Below are positions 1 through 64,000 of a DNA stretch of 64,000 nucleotides, one piece after another. Each line of letters opens with the position of its first letter. The first letter of the stretch is position 1. Source of the DNA: Mytilus trossulus (taxonomy: Eukaryota). A program made the translations under genes and the position numbers. The stretch is from the NCBI RefSeq assembly GCF_036588685.1, contig NC_086377.1, forward strand, positions 47,430,001 through 47,494,000, read 5' to 3'. Under the pieces are notes generated by a model, which had not been told where the DNA came from, did not search any database, and saw nothing but the letters and a program-made list of their open reading frames with translations.

Positions 1-62
1 GACATTGGATTAACGTTCAAAATATGTATATACATTTCCCAAAAAACTTCTCTTCCTTTTAG

Positions 63-3473
<3,411 letters not shown>

Positions 3474-5228
3474 AATATGTATTTGTTTCAAAATAAAAAT
3501 AAAAATATTCACCACTTGTTTTTTTATATGTTAATAAACGTTAATAGAAAACAAACTAGGTAAAAATCAATGCAGCAAACGAAAATGAAACCAAGAGGTC
3601 GATATTCAACCGTTAATGGTGGTAATATGTCTCGACTATATCTCTTTAGTTAATACCGCGAATTCCACATGTGTTCCTAATGATACACACTATTACTGAC
3701 GGTCAATTCGAAATTATTTGGCATGAATAAACGAACATACTAGAGCTTCTTATAAATCATGAAAACAATATGATATTGTATTCAGGTTTTTATCTGTAAT
3801 ATGTGAGTTTTAAAGACAACATTAGGGTCTTGACACTTTTATCAAATCTTTAAACCCAGGTGAAAATATCCATATTTACATATAACTTAAGTCAAGTGTA
3901 CTCGGTTACATTCTTTGAGATGATTGATATTGAATATTGGTCATGACCAACGTTCAAAATGTGGATCACTGATAAAGTATTAGATTATTGAGAATGGAAA
4001 TGAGGAATTTGTCAAAGAGACAACAACCCGACCATAGAGAAGACAACAGCCGAAGTCAGTTTGTGGAATATCCTTTGATAGGAAGTATTTTGTTCAAAGA
4101 TAAGGTGCCGCATATTATTATGAAACCTTTTTTTCTATTTAACATCTGTCCAGTGTCAAAATATCTCGCATCTCACACAGGACAATAACAAAAAAAAAAT
4201 CAGCAGATTTTCCAAATATATAGGTATCACATATTATTTAATGATGATCTCTCCAGACAAAGGGAAGACATTTTGCCATGTCAAATGATATCTACACACA
4301 CTTCTCTATTGCGAATCTAGATCAGATACCTTTATAGGCAAGTCTAAAGTAAAAGGGAACTTGCAATGCAATGCACTGTGTAAGGGAAAGTGTAATGCTC
4401 CCTTTACGTTTTTTTTGCAAGGCCGAATTTCCTTCCCATAAACATATCGGTCGATCTTACTTAGAGAACGGGACATTCGCCTAGCGACTCGCAATTATTT
4501 AATTTATCAAAATTGTGTCACCATTTTTTCGCACGTGCCACTAGATTAAATGCGGTTACATTATGCTTTTTGCTTCAAAAGATCATTAGTACAAAAGAGA
4601 ACGATAACTAACATCTATTATTTTAGTAGTTATATCAAATTATTTCATATATTTGGAAATTGATGTAATTCCAATAAATTCATTTGAAATTACTTTGCAA
4701 ACCTAGCTTTGCCAAACGTCATACATTGAAATACACCAGTGTGAAAATATAATTATGATTGTGATTTGTATGTCCTTATTTGTTTCTTTGTGTTAATTGT
4801 ATAAAAGTAGCCAATGTCGTTTAACTATACATCTTTGTAAATATCATGACATGATGACAATGATAAATAATTTTTCCACGTCCCGACATAATTCTCCATT
4901 GCATATCAAGAGAGGAGAAAGAAAGACTACAACAGAATATGACAGGAATCAACAACGAAGGAATACAAAAATATAAACATCAAATCGTGTGATCAAACTC
5001 AAATCAATGTAAAAGAGATGGCATGAATCTGTTATCATTAACAATATATCTGTTGTTTTTCTTCATCCTCTACTTTTTCAGTATAGTGTAGTAATATTTA
5101 TTTTGTTTATCTTATATAATGCATCATTGTATGCTCATATTTAATTATGTTGATGCATAATATAATGTTTTTGGAGAAGACTTTATAAATAAACTCATCA
5201 AATATACCAAGACAACATTTTGTACATA

Positions 5229-5270
5229 CGCCAGACGCGCGTTTCGTCTACAAAAGACTCATTAGTGACG
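5229..5270 (-). ncRNA. Hammerhead ribozyme repeat copy with mutated core (CTAATGA)
   Basis: Reverse complement reads CGTCA-CTAATGA-GTC-ttttgta-GAC-GAAA-CGCGCGTC-TGGCG. Same family as 309-350, with a G5-to-A change in the core. Confidence 0.7.
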
Positions 5271-5882
5271 CTCCAATTCTAAAAGTTAAAAGGGCCAAAT
5301 AAAGTACGAAGTTGAAGAGCATTGTTTTAATTGTGTCTGATAGTGTATGCTTTGAGCAACTAAAACATGTTTAAACTAAACTGTAATCAAATGTATGACC
5401 TATCTGGGAAGAATACATTATGTCCACAACCGTCAAAACAGCACTTCTGTACACCTTAAGAATCGCTTCAACGTTTCATTGCTCACCACACGCACCGCCG
5501 GTACCAGGTGGAATAATAGGACAGGCACCAGGCTTTAGATTGACTAAGTTGGATTTGTTTAAGATATATATTTTAAAGATTAACTAAGATAACAGTTGGG
5601 GTGAGATTATTGGCTCATTGCCAAATTACAATCGATCATCAAAAGTGTCAAAAACATCATATTAATTAAAAGTGTATACCCTTGTTAATTCTAACAAACT
5701 ATTTGTTTATCATTTTTGGTAATTGAATATTTTTCTTTACATCTCCTTTTTAATAAATCTTTATATATACTTCGAAAAAAAGCATACAGTTAATTATAAA
5801 ACAGAACTATGTGCCTGACCGAGAAAAAAAGCCAGTCATGGTCACCACCATCTGAACACCTGGGCAGCGCTTTCTATTTATA

Positions 5883-6854
5883 GGTTAGACAATACTTGGT
5901 CATGTTTTATGAAGATTTAAGCCCAAGGCGAAGCCGAGGGCTTAAATCTTCATAAAACATGACCAAGTATTGTCTGACCAATTTAGAACATAATCACACT
6001 TTCGAGTGACCTTACAAAATAAGCCTTTCCCATTGTTATATTCAAACCTTTAAAAGAGTTCACATTTTATAATGAACCAAAACATAGGTAATCATCATTT
6101 CAATGGATGGAATGAAATAGCACTATTGTTATTTGGATGGAGAGTTGTCTCATTGGCACTCACACCACATCTTCATATATCTATCTACTGACGTTGTTTG
6201 TGAGGACTGAACGGATAAATTGTTTTTCTTCTGCTTCAGGTAGAATTAAATACTAATGTCTTTAGATTTTTTTATTTTAAAAAGCAGCACAATGTTATAT
6301 AAATCATCTTTTTGAAATTTGATTTTTTTTATAAAGATTAAACTTTTTATAAGCATTTAAATTTAGACCATTCAACGTTAAATGCTTATTTTTTGTTGAT
6401 AACTTTTTATGTATTGTGTTTCTCCGTAAAACAATCTTTGCTCTATATATCAGCAGCCTGAAATTGTTTTCTTGAAAGAAAAAAAATATCCCTCAAATGC
6501 CCAGTTTATAATAAATAAATATAATTTTACCTTACATCCTTATCCCCATTGTTTTTGTTTATTCTATATATGTGTACCATTAGAACATTTATGAAAATTT
6601 GCAAAATTCAAAATAATTTGTTTTCATTTTTGATCTTTCATCTTAAATCAGTAAGCTCTTTTCCAAGGGAAAATGCCTCAGGTGATTGTACACTTCATTA
6701 GTGCAGCTATTAAGAGTTCACTTTTATAATTAACTGACAATAAAAAGTCATTCATGTATAGCATTTCATAGTGCATGGAAAACCATGTACTATGAAAATT
6801 AGAGGGTGAAAAACTGACTTTTCATTGGACGAGAAGGGGTGAGTATGTTCTAAA
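5883..6854. mobile_element. Non-autonomous element with a terminal 38-bp perfect hairpin and subterminal inverted repeats (possibly Crypton-type)
   Basis: 5887-5924 pairs perfectly with 5938-5975 around the loop AAGGCGAAGCCGA. TTTAGAACATAATCAC (5982-5997) is inverted relative to GTGAGTATGTTCTAAA (6839-6854). Confidence 0.45.
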
Positions 6855-7627
6855 ATAATGTACATGAAAATAAGGTCAAATTAAACTATATGCCATTAAA
6901 ACTAAAAACATGGTTAAATGGTGACTAAGAATTGCGAACATATCCGCATCAACCATCAAAAAATACAAAAAAAGAATATTAATTTTAACATCTGATCATA
7001 CTTGTACCGGTATCACAGATTGTTATTTGCGACTTTAATTTAATCAACAATTGATGTTTCGGATATGCTTGACTTGTGCATGAATTTTTTTTTAATATTA
7101 TAACATTCTATCCAAAAACAAAAACGTATCTTAAAATGAATTTGTGTAAAACATTGTGTATCCGTCGATATCACAGAACAACGTAGGCAATTGATTCAGT
7201 GAAATTTAACAAATGTTTCAGGCATTTTGATAAACGTATATTTAATGTTTGTTTGAACATACCATAGAACGTCCATAAACAGTTACATCATGTTAAAAAA
7301 ATGATACTCTTGAAAAATCAGGAGATATTGCATGAATGCAAATGAGATAAACATCCAACTAATCCTAACTGTGGATCTCCGTGATTCTAACACATATGTG
7401 TCACTGTTTAGACTGTTGAATTGTTATCTCTTGGTCCTTCATAAAACTCAGAATATCTATTCGGCTTCAACATGACAAAGCGTGAGGCAAACTTAAACAT
7501 AAAAAACGGCAACTTTAAATTATGAAATAACATAGTTTTTGTTTTGTGTTTCCCATTGCATCAACCGAATTTTCTAGTTGTAATATTGTATATAATAAAG
7601 CGTACATGATACCTTAACTTCCTTTAC

Positions 7628-7700
7628 ATTTCAGTTCACTTCAGTTCAATCATTAATTACTCAATATAATTGCTCGCACTATACATTGAATACTAGGATA
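7628..7700 (-). mobile_element. Short 5'-truncated LINE 3' tail, (GAACT)n-like microsatellite
   Basis: Minus strand reads ...ATTGAGTAATTAATGATTGAACTGAAGTGAACTGAA, a CR1/L2-style tail. Confidence 0.35.
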
Positions 7701-9379
7701 ATTCTATAAGAAATAGGCCCGGTCAGACCCCTTTTTAAGTAAACACAACAGGAGTCCAGTTTACAGACGGCTGTCCCCATTTTTGTGTAGATAAACAAAT
7801 GACTTTTTCTATTTTTAAACTTTGGTGAGTTCTAAAAAGGGAAATAACTCTTGTAGATTTCAGGCAATTTTTGGCATTTTTATCCAATTTTTATAAAAAA
7901 CATCTAATGAGCCCCAAAAATGTTTTTGCAGAAATGAGAAATATAAATCTTTTTGGAATAAAAGCTATTTTTTAGTTTATTCAGGAATGGATGCGTTTTT
8001 TCATAAATTAGGAGGAAAATTGGTTCATAATTGCATTAGAATATGCCAAAATTCATACTAATAACCTAGATTAAAAATGTCAATTTGAGTTTAATATCAG
8101 AAAAAGTGAAAAAATGTCCCTGAACAAGTATTTAAAAGAAACTGATATGATATAAACTGCATCAAACATATTATGCTGTATATAAGTCACTGTAAGACGA
8201 GAATAGCAAAAAATCAGCTATTTTCAACATTTTAAAGCCCGTTGCCATGGTAACCATACATAATTCAGGGTGGCATGTACAGACTTTTTTTCATATTTTA
8301 TATAAATGTTTGTTGTCAGAAAGTTTCAACAAAAACGGTGACCACCCGTGCCCAACTTTGGTTGACGGTTACAGAGAATGGGTGTTAAATGCTTCTATCG
8401 AACCATTTTATTCTGACAGGAGGGGATAGGGCTGCAAATATCCATATATATTAATATTCATATGATGAAGACATAATCTTTAAATCAGTTTAATTTAGGT
8501 CTGGAGATGACATGTCAGCAACTGCTAGTAGTCTATTGTTATTTGTGTTTTATTGTCAATGTATTTATTTTCTTTTGTTTCATATAAGGGAAGGGTAGAG
8601 ATCTCAACAAACTTAAGTAACTCTGTCCAGAGTCAAGAGCCTCTGGCATTTCTTATTCTTTGATAATTGGTAATTTTAGTTTCTTGTGTATAATTAGGAG
8701 TTTAGTATGACGTCAAGTATAACTGAACTAGTATACATGTTTGTTAAGGGGTCAGTTGCAGGACGCCTCCGGGTGCAGGAGTTTCTCGCTAAATTTCTGT
8801 TGACTGCCATATGGTCGGGTTGTTGTCGCTTTGACATGTTTCTCATTTCCATTCTCAATTTTGAAATATACATGCCAACTGAACTATAATTCTTATCACG
8901 TAGCTTAAAACATCCTGCTACCTGATTTTTCGTTCAATAAAAATTTACAACTAAGGAGACCAAAATGTTCCCCTATCCCTCCCAATGCTGCTAAACGCCC
9001 AGTACTCTCGGTAAGAACCCCAAGCCAATCTACCTGTTAAGCCAAAGGGTGTTTATATTGCTAGGAAATGATAAGTGTTTGCTGAGACAATTTGCCGTTT
9101 CACATTCTAAAGGATTATGGGTTAATGCATTGTTTGTACCCAAAAATGAAAATAACTTCCCGTCATTGGTTGAATTTCATTTGTTTAAGACATTGGTAAC
9201 CAATCACGACGTTATGGTGTACACTTTTGAAAGTAGTACCCAGGATGCATTACATTCTGAAACGGTGAATGTATATCTTGGAACCGGTTGTGGATGTTTA
9301 ATGACCTGGGTTCGGAATTGTATCTTGCTTGTTGCCTCAGGAATATGTTACCTGAGCTGTATTTGGAAACCTTTAAGAA

Positions 9380-9540
9380 TTTAAGTCCTCAATGCTCTGC
9401 AAAATCGTTCTTTGTTTGGTCTTTTAGCTGTTCTTTTGGATTATAGCTTAACTAATGAGTCTTTTTTAGACGAATCGCGCATCTGAAGAAAATACAAAAT
9501 TTTGTTCTGGTACATTGTATCTATGATGAGTTAGTTTACT
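9380..9540 (+). repeat. Degenerate copy of the hammerhead-containing repeat
   Basis: ACTAATGAGTCTTTTTTAGACGAATCGCGCATCTG followed by ATCTATGATGAGTT, as in the copy at 309-392. Confidence 0.6.
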
Positions 9541-9871
9541 ATTTCCATGTTAAAAAAAAACAAAATGAGGCCAGTTTGATTACATGTTAATTACGTGGCC
9601 CTTGTCGATATCGAAGGTTTCGGGAGCTCTTGAATGGTCATAGCAATACCACCTATACTTATACTTACAATAATGTAATTATGTAAAAATGAACGTATTG
9701 GTTTCAAACCCCCTTGGATAAACACTAACATGTACATGGTATAGGTTAAACTTGCTTGATGATCTTGCACTTTTCTACAGACCCTGATTTAAAAAGGATA
9801 ACAAAGAATATTTCATATCATATCATGAATGCAAGGTTGCTTGTAAACCTAATCAGATGTAACTGGGCACA

Positions 9872-10455
9872 GGATTATTAGAGTTACATTATTAATTACC
9901 CGTTTCACTACAGACAATTATCGTAAGGGGCACGGTATTTATTTGAGTTTCAATATTGTTAACCTGTTCACTACGGACAAAGATCGTAAGGGCTCGGTAA
10001 TTATTCGAGTTACACTATTATGAACCCCTTAAACTACATATAATGACCGTAAGGGGCACGGTCATTATTCGAGTTTCAATATTGTTAACCCGTTCACTAC
10101 GGACAAAGATCGTAAGGGGCACGGTAATTATTCGAGTTACATTATTATGAACCCCTTAAACTACATATAATGACCGTAAGGGGCACGGTCATTATTCGAG
10201 TTTCATTATTGATAACCCGTTTCACTACGGAAATATACCATAAGGGTCACGGTAAATATTCGACATACATTATTGTTAACTAGATTTACTAGACAATGAC
10301 CTTAAGGAGTACGGTAATTATTCGAGATACATTATTGTGAATCCCTTCCACTACAGGCCATTGCCTGACGGGAGCACTGTAATTATTTGAGATACATTAT
10401 TGTTAACCCAAACCACTGTGCACATTGGACGTAAGGCGGACTGTAGTTATTTGAA
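9872..10455. repeat. Minisatellite, ~63-64-bp unit, ~9 copies, with alternating A/B variants
   Basis: TTATTCGAG...CGTAAGGGGCACGGT recurs at about 10001, 10065, 10128, 10192, 10256 and 10318. Confidence 0.9.
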
Positions 10456-10631
10456 TTATATAACAGTTAAAAACAGTCTACTTTTTAAAACGTCTTCCAG
10501 ATGTAACTATTTCTGACAATACACATCTTATTATCTTTTTTAGAATTGATTATCATGATTTTGATTGAAACCTTTGTTATCATTGATAACTTTTACATTT
10601 CACCTGTCCTGTCATATTTAAATATGTATTT

Positions 10632-11205
10632 TGGTAATAATGTAAGGCGCATGTAATGGTAATAATGTAAGGCGCTAGTAATGGTAATAATGTAAGGCGC
10701 ATGTAATAGTAATATTGTTAGGCGCATGTTATGGTAATAATGTAAGATGCATGTAATGGTGATAATGTAAGGCGCATGTAATGGTAATAATGTAAGGCGC
10801 ATGTTATGGTAATAATGTAAGGCGCATGGAATGGTAATAACGTAAGGCGCATGTTATGGTAATACTGTTAGGCGCATGTAATGGTAACATGTTAGGCGCG
10901 TGTAATAGTAATAATATTAGGCGCATGTAATGATATTAATGTTAGGCGCATGTAATGGTAATACTGTTAGGCGCATGTAAAGGTAATAATGTAAGGCGAA
11001 TGTAATGGTTATAATGTTCGGCGCATGTAATGATATTAATGTTAGGCGCATGTAATGGTAATAATGTTAGGCGCATGTAATGGTAATAATGTTAGGCGCA
11101 TGTAATGAAATTAATGTTAGGCGCATGTAATGGTAATAATGTTAGGCGCATGTAATGGTAATAATGTAAGGCGCATGTAATGGGTATAATGTTAGGCGCA
11201 TGTAG
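10632..11205. repeat. Minisatellite, 25-bp unit (AATAATGTWAGGCGCATGTAATGGT), ~23 copies
   Basis: Head-to-tail tandem array with no unique spacers. Confidence 0.95.
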
Positions 11206-11361
11206 TGATTATTTGATTTTACTTTACTGTAAGCCAACTACTCTTCAGATATCCCACTGAAATAACTGTCTGTATTGGATAGGAGATGAGTTTTGTATGG
11301 ACATTTAACAGTTGTATGCCACTGATGAATTTCCAGAAACTTCAGATATGTTAAACAATAA

Positions 11362-11600
11362 TAACAAGTGAAACTGCGAGCTACTGCTCACTGATGTTAC
11401 CCCCGCCGCAAGTGGATAATATAAATAGTGTAAACATATGCAATTGTTCGGTAAACAGGAAGTTGTCGAGTGATTAATCTGAAAACGCATCACACGGTAA
11501 AGCTGACTTATATAAATCCTGAAAACAAATTTCAGAAATCCTTGTATTGTAGTTCCTGAGAAAAATGTGACGAAAATTTTCAACTTGGCTATCATCTGTA
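11362..11600 (+). mobile_element. Truncated bivalve Helentron/HINE-like non-autonomous element
   Basis: Starts AACAAGTGAAACTGCGAGCTACTGCTCACTG...CCCCCGCCGC and continues into an AAATTTCAG...GTAGTTCCTGAGAAAAATGTGACG core typical of bivalve HINE-type repeats. Recognition only. Confidence 0.5.
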
Positions 11601-11616
11601 AAATCTAGTCCTATAA

Positions 11617-11706
11617 TATAAGACTCTGGAGGTTCATATCATTTTCATTCAACGTTTTTTATCGGATATTTTTTTTTCTATCAATGTTGAACCCCAGAGT
11701 CTTATA
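11617..11706. mobile_element. Tiny hairpin MITE-like element
   Basis: TATAAGACTCTGGAGGTTCA ... TGAACCCCAGAGTCTTATA inverted ends. Confidence 0.45.
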
Positions 11707-12276
11707 CCAAGTATCCATTTTCTCGTAGTGGATTACCAACGATTTTATGTGGGAACTTTGAACAACAATTTTACAATGTTTACGACAGTTTTAAGTTAAC
11801 TTATGTCATTTTCCTTACAAATGAACATCAAATAATAAAAAAAATGTCTTACCTTTTCATGTGATGGGTTTATCTCCTTTTTATAACAACTTTTCAATGT
11901 GTCAACCCCCCCCCTCATTTCAAATTGTCAATCGGGTCAAGAACGAGAAGTTCCGCAGGTCTTTCCGAATGTTAATCAGTTGTACATTTTTCAGAATATT
12001 CCTTTGAAAACCAATTCTGAATTGACTTTAAGGTGATAATGAACGATGAAATGATGTAAATTAATTCTGATTTCCTCATTAATAAAAGCAAGCTTATCAT
12101 GAAAGGTTTCTTAACACTTAAGAGGCGACCATATAGTATTCATAAAAAGGAAATGGATGATTGTATAAATGAATATTATTTTCCGATAGCAACAAGAATT
12201 ATACGGTCAACTTTGCTGTCTCATGAAAATAATGGTCAAATGTGGAAATGGTGACAATCAATACATACATCAATAA

Positions 12277-12502
12277 TGGACGACATCAAAAGATCGATGT
12301 AGGATAAAAAAAAACTTAAATCAAATACTTTTGGGGGGGGGGGTAAAATTCTGCAAGTTTTGTATATGTAAAATCGATTTTTTTTTTACATATATTCCTA
12401 TTGGTAAATCATTTTTTCCCAAATTAAGTTAAGAGGGGGGTGTCAGTGAAAAAACTATGTGAATTAATTTTTTATCTTACATTGAACTGTTGGTGTCGTC
12501 CC
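12277..12502. mobile_element. MITE, possibly PIF/Harbinger-type
   Basis: GGACGACATCAAAAGATCGATGTAGGATAAAAA ... TTTTTATCTTACATTGAACTGTTGGTGTCGTCC imperfect TIRs. Confidence 0.55.
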
Positions 12503-13579
12503 AAAGGTAGTTGGCTTTCTTTATTTACTTGCTTTACAGATTTTGTTTTCATGCTTTGCCATATTACAGCGAGTTTTTTTTATGATGGCCATAACGGCGG
12601 TATTTTTCCCTGTTGAGGAAGGCCATATGATATAAATTGCTTACATCGACTTCATTTTAAGTCTTGTTAATGTAAAAATTCTGTTGTCTTATTGGCTTCC
12701 TTACAACATATCCTTACAATTTTGATTACGGCTAATTTCATTAAAGTAAAGCTTTGGTCGGCTTTTGTCTCATTGGCTTCCATACCACATCTCCTTTTGA
12801 TTACGGCTAATTTCATAGTTTAAGCCCTTCAATAAGACATCGCAAAACACAACTAAACAATGGTAAAATTGCATGAAAAGTTTAAATATTCAATTTTTTT
12901 TATGGGGAGACAATCCAACGACAAAAACAAATCGTTCCACAACCAATGTAAAGAATGTGTAACAGAAACAAACAACGAATCGAAATCTTATTCCATTAAA
13001 CATCTTAAAAGGAGAAAGCCTGAATAGAAATGATTTAAAAAATACCAACCTTAATTATGAAATCCGATTTTTCTCTTTTCTTTATTCTAATTAAATTGAA
13101 ATTAAGATCCAGTTATGTCATGACAGCTATATAAATTCGTTTTAAGAGTTCACGGCGAGCGAGCCAATCCTCATTCACCAAAAGTTTTTTGTTCAAGTTG
13201 TTTACCATTTACAGATATGAATTGCTTACTGCGAGAGCGGCCGAGCCGACAAATGTCTATCAGAATACGAGTGCATGGGTTGAGCAAGCCAATTTTCATT
13301 CAAAAATTATCTTCTCCAAATTAAGAATCAGCACAAAGGAATTTCTAATTGTGAGAGCGGGCGAGGTGATACATGTTTTGACATGTATTCTAAAGAAATG
13401 ATGAAGAACGTCTTCATTGAACGAAATCTTTATCTAAACTACATGTAGGAATACAATAACGTCGCTAAGTAGCGACGTCGAATATACAGTTACGTAATTA
13501 CCGCGGTAAACGACGTTAAGACGTTTACCAATTAAACGAAAATGTCTATAATAAAAGAATGTAAAAGTATTTTACAACA

Positions 13580-14805
13580 CATGTCTTTTAAAATACGAGT
13601 TCATACAACGAGAGCGAGCGAGCCAATTCTCATTCACCAAAAGTTCTCTTGTTGAGCATCAGCAGCAGAAAATTTCTAGTTGTAAGACAGGCGATAAATT
13701 TATTTCAAAATACGATTTCATACAACGGGCAAATTCTCATTCACCAAAAAAGTTCTCTTGTCACATTGTCAATCATCAGCAGAAATAAATATCTAGTTGT
13801 AAGAGCGGGCGAGGCGATACATGTCTTTCAAAATACGAGTTAATACAACGGGGAGAGCGAACCAATTATCATTCACCAAACAAGTTCTCTTGTCACATTG
13901 TTAAGCATCAGCAGCAATAAATTTCTAGTTGAAAGAGCGGGTGAAACGATAAATTTATTTCAAAATACGAGTTCATACAACGGGAGTGAGCCAGCCAATT
14001 CTCATTCACCAAAAAGTGCTCTTGTCACATTGTTAAGCATCAGCAGCAATAAATTTCTAGTTGTAAGAGCGGGCGAGGCAATACATGTCTTTCAAAATAC
14101 AAGTTCATACAAAGGGATGAGCGAACCAATTCTCACTCACCAAACAAGTTCTCTTGTCACATTGTTAAGCATCAGCAGCAATAAATTTCTAGTTGAAAGA
14201 GCGGGCGAGGCGATAAATTTATTTCAAAATACGAGTTCATACAACGGGGGTGAGCGAGCCAATTCTAATTCATCAAAAAGTTATCTTGTCACATTGTTAA
14301 GCATCAGCAGAAATAAATATCTAGTTGTAAGAGCGGGCGAGGCGATACATGTCTTTCAAAATACGAGTTAATACAACGGGGTGAGCGAACCAATTATCAT
14401 TCACCAAACAAGTTCTCTTGTCACATTGTTAAGCATCAGCAGCAATAAATTTCTAGTTGAAAGAGCGGGTGAAACGATAAATTTATTTCAAAATACGAGT
14501 TCATACAACGGGAGTGAGCCAGCCAATTCTCATTCACCAAAAAGTGCTCTTGTCACATTGTTAAGCATCAGCAGCAATAAATTTCTAGTTGAAAGAGCGG
14601 GCGAGGCGATAAATTTATTTCAAAATACGAGTTCATACAACGGGGGTGAGCGAGCCAATTCTCATTCACCAAAAAAAGTTCTCTTGTCACATTGTTAAGC
14701 ATCAGCAGCAATAAATTTCTAGTTGTAAGAGCGGGCGAGGCGATACATTTATTTCAAAATACGAGTTCATACAACGGGGGTGAGCGAGCCAATCCTCATT
14801 CACCC
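13580..14805. repeat. 132-bp satellite, ~9 copies, with degenerate copies at ~13150-13380
   Basis: TCACATTG recurs at 13761, 13893, 14025, 14157, 14289, 14421, 14553 and 14687. Confidence 0.95.
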
Positions 14806-15251
14806 GTATGAAATGTTATTGGAAATATTTCCCTTGAAAACTACAAACACAATTTACATACTATCTTTTGAATTTTTCTCAACCAAACCATTGAAAGTAA
14901 GGTAATCCTGTGCATTCTATGTTCTCAATCAGAAATCATTTTCACTGTTAACTTTTTCGGTCAAAACAGTTGACGTGTTTTGTGCAATTTATTTATGTGT
15001 GTGTCTAACAACATTTTATCATTATACATGTTAGCGGCAATAAGTGAAATTAGGCATTAAGCTTAAATCCTAGGCAATAAGATAACGCCTAGGCATTAAG
15101 TTATTGCCTGAAATTTTCAGGCATTAAGCTTATTTCCTGAAATCTGATGATGATTATTCATCCTATTGCCGAACATAATTTTAGGCAATAAGTAAATTCT
15201 GGAATTTATGCCTATTGGGTGATTTATTATTGATATAAAGGCTTTTCTTAA

Positions 15252-16607
15252 GGTCAAGTTACAATAAATGGGCTATGTCTTAGATTTCAGTAAAATTTGG
15301 CAAACAGCTCTGGCTCGATGAACCTCAACTGAAAATCGAAATAATAATGCATTTATCTCTAATATAATATGAAATATTACTGATTGAATCCTTACAAAAT
15401 GGATGAACATTTGTATAGAAAGCACATAAAATCGGCGAAAACCCTTCTAAAATTTATCTTAAAATCGCCAAATCTCTAATTCTACTCCATAGATTTTTCT
15501 TAAAAAACTATATGTTGTTGATACATAAAGGAGTAGGTCCAGTAAGACCCCTTTTCGGCCCCAAAATATGGCAGTTTTACAAAAACTTTTAGGTATCTAT
15601 TGGATAGTCGAATGGTTCTGCTACATACATATGGGCTGTTTTTGACAATACAATGCACATATATTGGGTACTAGCACCAATAAATCATGCTAAATTACTG
15701 AAATCTTCACAATTCAAGCATTTTAGTGAAATTTTAGACGGTTTCCGTGTAAAACGAAAGTGGCCGCATTAGTGTTCATCCAAAATATTGAAATGGAAGT
15801 TGTATTTGATGATAATACATAACATATATAAAGATATAAAGATTGAGGATGAACACGGATGCGGCCACTTTCGTTTAGACAAAAACCATCTATAAAGTGA
15901 CATTTTTTCGCATATTTGAGCTTGAATCGGATCGTTTTTTATGACTAAATAAGTTGAAATCTTTCACATAAATTATTTGAATCATATGAATTAGACACTT
16001 AAGTGTTTAAAAAGTGGTCAAAATCTTTCGTCAGATGAAACTGAAGTTTGAGGCCGAAATCGGTCCTTACCGGACCTACTCCTTTCCGTTAAAATGATGC
16101 AAAATAAAGATAGGGTCACCGACTTCGTTTTTACGGTACACATCATTCAAAGTTGCGTTCTTTGTGAAAAAATCCAACAAAACGTCGAAATAATCGTAAC
16201 GTTATCGCGTTGCAGGCCGTAAAACGTTGTTTTTTGACGTTTTTCACTACCAATAAGGTAACAAATTGATTATTAGAAAAAAAACGAAGTCGGTGACCCT
16301 ATGATTATTTTATATCATTAAAACAGAAATTTATGTGTCAACAATATAAAGTTTTTTAAGAAAAATCTATGGAGTAAAATTAGAGATTTGGCGATTTTAA
16401 GACAAATTTTAGAAGGTTTTTCGCCGATTTTATGTGCTTTCTATACAAATGATCACCCATATTAAGAGAAATCAATCTGCAACTTTTCAGAAAATAAAAG
16501 AGATAAATGTATTATTTTTTCGATTTTCAGTTGTAGTTCAACGAGCCAAGGTTGTATGCAATTTTTTAGCAAAATCTGCGACATAGCCCATTTACTGTTC
16601 CTTGACC
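15252..16607. mobile_element. Kolobok-type long-TIR MITE (TTAA duplication, GG...CC termini)
   Basis: TTAA|GGTCAAGTTACAATAAATGGGCTATGTC ... GACATAGCCCATTTACTGTTCCTTGACC|TTAA. The arms are inverted over several hundred bp. Confidence 0.8.
15530..16082. mobile_element. Spy-type (PHIS) MITE inserted between AAA and TTT with no target duplication
   Basis: AAA|GGAGTAGGTCCAGTAAGACC ... GGTCCTTACCGGACCTACTCC|TTT. The opposite arm of the host MITE shows the empty site ACACATAAA-TTTCTG. Confidence 0.8.
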
Positions 16608-17221
16608 TTAAATATATTTCTAATATCACATGTATAAATAAACGTTCATTTGACAGATCTTCAAAATGAAGTATATTTAGTAATTTTAACAATTAAAAAG
16701 CAGAATTCACTCATACTTATTGACAGTTTTTGTGATATTAGAAGATATTAAAAAGATTTAAAAAAGTGATTGTATCCAATCACAAAAGGGGGAGATTCTA
16801 TAGAATAATAATTATAATTATTATTTTAAAATTTGTACACTTCACTAATCGAGCTAGTTTGAACTGTTCAAAAGTAGACAAAATTAAAATATGATTTTTT
16901 TTCCATTTTTTTTTATTGGATAAGTAAATTTTCCTAGTTAACAGTTCTTAAATTTGTGATAACAAAATAACTAAAAATTTTATCAAGTTTTCATATTTTA
17001 AAATTGTGATTTGATGCTTTTTTAATAAGAAATACATATTGAATTTATGATTTTATTTCCGACGTGCGACTGCTCGATGAGAAATTCTTCCCTGTATTTT
17101 TTTTTTAACCGAGTGTATAGTTTGCCGGCCACTATGGTCGTGAGACCCCCTTAGGCCGCCCGCGTCTTACGTGCGGCTTACTGATGAAAAATTCCCACCC
17201 GTACTTTTGTTGACAGTATAA

Positions 17222-17447
17222 GCAACACGACGGGTGCTGCATGTGGAGCAGGATCTGCTTACCCTTTTGGAGCACCTGAGATCACCCCTAGTTTTTGGTG
17301 GGGTTCGTGTTGTTTATTCTTTAGTTTTCTATGTTGTGTCATGTCTACTATTGTTTTTCTGTTTGTCTTTTTCGTTTTTAGCCATGGCATCGTCAGTTTG
17401 TTTTAGATTTACGAGTTTGACTGTCCCTTTGGTATCTTTCGTCCCTC
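17222..17447 (+). repeat. Abundant interspersed repeat (non-LTR 3'-end type); further copies at ~22745-22935 and ~41813-42033
   Basis: CGACGGGTG...GAGCAGGATCTGCTTACCCTT...GAGCACCTGAGATCACCCC is shared among the three loci. Confidence 0.7.
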
Positions 17448-19329
17448 TTTTGTCTCATTGGCAATCATATTTGGAATGAAACTGGACCCTGTAGTTTTGC
17501 ATCGGTATTTTTTTCCTGCTCAAAATATGTTAATTGCAGTAATGAAATAATAGTTTTTTGAAGTACTCAGTATTTAAATGAAAGATGCACAATTATATAT
17601 TTGGTTCTAATTATTTACAATTAGTTTGTTCAATTCTAATATAAGACGTAGTTATATTTTTTTACTTTAGTTTTGTTTCAAAGGGTAAATATATTTTTAT
17701 AAAATCAAAATTATTTACTAAATTTAAAACTAATAATTATTTTTTCATTTGCTATTTTCTTTAACGTCAACAATTTGGACAGCGGTTATGACATCATAGC
17801 TAAGATAATCCTAAGATAGTTTCAATGTGCATGCTGAGTCATGTTGTAAGTCGGTCCTACCTTCATCCTAATTTCTGTCCTAAGAATATTTTATAGGACC
17901 GATTTTAGGACAGTTTCAATAAACAGGCCCCAGTTCTCATAATGTTATTATGTAACCAATATATTTTTATTCAGATGAATTATGTCTTTTATTTCCTCGA
18001 ATTTATACTTTAGGCATTAAGCTTAATGCCTGAACCCATTTTTCAGGATTTTAGCTTAAATCCTAGGATTTAAGACTAATGCCTAACATCATTTAGGCAT
18101 TAAACTTACTGCCTAGGCGTTAGCTTATTGCCTAGGATTTAAACGTAATGCCTAATTTCACTTATTGCCGCTAACATATACATTATAACTCTCATTGGTT
18201 TACTTTTTCATCTATATTATAAATGAAAACTCTTTATACGTGTAGAAATGAACATTTTGAACCTACATCAATTTAAATTTGAGTGGGTTTTTACTTGTTC
18301 TGTTTTCACCACTGTCTGTGTCTTAGATAGATTGGCACTTACAAGTACAAGGGAGCTACAACCCATTGGTCAGATGTTCAACTTATATGTATGCGTCCGT
18401 TACTACGTACAAATATAAAACAATGTATAATATATCGCCAAATGCCTAACATCTGTATTATAATGTTTATAGATGTATGATTCTCTCATTTGACATCAGG
18501 AATGTAAACCTACCATAAATCGACGAGTATATGCCCAACGAAAGGGATCCACGTCAATGAATAAGCATACAAAATAGTTGTTTCGTGGAAATCAACTTTC
18601 TGCTTTTGGTCGGGTCGTTGACTTTCTGACACATTCGCCGTCTCCGTTGTGTACTCTACATAAGCATTATGTTTTTATATAGATGCGAATCTAGACTGTG
18701 AACCTCGGGAGCCTATATACAGTGTGATAGGGCGTGTCACATTTAGACTCCACGAATGAGCAGAGTAAGTTTTATGCATCTATCAATTTGTATAGCTTTG
18801 TCATTATAAATAGGGTTATCATGTGTATTCTATGTTATTAATCGGAAACTATTTTCACTGTTAACTCTTTCGGTAGAAACGGTTGAAGTGTTTTGGGCAA
18901 TTTATGTATGTGTGTGTCTAACAACAATTTATCATTATATATATATATATATATATTATAACTCATTTATTGACTTTCATTTATATTATAAATGAAAATA
19001 AATGAACATAATGATCAAGTAATTATTTAAAAGTTGTAACAAAAGTACGTCACACAGTCTTTAGACTGACAAATGAAAACATTAAAAGTAAAAGATTCAA
19101 GAACTTATTGGTAAGTTATTCAACTTTTATACATACATCTATCTAGAATCACGTACACACATCAGACAACGGATGTTTAAGTTCTTATCTATTGATTTCT
19201 CATTAAGTTTGCAAATGAAAATGATTTAACACGTCAAATATACATGAGTGTGTCTTTTTTTCTCTTCGTTGTAATCATTGATTTGATTGTATTCATTGAT
19301 TTAATTGTATTCAAATAATTGTTATCATT

Positions 19330-19425
19330 TGTAATTATTTGTACCAAATTTAACTTGTGATTATTCTGTATGTAATTGGCGTCTTTAATTGACAATAACA
19401 TATATTTGATTTTGATTTGATTTGG
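19330..19425 (+). mobile_element. Short LINE 3' tail remnant, (ATTTG)n
   Basis: ...TTTAATTGACAATAACATATATTTGATTTTGATTTGATTT. Confidence 0.35.
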
Positions 19426-20114
19426 ATTATGTTGTTATCAAACAGATGCTACAAACGTGTCTGGGATATTTGAAGATTGACTAATCAAATTATTGAATGT
19501 GAGTCTATGTAAGAATCAGACAATTTATAAAAAATTAAAAACATGGCAAAAAACCCTCATTAGTTTACCATCCTATTTGGAAATTACCCTCGTCCTGAGT
19601 TAGAATTCATAGTTCTTTCGTTTCTATGCGTCTGGTAATTCGAGAAATTACATTTGATTACAATGAGAGTAAATAACAGAGTTCCCACCCTTTAAGGTTT
19701 GTGATCCTTTCTGTAGCCATGTGAATTTAGAAAATTTTCAAACTGAAATATTCCAAGGTAACAGGCTTATAATTTGCAAAACAGCAAATATAATAAATAT
19801 TATAAATGGGCTATTTTGTACATATACCAAGGGGACACTTCGTGCAACGTGCAACGCATTATTATATAATGTTTCCTTTTTTATGTAAAAAAGGGGATTA
19901 CGTTGCAAATAAAACTATGATATTTGCAAAAAATGCACAAACTTTAATACAGAGAGTTTTTTTTTAAATACAATTTTAACACCCTAGGATGTACTTTAAT
20001 AGGTACATAATTATATTTCTTTTAACCAATATTAAAATTCATACACTTGTTTTAAGGAAATAATTGCTAGCACTGCATGCAATAATCCTCCACCTATACC
20101 ATGTATACAGCAGC

Positions 20115-20371
20115 GAATTGCCAAATACAAAAAAAATGAAACAAACCATCTTTTAATTCAATAATAATTTGCTGAAATTAAAGCAAATTATACATTTTTT
20201 TTAAGTGTTTATACTGATGGATCGAAGGATGGTAAGCGAGTTGCATCTGCTGATGTCCTTGGACATAGAGCTGCGACTGTCGGTTTGTCGTCTGATACAT
20301 CCATATTTACCGCTGAAGCACAGGCAATAATTTTGGCTTTGAAATTTATTGCTACTCCAGACAAGTCAAAA
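20115..20371 (+). pseudogene. RNase H domain remnant of an I/Nimb/Ingi-group non-LTR retrotransposon
   Basis: Translates to ...SVYTDGSKDGKRVASADVLGHRAATVGLSSDTSIFTAEAQAIILALKFI (YTDGS and SIF-x-AE-x-x-AI motifs), with upstream stops. Confidence 0.75.
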
Positions 20372-20456
20372 GGAGTAGGTCCGGTAGGACCGATTTTGGC
20401 CTAAAATTTTATGTTCATCTGACGTAAGATTTTGACCACTTTTTAAACACTTAAGT
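20372..20456 (-). mobile_element. Second, truncated copy of the Spy-type MITE (one end only)
   Basis: AAA|GGAGTAGGTCCGGTAGGACCGATTTTGGCC...CACTTAAG is the reverse complement of ~15997-16082. Homology stops at a TTAA. Confidence 0.75.
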
Positions 20457-20612
20457 AGCAGTCTGGCTAAGAATCATGCAAAATGATGATATAGTGATAC
20501 ACACTGTATCACAGAAATCCACAATAATTTTTGTGTTGAAAGATATTGTGAAGTAAGAGCTAAATTTGTAATATTAAACCAGTGAACACAGTATATTTTT
20601 CTTGGTGCTTTA

Positions 20613-20733
20613 TTTAATATTGGACAAATATGAACTTTCCCCACTTATTGCAGTATAAGAATTTCACTATTTTTTAATATTGGACAAACATGAACTTTCC
20701 CCACTTATTGCAGTATAAGAATTTCACTATTTT
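20613..20733. repeat. 60-bp tandem duplication
   Basis: CCACTTATTGCAGTATAAGAATTTCACTAT occurs at 20641 and 20701. Confidence 0.9.
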
Positions 20734-22201
20734 CTCCTAAGACCGGATGTTTTAAAGGGATAATTTGCGATTTTTCACTTTTCATCTTATTATGTTCATA
20801 ATACCATAAAAAACATATTCACCAAGTTTTATTTTGATATGAAATCTAATAAAGGAGAAAATTAAGAATTATTAATTTTATTTCTTCAAACTTCCTGACT
20901 TATGTGAAGTAGTTTAAGTCTTTAAGCATGCCGGGAGTGAAAATAATCTCATTTTAAATCTTAATCGTTAATCATCTTATAACTCTATTTAAAGCGCATC
21001 GACGACGTTTGGTGTAGCTATAAACCAACTAATAATAAAGATGGAACAGCGCTCATCCTGAAATTAGAATGTGCGATTTATATTTTAATATTTTCTGTAA
21101 TGATTATAGTGATACAAGTTAATCGTATAAAATATTTTTTATGATTTTTTTTCCCGACGAATATTTTGAACAAACATATATAACTGAAAGTGTTTTAAAA
21201 ATGCATGTTTGTACTTTTTACCTTTTACGTCAGTCTAGTAAATATGTGCTGCTAGTACATTTACATAGTGTGCAAATACGGCCCGCAAATACAATGTGTA
21301 TTGTACTTTGACACATACATAAAGTTACTACCTGTTGAATGCGTGGTTAAATTCAAGTGAATTAAAAGATTAACATTTTGTATCTTTTGATCTTTACTTG
21401 GTGAATTTAAGCCGTCACGGTTCACTTTTCTAGGTGTGAACGACATTTCGTATTTATTTTAAACGGGGGAATCTTAATATTTTCCATGAGCTCAGTTTAA
21501 TTAAATATATTATTAACGCTGAATATTTCTGGTCAAAAAAATAAGAAATACTTAGTTAATTTAATTGAATAAAGTTATAAATAATGATGTCCTTATCAAC
21601 ACGAGTAAATGAATTAAAAAAAAATAAGAATCGGTGACCTTGAATTTTTGAAATAGATAGTTATTACCAACTGCAGTTATATAATTGGGTGGTTCAAAGC
21701 GAAATATTCAGGAAGAAACGTCCTTATCAAAATAATTTAATTCTCACCGCGTACTAATTCTTTAGCTATTTGAACGAGAATATATCCAAAATGTTGACAG
21801 AAAATTGAAAGGTCAACTTTGTCTTATTGGAACGGACTTGAAAAAGAACGATTTTTTTTTTTAATTCTTTGTGATTAAATTTTGAAATGAGCATTCTATT
21901 TTATTTCAATCAGTTTATGGTTTCAACCCCGAGTCCTTCAAAATCTAACATGAATACCCAGAGATTTGTTTGGATAACCTGGAATTCAAATAATGGAATC
22001 ACCATTGTTATAAATACACAAGCTAATCTAACTTTTAACTTCTACCTGATATTTAGCCAAAATCAAAAGACGTCGAATTAACTTAATCAATTAACTTTTT
22101 CTCAATCCCTTGTTTTCTTATGATTGGAGCGTGGTTGTTTTTGTAAAAAAAAAAAGTTTGATATATAAGCCTTTTTAAATAAATCTATACTATAAGCTAA
22201 A

Positions 22202-22540
22202 ATGTCTAGTTCAGAGAGTGAAAGTTCTGATGTATCCAGCTCCCAAAGTGAGACAAATTTTGACGAGTGTGGTCAATTTGGGTACATATTAGAACCGGAG
22301 TACACTGAAGAAGAACTCCAACAAATTGAAGCTGAAGAAACTTCTAGACCACAGGATATTTTAAATAATCCTCGCAAGTTTGACACCAATTGGTGTTCAT
22401 GTAAAAACTGTATAGTCATGCCATTGCCGGCGGAGTGTTTCTGCTGCCACGAATTTACGCTATTAGAAGAAAAAATGAATTTGGGTGAATGTGTCACTGA
22501 AAATACAGATTTTAGAATAGTTTGTCTAAACCCCGTTGTG
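22202..22540 (+). pseudogene. KolX-like protein (P2X7 C-terminal 'ballast' Zn-binding domain homologue) of a KolobokP-type transposon, 3'-truncated
   Basis: Acidic N-terminus, then GYILEPE, WCSCKNC-x-x-M-x4-ECFCCHE and CVTENTDFRIVCLN. Convergent with a Kolobok transposase fragment. Confidence 0.75.
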
Positions 22541-23875
22541 AAAGTGACACTTCAGACTCGGAATAGTTCTAAAATCATTTTCACGATTAACCAATACAAT
22601 TTTTCACAATGTTTCAGATTCATTTCATCATTTCATTATTTGTGTATTAATAAACCTATTTATGAACTATTTAATTTTGATGTCTAATTTTATAGAGTTG
22701 CTTGTTGTATATATTAACATGAAGGTTTGGTATACCACAGTAACCACGGAGCGTTGATATCATTTGACACAAGATCCTCCCGAGATGTTGGTGGGGTTCT
22801 TGTTGGGCAACCTAAACCAGTTTCCGATGATCTGTTTTTTATCTGTTTTTTTGTGTCTTTTGATCGTTTATTATGACGTTGTCAGTGTGTTTTTTAATAC
22901 TAAATATGACTTCCCGTTTTGGTACCTTCTGTCTTTATACAAACAAGACCTTGAAACTTAACATTGGAAATGTATCATGCTACTACACAATGCAACAAGT
23001 TTGTAAGAGAACATGCCACTCTGTCTTTTTTTGTTCATTGGTTAGGCCGTTATTTTTTTATTCTTCATATTTGTGATTTCTTGGTCTTTTTCGGCTGATT
23101 AGGCATCTCATTGTTGAAGGCCGTACGGTGACCTGCAGCTACTACTTTTTGTGTTATTTGGTCTCTTGTGGAGAGTTATCTCATTGGCAATCATACCACA
23201 TCTTCTTTTTTATATCTAAATGTTTGTAATTATATCGTTTATGGTTGCTATACTGCTTACACGTTTTGGATAGACAACAGAGTTTGAAGTACTTCATACA
23301 GGTTTATTTTTTTTTGACACAATCAGTAACAAAATAACAAAATTTAACAAATAAACACAATAATAATCATTCATGTTACATTATAACTTTATACGATGCA
23401 GAAACCTAACATCTATAAATCAACGAATTATAATACTATACACGATTCAAATAAAAATACTACAAACGGTAAATACAAGTATCTCACAAAGGCTTCATTT
23501 TGCATCTTTTTACTCTCTGACTCGCTCGATTTCGTCTCATTTTACAAAGCCTTTGTTCACTACTTCCCTGAGTTTTTTTTTTATACATGAATATATATTT
23601 GTATACGGACTTTGCAGTACTATCCAGAAGCGTACTTCAATAATTCAACAAATTACGATTTGCTACACGTCATGATTAAAATATAGATATTACAAACGGA
23701 AATTAATTCAAACATTTTCGGCTTGCATATTTCTTCCATCTGCCTCTCTTGATCTATCTAATTAAGGATGCCAACTATCACTCTTTTTTTTCTTTTAAAC
23801 TTGCTTATACATATAAATTTATAAGACCAATTAATGCATACCACACTCAACATACTGTCAATTTTAGATATTCAA

Positions 23876-24510
23876 TCAAGAAAAGCGAGATCTGTGATCG
23901 TCAATTAGGTCTTCCTTACACGGTGCAGGATCCTTGCTTATGTTTACGGGCAGTGACAGTGACTTTAGCTGGTGAACTGTTTTCCTTTTGGGACCCTCCT
24001 GTTGGCTAGTGACTGCAAACTGCAATATATCGGCTTTGAAATCGTAATCCTTCTTCTCGTATATTTTGCGGGCCGTCCACCTTCCAGTGCTCTTGGGACA
24101 TCGGGTTGCGAAGGACAGTTTGCCATTGGCATCGGTCTTTTGGTTTCTCCCGATGTTTACATTGTTGTCTACCACTGCCAACTGAGTACGGGCAACCATT
24201 GATGCGTATTCAAACTCGAGTCGCTTAGGACAGTATTTCAGCATCATGGAGTGATATGTTTCCAATGCTCCTGTGTGGCAAAAAAGATCTAGTTGACGTA
24301 TGTCCCGTAGAATTAGCTTGTCTGTGACGACCTTCTCTAATGCTGCATATGCTTGGCTGTCTTGATTCAACCATTTCTTTTTCCTTATATCATCAGGGCT
24401 TAGTGGGGGGTGTCCACATTGTGTCACAATCTTCCCAGGAAAGGTGTGTCTATTCGAAATATGACAAAGAAGGCTTCTCCATGTCTCTTCAAGTTTATCA
24501 GAATCACAAA
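23876..24510 (-). pseudogene. Kolobok DDE transposase, C-terminal fragment
   Basis: W-x-SLL-x-HI-x-N-x-H, C-x-H, KKWL, FCHTGALETYHSMMLKYCPKR, M-x-ARTQLA-x-x-D-x-N-x-N and terminal HRSRF are characteristic of Kolobok transposase C-termini. Confidence 0.8.
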
Positions 24511-24957
24511 ACGGCACACATCAGTGCTTATCGTTCCCTTTGGATTTGCACGTGTTTTCGACGTCCATCTTTGTTCGATTTACCGACCTTAGCCTCGTTT
24601 TGAATTTTTAGGCGGAACTTATGAATATTCGTTGAGAATGGAGTATGGTCTGCGCTAAAGTACCGATGGACCAAAAGGGTAATGTTATTAAAAGGGCTTA
24701 CATTTTAAAGGAACACAGATGTAATAAACAGTCTTTTTGTAGAAGCTTGTGTGATAAGGCTTTATGGCATATGTGATAGGCTTTATAATTAAGTATACCG
24801 GAAGGCTTAAGTGATTGTTTCTAAATTAAAAGAATAAAAATATTAACTCCCATAAAATGTTTCGCATAAAACTAGCAAACCATTTATACTGGTTCGCTCT
24901 GATGTGCATTGCAAACATAAATGAAAGAGTTATAATATCAAGTACATATAATTTACC

Positions 24958-25330
24958 TTGGTTAAATGGATTTTTTATTTATCATCAGCAAAAAGAACTG
25001 CCTTATCCTTAGTTAGGTTCACGGCTAGTTCACGTAAATACTTACATTGAGCTGCAGCATACTACGAATCTGGATGTGTGGTTTAGGTATAAAGAAACAT
25101 AGTTGTGAAATACCAATGCTAACGGAGAAAGTTTACGGCCCATGTATGGCTGAGATAGCATGTGACCCTGATATTTCGAGGTATATTACAAATTACTCAT
25201 CTGTGCTAGTGTATTTATATTTTAGTGTCTGTTCTTATGATGTAGAGGTGGATCAAGTAATTTTCAGTAGAAGGGCCTGCTCCAGTCTTCTCCAAACAAT
25301 TCTGATGTCTTGTTTTTCGGATAACAGAGT
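24958..25330 (-). pseudogene. Degenerate Zator/TP36-like transposase remnant
   Basis: Minus frame gives HPDS*YAAAQCKYLRELAVNLTKDKAVLFADDK*KI, resembling the H-x-D-x-HY...DDK-x-K block. Several stops. Confidence 0.4.
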
Positions 25331-26570
25331 CTGATGATGATTCACAGCCTAAATCCTGTGTTTTATTTGCATATAAAAAATCTATTTTACGTTCTATCAT
25401 ATTTGTTTTTGATATCGCAGATGACGCTCTTTATCATTTTCAGCTATTAATTACATGAAATTTCTTTGCGAGGAGTATGCTGACAATGTACAGGTGTGAA
25501 TTATACAAGCCCCAATAAGCTTGAAATATTCTGAATGCCGTTCAACTGCATACACATCAAACGAATGGATAACAACGTCATATTCCTGAACTGAAACAGA
25601 CATTTTAGAAATGGTGGATTAAACCTGGTTTTATGTGGATTGACAACCTCTCACGTGCATGACAGTTGTATACAATTCCAGTGTCTTTTCAACGATGTGT
25701 GAACAATACAGTATTCGTTTTTACTAATGTTTGAGAATGGCTTTCGTGTTAATTAGTTTGTATGAATGTTCCTAGATATACACGTATACTATACTAAACT
25801 AAACAAAAGAAATATAAAGTATAAAAAAAAATCAAATAACATTTACGTTACACAACATATTTGAAGTTTTGGAATTATTGTAATGTGACTTTTTATGTCC
25901 ATGACTTTTGCAGTTTGCTGTACACGATTTTTTTCTTATCATAAGAATATTTTTAAATGAGACTTAAACCTTTCAGCAATAAGAAGATTATCTCTTTCTT
26001 CAGGTTACATTTCAAAAAGGTGCATCTGCTGATGCCACTGGAAAGGCAAAGTTGTGTCATACAGGTATATAATATAAATATTTGGATTGATAACACGTAC
26101 GAATTTTGAAGACTGGTACCCTTATCCTAACTTGAATATAGTTTTGAATCCGTAAAACCAACAAAACAAAAAACAAACAAAAAGTGTCAAAAGATGTTTT
26201 GAATAGATCGTCCCAGTCCGTAGTTGTTCAACCTTTAAAGACGAAACATTGGATTGACTGTCAATTTATTTTTTATATATTTTTTGGGTAATGCTCCACA
26301 ATTAATGGAGGAATGTACAAGAAACTGAGAACTATTGTCATGTGGTTGTCATATGTATACATTACATGTATGTCATGTTTGAGAAAATAAATAAATTTTA
26401 TTTTTCAAATCAAACCCAAAGAGAAAAATCAAAGATATTTTACTTAAAGTAATAGTCTATTTGAATAAAATAAAAGCAATCCAATAAAAAGTAAACAACG
26501 AAAAAATTACGTAATAGATGTTGACATTTGGCGGGGAAAGTTTATTTGATAAGACAAGATGAGTTTTTAA

Positions 26571-27881
26571 ATGATTTGGATGCTATGTCAATGCATTTAC
26601 ATTACAAATGCATATGATATGAATACAAGGACGTGTAAGACAGTTGAAGACCCTTCAACGTACAGTGTGGTAGAGCTGAATTGTTTATATGAGGGGAAAG
26701 GGAGATACTTGTTTGAGGGACCGTCATCAATTAGAAGGGTGACCATCGATAGATTAACGGAGGAGTCGATTTTCATCATCTTGGGAGACCTGCATGAATT
26801 GTTTGTGCTAACTGGGAAACTTGAACTGTGTAGTTTGATTTCAGTACCCAAATCCACCATAGTGAAGATTGGGAGTGCATACTGTGTAAGTACACCCCCC
26901 CCTTTTTTTTTAAGGTTGAAGGTTTATGCAACACCTACACACACACCATTCAACATTACTAAAATAAACCAACCACTTATTGAAACAGAATAAAACAAAT
27001 ATATAAAACATTAAGCACCTTTGTAGTAAGGTTATCTCTTTAATAAGGTGTACTTTGCAGATGAGTGGCAAATTCTAATTTTTAAGTCTTGTATATTTAA
27101 GTTTAGGTGGAACCCAGTGCTTCTAACACTAGAGGTGAACATGTTAGCAAGATTTTATGTACTTAATTATAGTAATAATGATGACAACGCTAATTTTATA
27201 AGTATGTGTTTTATATAAAATCTAGTGGATTATGCATATCTCATTTACATAAGTTTCACATGCTGTGCTCTACTGTTCTATTTGTATTTTTTTTTCTATT
27301 TATAGCCGGAGGTGTTCAGTAAAATTTCGTCAACAAGTTCTAGGATTACAAATATGGTGACTGCTTCTGATGTGGATAAATCATCAACCTCTACAGCGGA
27401 AACCCTTACATCAGAGATGTCCACATCCTACTCGACTAATGGGAAGACTGAGAAGGTGGTTGTTCAGACGACTGTCCTCCCCCAATCCTCGGTTTGTTTT
27501 TCCTATTTGTTCTCATTTATCCTATAATTATACAAAAATAACTTTAAATTTTAAAAATATTGTTACAACTTTAAAATAAAACATAACATTAAATATCTTT
27601 ATTTAACTCCCAATCAAAAGCTGATAAAGAGTTTACAAATATTACACATTTAAGTATATTCTTTTCAAATGTAATTTGTATAGTATTTACTGTTTTAATT
27701 TCAGGAACATACTACTACAGACGCTGTACCCTGGGTCGTCTCAACCGTGGCCAGCATTGCAGGTACATCTTATTCATCAAATTCTAGGACAGTGATTTGG
27801 GTAAGTGTCGCAACTGTTGCTAGCATTGTCTTTTTCACTTTATCATTTTGTTGGTTTTTTAGAAAAAAAAAACTTTTTTGA
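26571..27881 (+). CDS. Orphan type-I membrane protein, ~225 aa; exons 26571-26885, 27306-27491, 27705-27881
   Basis: Phase-0 GT/AG introns. Hydrophobic N-terminus, 4-Cys ectodomain, Ser/Thr-rich stalk, TM segment VIWVSVATVASIVFFTLSFCWFF followed by RKKK, TGA at 27879-81 and AATAAA at 27890. Confidence 0.6.
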
Positions 27882-27919
27882 AAACTTTCAATAAAACTAA
27901 ATACATATCAATTAGTATA

Positions 27920-28345
27920 AGAATAAGAATAAGAAAACTTTATTAATCCAATTATGGACCCTTGCGGGTTTTAAATTTCATACAATGATTACAATGATTT
28001 GTTATAACAATGAAATAATAAAATGAAATACATGACAATAGAACTCTGAACAGTTATTGCATGCGAATGGAATAGAAAGTAATATGGGAGACAATCAATC
28101 AATTTCTGCAAGGATTATTCCCCTTTAAACAGATATGGTGTTTTGAGTTGCATACAAATGATATGCAGCCCCAACTGATTAGATATAAAGGTATTTTACT
28201 CCCATGTACACACAGCAACCAATAGATCAGACTGAAATGGAAATCATGTGTGGTGTAGATGAAAAGGGGGCAATATCAAATTAGATTTTTTCAAAATATT
28301 AGAGATCATATATTGTGTTCATACATGGCATGTTACATATATGTA
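27920..28345 (-). mobile_element. Older 5'-truncated CR1-group LINE 3' end with (TTCTTA)n tail
   Basis: Minus strand reads GGGTCCATAATTGGATTAATAAAGTTTTCTTATTCTTATTCTT. Confidence 0.6.
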
Positions 28346-28494
28346 TCAAGTTTTCAAGTTTTTATTAAATCAGGAAAATCAATACAAGTATAATGATGTC
28401 TTCCCCCACATTAACATGATATTACATCACATGAATAAATATATATTATGTATGAAAAAATATCAAATCAAGTTTAAATGAATAAAATTACAAA

Positions 28495-31400
28495 GATTCA
28501 AAGCATAATTGTATGTAATGGCATATATTTTTTGTATCATCAATATTTTGTGGGTTAAGTAAACTAATAATGGTTTCCATAACTTTTTCAGGGCACAGAT
28601 CTTGTGAATTAAAATTTATTTATTAAATAGTTGTTTTCTATAATTTTCAAATTTTTTGCAATAAATAAGGAAATGTTTTTCATCTTCTATTTGATTGCAG
28701 TTAGAGCATATTCTGTTTTCTCTCTTAATTTTTGGTCTGAAATATCTACCCTTTTCAATCAAAAGAGGGTGGGAACTAATTCTTAATTTTGTAAGATTTC
28801 TTGTTATATTAGGAGAACATTTATAAGATAGATAATTTTGCAATTTAAATTCTTCTGAATAAATATTGGCATAGAAATGTAATTTATTGTCTTGTTCAAT
28901 TGAATGTAATTTTTCTAGATTATGCAAAGTGTTATTAGAATGTTGGTTATTAATATTTTCCTTTAAGTTCTTTAAATTGAGATTATTGTCTGTTAAATTA
29001 TATTTTTCAATAGAGTTAGAGATAAATTTGTGCCAAGATCTGTGTCCATCAGTATATAATGAATGATCTAATTTATATGTTTCACTAAGCAATCTGTCAG
29101 ATGGAAGCTGTTTAAGTCGATCATAATATTTAAGGGCTAGGGTTAGTATTTGATTCAAAGTAGGTTGTGTTCCTAATTCACACTTCACTGCCATATTTGA
29201 ACTTCTCTTGTGAACTCCTAAAATATTTTTACAAAATTTACTATGATTTTTTTCAAAATGTAATTTATCAATATTTGAGTCTTTTATATTGTAGTCACTA
29301 ATCCATATTTCAGATCCATAAGTACTTATGGGTTTTATAAGAGTATCAAAAAGTTTTAATTTTAGTTTATTATCTATAGTATTGAATCCAAATGTTTTAG
29401 AATGCAGAGAAAAAAGTGCCTTTAAGCTTTGTTTGTATAAGTGTTCTGCAGCATGTTTAAAATTTCCATTAAAGTAAATGATAATACCCAGATATTTATA
29501 TTTCTCAACAATTTCAATTTCTTTGTTATCATAAAAAAAATTAAATTTTTTAAAATCTTTTTTACCTTTACTGAAGATCATAATTTTTGTTTTATTTAAA
29601 TTGACATTTAGCTTCCATCTATCACAGTATGTTTTTAGAGAATTTAAACAGGATTGAAGACCTTCTTTGCTTTCAGATAGTAACAGTAAATCGTCAGCAT
29701 ATAATAAGCAATTCATTCTAGTGTCTATAAGCTGCACCGGAAAACATGATTCTTGGGGGAAAATTGAATCAATGTCATTGACATATATATTAAATAAGAG
29801 GGGGCTTAAGCCATCACCTTGTCGCACACCTTTTCCTAATTTAGATGGCTCAGTAATAGTGTTATCTTTTTTTACAACAAATTTTGCATTATTATACATA
29901 TGGTGAAGTAATTGGAAAAAATGTCCTTTTACTCCCAGTTTTAAAAGTTTTTCAAATAATCCATCATGCCAAATTGAATCAAATGCCTTGGAAAAATCTA
30001 CAAAACAGGCATATATCTGTTTTTTATTTTTAAAGATATATTTGTTTAGTATTGTCTTTATTGTAAATATGTGATCAGTTGTACGGTAATCTGGTCTGAA
30101 TCCAGCTTGAAATTTGTTATATAGATTATGATCATCTAGGTATCCATTAAGTCTAGTTTGTAATAAGGAAGTGAAAAGTTTTCCGAAGCAGCTTGTTAGA
30201 CCTAGGCATCTGTAATTATCACAACAATTAATTTCACCATTTATATGTATAAATGTGGTACATGAGATATTCCAGCAATCTGGAAAAACACCCGATGACA
30301 AAATCCTATTAAATAAATTGACAAAGGAAGGTAATAGCTTATTTTTACCATATTTTATAAATTCGTTAGGAATCAGATCAATGCCTGGTTGTTTATTGTT
30401 TTTTAACTTATGAATACCTTTACGGACCTCTCCACAAGTAAAGGGAAAATCTAGAGGGCCTGTATCTGAAAAATCTTGAGCTGTAGGTATACAATTGGGG
30501 TTTTCATGTTTATCTGCTGCATATAAGTCTTTCATATATTTGTGCCAATCAGAGATACTAATTGGATTAGTTTTAACAGTATTATTTTTTAATTTATCAA
30601 TAGTTTCCCAAAACAATTTTGGAATTATTTTCATGTAGAGTATCAAGTTTTGCAACTAAATCATTGACAAACTTTTGTCTTGCTAATTTCAAAGAATTGT
30701 TATATTCTTTGTGAAGTCTATGAAAATTACTTCGTATATATGCATTATTTGGATACTGTTGCATTTTCTTGCCTAAATTGCGAAGTTCTTTTTTCATAAT
30801 AAAACAATTACCATTATACCAGTTATGCTTCTTTTTCTTTTTGAATAATTTGAATTTAAAAGATTTCTTTGCAGCTTTAATCATGATATTAGTTAAATGT
30901 TCAGTTAAAGTATTAATATCTTTTTCTGGATCATTGACTTGGAGGAGAAAAGATTGAATATCTTTCTCTTCATCATTTTCTAGCAGAGATATGTATTCAT
31001 TTTTTCCATCTTCAACACAAAATTTTCCTGGGATCGGAAAAGTAAAATTGTAATCTTGTTTGGAGTTAATGTTTAGATAATTAAAAGTTTTCAGACTAAA
31101 CCATACAATGCAATGATCTAATAGTTCATTAGGGGGAAGTACATGTAGAAAAGGAAAAATATTTACAATGTCTTCACTGACAATAACATAATCTATATTA
31201 CTTCTACCATTTGGACAAAAATAGGTGAAGTTACCTAGGGAGTCACCCATCGCTCTGCCATTAAGAATTCTCATTTTTGATTCAATACAAAGATCAATAA
31301 TATTTTTGCCTTGTTCATTTACAATTGTATCCATGTTTTGTCTTATGGTTAATGGGTCATCTACAGAGTAGTTTGTTGGAAGATAACTATTATCTATATG

Positions 31401-31904
31401 TGAAATGTGGTCTAGTTCAATATAATCAAACAAATCTCCAGTCCGGGCATTAAAATCTCCCATTAAAACAACTTTCCCTTTTTGGGAGAAGTTGTCTATA
31501 GAGTTTTTCAAATTTTCAAATAAAAAATCATGATCAGGGGAAACTGAAGCCATTCTTGGTTTAATATAAACAGTGCAAATATAAATGTCATGGGGTAAAC
31601 CCAGTTGAGTTTTATTTAATTTTATCCATATATAGTCTTTAGTAGATATAACTTTATCTATGATTTTTAAAGTTGAAAGTTCTTTTTTATAATATACTAT
31701 AATTCCGCCTGATCGTCTACCTCTTTTACCCTTAGCTTTAGTTGCATGAACTGTAATATGTGAGTAGCCAGGCAGAGAAATGTTTGACTCCCCAGATGTC
31801 CAAGATTCTACAATACTAAAGATATCATATTAGTTATCAGCAACAATAGCATTTAATTTTTCAATACGAAACCCATTGATATTCCAGCAGGCTAGATTTA
31901 GCAT
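28495..31904 (-). pseudogene. LINE A ORF2: APE endonuclease, reverse transcriptase and C-terminal Cys/His motif (stop at ~31830, frameshifts at ~30630 and ~28617)
   Basis: MLNLACWNINGF, VESW, GDFNARTG, IDY, DHC; then QAGFR, FVDFSKAFD, GVRQGDGLSP, YADD; then LRISSHPLLIEKGR...C-x-x-C...HF-x-x-x-C. Confidence 0.92.
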
Positions 31905-32253
31905 GATGATAATTATATATGTAAGTGAAAAATACAGGTATATACACTCAATAAACTCAGACTTCAAATACATGTTTGGTCAAATAATTAGATTTTATAC
32001 ATAAGATCTTCAAAAGAAAATATAAGATGCTACTTGCATCATATTTATCTGTGCAGATAGAAAATATTTTTTGTATTAGGTATTTATCTATAACGTTCAT
32101 TACATACATGGTAACTGTAGTAAAAAATTTACAAACAGAATAAGAGAAAAATATAAAACAGTTCAAAAATGATATTTGAGTAATTAATTACCGAGTATCT
32201 CAAAATTTTATATGTACACTATAACATCTATAAACTACAATGTTGTTAACAAA

Positions 32254-34340
32254 TTATATATTCAAAAGCCTCATAATCAGTTCACGGTCTCTGAACCATT
32301 TGGGTTGACTAGATTCTGGAGGGACTAGTGGTCTTTGCTCACGGAAAGCATTCGCATTTGGACGATCATAAAATGAATGTTCAAAGTTAGCTGGCGAAAA
32401 AAGTCTGTTCGGCATGGTATGTTGAGGTGGTAAGTGGTTTTTGCGTGGATGTGTTAATTGATGAATATTTTCAGATTGATTGTAGTTATGGTAGTCTTTT
32501 AGTCCAAGAACTGGATTCATGTGGGATTTTATTCAAAATTTCCACTGATCGATAGGTGTACTCCATCAGTATGATAGTAACGGTGGTTTCTAACATTGAT
32601 GTTGTCGTTTCGGACTAGGGATAGAGAGTTTGAAATTAGGCGTTCGAGCCTTGTGTTCACTATATCTACATCTTGGTTAAAAAGTTCTTCATTGAGACGA
32701 TGAAATAAAGGAAAAACATGAATGTAAGTATTTGGAAATCTGTTGTTGACTAGATTCTTGAGAGTACTGAGGTGTTCTGCTGTGATATCTGGTGATTTAT
32801 TCTGTGAAAGATCATTGCTACCAACCATGACAAGAATGTTTTTGGCTTGAATATCAGTTTGTTCAATATATTCATGGGCACCTTGAATAGTCTTTTTACC
32901 TCTTCGGAGAATGTGTACATTTACTTTTCTGTACCTATAAAGTTTGGATGGATCTAGATCTCTTCCATGAGAGTCGGTTATAATTAATGCGTCTAGCAAT
33001 TTGTGATTAACTATATTTCTGGTCTCTTCTGTATTTTGATCTTCTAATGCACTAAATCTGTTGTGTGTTGACACATTGACTTTCACATTATCACTTACAA
33101 CTGATTTTGATTTATCCTTCTCAGGTGTTGGTTTGACTGTTTTGCATTTTGAGATTGTGTTGGTGACTTGATTTAATTCAAGTTCTAGTTTATTAATAGT
33201 TTCTTTTCTGGTCTCTGAGACAGCTTGTTCTTGTTGAAACTGACCAGTAAGAGTGCTTTGTTCAACTTTCATGCCTAAAATAGTTTGTTCCTGAATTCTT
33301 AATTGTTCCTGAAGATTTGCAATAATTTTGTTTTTTTCAGAGAGGCAGGTCTTTAGTTCTGATATAATATTGTTTTTCTCTGTATTAAAATGTTCTAATG
33401 CTTCAGTGTTTTCTTTCATATGGGGTGGGTTGGTTTTTAATTGCATTACTGTTATTTCACAAAATTGTTTTTGAAGCGCAGAGGTCAATTTAATGATTTT
33501 GTCGTTGAATTTTTCTTGATTTTCAAATTTTTCCCATAGTTTTTTAATTTCCTTATCTGGATTCTTTTTAGTTTTCATTTTTGGGGTGCTTTCAGCTAGG
33601 CAACGATGTAGTTCAGCATTGTCGAGGTCCAGAATATTTTCTTGGGATATTGCTGGTGTGTGAAAAGTGTCAGAAAGAGAATCTGTTTGTGAAACTAACT
33701 TCATAATAGTTACGTCAGAAATTGTCTGTTCTTGGACGTTTATATCGTCAGTTTGTTTTAATTCTTTGAGAGTAGTCTGACTATTATCAAGTGCCGGTTC
33801 GTCTTTATTTTCTTCTATGTTGGAGTGGGTCATGTTTGATACCTCGCTTTTGTTTTCACTATTAAGTTTTCAACTTTTATTTACAAATTGTTTCAAGACT
33901 GGAAATTCATTTGTGCCAAAATATTTGTAATGTGTTCCTTGCACTGTAATTGTTCCTGTGCTTAAATGAATTGTTAATGTGTATATTCTGTGATCTATTT
34001 CTTTACTTCCTTTAATTAGTGCATCAACATCTATTTGTATTTCTTCACGAGTGTCTGATGGTCGTTTATCTGTCCAGTTTATTAAATAATTTGGGTCACT
34101 TCCGAGTTGTTTCCAATATCGGAGCATTAAAGCTTTGATCCATATTAGGAGACGGTTTCCATCTGTTTTGAAACTGTACATTTTAGCAGCATTTCTGTAC
34201 TGATTTGTTTTGATTTCTTCGTAAGGAATGTCTTTGTTTTTCGAAACATGATCAAGGGGAGGTAACTTGATTTCTTGAGCAAAACTCGTTTTGTTAAAGT
34301 TATACGATTCCACGTCGAATAAGCACTTGGGTAATTTCAT
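32254..34340 (-). pseudogene. LINE A ORF1: N-terminal domain, coiled coil and SGNH esterase domain (in-frame stop at 33870-72, 3' frameshift)
   Basis: ORFs 34340-33870 and 33833-32529 share a frame. SGNH blocks ITDSHG, VGSNDL and DGVH are present. Confidence 0.8.
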
Positions 34341-34863
34341 TTTGATGGTTGTATTGTTTCTTCATAAAGTAAAATCGAGAGGTCTTGAGTGCATAATACC
34401 TTGTATTCACTGAAAACTTCGCTTTGCAATTTTCATGGCACCCGCCATTTTTAACCGGAAGTATATGTAATACATGACTATAAATACATATTAAATTGAA
34501 ATTGATGGTGCAAATATTTATGATAGATATATCCTCTTATTTTCGACAAGCATTGTACTGCCGGGTGTAAAAACACGAGACGTGGAAGATTTCAAGGGGA
34601 AAACTCATTTTAACAAGCTTATTGCTAATATTCTTAGTGACAAATTGTTGTGAGAACAAAGGATAATGAGTTAATTGTATTCATGGTTCAATTTATCTCT
34701 TACAACCACCATGCGCGCCGCCTGTCACTAGATAACCCTGCATATTCTGGTAATTAAAGTCCATGTGACACAGGTAGATGAAAATAGCTTTGTCGTTGAA
34801 TTTTGGGTCTTCAATGCTCTTCAACTTTGTATTTGTTTGGCTTTTTAACTGTTTTGATCTGAG

Positions 34864-34905
34864 CGTCACTGATGAGTCTTATGTAGACGAAACACGCGTC
34901 TGGCG
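34864..34905 (+). ncRNA. Minimal type I hammerhead ribozyme in repeat copy (~34798-34940)
   Basis: CGTCA-CTGATGA-GTC-ttatgta-GAC-GAAA-CACGCG-TC-TGGCG. Confidence 0.78.
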
Positions 34906-36867
34906 TATTAAATTATAATCCTGGTACCTTTGATAACTGTTTAGTATTGAACATAGGAATTTAAACCCACATGACACAGGTAGATTGAAAATAGCTTGTC
35001 GTTGCTAAATAATGTAACATGAGGCTTTGAAAATACTACATACGTGTAAAAGAATCAGAGGATTTATAAATAAAAGTGGCTTTCAACCTCTCAAAATCTC
35101 TACATGATAAGCAGAAAAAAGTGAAATCACAAAAATACTGAACACAGAGGAAAATCAATTAGGAATGTCCATAATCACATGGCAAAATCAAATAACTAAA
35201 CGCTTAAAAAACGAATGGATAATAACTGTCATATTCCTGACTTGGTACAGGCATTTTCAAATGTAGATAATCGGGATTAAACCTGGTTCTAAAGCGCTAA
35301 CCCTCTCACTTTAATGACAGTCTCGTCAAATTCCGTTATATTTACATAGTGCGTTAAATAAACAGTCACAATTAATAAAGTAATCAAAATATGGGTACAT
35401 CAGTCATCATCGTATAATAATTTTAAAAGGGGACAATTTAACCGAACACAAAAACATCTTCTATCTACGAACACATAAATTGATTTGAGTGTCTGACGTC
35501 AGAAAATTTTAAACGTTTGTCGTTCAATGTGCATACAAACAGTTTTAAAATTTACATAGGCAATGTAAGCATACAGGGTTAAAAAATCAAATATATGTAA
35601 GAATAAATTACAGAAATAGACCGATATTAAAACTAGTCAAAAAGTTATAGGTAGAATTTATGAGAACCCAAAAATAGTTAATACCACTACGCGATTGAAT
35701 GATTTTGACGTTTGTGGTTCAACGTATATATGTCGTGTACAAGTTGCAATTTTGTACAGGTTATAAAATGTACAAAAATGTTGTACATGTTATAACTTGT
35801 ATAATGCAAAAATACAAGTTATAACATGTACAAAAGTACCTCATACATGTTATAACCTGTACAAAATATTGCTTAAAAATTGTTTTAACTTGTACAAAAT
35901 TTAATCTTAATGAAGTCAAAAATACATTTAAATTCACCAATGCATAAAGAACAACCATAAATAGGCCAGAACGTGTCTTTTTCTGTAGAGGACAATGTTC
36001 ACAAAATTTCAGAAATAAATGTTTCATGACTTATGCTGGCAAAATATGTTTTTATGTAATTGTATGTTTTATGTGTTCCATCATGTAGCAACAACCACGT
36101 CCGCCAGGTGGCGCTTCCGGTTCTAATTTTGGAATGTCAGTAATGGCGTACTCGCAACCCCTCGCTTCTATTACAGTCTTGTATTGATAAACCTTGACTT
36201 GTATGCTCCGAATGTATGTTTATTTTTATCGACCAATGGATATATTTAGTGTATATATTAAGCTTTGGGGAATTCCATAGCGAAATGTTGAAACACTCGT
36301 TAGGTAAACGTTATCGCATGCATTTACTACTGTTAATTCAAAATATACGCGACCAACAATTCTTTTTCTAAATAGAATTATTATTCATTTAACAACTTCC
36401 ATATTAAAGTTTCAAATATTTTCATGTAAATGTACCGTATTTTTATTTCTTCAGTGGCACCCAAAATTAGGTCAGGAAAGATAACTCCGGACATTCACTA
36501 CCGGAAGTTGATCTACTCGTGTCAAAAACATTGGCAAAACTGTATTGTTTTTCACTTTGTACTCATTATCTAGGACTTGTAAGTGTGTAATTGCAACAAA
36601 TACTGCATTTCTTCATTGAAATAGGACCACAATATATTTGAATGGCTTTAGTCGTCCCAAATTACTTCCAGATAGTCAATATAATCAGTGAAATACCGAT
36701 TTTTGACCAAAAAAAATAATTTTTGTCCAAATTTACTTTTTTATTTAGGCTTTTTCTGGCTAAGTCAGTAAGTGACTTCATCTTTGTTCTAACTCAATTT
36801 CTTACAAATTTTTATTAAATTCTGAATGACACTGTCAGTGCATAATTATATTCTAATGAAAGGGGTT

Positions 36868-37003
36868 AGTCCAAATAATTATGACATCTGGCAAGGCTTT
36901 TTTTCTTCTGGCCAATCTGTGTTGCTCTCCTACGACTGGTCGTAGGAAAGCGACTCAGATAAATAATAAAATAGCCTTGCCAGACGTCATAATTATTTGG
37001 ACA
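36868..37003. mobile_element. Small hairpin MITE
   Basis: GTCCAAATAATTATGACATCTGGCAAGGCT ... AGCCTTGCCAGACGTCATAATTATTTGGAC. Confidence 0.75.
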
Positions 37004-37404
37004 AGGTCCTTACTTCTAAGTTCTAAGAGTAAGACTAGTGCATAATTATATTCTAATCACACTAATCTAATGATAATCCAATGAAGGGGGAACATGGTCC
37101 TTACTAAGTTACTTAGACCTAAGGCTAAGCTCAGTCCCTGTCCAGGACAGGAATATATATATATTAGATTAATTTATAATTCATATTATTATTCATAGTA
37201 CACTCACTACACTGTAGTTTAATTAAATAATTTTACATTAAAAGTTTATAAGTTGTCTTACTTGTAATGTCTTTGAACTATACTAAAGTCTAAACTTAAG
37301 AAACGGCCCATTGATTTCAAATCAAATCCTTTCCCCGCCCCAATAAATATTTAATAGTCATTGCCTTTCTATTGGTTTCAACAGGTTTGGTGGCTATTTG
37401 TTAG

Positions 37405-40400
37405 ATGGACAAATATATTGATAATGATACACAATTTGATTTATTCAATACTGAGCCTGAGGAAGACTCCACACATAACTATATTTTAGAGAATGACAGT
37501 CAGATTGAATTTGATAGTGACTCATATTCTCTCACACAGTACCAGTCACAGTTAGTAAGTACATTACATAAACTATTTTATGGTCCATTCAACAAAGAGG
37601 GGGGGGGGGGGGTGCTGCATTGGCCTTGTCTGTCCGTCTTACTGCCTTTCACAAAATCATGTATAGAGCAACCAATTTTTTTTCTCTGTCAATTTACTTT
37701 ATACCCAATTTATAGTAGATATATCTGGGAAGGGTATAAAAATATATTATTCTCTGTCTAAATGTAGTACACAAAAATGTCCTATATGTCTTTTTTTTAC
37801 AGTTGTCTCCATCAGACAGTGAGGACCATCCTACTGACCATCCTACTGACCATACAGATGAAATCAAAGTTCTGTCTCTAAAAAGAAAATTGCCTGCTGC
37901 TGCATTCAATGTAAATATTATATTTCTGAAATTCATTGATTTAAACCAGTCAATTATTTTTGAAGATATATCTGGGAAGGGCATCACAATATAATTTTCT
38001 GTCTAAATGTAGTACACAAAAATGTCAAATATAAAAATGTTGTGTTTCTCGTTTCTCATGGTTTTTTTTATAGATTAGACCGTTGGTTTTCCTGTTTGAA
38101 TGGTTTTACACTAGTAATTTTGTGGCCCTTTATAACTTGTTGTTCAGTGTGAGCCAAGGCTCAGTGTTGAAGGTTGTACAGTGACCTATAATTGTTTACT
38201 TTTATAAATTGTTATTTGGATGGAGAATTGTCTCATTGGCACTCATACCACATCTTCCTATATCTATATATGTCTTTTTTTCAACAGTTTTCTCTGTCAG
38301 AGAATGACTACAGTGAAGAATTCAGCCCCAATGACTCTGAAAGTACACAGCAAGTTTTGTCACCACTAAAAGGAGAGCTACCTGCTGCAGAAGCATTTTC
38401 ACCATCAATATTAAAGAAAGGTAGATGTACATTTAAATTTCATAAAGCTTGTCAGACTGTTTCCTCTGGGGAGTTTTATACATTCTCCAAATCAGTATAC
38501 ACTGGAGCTGTAGTCACATCTGGAGTTGTAAATGAAAAAGCAACACAAAATCAATAATAGGTGGTAGAATCTTGCTACTGACTTATAACTAAAAATGAAT
38601 GTTCTTGAAAAGAACTCAATAAATGCAGAACTATTGCTAAATAATATAGACGGTTTGTCTACAATACCTGTACACAAATTTACAGTTGAACTTGCTATTA
38701 CGTTATATAATTTTGCAAAAGAAAAGAAAATTGAAATTGGAAGCTGCTTATCACAGTGGATTGCTAAATTATTGAATTTTAATACAAATAACATAAACCT
38801 ACCTGCTTTAATCGCAAAAATTCATAGACATATACAATGTGCAAAAGGAAAGCGAGGAATCAAAAAAGATGAGTTTCTTGCTTCAGTATTTAATATCCCA
38901 ACATGTACAGAACTTCCGGCAACACAAACTTCATGTACGAAAGAAAATATTATATCAAATTTAACCAATGAAATAGATTTAAAGTCTATTCAAATTGTGA
39001 AGACAAATTTAAAATTGAATGTAAAACAAAAATCAATTAAAACTATAAGAAATGATCATAAACTTTTGAAAAGGAAGTATGAACGATTAGTAAAGAAAGA
39101 AAGTGATAAAGGTAAACTTCTGAAATTTGAAAAGAAAGAGGCTGTGGATAGTCAAAGTATTTTAAAAAGACAATTTCAGAAAAAAGATAATGAAGTAAAA
39201 GTTCTACAAAGTAAGCTTGCACGATCAAGAGAACAGAAAGAAAAATATTACAAACTTTATATACAAGCTAATAGATCACATACTCAGTTAAAACAAAGAA
39301 TACAGTCAGATGAAATAAAACTTACCAATTTACAGAAACAAATAGAACAAGATTATGCAAATTTGAATGACATTAAACGTAAATTTCAAGAAAGTGAACA
39401 AAGTTTGCATTATGTGCAAGATCTTTTAAATGATAATTTTGAAATTGAACTATTCGACAAATCATCAAACAAATACACTACAGAAACTGTCAGATGTGTC
39501 ATGAATCTTACTGACTTAAAAGTGCCATCTGAAAAAGTTGGTAAAGTTATAAATGAAGTTTCCAAATTGTATGGTAAAATTCCAAATGCAGTTCCTTCTG
39601 CAACAGCTGTTAACAGAATTGTAGACAGTAAGTTAGCATTATCACACAAACAATTAGACAAAGTACTAGAAGGAAAGGAACATAATACATTATACACAGA
39701 CGAGACTAGAAAGTATGGTAAATGTATACAGACATATGTTTTAACGGACGATACAAAGACATCTTACATTTTAGGATTACGGGAAATGTTTAATAAAAGT
39801 GGGCAATGTACTTTAGAAACATTTAAAGAAATATTAAAGGATATAAACGAACATTGTCATCAATCAGAGAGAAACAAAAATATGCATGCTGGATATCAAA
39901 TATTGGCCAGTATTAGGGATACAATGTCTGACCGGGCATCAACAGAAAAGAATTTTAATAAGTTGTTAGACCAATTTAGAACAGATATTTTACCTGAGGT
40001 TATTGATAACTGGAATGAATTTGATGAAAATCAAAAGACTTTATGCTCAAGGATGAATAATTTTTTTTGTGGCCTCCACTTACTTGTTGGACTTGCAGAC
40101 TCTTGTGAAGAAAGTTAAGAAATTTGAACGATTATTTCTGGATGGCAAAGACATTGGTTCTGCAGAAAAGCCTGAGTTAAAAAGATATCATAGACATGAA
40201 AGCGGTACTTTACGTCTTTTAAGAACAGCATGTAAATCTTTTGCCATTGGAGAAGATGAAAAGAATGGTGTAGCTTCATACTGGAAAACTTATTTAAATG
40301 AAAAGTCTGAAAAGAATCGATTCCTGAGATTTAAACATAACAGGTTCAATCTGGTCTTTGTTCTTGGTAATGCGGTGTACTACCACCATGAGGACATTTC

Positions 40401-41673
40401 AATTTTTTTAGATTCTGTTCATGGCACAAAAAATGATCTTCTCAAGGCTGTTTCATTAGATATAAAGGAGAAACTTTTTCTAGCTGGAGCAAAAGCATTA
40501 GGTTTAATTTCGAAATTTATTACTGGTCCGCTCTGGAGAATTCTTGAAAGTGATATTCACATACTGGATATGAACCATCACTATCAGTCATTAATAGAGT
40601 TTCTTCATAAAGGTGCCACAAATGTAGATGACGTATCTAAATTTGTAATTGGTGAGCATACTCCATTTGACACGTCCGTTGATTTGGAGGACCCACTTTT
40701 TGTACACTTGACTACTGGAAATGAGCCAATTGATGACATTGTCTGTCCTCTTCTCCAAAGTTTATTCCAGACTATGTGTACGCTTCTGAAAAGAATGGTT
40801 GTAGATCACCTTCCTGGGGGTAAGTTCTGGAATCCAACTGAAGGACTCATTAAAGAAAGTAAATCAACTATGACTCATAATAAGCTACCAGAATTTGTGT
40901 TTGGTCAGTTAGATCAACTTTTAAGGTATAGACCAAACTCAACTTTGCTTGCAAACGAAGCCTACCTTTTATATTCACATAACAAAACTGGCCAGTGGTT
41001 AGACAGCTTGAGTGAAGTGGAAAGAAATGTTATGATTGCCAAGTCAAAAAAGGAAGGGGTACAAATAAGGAAAAACTTTCAGCTTAGGTTACTTGAAATT
41101 GAACAGAAACGAAGAGAGGATATGAAAAAAAGACAGGAAGAACTTGAAAAAAAAGAAAGAAATAGGCTTCAAAATGCAGAAAATATAACTAACAATGTAT
41201 GTTATTATGGACTTTGGCAAAGTGGACTTCAAGTTGATGAGGGTTTGGGTAGAATTCCTGTAAATGAACACAGAAAAGCTCTGGAATCCCAATTAAAATT
41301 TCGAAAAAATGTTTTGAAGCAGAAGCATGCAGATAAAAAGATTTTCAATTTTTCAAGGAAAAATGAAAGAGATAAATATGACAAGTTATCGGTAGATGAA
41401 TTGAAGGAAAATGTTCTCACTTTGATTAAAGACACTTTAAAGGAACCTACTACAGAAAGAAACCAACCTAATAGTAATATACCCTTATTTGTTGGAAAGA
41501 AAATTGAACATTTGTTTAGTGATGGTATTAAATATTATGGACATGTTATTTCAGTTGTTCCAGGATTTCCAGACTGGTATAATCTCAAATACCAAGATGA
41601 CGAGGCAATTTATGCGTTCAATTTAGGGAAAGATTATGAGAAGGGGGATGTAAAAATTGTAATATTGCCTTAA
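37405..41673 (+). pseudogene. DDE transposase (hAT/CxxH class) with coiled coil and C-terminal Spin/Ssty Tudor-like domain; small acidic 5' exons, main frames 38595-40118 and 40069-41673, lesions at ~38560-38590 and ~40115
   Basis: TLYTDET (D, 39699), TMSDRA (D, 39930), FCGLH (CxxH), RFN (hAT RW-like) and HNKLPEFVF (E, 40891). C-terminus FVGKKIEHLF...YYGHVI...WYNLKYQDD...IYAFNL-x-x-DYEKGDVKI. Confidence 0.8.
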
Positions 41674-44664
41674 GAAATAAATAGTATCTGTTTGAATCAG
41701 CAATAAATAGTTTCTTAAGACATTTCCTCTTTTGAATTGTGCTAATTTTGAAATAGGACCATTTGAATCAGTGAATCACTTAAATATTGTTCTGATTAGA
41801 CTATTTACTGGATTACGACGGGTGCCACATGTGGAGCATGATCTGCTTACCATTCCGGAGCACCTGAGATCATCCCCCGTTTTTGGTGGGGTGTGTGTTG
41901 CTCAGTCTTAAGTTTTATATGTTGTTTTTTATGTACTATTATATTGTCTGTTTGTTTAATATTATTTCGATAGGGTTGTCAGTTTATTTTCGATTTATGA
42001 GTTTGACTGTTCCTCTGGTATCTTTCACCCCTCTTTTATGTTTATACTTATATGTTACAAAGAGTTTTTAAGAACTTTTCAGACTTGAACCAACAGCAAA
42101 CAGATATTTTTTTTTAAATGTAAGCCAAAAACCCGATTGATTTGTTGCATTGTTTTGATTTTAGGTTGATTGTTTTCAGTTTAATTACTAAAATTCAAAA
42201 ATTAATGTGATGATTCATTACAAATACTACGACAGGATTATTCTTTGATTAAAATCTGTTTTCCTCCATCTTCAATCTGTATACTTTTTTTTTAATGCAA
42301 GTTACCAGGAAATTGCATACACAAATTCCGGTTTCATCGGTCATTTCAAAATCACAATAATTTCTGAATTTGAAATAGACATGTATTTTTGTTCCGAGTA
42401 ATTCCATTTCAATTTCCAATTGCCATAATTTTATAAATCTGGAGAGATTATTTTACTTTGAAGAAGACGAAAGGGTTTTAAATTAAGATAGCACATATCA
42501 TTTCTTGTGACTGAAATGGAATTACTCTGTTTTTTTTTGTCTGAATCTGTTTATTTCCACTTTCTGTGGCAACATTCATGCATAATAAAAGATAAATAGT
42601 TAGATAATATATTTATTTATAAAATATAAATTAGTTTGAAGAGGATACTTAGATTTGTTGAGTGATACAATAAAAATGTACAGGTTTTGGTGAAAAAATC
42701 AAATAGCTTTATATAATTTAAATGTCAATTGTTTTGTAGAAATTTTATGAAATAGAATATTTAATAATTAATATTTTTACATTATTTTTACATTTTTCAT
42801 CTAATTTTTGTCTAAATTCTTGGAAAAAATACTGTTGTTTTATCATTGTGATAATGTCATAGCTATGCAAACTTGATTTTATTATATAAACTTGTATGGT
42901 ATTGTAATACAATGATTTTTTTCTCATTTCAGACCATTTCCGCCAAGGGGGTAACCTTATATGTGACTATTTTTACAACACTTATATTCAACTTACAGTT
43001 AAAATCTTGCCATATTTAGAAAGAGGAAGGCTGATTTAACATTTATAGGTAAGTAAAACAATTTTATTTCTTGTTTTCTGTTTTTAATTAAATAGGGTCA
43101 CTTTTTCTGAATTTTGTAAAAATGTTTGATTTTCAAAGTACATTACCATACCATTAAAAAATAGTCCAGACTGTTTTTCTAAGAGATAGAAAGAAACTGA
43201 CTAGAAATTTGGGCTTAGGACACCTTGTTTAGGGTAGAATACATTGTTTTATATGAGAAAATGATTTAAAAAAAAAAAAAGTGTTGTTGCTACATCATGG
43301 CTTAAATAAGTGTGACACTATTTACTAAAATCTTGCTTTCCTCAATGACAATTACCTTATATACTAGCAACTAAATTCACCCAAAAATTTAAAAATAATG
43401 CCTAATAACTTTGGGTAATACTCCTCCCTCTCGTTTAATAGCACGCAAAGACTAAAACAATTTCTCATATGCTTACTCTGTAAATGCAAGAGAGAGCTGA
43501 AATAGTTTTCATTGGACCACGCTCCATTATCAATCTTTGGATCTACTCATTTTTGGCCTTCCAAATACTTATGTAAATTTATAACTCAATTTTTATTTTA
43601 TAAACTATAAGATCATTACATGAGGCGAATGTCATTTTGATTGTTTTAAATATATATCCTCTTCTTTGAAAGCATTTATTTGTGGCCTTTGAATGTTGTC
43701 TGCTCCATGGGCGGGTTGTTGTTTTTTAGACACATACCCCATTTCCATTCTCAATTTTATTTGTAAACACATCTATCCTGGCTATCCTCTGATGTCTTTT
43801 GGTGTCAACTAGAATGAAAGTGTTTACTAGCCTTCAAAGTGGATACTCACATTTACAATTCACCAAATAAAAATATGTCAATAGATAGTCATAAGAGGAT
43901 CAATAAGAGGATCATAAGACATGTCCTGAGATATATCTTATGACAGGTCTTAGGAATGCTTCCTAATACCGACCCCTGGACATTAACTGTATCAAAAAAG
44001 GACAAAACACACTTACATGAAGGAATAATAAAAATATTATTTAGGTTAATAACATCTGTTGCAATAATAGAAATATATCCTTATTTTTCAATTTTGTACA
44101 AGTTGAAACCATTTTTAAGCAATATTTTGTACAGGTTATAACATGTACGAGGTACTTTTGTACATATGTTATAACTTGTATTTTTGCATTATACAAGTTA
44201 TAACATGCACAATATGTTTGTACATGTTATAACCTGTACAAAATCGCAACTTGTACACGACATATATATTAATTCATAATAGAAATATATCATAATGACA
44301 TATAGTAGACCAATATAATACTGACGGGATCTTTTAAATTACAGTCACGTAATAAGAAGAAAAGAAATACCAAAAGTCGCATATACAAAACAAACCACAA
44401 AAAATGAAAGTCAAGACAAACACATTGACGAGATGTTTCAGTACCGAGCCACGTTTTACATATATAGCTACACTAAGTAACAGTCAAGTATAATCATTTG
44501 GCAAACCGAGGCATTATTCTTGCAGCTGGACTTTTTGGTCCATGCCCTAAAAAATTAGATAGCTTGTTTTCCAGTATTCAAATTTTATTTAAATACTTAG
44601 GCATTAATAAAAATTATATACTTAATCATGAAGTGTGTAATTTTCATTGAAGCTAATATATTTA

Positions 44665-45000
44665 AATAATTCTGAAGACGAAGTAAAAAAAAACTATTTA
44701 ATGAAGACAAAGATATAAGGTCATGCGTTATTTAAAAAGAAATTAATAACCCAATTCCTGAATTAAAAAATGAAAGATGACCCAAGAAAGGAAACAAATA
44801 CCTTTCTGATACCATTATACAAAATTTTTCGGACTACGTGGTAGAAACGAACATCGGCAAATACAATTGGGAGATATTTTAATGAAGAAGGAACCTGTGT
44901 AAAACCGACAGTGTTTCTGAGAGACTTGCGAAAACTAATGATGGTCTCAATGAAAAAAGAATCGTAAAGATAAAACGTGAATGTTTGAAAAACAAATGTA
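44665..45000 (+). pseudogene. Crypton-type tyrosine recombinase (DUF3504/ZMYM-like) remnant
   Basis: SEDEVKK..., IIQNFFGLRGRNEHRQIQLGDI (44814-44879) and VSERLAKTNDG, broken by stops and frameshifts. Confidence 0.7.
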
Positions 45001-45359
45001 ATCGCTTTCCAATACTGCTCTTCAAAGAGTATCTTCTTCGACGTCCAGAAAATGTAATGTCATTTTACACTATTAACCAGAACAATGGTGCCAACATGTC
45101 ATAATTTAAATTTGATACGGAACAGATGACTGACAGGATAACAGAAGTTAAGTCATCTGAACAACATGAGGTGGAATTAAAATGTATATTGGAATTGTTA
45201 AAAGAGAGGAAAGACCATTATATATGTCAAATCAATGGTTAACAATCACCGATTTCAGCCGGAAAATTAGCGGTGGTTACCTGAGCGTTTTTTTATCAGT
45301 TAGACGCTTGTAACTAATGTAAATGTATGGCGGTCTCTAACGTTCTGACGTAAAACAAG

Positions 45360-47879
45360 ATGCCAACAAGATGTTGTGTCCCAGGATGTTCTGTGAGTGG
45401 TGGTCACAAATTCCCTTCAAATCCTGAGCTGTGTCTTAAGTGGAGGGTTGCCCTAAAAAGATCCGACCCCACCAAAGGTCTATGGAAACCGGGAAAGCAC
45501 GACATTGTTTGTCATCAACATTTTACAGTAAATGATTACAAGGAGACATTATTAGGTAAATTTTGTATGATCTACAGGTAGTTTATTTGCATTCTATTAC
45601 TCTTAAAATTATCGGCATGCATTATAATGTCAGTAGTTGGATTTTTAGTGACCAGAAAGTGTTTTTAGGGGGTGGAAGGTATAAATTTTTTATTTTTTTT
45701 TTAAGTAGCTTTGTATTGATATCAAAAGTTACATCAACTGTTCAAGCCTGTGTTTTACCTTTTCTATCACTATAATGTGTAATTTTTTTTATGAATAGTA
45801 TTTCTTAACACCTGTAAATTCATGTTCAAAGATCATGTATTGGGCACAATCATTATCACAGCTGACTGACATATTGTTTCTGAAAAAAAATATTGTTTTA
45901 GCATGAATTTTTGTGTTTTAAAGTTCGTGTTGCTTTGTGGTTTTGTTTTCCTTTTTTAGGAAGACTGCAAGTAAAGAGAATGTGAGTACAGCATTATTTA
46001 ATGATAGAATAATATCCTTATCTTTTTAATAATAATATGATCATACATGTACTGTAACAATCAATGGAAAATTGGGATTAAAATAATTTCAGATAAATAA
46101 AAAATAAATTAACTGTCAACTCCATAAATTGATGTTAATGAGAGTTACAAATGTATGTAAAAAATGTCAGTGGCTCATAATTTAAAATGAGCTGTTTGTT
46201 ATCAATGAGTTGTTTTATTACATGAAAGTATCCACTTCAGGTTTCATAAGGCACAAATTGAAATGATTTAAACCTAAGAAATTGCCAACCAACTCTACAT
46301 TGAATACATAAATTATAAAAATAAGCAATTATGCATGATAGTCAAATTACAGCTTCAGCTTTGAGCCTTGACTCACACAACAAAGTTACTTAATTTGTAA
46401 ATACATGTACCACCAATTATAGGTCACACCTGCAACATGGAGACTTGGTTTTTGCCATAGATAAACTTACTCAATGTCAGAGTGTGATTGGATGTGGAGC
46501 AAAGATTTCTTGTTTAACCCAATTAAATAAAATCTTAATAAGTCTTATTATTTATAAATGTATGTAAAGTAATACATGTATAGTGCTATCCCCACTGCAA
46601 TATAAACAAAAATAATGCAGAATACATGTACAATGTACATGTAGATGGTAGTTATATTGCCAAAATAAAAAAAAAATGGTTTCCAAGCACAAGTGTGCAA
46701 TATTTTTAAAATCAGTTTCATGCTTTGTTTCCAGGTGATCGAAGTAGACTAAAGGTAGATGCAGTACCATCAGTGTTTAGCTTTCGTCCCAAAATAAATA
46801 TTGTAAGCCCTAGAGCTTTAAGAATGCAATCTAGAAAAGCCATGAGTGTGGACACAGCTCTTAACCAAGGAGTACAACAAGAGGTTGAAATTGAGTCAAC
46901 ATCAAATAGTACTGATATTTCCTTACCTTCAGAGCCTGACGTACATGTACCCAAGGACATGCAGATCCAATGCGAGTTACTTGGTCGGTATTCGATTGAG
47001 AGGTTTATGGACAATCCAAAGGCAGTTTCATTTTATACAGGTTTTAAATCTTATGAACATTTTATGTTCTTATTCCATGCACTAGGTCCTGCTGCATATG
47101 AGCTCAAATACAAATGTTCAACCCTTCATCCATCGGATCAGCTTTTTATAACATTGATTAAACTTAGATGTGCCAAAGAAGATGTAGAGTTATCCTTGCT
47201 ATTTGATTTATCTGTTTCAACCATTGCTAGGATTTTTAATACCTGGATTAACTTCCTTTATTTTCAATTGAATGAATTAAATATTTGGCCATCAAGAGAC
47301 ATTGTTGATAAGCATATGCCAGTAGATTTTCATAGAAAATTTCCAAGGACGAGAGTTATTCTTGATGCTACCGAGATTCCTATCCAGAAATCTCAAGACG
47401 TTAACATTCAGAGTGTGACTTGGTCATCCTACAAGCACAAAAATACTGTGAAAACTATGGTCGGGTGTACCCCAAGAGGTGCTATATCCTATATTTCAGA
47501 CTGCTATGGGGGATCTACCAGTGACAGGCAGATTATTGAAGACTCAAGTCTTTTAGATAATACCAGGTTTGAATCTGGGGATAGTATAATGGCGGATCGA
47601 GGCATAATGGTTCAAGACCTCTTTGCAAACAACGATGTGTATGTTAATACGCCTACAATGCTGAAAGGAAAATCACAACTAGAGCCAGAAGAAATTGTGA
47701 GGGATAGACGTGTTGCATCCAAGCGTATCCATATAGAACGTGTTATAGGATTAGCCAAACGTTTTAAAATTCTTAAGTCCGAACTTCCAAACACCAAACT
47801 GTCATTAAATAACAGAATTGTATTTGTTTGTTTTGCATTGACAAATTTCAAAAATGCAATTGTTGATAAATTTGCCTAG
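45360..47879 (+). CDS. THAP-DDE (DDE_Tnp_4/HARBI1-like) transposase, exons 45360-45555 and 46735-47879, ~446 aa
   Basis: THAP motif MPTRCCVPGC...HKFP...W...VCHQHF...AVPSVF spans the intron. Catalytic ILDATE, MADRG and HIERVIG are present. Confidence 0.92.
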
Positions 47880-48251
47880 ATTTTCAAAGGGTCCCATTTT
47901 TATATTTATATTGTAATTTAACCAAAGATAGTAAAATTGGCCATATTTTCATAGTTCTAAAGTATACTCCTGAGATGTATCCACTAATTACAAAAAATGT
48001 AATTATACTTTTTAACTAATTTTGGCGTGTGATAAATACATGTATGACATTTTCGGTACCTAATGCTCTTATTTCTTTGAGTATGTTTAATTATTTTTTT
48101 ATCAAGTTCAGCATTATTGGAGGAAAAGAGGGGGGATGTCATGAATTGAGAATTATCCATAAAAAGAGGGGGGGGGGCTTCAATTGATTATAAATCAGAA
48201 GGGAGATAACAAATTAAAAAATATAAAGTCTCAATAATTTTATTAATTTTT

Positions 48252-51200
48252 TTATAGTATTGAGGCAATATATGGCCTAAAGTGTTTGGAGTAAAACAAT
48301 TCCAACTTTGGCAGCAGACAACCAACACAGTAGTCATGATTAATTCCAATTTTCTCAACAAAGAGGTCTTTGAATGTGTACACAATAAAATAACAATGTT
48401 CTCTATTTGATAAAAATAGTTGACCCTGAATTTGGTCATAATAGTTTGATGATTTTTTTAATGTTATATTGTTATCTTTGTCATATTCCAAGAAAGAAAA
48501 ATTAACACCTGGAACAATGCTCTCATCTCGTCCTGTATATGGACACTTCACCTCCACAACACAATCATCTCCAATTAAAGCGTCCGGGGAAGCTCCAAGA
48601 AATGGTTTGTCAGCAGATATAAACAGTCCACATGGTTGACATTTCATTTGAAACTTTTTTTCAAACTGTGTTATTGCCTTCTGCTCATACATTTTACCAT
48701 GCAATACAGACTTCACCTTTAAGAACTTTTGGGAACACAATGATTCACATAATTTTTGTATATTTCTCCTTGTGGTAATTTTTGAAATTTCTCCAAATCT
48801 AGATGCTGTAATCCTCCACTGTCTTAAATAAAACCATTTCTTATTGCTGGATTGTCCTCTTGACTCCTTTTCAGCCAATTTTGCCTGTTGTTCTGTAACC
48901 TAAAATAGTAGTGAAATCAGTATAAAATCTTGACGTTAAGAAATTTCCAGCCTGTAAATGAAGAAAGCAGTTTTTTTTAATTTTTATATAGTTAAAAGAT
49001 CTTAAAAGATTTCTAATATAGTTTATAAGATATATCTCATATAGTTTATAAGATATATCTCATATAGTTCATAAGATATCTCATAAAAATAATATATGAG
49101 ATATATCTTATAAACTATATTAAGATATTATAAACTACATAAGATATCCTATAAACTATGTAATATATCTTTAATATACACTATATAAGATATATTAGAC
49201 ATTATATAAGATATCTTATAAACTATGTATATGATATCTCATATAGTTTATAAGATATATATATATATATATATATAAAAGACATGTAAGATAAGATTTA
49301 TAAGATAACATAATTGATTATTTTTTATATATAAAGATATTTTATATAGTTTATAGGATATTTCATGAATTCAAGCAATCCTTTTTATTTTATTCAGAAA
49401 TAGAAACATTTATCCAATCATAAGATGTTTTTTTTTTATTGAAATACAAGTATTTTGGACCTAGGTACTGAATACACAGTCAATCATGTTTATAAAAGTG
49501 ACTATTCTGTTTTGAAAATTAAGTGAATAAAAACTGAATTATTTAGAGTACAACAATGATCAGTAAATTTTATGGTTAGTGGTACCCTATATGCTATATG
49601 AAAGCTGAATATTTCTTATTTAGTGCTTATGAATTGTTAAACTTTAGCGTAAAAATATTTAAGGGTTTTTATACATTAATATTTATTGTACATGACCAGA
49701 TATTTTGGAGTTTCCTTGTATTGGCAATGATTTACATATAAATTGATGAATCTTTCATCTTACCAGTAAAGCTCTATCGACCCAATATTCAGCAAATGGT
49801 AATGGCAGGTAGGCATGATCAAGCTGGGCAGTCTGAAATACAAATTCAAAACTATATTAAAGAAGCCATGTGCATATAAAATCAAACTACAATGCACATG
49901 ATTTGAATTATTTTTTAAACATGGAGTTATCTACCTTTGACTAACAAAATTTATATCGATATACTACATACATTGTATTACAGTGAATTTGACAATATGA
50001 AAACTCAAGGCTACTTGCTTTCTTTACTTGATATATAGTTTTTTGGATTATTTAATACCAGTTACTTAAATTTACAAGAACAGTGTCATGTTTAAAAATA
50101 GAAAGGCAAGGTAATTTTTCCAAAAATCAAGAACATGCAAACTTTTTGTCTTTATCATGTGTATGATTCAAATAGGTTTATTAATATATATGACTATGTG
50201 AGTGTATAAGTTGTTAATGTTGTTTATTGTTAATTTTATTCTTTGTATTACCTTAAATTTGTTAATTCTATTTAAAATTAAAATATTTTTCAAGTTTTTC
50301 TTGTTAACCTTAACTTCCATTGTACCTGTATATCAGCTGCAGGAAAAATATATCTCAGTGTAAGGTCTTGAGAAGATTGAGAGCAGAAGTTAATCATGGT
50401 GTTTCTGACATGGTCTGTAAACCCTTCCATATTTCTGTATTTCTGTGGTCTTGGGTCTTCTAATATTTCAGTTGGTTTTCTTTTAGCCAATTTTTCAATT
50501 TTCACTGGAGCACCTAAAATATTAAATAATTAAAAATGAACGAAAACAAGAGACAAAAACTCTAGTCAGAGGCATGGCGGAGATATTTTTTTCTGAACCT
50601 TGACATGTTTCCATATATATGTTTAACTTTTTAGAACAATAATGACATAAAACTTCTTGTACTGTTGATTTACGGTGGGACATAAGATATAAAGAAATGA
50701 AACTTGTTTATTCTCTCAATTCTTTGGTTGAAATAAATGGCTTTTACAGGACAGTCAGTTAAAAGAAGTTACCATTGTAATATGTCTTTGGTTGTTGAAA
50801 AGTTTGTAGACCTTCTGTACATGACTTCTGTATTGAAATTTCTCCAGTATTAGAAAAAACATCAGCCATTAACAGCACTGCAGCTACATGCTTGCAGGTG
50901 GCGTTGGGACCCTTTCCTGCTGGACATTCACACTTAGAATTAACTGGGCTGCCAGATTTGTCAAGTTTGATGTGATAGTTGTAAGTTACCTGCAAATAAA
51001 AAAAATAAGTGAAGCTTAATTTTAAAAACAAATCAGATGATTTTATTTGAGCATATATTGGTTTGGCAGAGCATTCACTCAATAAAAATAAACTGAAAGA
51101 GATATAATAATGGTTATTGAAAAAGTATTACAGAGTATAATCATGAAAATTGGAAAACATGAAGCAAAAATCAATAACACTTATTTCATCTTAGACATGG

Positions 51201-53019
51201 TTTGAGTTAAGCCTTTTTCATCTGATTTTTATGGTTCGTTCTTATGTTGTACTGTTATACCACTGTTTCAGGTTAGGGGAGGGATCGGATCCTGCCAAAA
51301 TTTTTAACCTAACCACATTTTTTATGTATATGCCTGACCCAAGTCTGTAATTCAGTGGTTGTCGTTTGTTTTTCAATCATTTTTTTATATAAACAAGGCT
51401 GCCAGTTTTCTCATTTGAATTGTTTCACATTGTCTTATGGGATACTTTTATAGCTGACTATGCAGTATGGGCTTTGCTCATTGTTGAAGGATGTACGGTG
51501 ACCTATAGTTGTTTATGTCTGTGTAATTTTGGTCTTTTGTGGATAGTTGTCTCATTGGAAATCATACCACATCTTCTTTTTTTTGTATTATTTTCTCAAA
51601 TAGAATATTCCACATTTAAGTTATAACACACGTTATATAAATGTTATAAGGATGGGACAAAACTGTTAATGATGCAAACCTGTTTTTTCATGGCTGCCCC
51701 AACAATACCACTTAGGAAAATACCATCAACAAGGATAAGTACAGAACAAGCTAAGATTTTTTTCGCTTGTAGTAAATCTCTGCCTTTCTCCAATGCCTTT
51801 ATGTCGCCATTCACCTGCTTATCACCTGTAAAAATAACAACATATATAAATAATATATAAATGATTTTAGGATTTTTAAATGAACATTTACTGGTGACAA
51901 TTACAGAATTGTTTTAATATGGACGCCACTTTATTTTCAAAATGGTATTTTATATAGTTCGACTAAATCAAAATCTATCATTATGTACCTTGTTTAAACA
52001 CTTTTAAAATTTATTTACATTATGAGACATGATTGGCAAATGCAATATGTTTGTTTGGTAACTTTCACTTTAAAATACTTTACCACCATGGAGATACTAA
52101 CCTGCTAATCTAAATAAAAAATAGCCATCAATTTGCTCTCTGGTTACTTTAGAAAATACCAATCTGTGATCTGCTATAAGCTGCTTATATCCATGTTTTG
52201 GCCATTCTATGTCTGTAGCTTCTGGAATTTCTATGAGGGGTGGTTTGAAGTTGTGATTTCTGTCATATGCAACCAGTCTATAAGCATAATTATTAGTGTG
52301 TGAATTCAAAATTAAAACAATTTATTTCTATGTAATAATTAGGACATTTAAAAGGATTTTTTTTTATTTGGTTAAACTTTTGTTGCGAAGAATTTTAAAA
52401 TATTTTATTATATTGATACTGTATCATACAGTATAAAAACAAGGATTTTTTTTGCATGTTATTGTTTTGTTTATAAGTTTCACAGGCCCTTGATTCTTTC
52501 ACTTTCTATCCATGTTATTTAATAATATAAGAACATGGAAAGTAGACCTTCCAACTAATAGAAATAAGTGCATGTGATAAGATTGTTCTATATTTCAACT
52601 TAATCAAATTGTTAAAAAAAGTACCCCTTTTAAGACCAAAAAAAAAAGAAAAACGATTGACAAAATATCAATTCCAATTAAACAAAATTATACTTCAGAC
52701 ATTTCCGCTTCTTTTGGTGCCAAGTTCATCAAAATCTAACATGGAATACCAAAAAAATATACTTTATATGAAATGTATACAACAACTAAAAATTGACTAT
52801 TACGTTTGTAAGTTATGACGTTTTTTCCACATACTCACTGTACTTAGGCAGACTTTAAAGTCGTTAGTATCCCATAAAATATTGTGCATTTGACATGATT
52901 TAAGTCATCATATACCTATCAATCAGATCTGCCTTTCTGCCTGTGATTACTGCACCCTTAATACTCAGTTCTGCCTTCAATTTCGGGACGGTCCACAGAC
53001 GGTATTTTGCCGCCGCCAT
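48252..53019 (-). CDS. SAP-SWIM-YqaJ (lambda exonuclease-like) protein, 7 exons (53019-52916, 52277-52102, 51825-51680, 50989-50773, 50513-50326, 49832-49764, 48899-48252), ~515 aa
   Basis: All junctions are GT/AG with matching phases. SAP WTVPKLKAELSIKGAVITGRKADLIDRL; SWIM CECPAG...CKH; YqaJ RITASRFG, HG-x-x-YE, GASPD, EVKCP, YYDQIQGQL. Confidence 0.88.
49000..49370. repeat. AT-rich fold-back minisatellite in the last intron of the YqaJ gene
   Basis: ATAGTTTATAAGATATATCTC occurs in direct and inverted copies, plus a (TA)n run. Confidence 0.7.
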
Positions 53020-54040
53020 AGTTTACATTAGATACAAGCGTCTCATTGAAAATAAAACGCACGCGTAACCACCGCTAACGTTTATGCGGATCCGACTTGT
53101 AAAATTACGTGATTGTTAACCATTGTGAAACATTATATAAAATGGTGAATTTAGAGCTGAAATCTTTCGTAACTACACCAACAGTTTTTCCTGTTGAATC
53201 AAGCAAAATCTTAGTAACATTGGTAACAATTTCATTTACACTAGTTTAGGTAGGGAAAACAGTCCGCACACCTAGAACTACAACTATTTCACTAGCCAGC
53301 AAAATGACACCCAAAACAAGTCTAATGATGGGTGTGACACAAACTACAAATTCATCAGTTGCTGCACAAACCAGTTTGACAGTTACTGTCTCTGTTATTA
53401 TAAAATTTATGAGCATAAAAAACAATATGATAGTAATGATTACCTCTATTTGTTTATATGAACTGATTTCTTAATAGAATACCAATAAGAGAATATTGTA
53501 AATGTTATATTTCCATTGAACATTTAGTTTTAAAGAAATAATGTGGAGAAAAAAAGTAACCATTCAAAATTCAAAGAAATTATATCAATCTAACAATTGA
53601 AAACTGTAACTATATCTCTGAATTTAATATAAAAAATAAAATTTGGCATAACAAAAGACTAGAATGGTATTCCTTGACCTTCACTAAAAATCATGGTAAT
53701 AGAGCATGTGGACTGCAAACAAACTTTGAATCTCCACTGTTTATATATCTAATACAAAATGAAAGAAGTACACTTGTTTGAAGTTCAGTTGCTTGCTCCA
53801 ATTCACTCTTTCGGCTAAAGAATGTATGTAATAAGTTTGTTTCGCCTGTATTAACTGCTTTCCTTTAACTGCCTGCGAGTTTCATTTCAATTCCCAATTT
53901 TCGCTTTAAACCTTTTTGAATGTTCTCAGAGGTTCCCTTTTTGCTTGCTTTTTTACTTGTAGAAGGCCCAAACCTTTCTTCAAACTTGTTTTAAAGACTT
54001 TGTATATTTTCATTATTTTTTTTATAAAGGAGCATATAAG

Positions 54041-54580
54041 GGATCAATAATCACTGAACGCAGCGTCCACAACCAAATAATAGAGCGGTTGTGGCGCGAC
54101 TTATTCCAGTCATGCACAAACGTCTTTTACCAACTATTTTATTTCTTGGAAAAACACCATATCCTTGTCGAAACAAGCGAGCTACATTGATGGTGCCTAC
54201 ATTATGTGTTCGTACCGCGAATCCGGGCAGCACTCCGAGTATTCAAAGAAGGTTGGAATAACCATAGTTTAACATCAGCAGGAGGAAAATCCCCAAAGCA
54301 GTTATTCGTAATGGGAGTATTAAGGCAAGCGTGGGATTGATGACCTTTTCCACTATGATGAAGAGATCACGGACATTGATATAGAAAACTATGGAATTGA
54401 CTGGGCAGGCCCTATGCCTTAAATTAGAAATGATACGGTTTCGATCCCAATGATTAGTTGCCCAATCAATGATGCAAACTTTGCACAGTTGAGACGGGAA
54501 ATCAATCCTTTGAAAGAACCAAACGGACTTGGTAAAGATATATTTTTGCGTACACTTGCGTTTTGTTCAGTTAGATTGTT
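54041..54580 (+). pseudogene. IS3EU-type (integrase-like) transposase C-terminal remnant
   Basis: SVHNQIIERLWRDLF...L*WCLHYVF-x-PRI...F-x-x-GWNNH-x-L...SPKQL...YGIDWAGP...INPL...G-x-DIF, with stops. Confidence 0.75.
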
Positions 54581-55034
54581 AAATCAAATACAGTTTTGTT
54601 TTCCTTTATCATTTTTATGATGTTGAAGTATATTGAAGATCGTGAAATATCATTTTAAAGTTGTGAAAATGTCTTATTTGTGAAAAATCTCCTATTGCTA
54701 AATAATGCATAGTATCGGTTCTTTCTATATCAAAACTTGAGTGGTTTTTAATTCCAGTTTCAAATTTTTACTTGTACAAAGTTCAACCAGGTTAATTTTT
54801 CCCTTAAATTTCAAATTTTCAAAACAAGAAGTAAATAGGACTTTCACTTAATTTTAAAATGGATGACCTTTTTTCATATTTAAAATATTTGAAGTTCTGT
54901 GGTATGATCTACATTATTACGATGCCATCATTTAAAACTAGTCCGACACACGTCATCGACTGTTTATTGTTGAGTTATTCTGTAACACCTCTAATTCGTG
55001 CCCGGACAGAAAGTAGAAAATAGTACATATTTAA

Positions 55035-55305
55035 GGTGGTAAATTGCACTTGCACTCAAATTAATTTGGATCGTTTAATATTACTAATATGTTGACTAAG
55101 TATTTCTTTGGACCCTTTCACAAAAATATAAACACTTCAAAAATGTTAACCAACCGTTATGTCAGAAAAAATATACTGGTTATATAGCAGTTTTACAAAC
55201 ACCAATTTTGATCATTGAGAAGGTTAATATTCCCTTTTCAACAAAACGTAATTATAACGTTTAGCTGACTTACAGAATTATCTCCTAGTAGTGTTAGGTA
55301 CCACC
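55035..55305. mobile_element. Kolobok-type MITE (TTAA duplication)
   Basis: TTAA|GGTGGTA ... TACCACC|TTAA. Confidence 0.7.
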
Positions 55306-55519
55306 TTAACACTAAATAGTAGTTCAGTGTTACTTTCAGAATATGTAGAATATTTAGGCATTGTTGTATCAAATGAAAGCTTAACTGACTGGTACTGATT
55401 GTAAATAACTCTTTTAATTTGTAAATTTTAATATTGAAAAACAAAAAACCTACACCAAAGAGGGTTCATTTTGCCTGTTCGTCAAATCTGAAGTACCTGT
55501 TTTTGTACATCAGATGACA

Positions 55520-55940
55520 CCCAAAGGGTGACTGGGGTATAGCAATATGGTCACACCTTCTCCCGACCGGCAGTAAAACGCTTGCCGAAGTGGGGCGTCC
55601 GTTTCGCTGTGTGGGATGTATTAAGTTCGCAGTCAAGTCCGGTCAGAAGGGGGACGTTAAATCCGATGCCTCGTGTAAAGAGAGTCCCACGCTCTTTGCA
55701 CGTTAAGAACCCTTGCAACAACTATGTGAGGGGTCAGTAGGTGGATTGTTGCAAGGCAAAATTTCTGTCCCTATCCAATATACCCTCATTTTCCAGTGGC
55801 AGTCCAAATTTCCCCGACCATCATCCTAGATGGCCTTTATTACAACAACCTACCTATTGTATTTATTGTAACTTGTTCTCGTCCTGAATATGCATGAAAC
55901 ATATTTGCCACTGGACGTTAAGCAACCAACAATCAATCAG
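55520..55940 (+). mobile_element. SINE (MetaSINE-like core) with (CAAT)n tail
   Basis: GGACGTTAAATCCGATGCCTCGTGT...GCACGTTAAGAACCC core and 3' end GGACGTTAAGCAACCAACAATCAATC. The tRNA head is not clearly resolved. Confidence 0.55.
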
Positions 55941-56529
55941 TATATATACGTAGTTGACTACGTATCGACGACAAACAATATTCCTACGACTTTTGCAATT
56001 TGGGAAATCTTAACAACATGTCTATAGAGATTTGCGGCGATTAAATATTTCATTTCAAATATATTAGAAATAAAATGACCCCCAACCCCTTATCATGTTT
56101 TTAAAGTAAAATATATTGACCCCGTCTTATCTTTCCAAAATGAAATTGACCTCCTTTTTTATTTCTATGCCAAAAAATGATCTCCCTGATGGACTTCAAA
56201 TAACTTTGACCCAACCTTTTGCAGATGAGAAGCCACCTATTTTTGCTAAAGGGGGGGGGGGGGGCTACTGACCATCATTTTGGGTATAACTATGCCGATA
56301 ATAATACCCTGTTCTTACCAGAAAATATTAAAAAACATACCCTGTTCTAGACACACTCAGAAAATTTATTCCCAGATTAGGACAATTTAGACTGTTATTT
56401 TAAATAAGCGATCCTGTTCTAGACCGCCATGTTGAAAAAGTGACCCTGTTCTAACAGCAGGGCATGAAAGGGGGACCTGTTTTGTGGCACACACATACCA
56501 CTTAAAATATAGGAAGTAGCCTAATGTTA

Positions 56530-57050
56530 ATATCATGTTAAAACTATAGATACCAAATCAGTATAACAGTAGTCCGGCATGACAAAAAAAAAGTGCAGAA
56601 AATTGATTAATTGTGTGACATTTCTAAGGATCATTAAACTCAAAATTTAAACTAGATCTGTAACTTGTAATGGTAAAACTATTATAAACAAAAAATCAAA
56701 TCAAAATCTGTAAGTATGACCAAAAAAAAAAGTGGAACATTTATTTATTGCATGAATTTTCCAAGTCCAAAAGAACCATAACTCATAAAATTATCATACC
56801 GGAACACAATTCGCACTTGGTCAATGTTTAACTACATGCCATATTTCAATTCAATAATTAAAAAACTAAATGTGGAAAACTAATTATTGACTGAATTTTT
56901 CCAAGTCCAAGGACAATAACTCTGTAAAAAATCATCAGACCAGAACAAAATTCAAACCTGATCTATAACTTTAGTATCAAGAGCCATAACTCATCAGACC
57001 ATTACATAATTAGAACTTGATCTGTAACTTGTCGTCATGGTTATACTTAA
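56530..57050. repeat. Degenerate bivalve HINE-type tandem repeats (similar array at ~62950-63350)
   Basis: Recurring CCAAGTCCAA...CATAACTC...GATCTGTAACTT motifs. Confidence 0.55.
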
Positions 57051-57480
57051 AAATTAAATGGCCTGTGCCTTAGGCCAAAATTGAAAAACTATTTGAAAGG
57101 ATGACACATTTTTTTTGGTTATACAAAATCCCTGTAATAGCATTAAAAAGTACATATACAACCCACTACAATAATATCAGTTGGTGACACTTTTTAATTG
57201 GACCAACGAAAGTATTTCAGTGCACAAACGAAACTGCCATCTACTTATCAACTTTATATAATAAATCACTGACAATAACCTCATACAATATATTTAAGAA
57301 TATGTGGTATGAGTGCTAATGAGAAGATACAAAAATATGGCGGATTGAACATGACGGTATGAGTGAAGGTCTACTCATATTGATCAATATGGATGTGTTT
57401 GTGGTTATATTCCAACTCATTATTTTGTGATTTGAACCAGATATGAACATTTGTGACATTTGTGACATTACGAGATCTAA

Positions 57481-58623
57481 ATGGGGAAAAGGAGGAACAG
57501 TAATAACAACAAGACAGGTTTGACCCCACCAAACAAAACACAAATCAATGTGGCGTCACCCTGTCATCAACAACAACAAAGTTTCTCTAATGTACCGAGT
57601 CAAGCTCACGACACGTTATATAATAGTACACCAATGAACTCTCACACAACGCCAATATCGGGAACATTTCAACAAAATTATCACAATCCTACGAATCATA
57701 TGAACCAGACCTTTGAATGCCCGAACCCACAGATACAACAGTCATCTCGTTTTTCTCCTAATGCTGATCCAACTTCTTACCCCGGCTATCAACCTCCACC
57801 ATTACCTTCATTCCCATCATCACAAACTGATGGGGTTCGTTCAAATATAACCATGGAAATGTTGTTCTCAACAATTAACATAATGAACCAAAGATTAGAA
57901 CGAATAGAATTTGAAGTGGGTGATAAACTCTTTAAACTGGAAAAAAAACTTGATGAAAGATTCAACAACATTGATACGAAAATTTCAAACTTACACAAAG
58001 AAATCGACTCTGTAAAGAAAACTCAAAATGAACATGCACAAATTTTGGAAAATGAAGAAAAGCACCATTTTGAAATTGCCGACAGAATGAATTTGGTAGA
58101 AAATTACACCCGAGACATTGATACAGAAAAAAATCAACTGAAAGAGGAGTATTTAAAACTACAAAGTCACTCGATGAAATACAACCTTATATTCGGCGGT
58201 ATAGTACAAACTGATGAGGAGGAAAATACTGAAACTGTACTCAAAAACTTTATTAAAACAGAACTTGATATTCCTGAAGCGGATGAAATAGATTTCCAAA
58301 ACGTCCATAGATTACGACCACGACGGGACGGAAAACCGCGTAATATTATTGCTCGATTTACTCACTATAAAGACCATGAAAGAGTGAAAAAAGTCGTTCC
58401 GCAGAAACTTAAACTAAAACCAAAATTTACAGTTAACAAGCAATATCCCACTGAGATTAGCAACCGTCGTCAAAAACTGTTACCAAAGCTAAAGGAACTC
58501 CATAGGCGTAATATCCGGGCATCATTAGTTTATGATCAGATTTTTGTAGACGGTCAACCGTTTGAACCAGCCCGTGAAGAGCCTCTCAACCCAATACACA
58601 GTAATCAGACGGGACACTGTTAG
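57481..58623 (+). CDS. LINE B ORF1 (disordered N-terminus, coiled coil, RRM and CTD), intact 380 aa
   Basis: SMKYNLIFGGI, NVHRL...PRNIIARF, QYP-x-EI-x-x-RR-x-x-L and A-x-LVYD-x-IFVDG. Confidence 0.85.
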   Translation: MGKRRNSNNNKTGLTPPNKTQINVASPCHQQQQSFSNVPSQAHDTLYNSTPMNSHTTPISGTFQQNYHNPTNHMNQTFECPNPQIQQSSRFSPNADPTSYPGYQPPPLPSFPSSQTDGVRSNITMEMLFSTINIMNQRLERIEFEVGDKLFKLEKKLDERFNNIDTKISNLHKEIDSVKKTQNEHAQILENEEKHHFEIADRMNLVENYTRDIDTEKNQLKEEYLKLQSHSMKYNLIFGGIVQTDEEENTETVLKNFIKTELDIPEADEIDFQNVHRLRPRRDGKPRNIIARFTHYKDHERVKKVVPQKLKLKPKFTVNKQYPTEISNRRQKLLPKLKELHRRNIRASLVYDQIFVDGQPFEPAREEPLNPIHSNQTGHC

Positions 58624-58662
58624 GATAACGCATCAGACAGTCGTAGATCGTTAAATAACAAT

Positions 58663-61600
58663 GTGAATAAACTCAATATCGCTTACCTTAATGTTTGTGG
58701 TTTAAAATCAAAATTGTTGAACCCTGACTTTGAGAATTTTATTAAAAAACATGATATTCTGGTGTTTGTAGAAACAAAAACTGATGATTATGACGAAATT
58801 AAATTACCAAAAGATTATACTCTATTTACTATGAATAGACAAAAATTCAAAAAGAAATCAGGAGGTATTATTATCATTTATAAAAAGAAACTGTCACATA
58901 TTCTTAAATTTATTAACTCAGAATCTGAGTTCGTTCAGTGAGTAAATTTTACATGGAAATTTTGATACGGGTAAAGATATCTTACTTGGGTGTGTTTATA
59001 TACCTCCAGAATTCTCTAGATATTCATCTGATGAATCTTTTTCAGAGATTGAAGATGAACTTATTCGATTTTCAAATACTTCAAAAGAAGTAGCACTGAT
59101 TGGTGATTTTAATTCTAGAACCTCTATTGATAGTGATCATGTTATACCTGATGAAAGTTTACTAGAAATTTTACAGGTAGAAGACGATGTTATAAATAAA
59201 GATATTTTTTCTTATCTTTTGTTAGAAAGTAAAAATATTCCTCTACAAAGATACAGTTATGATCAAGGTAGAGTGAATAAATATGGTACTCTTCTTTTAG
59301 AACTATGTAAAAGATGTGGAATTTTTATATGTAATGGTCGTATTTTCTCAGACAAATTTATAGGTCATACTACATGTAAAGACTCTAGCGTAGTAGATTA
59401 TTTAATTGTATCTCCTCACATGTTTGATTATATTTCTGAATTTAGAGTAGATGAGTTTAATCCCATGTTTTCAGATGTCCATAACAGTATATTTTTTACA
59501 TTGTCATTCAATACTGATAGTAACAACACTGATAAGGTAAACACAGAAAAAAATACAGGTAACACAGACACTCACATTAAATGGGACTATAGAAAAGCAG
59601 ACGAATATTGTCAAGCTTTATCCAGTGACAGTGTCTCAGGTAATTTACAACACATTGATCACGTTTTGAGTAGTATTGACACAAATAATTTTACACCTGA
59701 AAATATAAACGGTCTAGTTGATGACCTTGGCAATGTACTGTTAGATACGACAGAAGGAGTTCTAGGCAAGACTAAAAAAAGACCGGTTTATTCATGTATT
59801 TGGTTTTCATGTTACATTTGTTATTCTCGTGGTGTTTTGTCTGATGATTGGTCTGTTTCTGTGTGTGTTGCGTTTCGGTGTTGTGTCGTTGTTCTCCTCT
59901 TATATTTAATGCGTTTCGCTCGGTTTTGGTTTGTTACCCCGATTTTGTTTTTTGTCCATGGATTTATGAGTTTTGAACAGCGGTATACTACTGTTGCCTT
60001 TATTTATCCCGACCGCAAAAATAAACCATGGTTTGATAAAAATTGCCAAGACAAACGTAATGAGTTTCACAAGGCTAGAAACTTATATAGCAGAGCGAAA
60101 TCAGGTGGTAATAAAAAATGAATAGCAAGGCCAAGGAATACCGCAAGACACTTAACATTAACTATCAGCAGTATAAAGAAAAATGTTCGGATGAACTGAG
60201 GGCACTCTCAAAAAATGACTCTAAGGGATTTTGGAAGACACTTAAAAAATATTCTGGCTACAAAAAAGACAACCCCTCTATCAGTATTGATGCATTTCAT
60301 GAATATTTTAAAAACATGAATGCAAATGACGAAGAAGATCTTGACGGCATCGACATCAATGCGTTGTGTAGTGACCCCATTTATAATGAAATTTTTAATG
60401 GAGTCATTACAGAACAAGAGGTTGTGGATGCCGTTAAGAACTTGAAACATGGTAAAGCATCTGGTACTGACAAGATACTGAATGAGTTTTTGAAAAACTC
60501 GCCACCATTTTTTATTTGTATTTACACTAAACTATTTAATTTGATATTGGATACAGGTATAATTCCTGAAACTTGGACAGCAGGAATAATTATACCAGTT
60601 TTTAAAAATAAGGGTAGTTCAAAGGATCCAGATAACTATAGAGCTATAACATTAATTAGCTGTATAGGGAAATTATTTACTTCCATTATCAATAATCGAT
60701 TGAATTTTTTTGCAAATGAAATTTCACTTATACATGAAAATCAGGCTGGCTTTAGAAAGGGGTAGACACTGTAGACAATATTTTTGTGCTTCATGCACTC
60801 ATAGAGCTGTATTTCTCATTTGGAAAAAAACTTTTTTGTACTTTTGTAGACTTTCGGAAAGCATTAGATACTGTATCAAGATCTGGTTTATGGGAAAAAC
60901 TTCAATTGAGTAATATTAAAGGGAAGTGCTTTAAAGTTATTTTTAATATGTACCAAGGAATCAAATCATGTGTAAAATGTAATGGATGTCAGTCAGATTT
61001 TTCCCCTGTTTTAATAGCAGGTGTAAGACAGGGGGAGAATTTATCGCCGTTTTTGTTTTCAATTTTTCTTAATGACTTAGAAGAATACTTTAAGAATCTA
61101 GATGAGATTCCACTAGAAACTGTTAAAGAGAAGTTTCAAAGTGAATTGCACCTATTTTTTGAATTATTTGTTATATTATATGCCGATGATACTGTAATTT
61201 TATCTGAAACAGAAGAAGGTATGCAGAGATCATTAAATATTTTTCATTCATACTGTGAAAAATGGAAATTAGAAGTCAATTTAAATAAAACAAAGGTGAT
61301 GATTTTTAGAAAGAGAAAAAGTAAGAAGAAATAGAAATTTTTATTACAAGATAAAGAACTTGAGATTGTCGACAAATTTTCTTATTTAGGTGTTATCTTT
61401 AAATATAACGGTACTTTTTTAGATACCAAAAAGAAACTAATTGATCAAGCACATAAATCGATGCATTTTATACAAAGAATTGTTAAAAACGAAAACATTC
61501 CTATAGATTTACAACTGAAATTATTTGATTCCATGATAGAACCCATTCTTTTATATGGTTCTGAAGTTTGGGGTTTTGAGAATTTGAAAATTATTGAACA

Positions 61601-62345
61601 GATGCATTTGAAATTTTGCAAAAGAATTTTAAAAGTTAGAAACACTACACCCAATTTTGTGGTGTATGGAGAATTGGGAAGATTCCCTCTGCAAATTCGA
61701 GTTAAATGTAGACTGATTTCGTATTGGTGTAAAGTTGTAAGCAATAGCAGTAAACTCAGTAGTTCTTTGTACAGGCTGATGTTATCATTGAAGAATCATG
61801 GCCATTATGTTTTCAAATGGATTGATTCTGTCGAATCAATATTTAACAACACTGGTCTAGGATATATTTTCATGAACCAAATTGGCTTTTGTGAGAAAAC
61901 TTATCTTGATCGTATATTGAGTGATCAGTTTATTACCTCATGGTTTGGCGATATAGAAAATTCATCCCGGGGACAATTTTATGGGTCATTTAAAAAGGAC
62001 TTTGGACTAGAAAAATATCTGATCAGACTATCTGAACAGAATAGAGGGTGGATAACTAAATTAAGGACATCGAACCTACGTATTCCAATTGAGACAGGCC
62101 GTTGGCAAAATGTACCTAGACCAGAGAGAATGTGTACTTTATGTCATAAATTTATTGGTGATGAATTTCATGTTTTATTTGTATGTCAACATGATTCTAT
62201 TGTTAATTATAGAAACAAATACTTACCTAAATATTATACTATTAATCCTCAATATATTAAAATGGAAGGATTATTGTCCATATGTAATATGGAGGTCTAC
62301 CAACGATTGTCTTTTTTTATTAAGAAAATTGCTTGTTTATTCTAA
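58663..62345 (+). pseudogene. LINE B ORF2, APE-RT, with multiple stops and frameshifts and an internal insertion
   Basis: YLNVCGL, FVETK, GDFNSR, VDY, SDVH; QAGFR, GVRQGENLSP, YADD; LRTSNLRIPIETGRW...C-x-x-C...H-x-x-x-x-C. Confidence 0.9.
59792..60002 (+). mobile_element. Short retroposed 3' fragment inserted in LINE B ORF2 (TTTAT duplication)
   Basis: T-rich segment ending GAGTTTTGAACAGCGGTATACTACTGTTGCCTTTA. TTTAT sits at 59787-91 and 60003-07. Confidence 0.8.
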
Positions 62346-63676
62346 AATATTTACCATTATTATTGTATTTCTATGTGTTTAGATAGTACTGCATGCTCAT
62401 TTCGTCATTCAATTGTTTATGTATTATACTTTGACCTCATGTTTCACATTTATGTGTCTGAGCGTTATCAATAAATCTTGAAATCTTGAATCTTGAGACA
62501 ACTCTCCATCCAAGTTTCAATGTATTAGAAGTTAAAAATTATCGATAAAAGTACGGCCTTCAACATGGATCGAACCTTAGCTCACCCGAAATGGTTTGTG
62601 AAAATGAAAGTATTAGCATTAACTGATGCCCGAGGTCTTATTTTTTGTATCTTTCTGTTTTCTCAGATTTTCATAACTTCAGCATATGATTATTATGAGT
62701 ATTAGGAGCATTTTGACTGTCGAACAAAACAAAAAGTTTGTTTTCTATTGTCCCTCTTTTTTCGTCGCAGTTTAAAAGATAATGTGCATAATATATGTTA
62801 CTAGATGATATAACAACTTATTTCAGTTAATTGCAGACCCTTCCTCATTTTCAAGGCAATGTGTGACTATGGGAAACGAAATAAAAAACATAAAAATATG
62901 GCACCAACCATTTCATTATCTGGGGCTTTTTGGAAAATGTATTTTAACTCCTCACTCCTAAAATTTTGAATCAAAACCAAAAAATATACAGATCTTTATA
63001 TTAATATAACAAAGAAGTATGTAAAGTTTTAAGCAAAAATCATAAATTATTTTTGAGATACGGCCCGACATGTAAAAAAAAACCTCTCCTGTTTTACAAA
63101 ATACTCAAAAACACAGAATTTGTGGTTGAATCATCACCAAAAAGTATATAGAACTTTGGATACATATAACAAAGAAGTGTGGTTAGTTTTAAGCAATAAT
63201 CATAAATCGTCTTTGAGATACGGCATTATATGTAAAAAAAAAAAAACACCTCCCCTTTTTTTTTTTTATAAAATACTAATAACTCAAAAATGAAATTTTG
63301 AATCGTCACCAAAACGTACACAGATCTTTAAAATATTATAACAAATATTGTAAGATATGAAAAAGTAAGAACTCATAGATTAAATCTTTCATCATGTTCA
63401 TACACATGTGTATCTTGTGTTCATTGATAAAAATTATAATCTGGTCTGTGTTCATTTCAAATGTCAAATAAAAAATATTATATATGTGTGTGTATTTATA
63501 CATGATCCATCGCCCTGTAAGATTGATCGTTGACTATTTATTCAGTCATTTAATATTTATACATGTTATATATATGTAAGCCTCAAATCTATGTCCTTAT
63601 AATATTGCGTCGTAGACGTACCGAATCTATGTCCTTTATTTACTCAAATCTATGACCATTTCTGGCTCCAATCTAT

Positions 63677-64000
63677 GTTTCAAGTTTTTATTAAATCAGG
63701 AAAATCAATACAAGTATAATGATGTCTTCCCCCACATTAACAAGATATTACATCACATGAATAAATATATATTATGCATGACAAAATATCAAATCAAAAT
63801 GAAGTTAAATGAATAAAATTACAAAGATTCAAGGCATAATTGTATGTAATGGCATATATTTTTTGCATCAACAATATTTTATGGGTTAAGTAAACTTATA
63901 ATGGTTTCCATAACTTTTTCAGGGCACAGATCTTGTGAATTAAAATTAAGTTTATTAAATATTTGTTTTCTATAATTTTCAAAGTTTTTGCAATAAATGA
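63677..64000 (-). mobile_element. Second copy of LINE A family: 3' end, running out of the window
   Basis: Near-identical to ~28350-28665. Ends at the AATAAAAACTTGAAA tail. Confidence 0.92.

Follow-up and report, generated by a model that had tools for sequence, protein, structure and literature searches.

The question raised by this locus is whether a cut-and-paste transposon carries a chromatin reader of its own and, if so, what that reader would do. Chromatin sensing by such transposons is mostly attributed to host tethering factors. Integrases are well known to bring intrinsic readers (chromodomains); in hAT-like DDE transposases such readers are, to our knowledge, rare. The window, which is the whole stretch of DNA analysed here, comprises 64,000 nucleotides from Mytilus trossulus; all coordinates refer to it. 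An earlier note, made from the letters alone, had described a transposon with terminal inverted repeats (TIRs) whose hAT-like transposase ends in a Spindlin-type (Spin/Ssty) methyl-histone reader.

The limits given there, 35731-44262, are exact: the TIR arms and 34 ends from 20 copies delimit a transposon proper of approximately 8.5 kb, with a TGTCG start and a CGACA end. The arms (35725-35913 and 44078-44268) are complementary over 103 nt at 95% and 88 nt at 91%. Each TIR is about 185 nt long and contains 8-9 copies of a 15-nt motif; this motif has 17 matches in the window (1.24 expected), all of them within the two TIRs. The features of the element are as follows.

35727-35730 (no strand): left TATA, putative 4-bp target-site duplication (TSD)
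35731-35913 (plus strand): left TIR with TGTCG start and nine copies of the motif TGTACANGTTATAAC, from TIR pairing and motif scan
35731-36085 (plus strand): left portion retained in the 1.2-1.4-kb non-autonomous derivatives, from derivative comparison
38041-38279 (no strand): nested copy of a highly abundant repeat of about 230 bp (5,936 first-look candidates; depth above 100,000)
43293-44262 (plus strand): right portion retained in the non-autonomous derivatives, from derivative comparison
44078-44262 (minus strand): right TIR with eight copies of the 15-nt motif, from TIR pairing and motif scan
44263-44266 (no strand): right TATA, TSD, from flank comparison

TATA adjoins 34 of 34 transposon ends in 20 copies, with TACA as the single variant. 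Beyond it, the flank consensus T-R-TATA is mirrored at both sides, and the preferred target is therefore the palindrome TRTATAYA. The flanks have TATA alone in common; a duplication of 6 or 8 bp is excluded because TGTATA on the left is paired with TATACA on the right. An empty paralogous site contains all four TATA bases. The flanking TATA is most likely a 4-bp TSD. The strict preference for TATA shows an insertion point that is fixed by DNA sequence and not by chromatin alone.

The 1.2-1.4-kb derivatives, hundreds of which are found in the genome, are internal deletions joining both element ends. The TIR yielded 1,262 first-look candidates in the genome, with at least 94% identity in 40 of 40 scored. 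The nested repeat is foreign to the machinery of the transposon. The window copy is an autonomous element that was recently active and has since been frameshifted.

The transposase is encoded by a single gene of approximately 1,025 aa, which in the window copy is broken into ORF1 and ORF2.

38595-40118 (plus strand): ORF1, 507 aa, with an N-terminal helical domain, a long coiled coil and the first part of an RNase H-like core
39699-39701 (plus strand): catalytic D369 of ORF1, from the family alignment
39930-39932 (plus strand): catalytic D446 of ORF1, from the family alignment
40068-40079 (plus strand): C492xxH495 of ORF1, from the family alignment
40116-40117 (plus strand): frameshift, TA (2 bp) absent here but present in a same-chromosome copy of 99.6% identity
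40069-41673 (plus strand): ORF2, 534 aa, with an all-alpha insertion domain, the catalytic E, long C-terminal helices and the Spin domain
40339 (plus strand): NRFN motif in the insertion domain of ORF2
40891-40893 (plus strand): catalytic E275 of ORF2, motif PEFVFGQLD
41485-41664 (plus strand): single Spin/Ssty (Spindlin Tudor-like) domain, the last 60 aa or so
41515, 41533, 41590 and 41611 (plus strand): cage equivalents F, Y, Y and Y, with the D184 equivalent at 41632

ORF1 and ORF2 belong to one gene because the 99.6% identical twin reads across the junction, which is open in that copy, and because the ORFs of relatives run for 998-1,252 aa with no interruption. A frameshift was found in both the window copy and the twin. 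The missing TA is present in contigs of runs X1 and X2; over the Spin region, no contigs of these runs were found. Judged by its reading frames, the window copy is a pseudogene, with ORF1 cut by the 2-bp deletion after 40116.

In the family alignment the two D, the CxxH and the E show little or no variation. All are kept in P0001 (LOC134697357, 998 aa), the sole intact Spin-bearing ORF of the Mytilus trossulus genome and 47% identical to the window transposase. In the P0001 model the first of these D residues lies on strand 1, the second where strand 4 ends, and the CxxH past strand 5. The transposase runs from the helical domain through the coiled coil and a DDE core with CxxH and insertion domain to about 230 aa that end in the Spin barrel. 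The C-terminal peptide quoted in the earlier note is the end of ORF2. The claim that it is in frame with the catalytic half is right, in the window copy, only for the C-terminal half of the transposase, with the insertion domain and E275; both catalytic D and the CxxH sit in ORF1.

The identity of the C-terminal domain was assessed by profile and by structure. Positions 41449-41670 matched Pfam Spin-Ssty (PF02513) with 34.8 bits (E 1.4e-8), above the gathering cut-off of 25 bits and as had been predicted for this peptide; the entire ORF2 scored 30.7 bits. The same region matched Spindlin-1 chains in the PDB with E 3.2e-20 (HMMER). Among the repeats of Spindlin-1, repeat 2 scored highest against the peptide (29.9 bits), followed by repeat 3 (26.1) and repeat 1 (16.1). 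The Spin-Ssty model was matched by 18 of 29 family members (best E 2.6e-12). The AlphaFold (AF2) model of the peptide (pLDDT 88.9) could be superposed on Spindlins, again as anticipated: in a comparison with 48,161 chains it found Spindlin-4 first and alone at Z of at least 8 (Z 9.7), then histone-binding Tudor domains. By Foldseek the 42 best ranks of this model were all Spindlins, with TM 0.69-0.76 and 28-34% identity among the 24 listed. The modelled Spin domain of P0001 lies on Spindlin-1 residues 125-194 with Z 10.4 and rmsd 1.6 Å over 64 aa. The domain is predicted to form a five-strand Tudor-like barrel superposable on a Spindlin repeat.

The methyl-lysine pocket of repeat 2 consists of H139, F141, W151, Y170, Y177, Y179 and D184 (PMC8213585). 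In the same order, the window equivalents are H, F, Y, Y, Y, F and D, with the D189 equivalent also D. The alignment by eye in the earlier note, with the cage F141/W151/Y170/Y177 read as F/Y/Y/Y and the D173 and D184 equivalents kept, was upheld by the HMMER alignment. The window domain shares with repeat 2 of Spindlin-1, -3 and -4 the Pfam family, 30-34% identity, an rmsd of about 2 Å over 62-65 residues and the seven pocket positions, the two substitutions, Y for W151 and F for Y179, being conservative. The Spindlins differ in being host proteins of about 260 aa with three packed repeats, whereas the window family has a single repeat at the C-terminus of a transposase of about 1,000 aa. The window protein was rejected as a three-repeat Spindlin, having one repeat only; a second domain occurs in just 1 of 100 transposase-linked hits. 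Spindlin repeats work as a packed trio, and a lone repeat in a transposase may differ.

The domain persists in other copies, which the earlier note had left to be decided. It is C-terminal in uninterrupted ORFs of 998-1,082 aa with a core identity of only 35-47%, and at least 100 transposase-linked clusters carry it, at a median of 1 residue from the C-terminus. The four cage columns are aromatic in 82, 97, 98 and 92 of 99 transposase-linked domains, and D184 is found in 93 of the 99. All four columns are aromatic in 73; a cage aromatic is missing in the other 26, and in one clade the Y177 column holds L. In Spindlin repeat 3, two of the four cage columns hold R/K. Named carriers of the fusion are bivalves and a sea urchin (Mytilus, Pinctada, Diadema), and the core tree, rooted at its midpoint, has the Spin domain on both sides of the root. 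On this comparative evidence, the fusion is an ancient one that selection maintains and that is widespread among marine invertebrates. Within the Mytilus trossulus genome, 8 of 8 Spin-Ssty matches fall in the transposase family of the window element, and decayed Spin-bearing copies are numerous. Many lone-Spin/Ssty 'uncharacterized protein' models in invertebrate annotations are explained by this family. The earlier note knew of no named family with this architecture; no description of the fusion was found in the full-text literature searched, and a transposase with a Spindlin-type reader appears undescribed.

The assignment of the transposase as 'hAT-like' stood in part. Fold and motifs agree with it. 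Foldseek of the P0001 core against the PDB gave Hermes as top match (E 7.5e-6), and by VIA residues 302-769 corresponded to Hermes 135-609 (Z 17.5, rmsd 3.6 Å, 341 aa), followed by ISCth4 (Z 11.2) and the P element (Z 9.4). As in hAT/Hermes, a large all-alpha insertion domain interrupts the RNase H-like DDE core and CxxH lies past strand 5. In an alignment by eye, the NRFN and S/P-E-R/F-x-F motifs of the family presumably take the places of hAT RWNS and SERxFS. The canonical hallmarks are lacking. No hAT Pfam model was matched by the 29 family members at E up to 10, while PF05699 (hAT C-terminal dimerisation domain) matches at least 150 other places in the Mytilus trossulus genome. The transposase core profile did not recover Hermes and gave no sequence-level hAT link. 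No BED zinc finger was matched by Pfam in the window or the 29 members, and the N-terminus is helical in the P0001 model, with no Cys/His cluster. Duplications of hAT elements measure 8 bp, or 5-6 bp in certain groups, and their TIRs are short; the window element differs in its 4-bp TATA duplication and TIRs of about 185 nt with TGTCG start, and the family adds the coiled coil and the C-terminal extension of about 230 aa. The family is outside canonical hAT, with Hermes as its closest solved relative. Superfamilies without solved structures (Kolobok, Dada) may be closer kin. The SPIN ('Space Invaders') elements of tetrapods, themselves hAT transposons, should not be mistaken for the window family in database searches, since they share, besides hAT kinship, the name only; that SPIN is an acronym, and we know of no Spin/Ssty domain in those elements.

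Kolobok elements have a C/DxxH motif and a 4-bp TA-rich duplication, as does the window element, and are frequent in molluscs (PMC9587614). Their duplication is TTAA, their termini are 5'-RR...YY-3', and in nearly all lineages a zinc finger separates C/DxxH from E (PMC9587614). The window element has a TATA duplication and TG...CA termini, and the family alignment holds no conserved Cys/His cluster between CxxH and E, leaving the Kolobok zinc finger unmatched; on these points of description, membership was rejected. Membership in P element/THAP9 was likewise rejected, with no Tnp_P or THAP Pfam match in the 29 members and a structural Z of 9.4 against 17.5 for Hermes. P element/THAP9 transposases have a THAP domain, a GTP-binding insertion domain and a 7-8-bp duplication. 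The result is a divergent Hermes-fold lineage that is invisible to present profile libraries.

A mechanism can be proposed. The transposase would bind the long TIRs at their palindromic TGTACA-N-GTTATAAC units, and would cut and paste the element into the TATA of TRTATAYA with a 4-bp duplication; these steps taken jointly are probable. With somewhat less assurance, the Spin barrel would bind methyl-lysine or methyl-arginine, a ligand that is likely in view of the conserved aromatic cage and would most probably sit on a histone tail of the H3K4me3 type. That the barrel anchors the transposase multimer at marked chromatin and skews the landing of the element is more tentative, somewhat short of an even chance. 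The full explanation, a Hermes-like TIR transposon whose Spin reader binds a methylated histone and steers landing, has slightly better than even odds.

An unlikely alternative is that the domain reads chromatin for regulation, not for target choice. At the chromatin of the element itself it might recruit or retain the transposase, or co-activators of the host. It might also limit activity to one chromatin state, germline or embryonic, or work against silencing. Spindlin-1 is described as a transcriptional co-activator and H3K4me3 reader, and the strict DNA motif already sets the insertion point, leaving less for a reader. Against this, the intrinsic reader domains of integrases influence target choice. 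Rather less probable is that the ligand is no histone: the barrel would bind nucleic acid, a docking partner of the host or some methylated protein other than a histone, or would only lend the transposase oligomerisation or stability. Tudor/SH3-like barrels at Z 5-6 include DNA-, RNA- and protein-binding domains, the third Spindlin repeat reportedly binds the docking protein SPINDOC, and the cage is incomplete in the 26 domains noted above; yet the conserved residues are those of the repeat-2 pocket (H139, F141, W151, Y170, Y177 and D184 equivalents), which are lost in the non-binding repeat 3. It is very improbable that the proteins with a Spin domain are for the most part host genes domesticated from a transposase and the window element a side branch in which Spin has no role in transposition: P0001 has no inverted repeats within 6-7 kb on either side, and M. 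coruscus has a counterpart 96% identical to it, but the window copy lies between intact TIRs with TATA duplications, the derivatives are young and number hundreds, and decayed Spin-bearing copies abound as in transposon families. A chance local fusion or read-through artefact, compatible with the frameshifted window copy, is practically excluded by the same architecture in the diverged uninterrupted ORFs and clusters.

Preferring the reading of a methyl-histone reader that steers landing, the fusion may connect transposon insertion with chromatin marks. With an intact methyl-lysine cage, strict targeting of TATA and young insertions by the hundred in a genome assembled to chromosome level, the family makes reader-guided integration directly testable. 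If the reader steers insertion, the domain is a possible natural template for chromatin-directed transposon vectors. The origin of the vertebrate Spindlin family also becomes a testable question. Among the best profile matches listed, the named three-repeat proteins are vertebrate throughout; 147 new best-hit representatives include 65 with transposase body sequence and about 16 multi-repeat proteins. It is rather doubtful that outside vertebrates the Spin/Ssty fold is essentially transposon-borne and that vertebrate Spindlin/Ssty arose from a captured and triplicated transposase reader domain. The converse, with an ancient host gene as the donor of the transposon's domain and later loss of that gene in invertebrates, is possible; the Spin domain tree is too short for the direction of transfer.

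A functional parallel is provided by the chromodomain integrases of chromoviruses (Ty3/gypsy), in which a recombinase has its own C-terminal methyl-lysine reader of the Royal family, with the tethering logic proposed here. Integrase-related DNA transposons with chromodomains, GingerRoot (PMC6839031), belong with them. The chromodomain systems differ in combining a retroviral-type integrase with a chromodomain, where the window family combines a Hermes-like transposase with Spin/Ssty, and the marks that are read probably differ as well.

The last 74 aa of ORF2, the second of the two pieces into which the transposase gene is split in the window, score 34.8 bits on the Pfam Spin-Ssty model (cut-off 25), which confirms the C-terminal Spin/Ssty domain proposed in the earlier note. 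Against Spindlin-1 chains the window peptide reaches an E-value of 3.2e-20, with 29.9 bits for repeat 2, 26.1 for repeat 3 and 16.1 for repeat 1. As previously read by eye, the aromatic cage F141/W151/Y170/Y177 maps to F/Y/Y/Y in the HMMER alignment, and the equivalents of D173 and D184 are both D. Further equivalents are H (H139), F (Y179) and D (D189). The list of Spindlin-1 pocket residues was taken from PMC8213585. Modeled with AlphaFold2 from an alignment of 41 sequences, the window peptide reaches a pLDDT of 88.9. A fold search of 48,161 representative chains, independent of Foldseek, bore out the Spindlin fold: Spindlin-4 (Z 9.7) was the sole chain with Z >=8, followed by the histone-binding Tudor domains RDM15, PHF20L1, BAHCC1, TDRD3 and PHF19. 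With Foldseek, the best 42 ranks were all Spindlins, and the Spindlin matches listed have TM 0.69-0.76, rmsd of about 2 A over 62-65 residues and 28-34% identity. The domain was also modeled within the closest intact relative of the transposase:

L053:1388-4384 (contig C14, about 77.70 Mb), minus strand, P0001, 998 aa, LOC134697357

When P0001 is modeled at full length, its domain superposes on repeat 2 of Spindlin-1 (residues 125-194; Z 10.4, rmsd 1.6 A over 64 residues). The interpretation as a putative Spindlin-type reader fused to a transposase is thus supported by sequence comparison and modeling.

The coding part of the window element consists of two reading frames, which were used as separate queries throughout:

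38595-40118, ORF1, 507 aa
40069-41673, ORF2, 534 aa, overlapping ORF1 in a different frame

A second, 99.6% identical copy at 21.96 Mb of the same contig (C5) carries an additional TA following window position 40116, and its frame runs on across the junction. The same TA is present in contigs of two public runs. These two bases, found in the twin copy and in the run contigs alike, mean that the ancestral gene was a single ORF of about 1,025 aa; for the same reason, a programmed frameshift and an intron at the junction were both rejected. The copy at 21.96 Mb has in turn lost 1 bp upstream of the Spin region, near window position 41360; neither of the two near-identical copies is still intact. 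Run contigs (run type not stated) with the frame-preserving TA cover most of the ORF at a depth of about 5, with none over 41528-41724. Further upstream, 37910 is joined directly to 38288 in contigs from two runs, which leave out 377 nt bounded by GT..AG; the depth here is about 90, against about 5 for the transposase ORF. The omitted 377 nt resemble a phase-0 intron, since the flanking segments 37803-37910 and 38288-38420 are open frames in phase. This stretch is present in all three genomic copies, and the joining contig also includes letters absent from the element. The join may come from a spliced transcript that has these exons in common with the element, or from DNA copies missing from the assembly; in the analysis the upstream exon candidates were kept unjoined.

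No hAT, P, MULE or THAP model was found by Pfam at E up to 10 in the window ORFs or in 29 family members, and Pfam gave no match to the core in any of the 29 aligned members. A core-only profile (A2) run against all PDB sequences retrieved neither Hermes nor any other solved transposase. Matches to PF05699 exist elsewhere in the same genome. The AlphaFold2 model of P0001 has a mean pLDDT of 80.6, with the core mostly above 90. Foldseek placed Hermes at rank 1 (E 7.5e-6), followed by ISCth4, RAG1, P element and Transib. VIA-align superposed model residues 302-769 on Hermes 135-609 with Z 17.5 and rmsd 3.6 A over 341 residues; ISCth4 and P element gave Z 11.2 and 9.4, respectively. The following conserved residues are, in the model, at the positions that a DDE enzyme requires:

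P0001 D343, first strand
P0001 D414, end of the fourth strand
P0001 C460xxH463, after the fifth strand
P0001 E732, start of the helix after the all-alpha insertion
Window equivalents, D369, D446 and C492/H495 in ORF1, E275 in ORF2

The motifs NRFN and S/P-E-R/F-x-F stand, by eye, where hAT enzymes have RWNS and SERxFS, and are used as a lead only. The label 'hAT-like' of the earlier note holds for the fold and the short motifs, but not at the level of sequence profiles. Canonical hAT features (PF05699 signal, BED finger, 8-bp duplication, short TIRs) are absent. Because the fold matches Hermes but the hAT hallmarks are missing, we call the lineage, on the strength of the model, Hermes-fold and hAT-like, outside canonical hAT, leaving superfamily rank aside. 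This divergent lineage goes unrecognised by profile libraries. Membership in Kolobok was rejected, as the TTAA duplication, RR...YY termini and internal zinc finger of that group (PMC9587614) were all lacking.

The element sequence contains no N. Its boundaries at 35731 and 44262 proved exact: in 20 loci of the 1.3 Gb Mytilus trossulus assembly, which was the genome searched, all ends begin TGTCG... or finish ...CGACA at just these positions. Its repeats are:

35725-35913 with 44078-44268, inverted, TIR pair, 103 nt at 95% plus 88 nt at 91% complementarity
38041-38279 and 41725-42118, nested abundant repeats, contig depth 10^4-10^5 at both

The left TIR has 1,262 first-look candidates genome-wide; 40 of these were scored, each at 94-100% identity. 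The short copies, 1.2-1.4 kb long, are deletion derivatives of the window element that retain just its left 355 bp and its right ~970 bp. The 64-kb window has 17 copies of the 15-nt motif TGTACANGTTATAAC (1.24 expected), and 17/17 are within the two TIRs, as overlapping palindromic pairs. These units are likely to be transposase binding sites. The repeat at 38041-38279 is a unit of about 230 bp, for which the genome gave 5,936 first-look candidates. The 5' non-coding part contains a 44-nt inverted repeat pair (36860-37011, 86% complementary, 64 nt spacing), where run contigs show variable joints; this is probably a small nested hairpin element. A third copy of the 5' internal part, 100% identical, is on a small scaffold (C39:2638095-2638765), and is considered partial or a haplotig fragment because the protein and Spin searches found no match there.

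TATA precedes 34/34 ends (TACA in one). The two positions beyond it are a purine (34/34) and then T (32/34), mirrored at both sides. A direct duplication longer than 4 bp is excluded, since, for example, a left TGTATA pairs with a right TATACA; such flank pairs rule out duplications of 8 bp and 6 bp. An all-against-all flank search among the cut-out loci found one paralogous uninterrupted site, with 4/4 TATA bases in register, and this single case favours TATA over TA. We read the target as a 4-bp TATA duplication in a preferred palindrome TRTATAYA, a 2-bp TA duplication being less likely. A separate element at window 15023-18182, with termini TGTTAGCGGC... and its reverse complement, has TATACA at either side, a 6-bp duplication. 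It resembles the studied element in its TG...CA ends and TA-rich palindromic target, but the TIR sequences are unrelated.

The ORF2 search of the genome gave 81 places, some of them with an unbroken frame of 959-1,252 aa at 27-47% identity. P0001 is the only intact Spin-bearing ORF found in the genome. No inverted repeats were detected within 6-7 kb to either side of it, and M. coruscus has a counterpart at 96% identity; P0001 may have been immobilised or domesticated. All eight PF02513 matches in the mussel genome are inside places already found with the transposase, in a six-frame search that can miss a domain split by introns. The full-length search yielded 41 relatives, 20 of them with a precomputed Spin-Ssty match; they include proteins from Mytilus coruscus and Pinctada imbricata, and a Clytia protein without such a match. 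The domain profile, run against 1.84 billion cluster representatives, matched 683 proteins at E <=0.001 and 192 at <=1e-10. A transposase body is directly upstream of the domain in 65 of 147 new best matches, among them a protein of the sea urchin Diadema setosum. The collected Spin proteins comprise at least 100 that are transposase-linked, 26 with multiple repeats and 64 too short to classify. This recurrence shows that the fusion is no chance local event. In the transposase-linked class the domain ends at a median of 1 residue from the C-terminus; the named multi-repeat proteins among the matches listed are vertebrate Spindlins without exception. The top match of the profile, P0042 (a metagenomic protein of 1,194 aa on a 98-kb contig), has 13 Spin-like stretches. 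In the catalytic core tree Spin-like domains are found on either side of the midpoint root, a pattern consistent with early gain of the domain, followed by loss or replacement in some lineages. The tree of the domain itself (FastTree, 214 sequences) has support of just 0.0-0.75 at the nodes relevant to domain origin, and favours neither direction of transfer between transposon and host.

Other subfamilies of the same transposase carry different small modules at the C-terminal end:

L012:2908-3126 and L019:2902-3117, aligning with the Spin domain, weak Agenet, Spin or Tudor-knot matches
L013:2881-3315, L023:970-1401 and L016:2941-3414, conserved module with QYIAVAY, WYPGQI and FKWP

The second type has weak chromo-like Pfam matches (E 0.0055-0.07). 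Its alignment with Spin by hhalign (L013/L016) has a probability of 1.7%, i.e., no relation, and an Atlas search gave DUF7869 leads only. The cnidarian-type relatives P0039 (Clytia hemisphaerica) and P0036, of 1,219-1,243 aa, have weak Agenet or Spin matches, and a second Tudor-like repeat appears to start after the first. Within the transposase family, one reader module may have replaced another.

An aromatic residue occupies the four cage columns in 82, 97, 98 and 92 of 99 transposase-linked domains, and all four at once in 73; D184 is kept in 93. Repeat 3 of Spindlin differs in having R/K at two of these columns. The transposase would recognise the TIR repeats and integrate at TATA, while the Spin barrel would bind methylated lysine or arginine, most plausibly an H3K4me3-like mark, since the pocket matches the one in Spindlin repeat 2. 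Hermes-type enzymes work as multimers, so several barrels per complex could tether it to marked nucleosomes and bias target choice. From anatomy and conservation pattern, binding of a methyl mark appears reasonably probable, and a role in target choice is put forward tentatively. The domain might instead serve to regulate the element, in which case the mark would be read without steering integration. It might also take a non-histone ligand. That Spin-bearing proteins are domesticated is a reading to which P0001 would lend itself. The Spin-bearing relatives are annotated as 'uncharacterized'. Full-text literature searches gave no account of a transposase with a Spin/Ssty domain; a prior family entry in Repbase or Dfam is possible. 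The proposed tethering of the transposase complex has its parallel in the chromodomain integrases, and the finding extends a known kind, the mobile-element recombinase with its own chromatin reader, here to a divergent Hermes-fold lineage.
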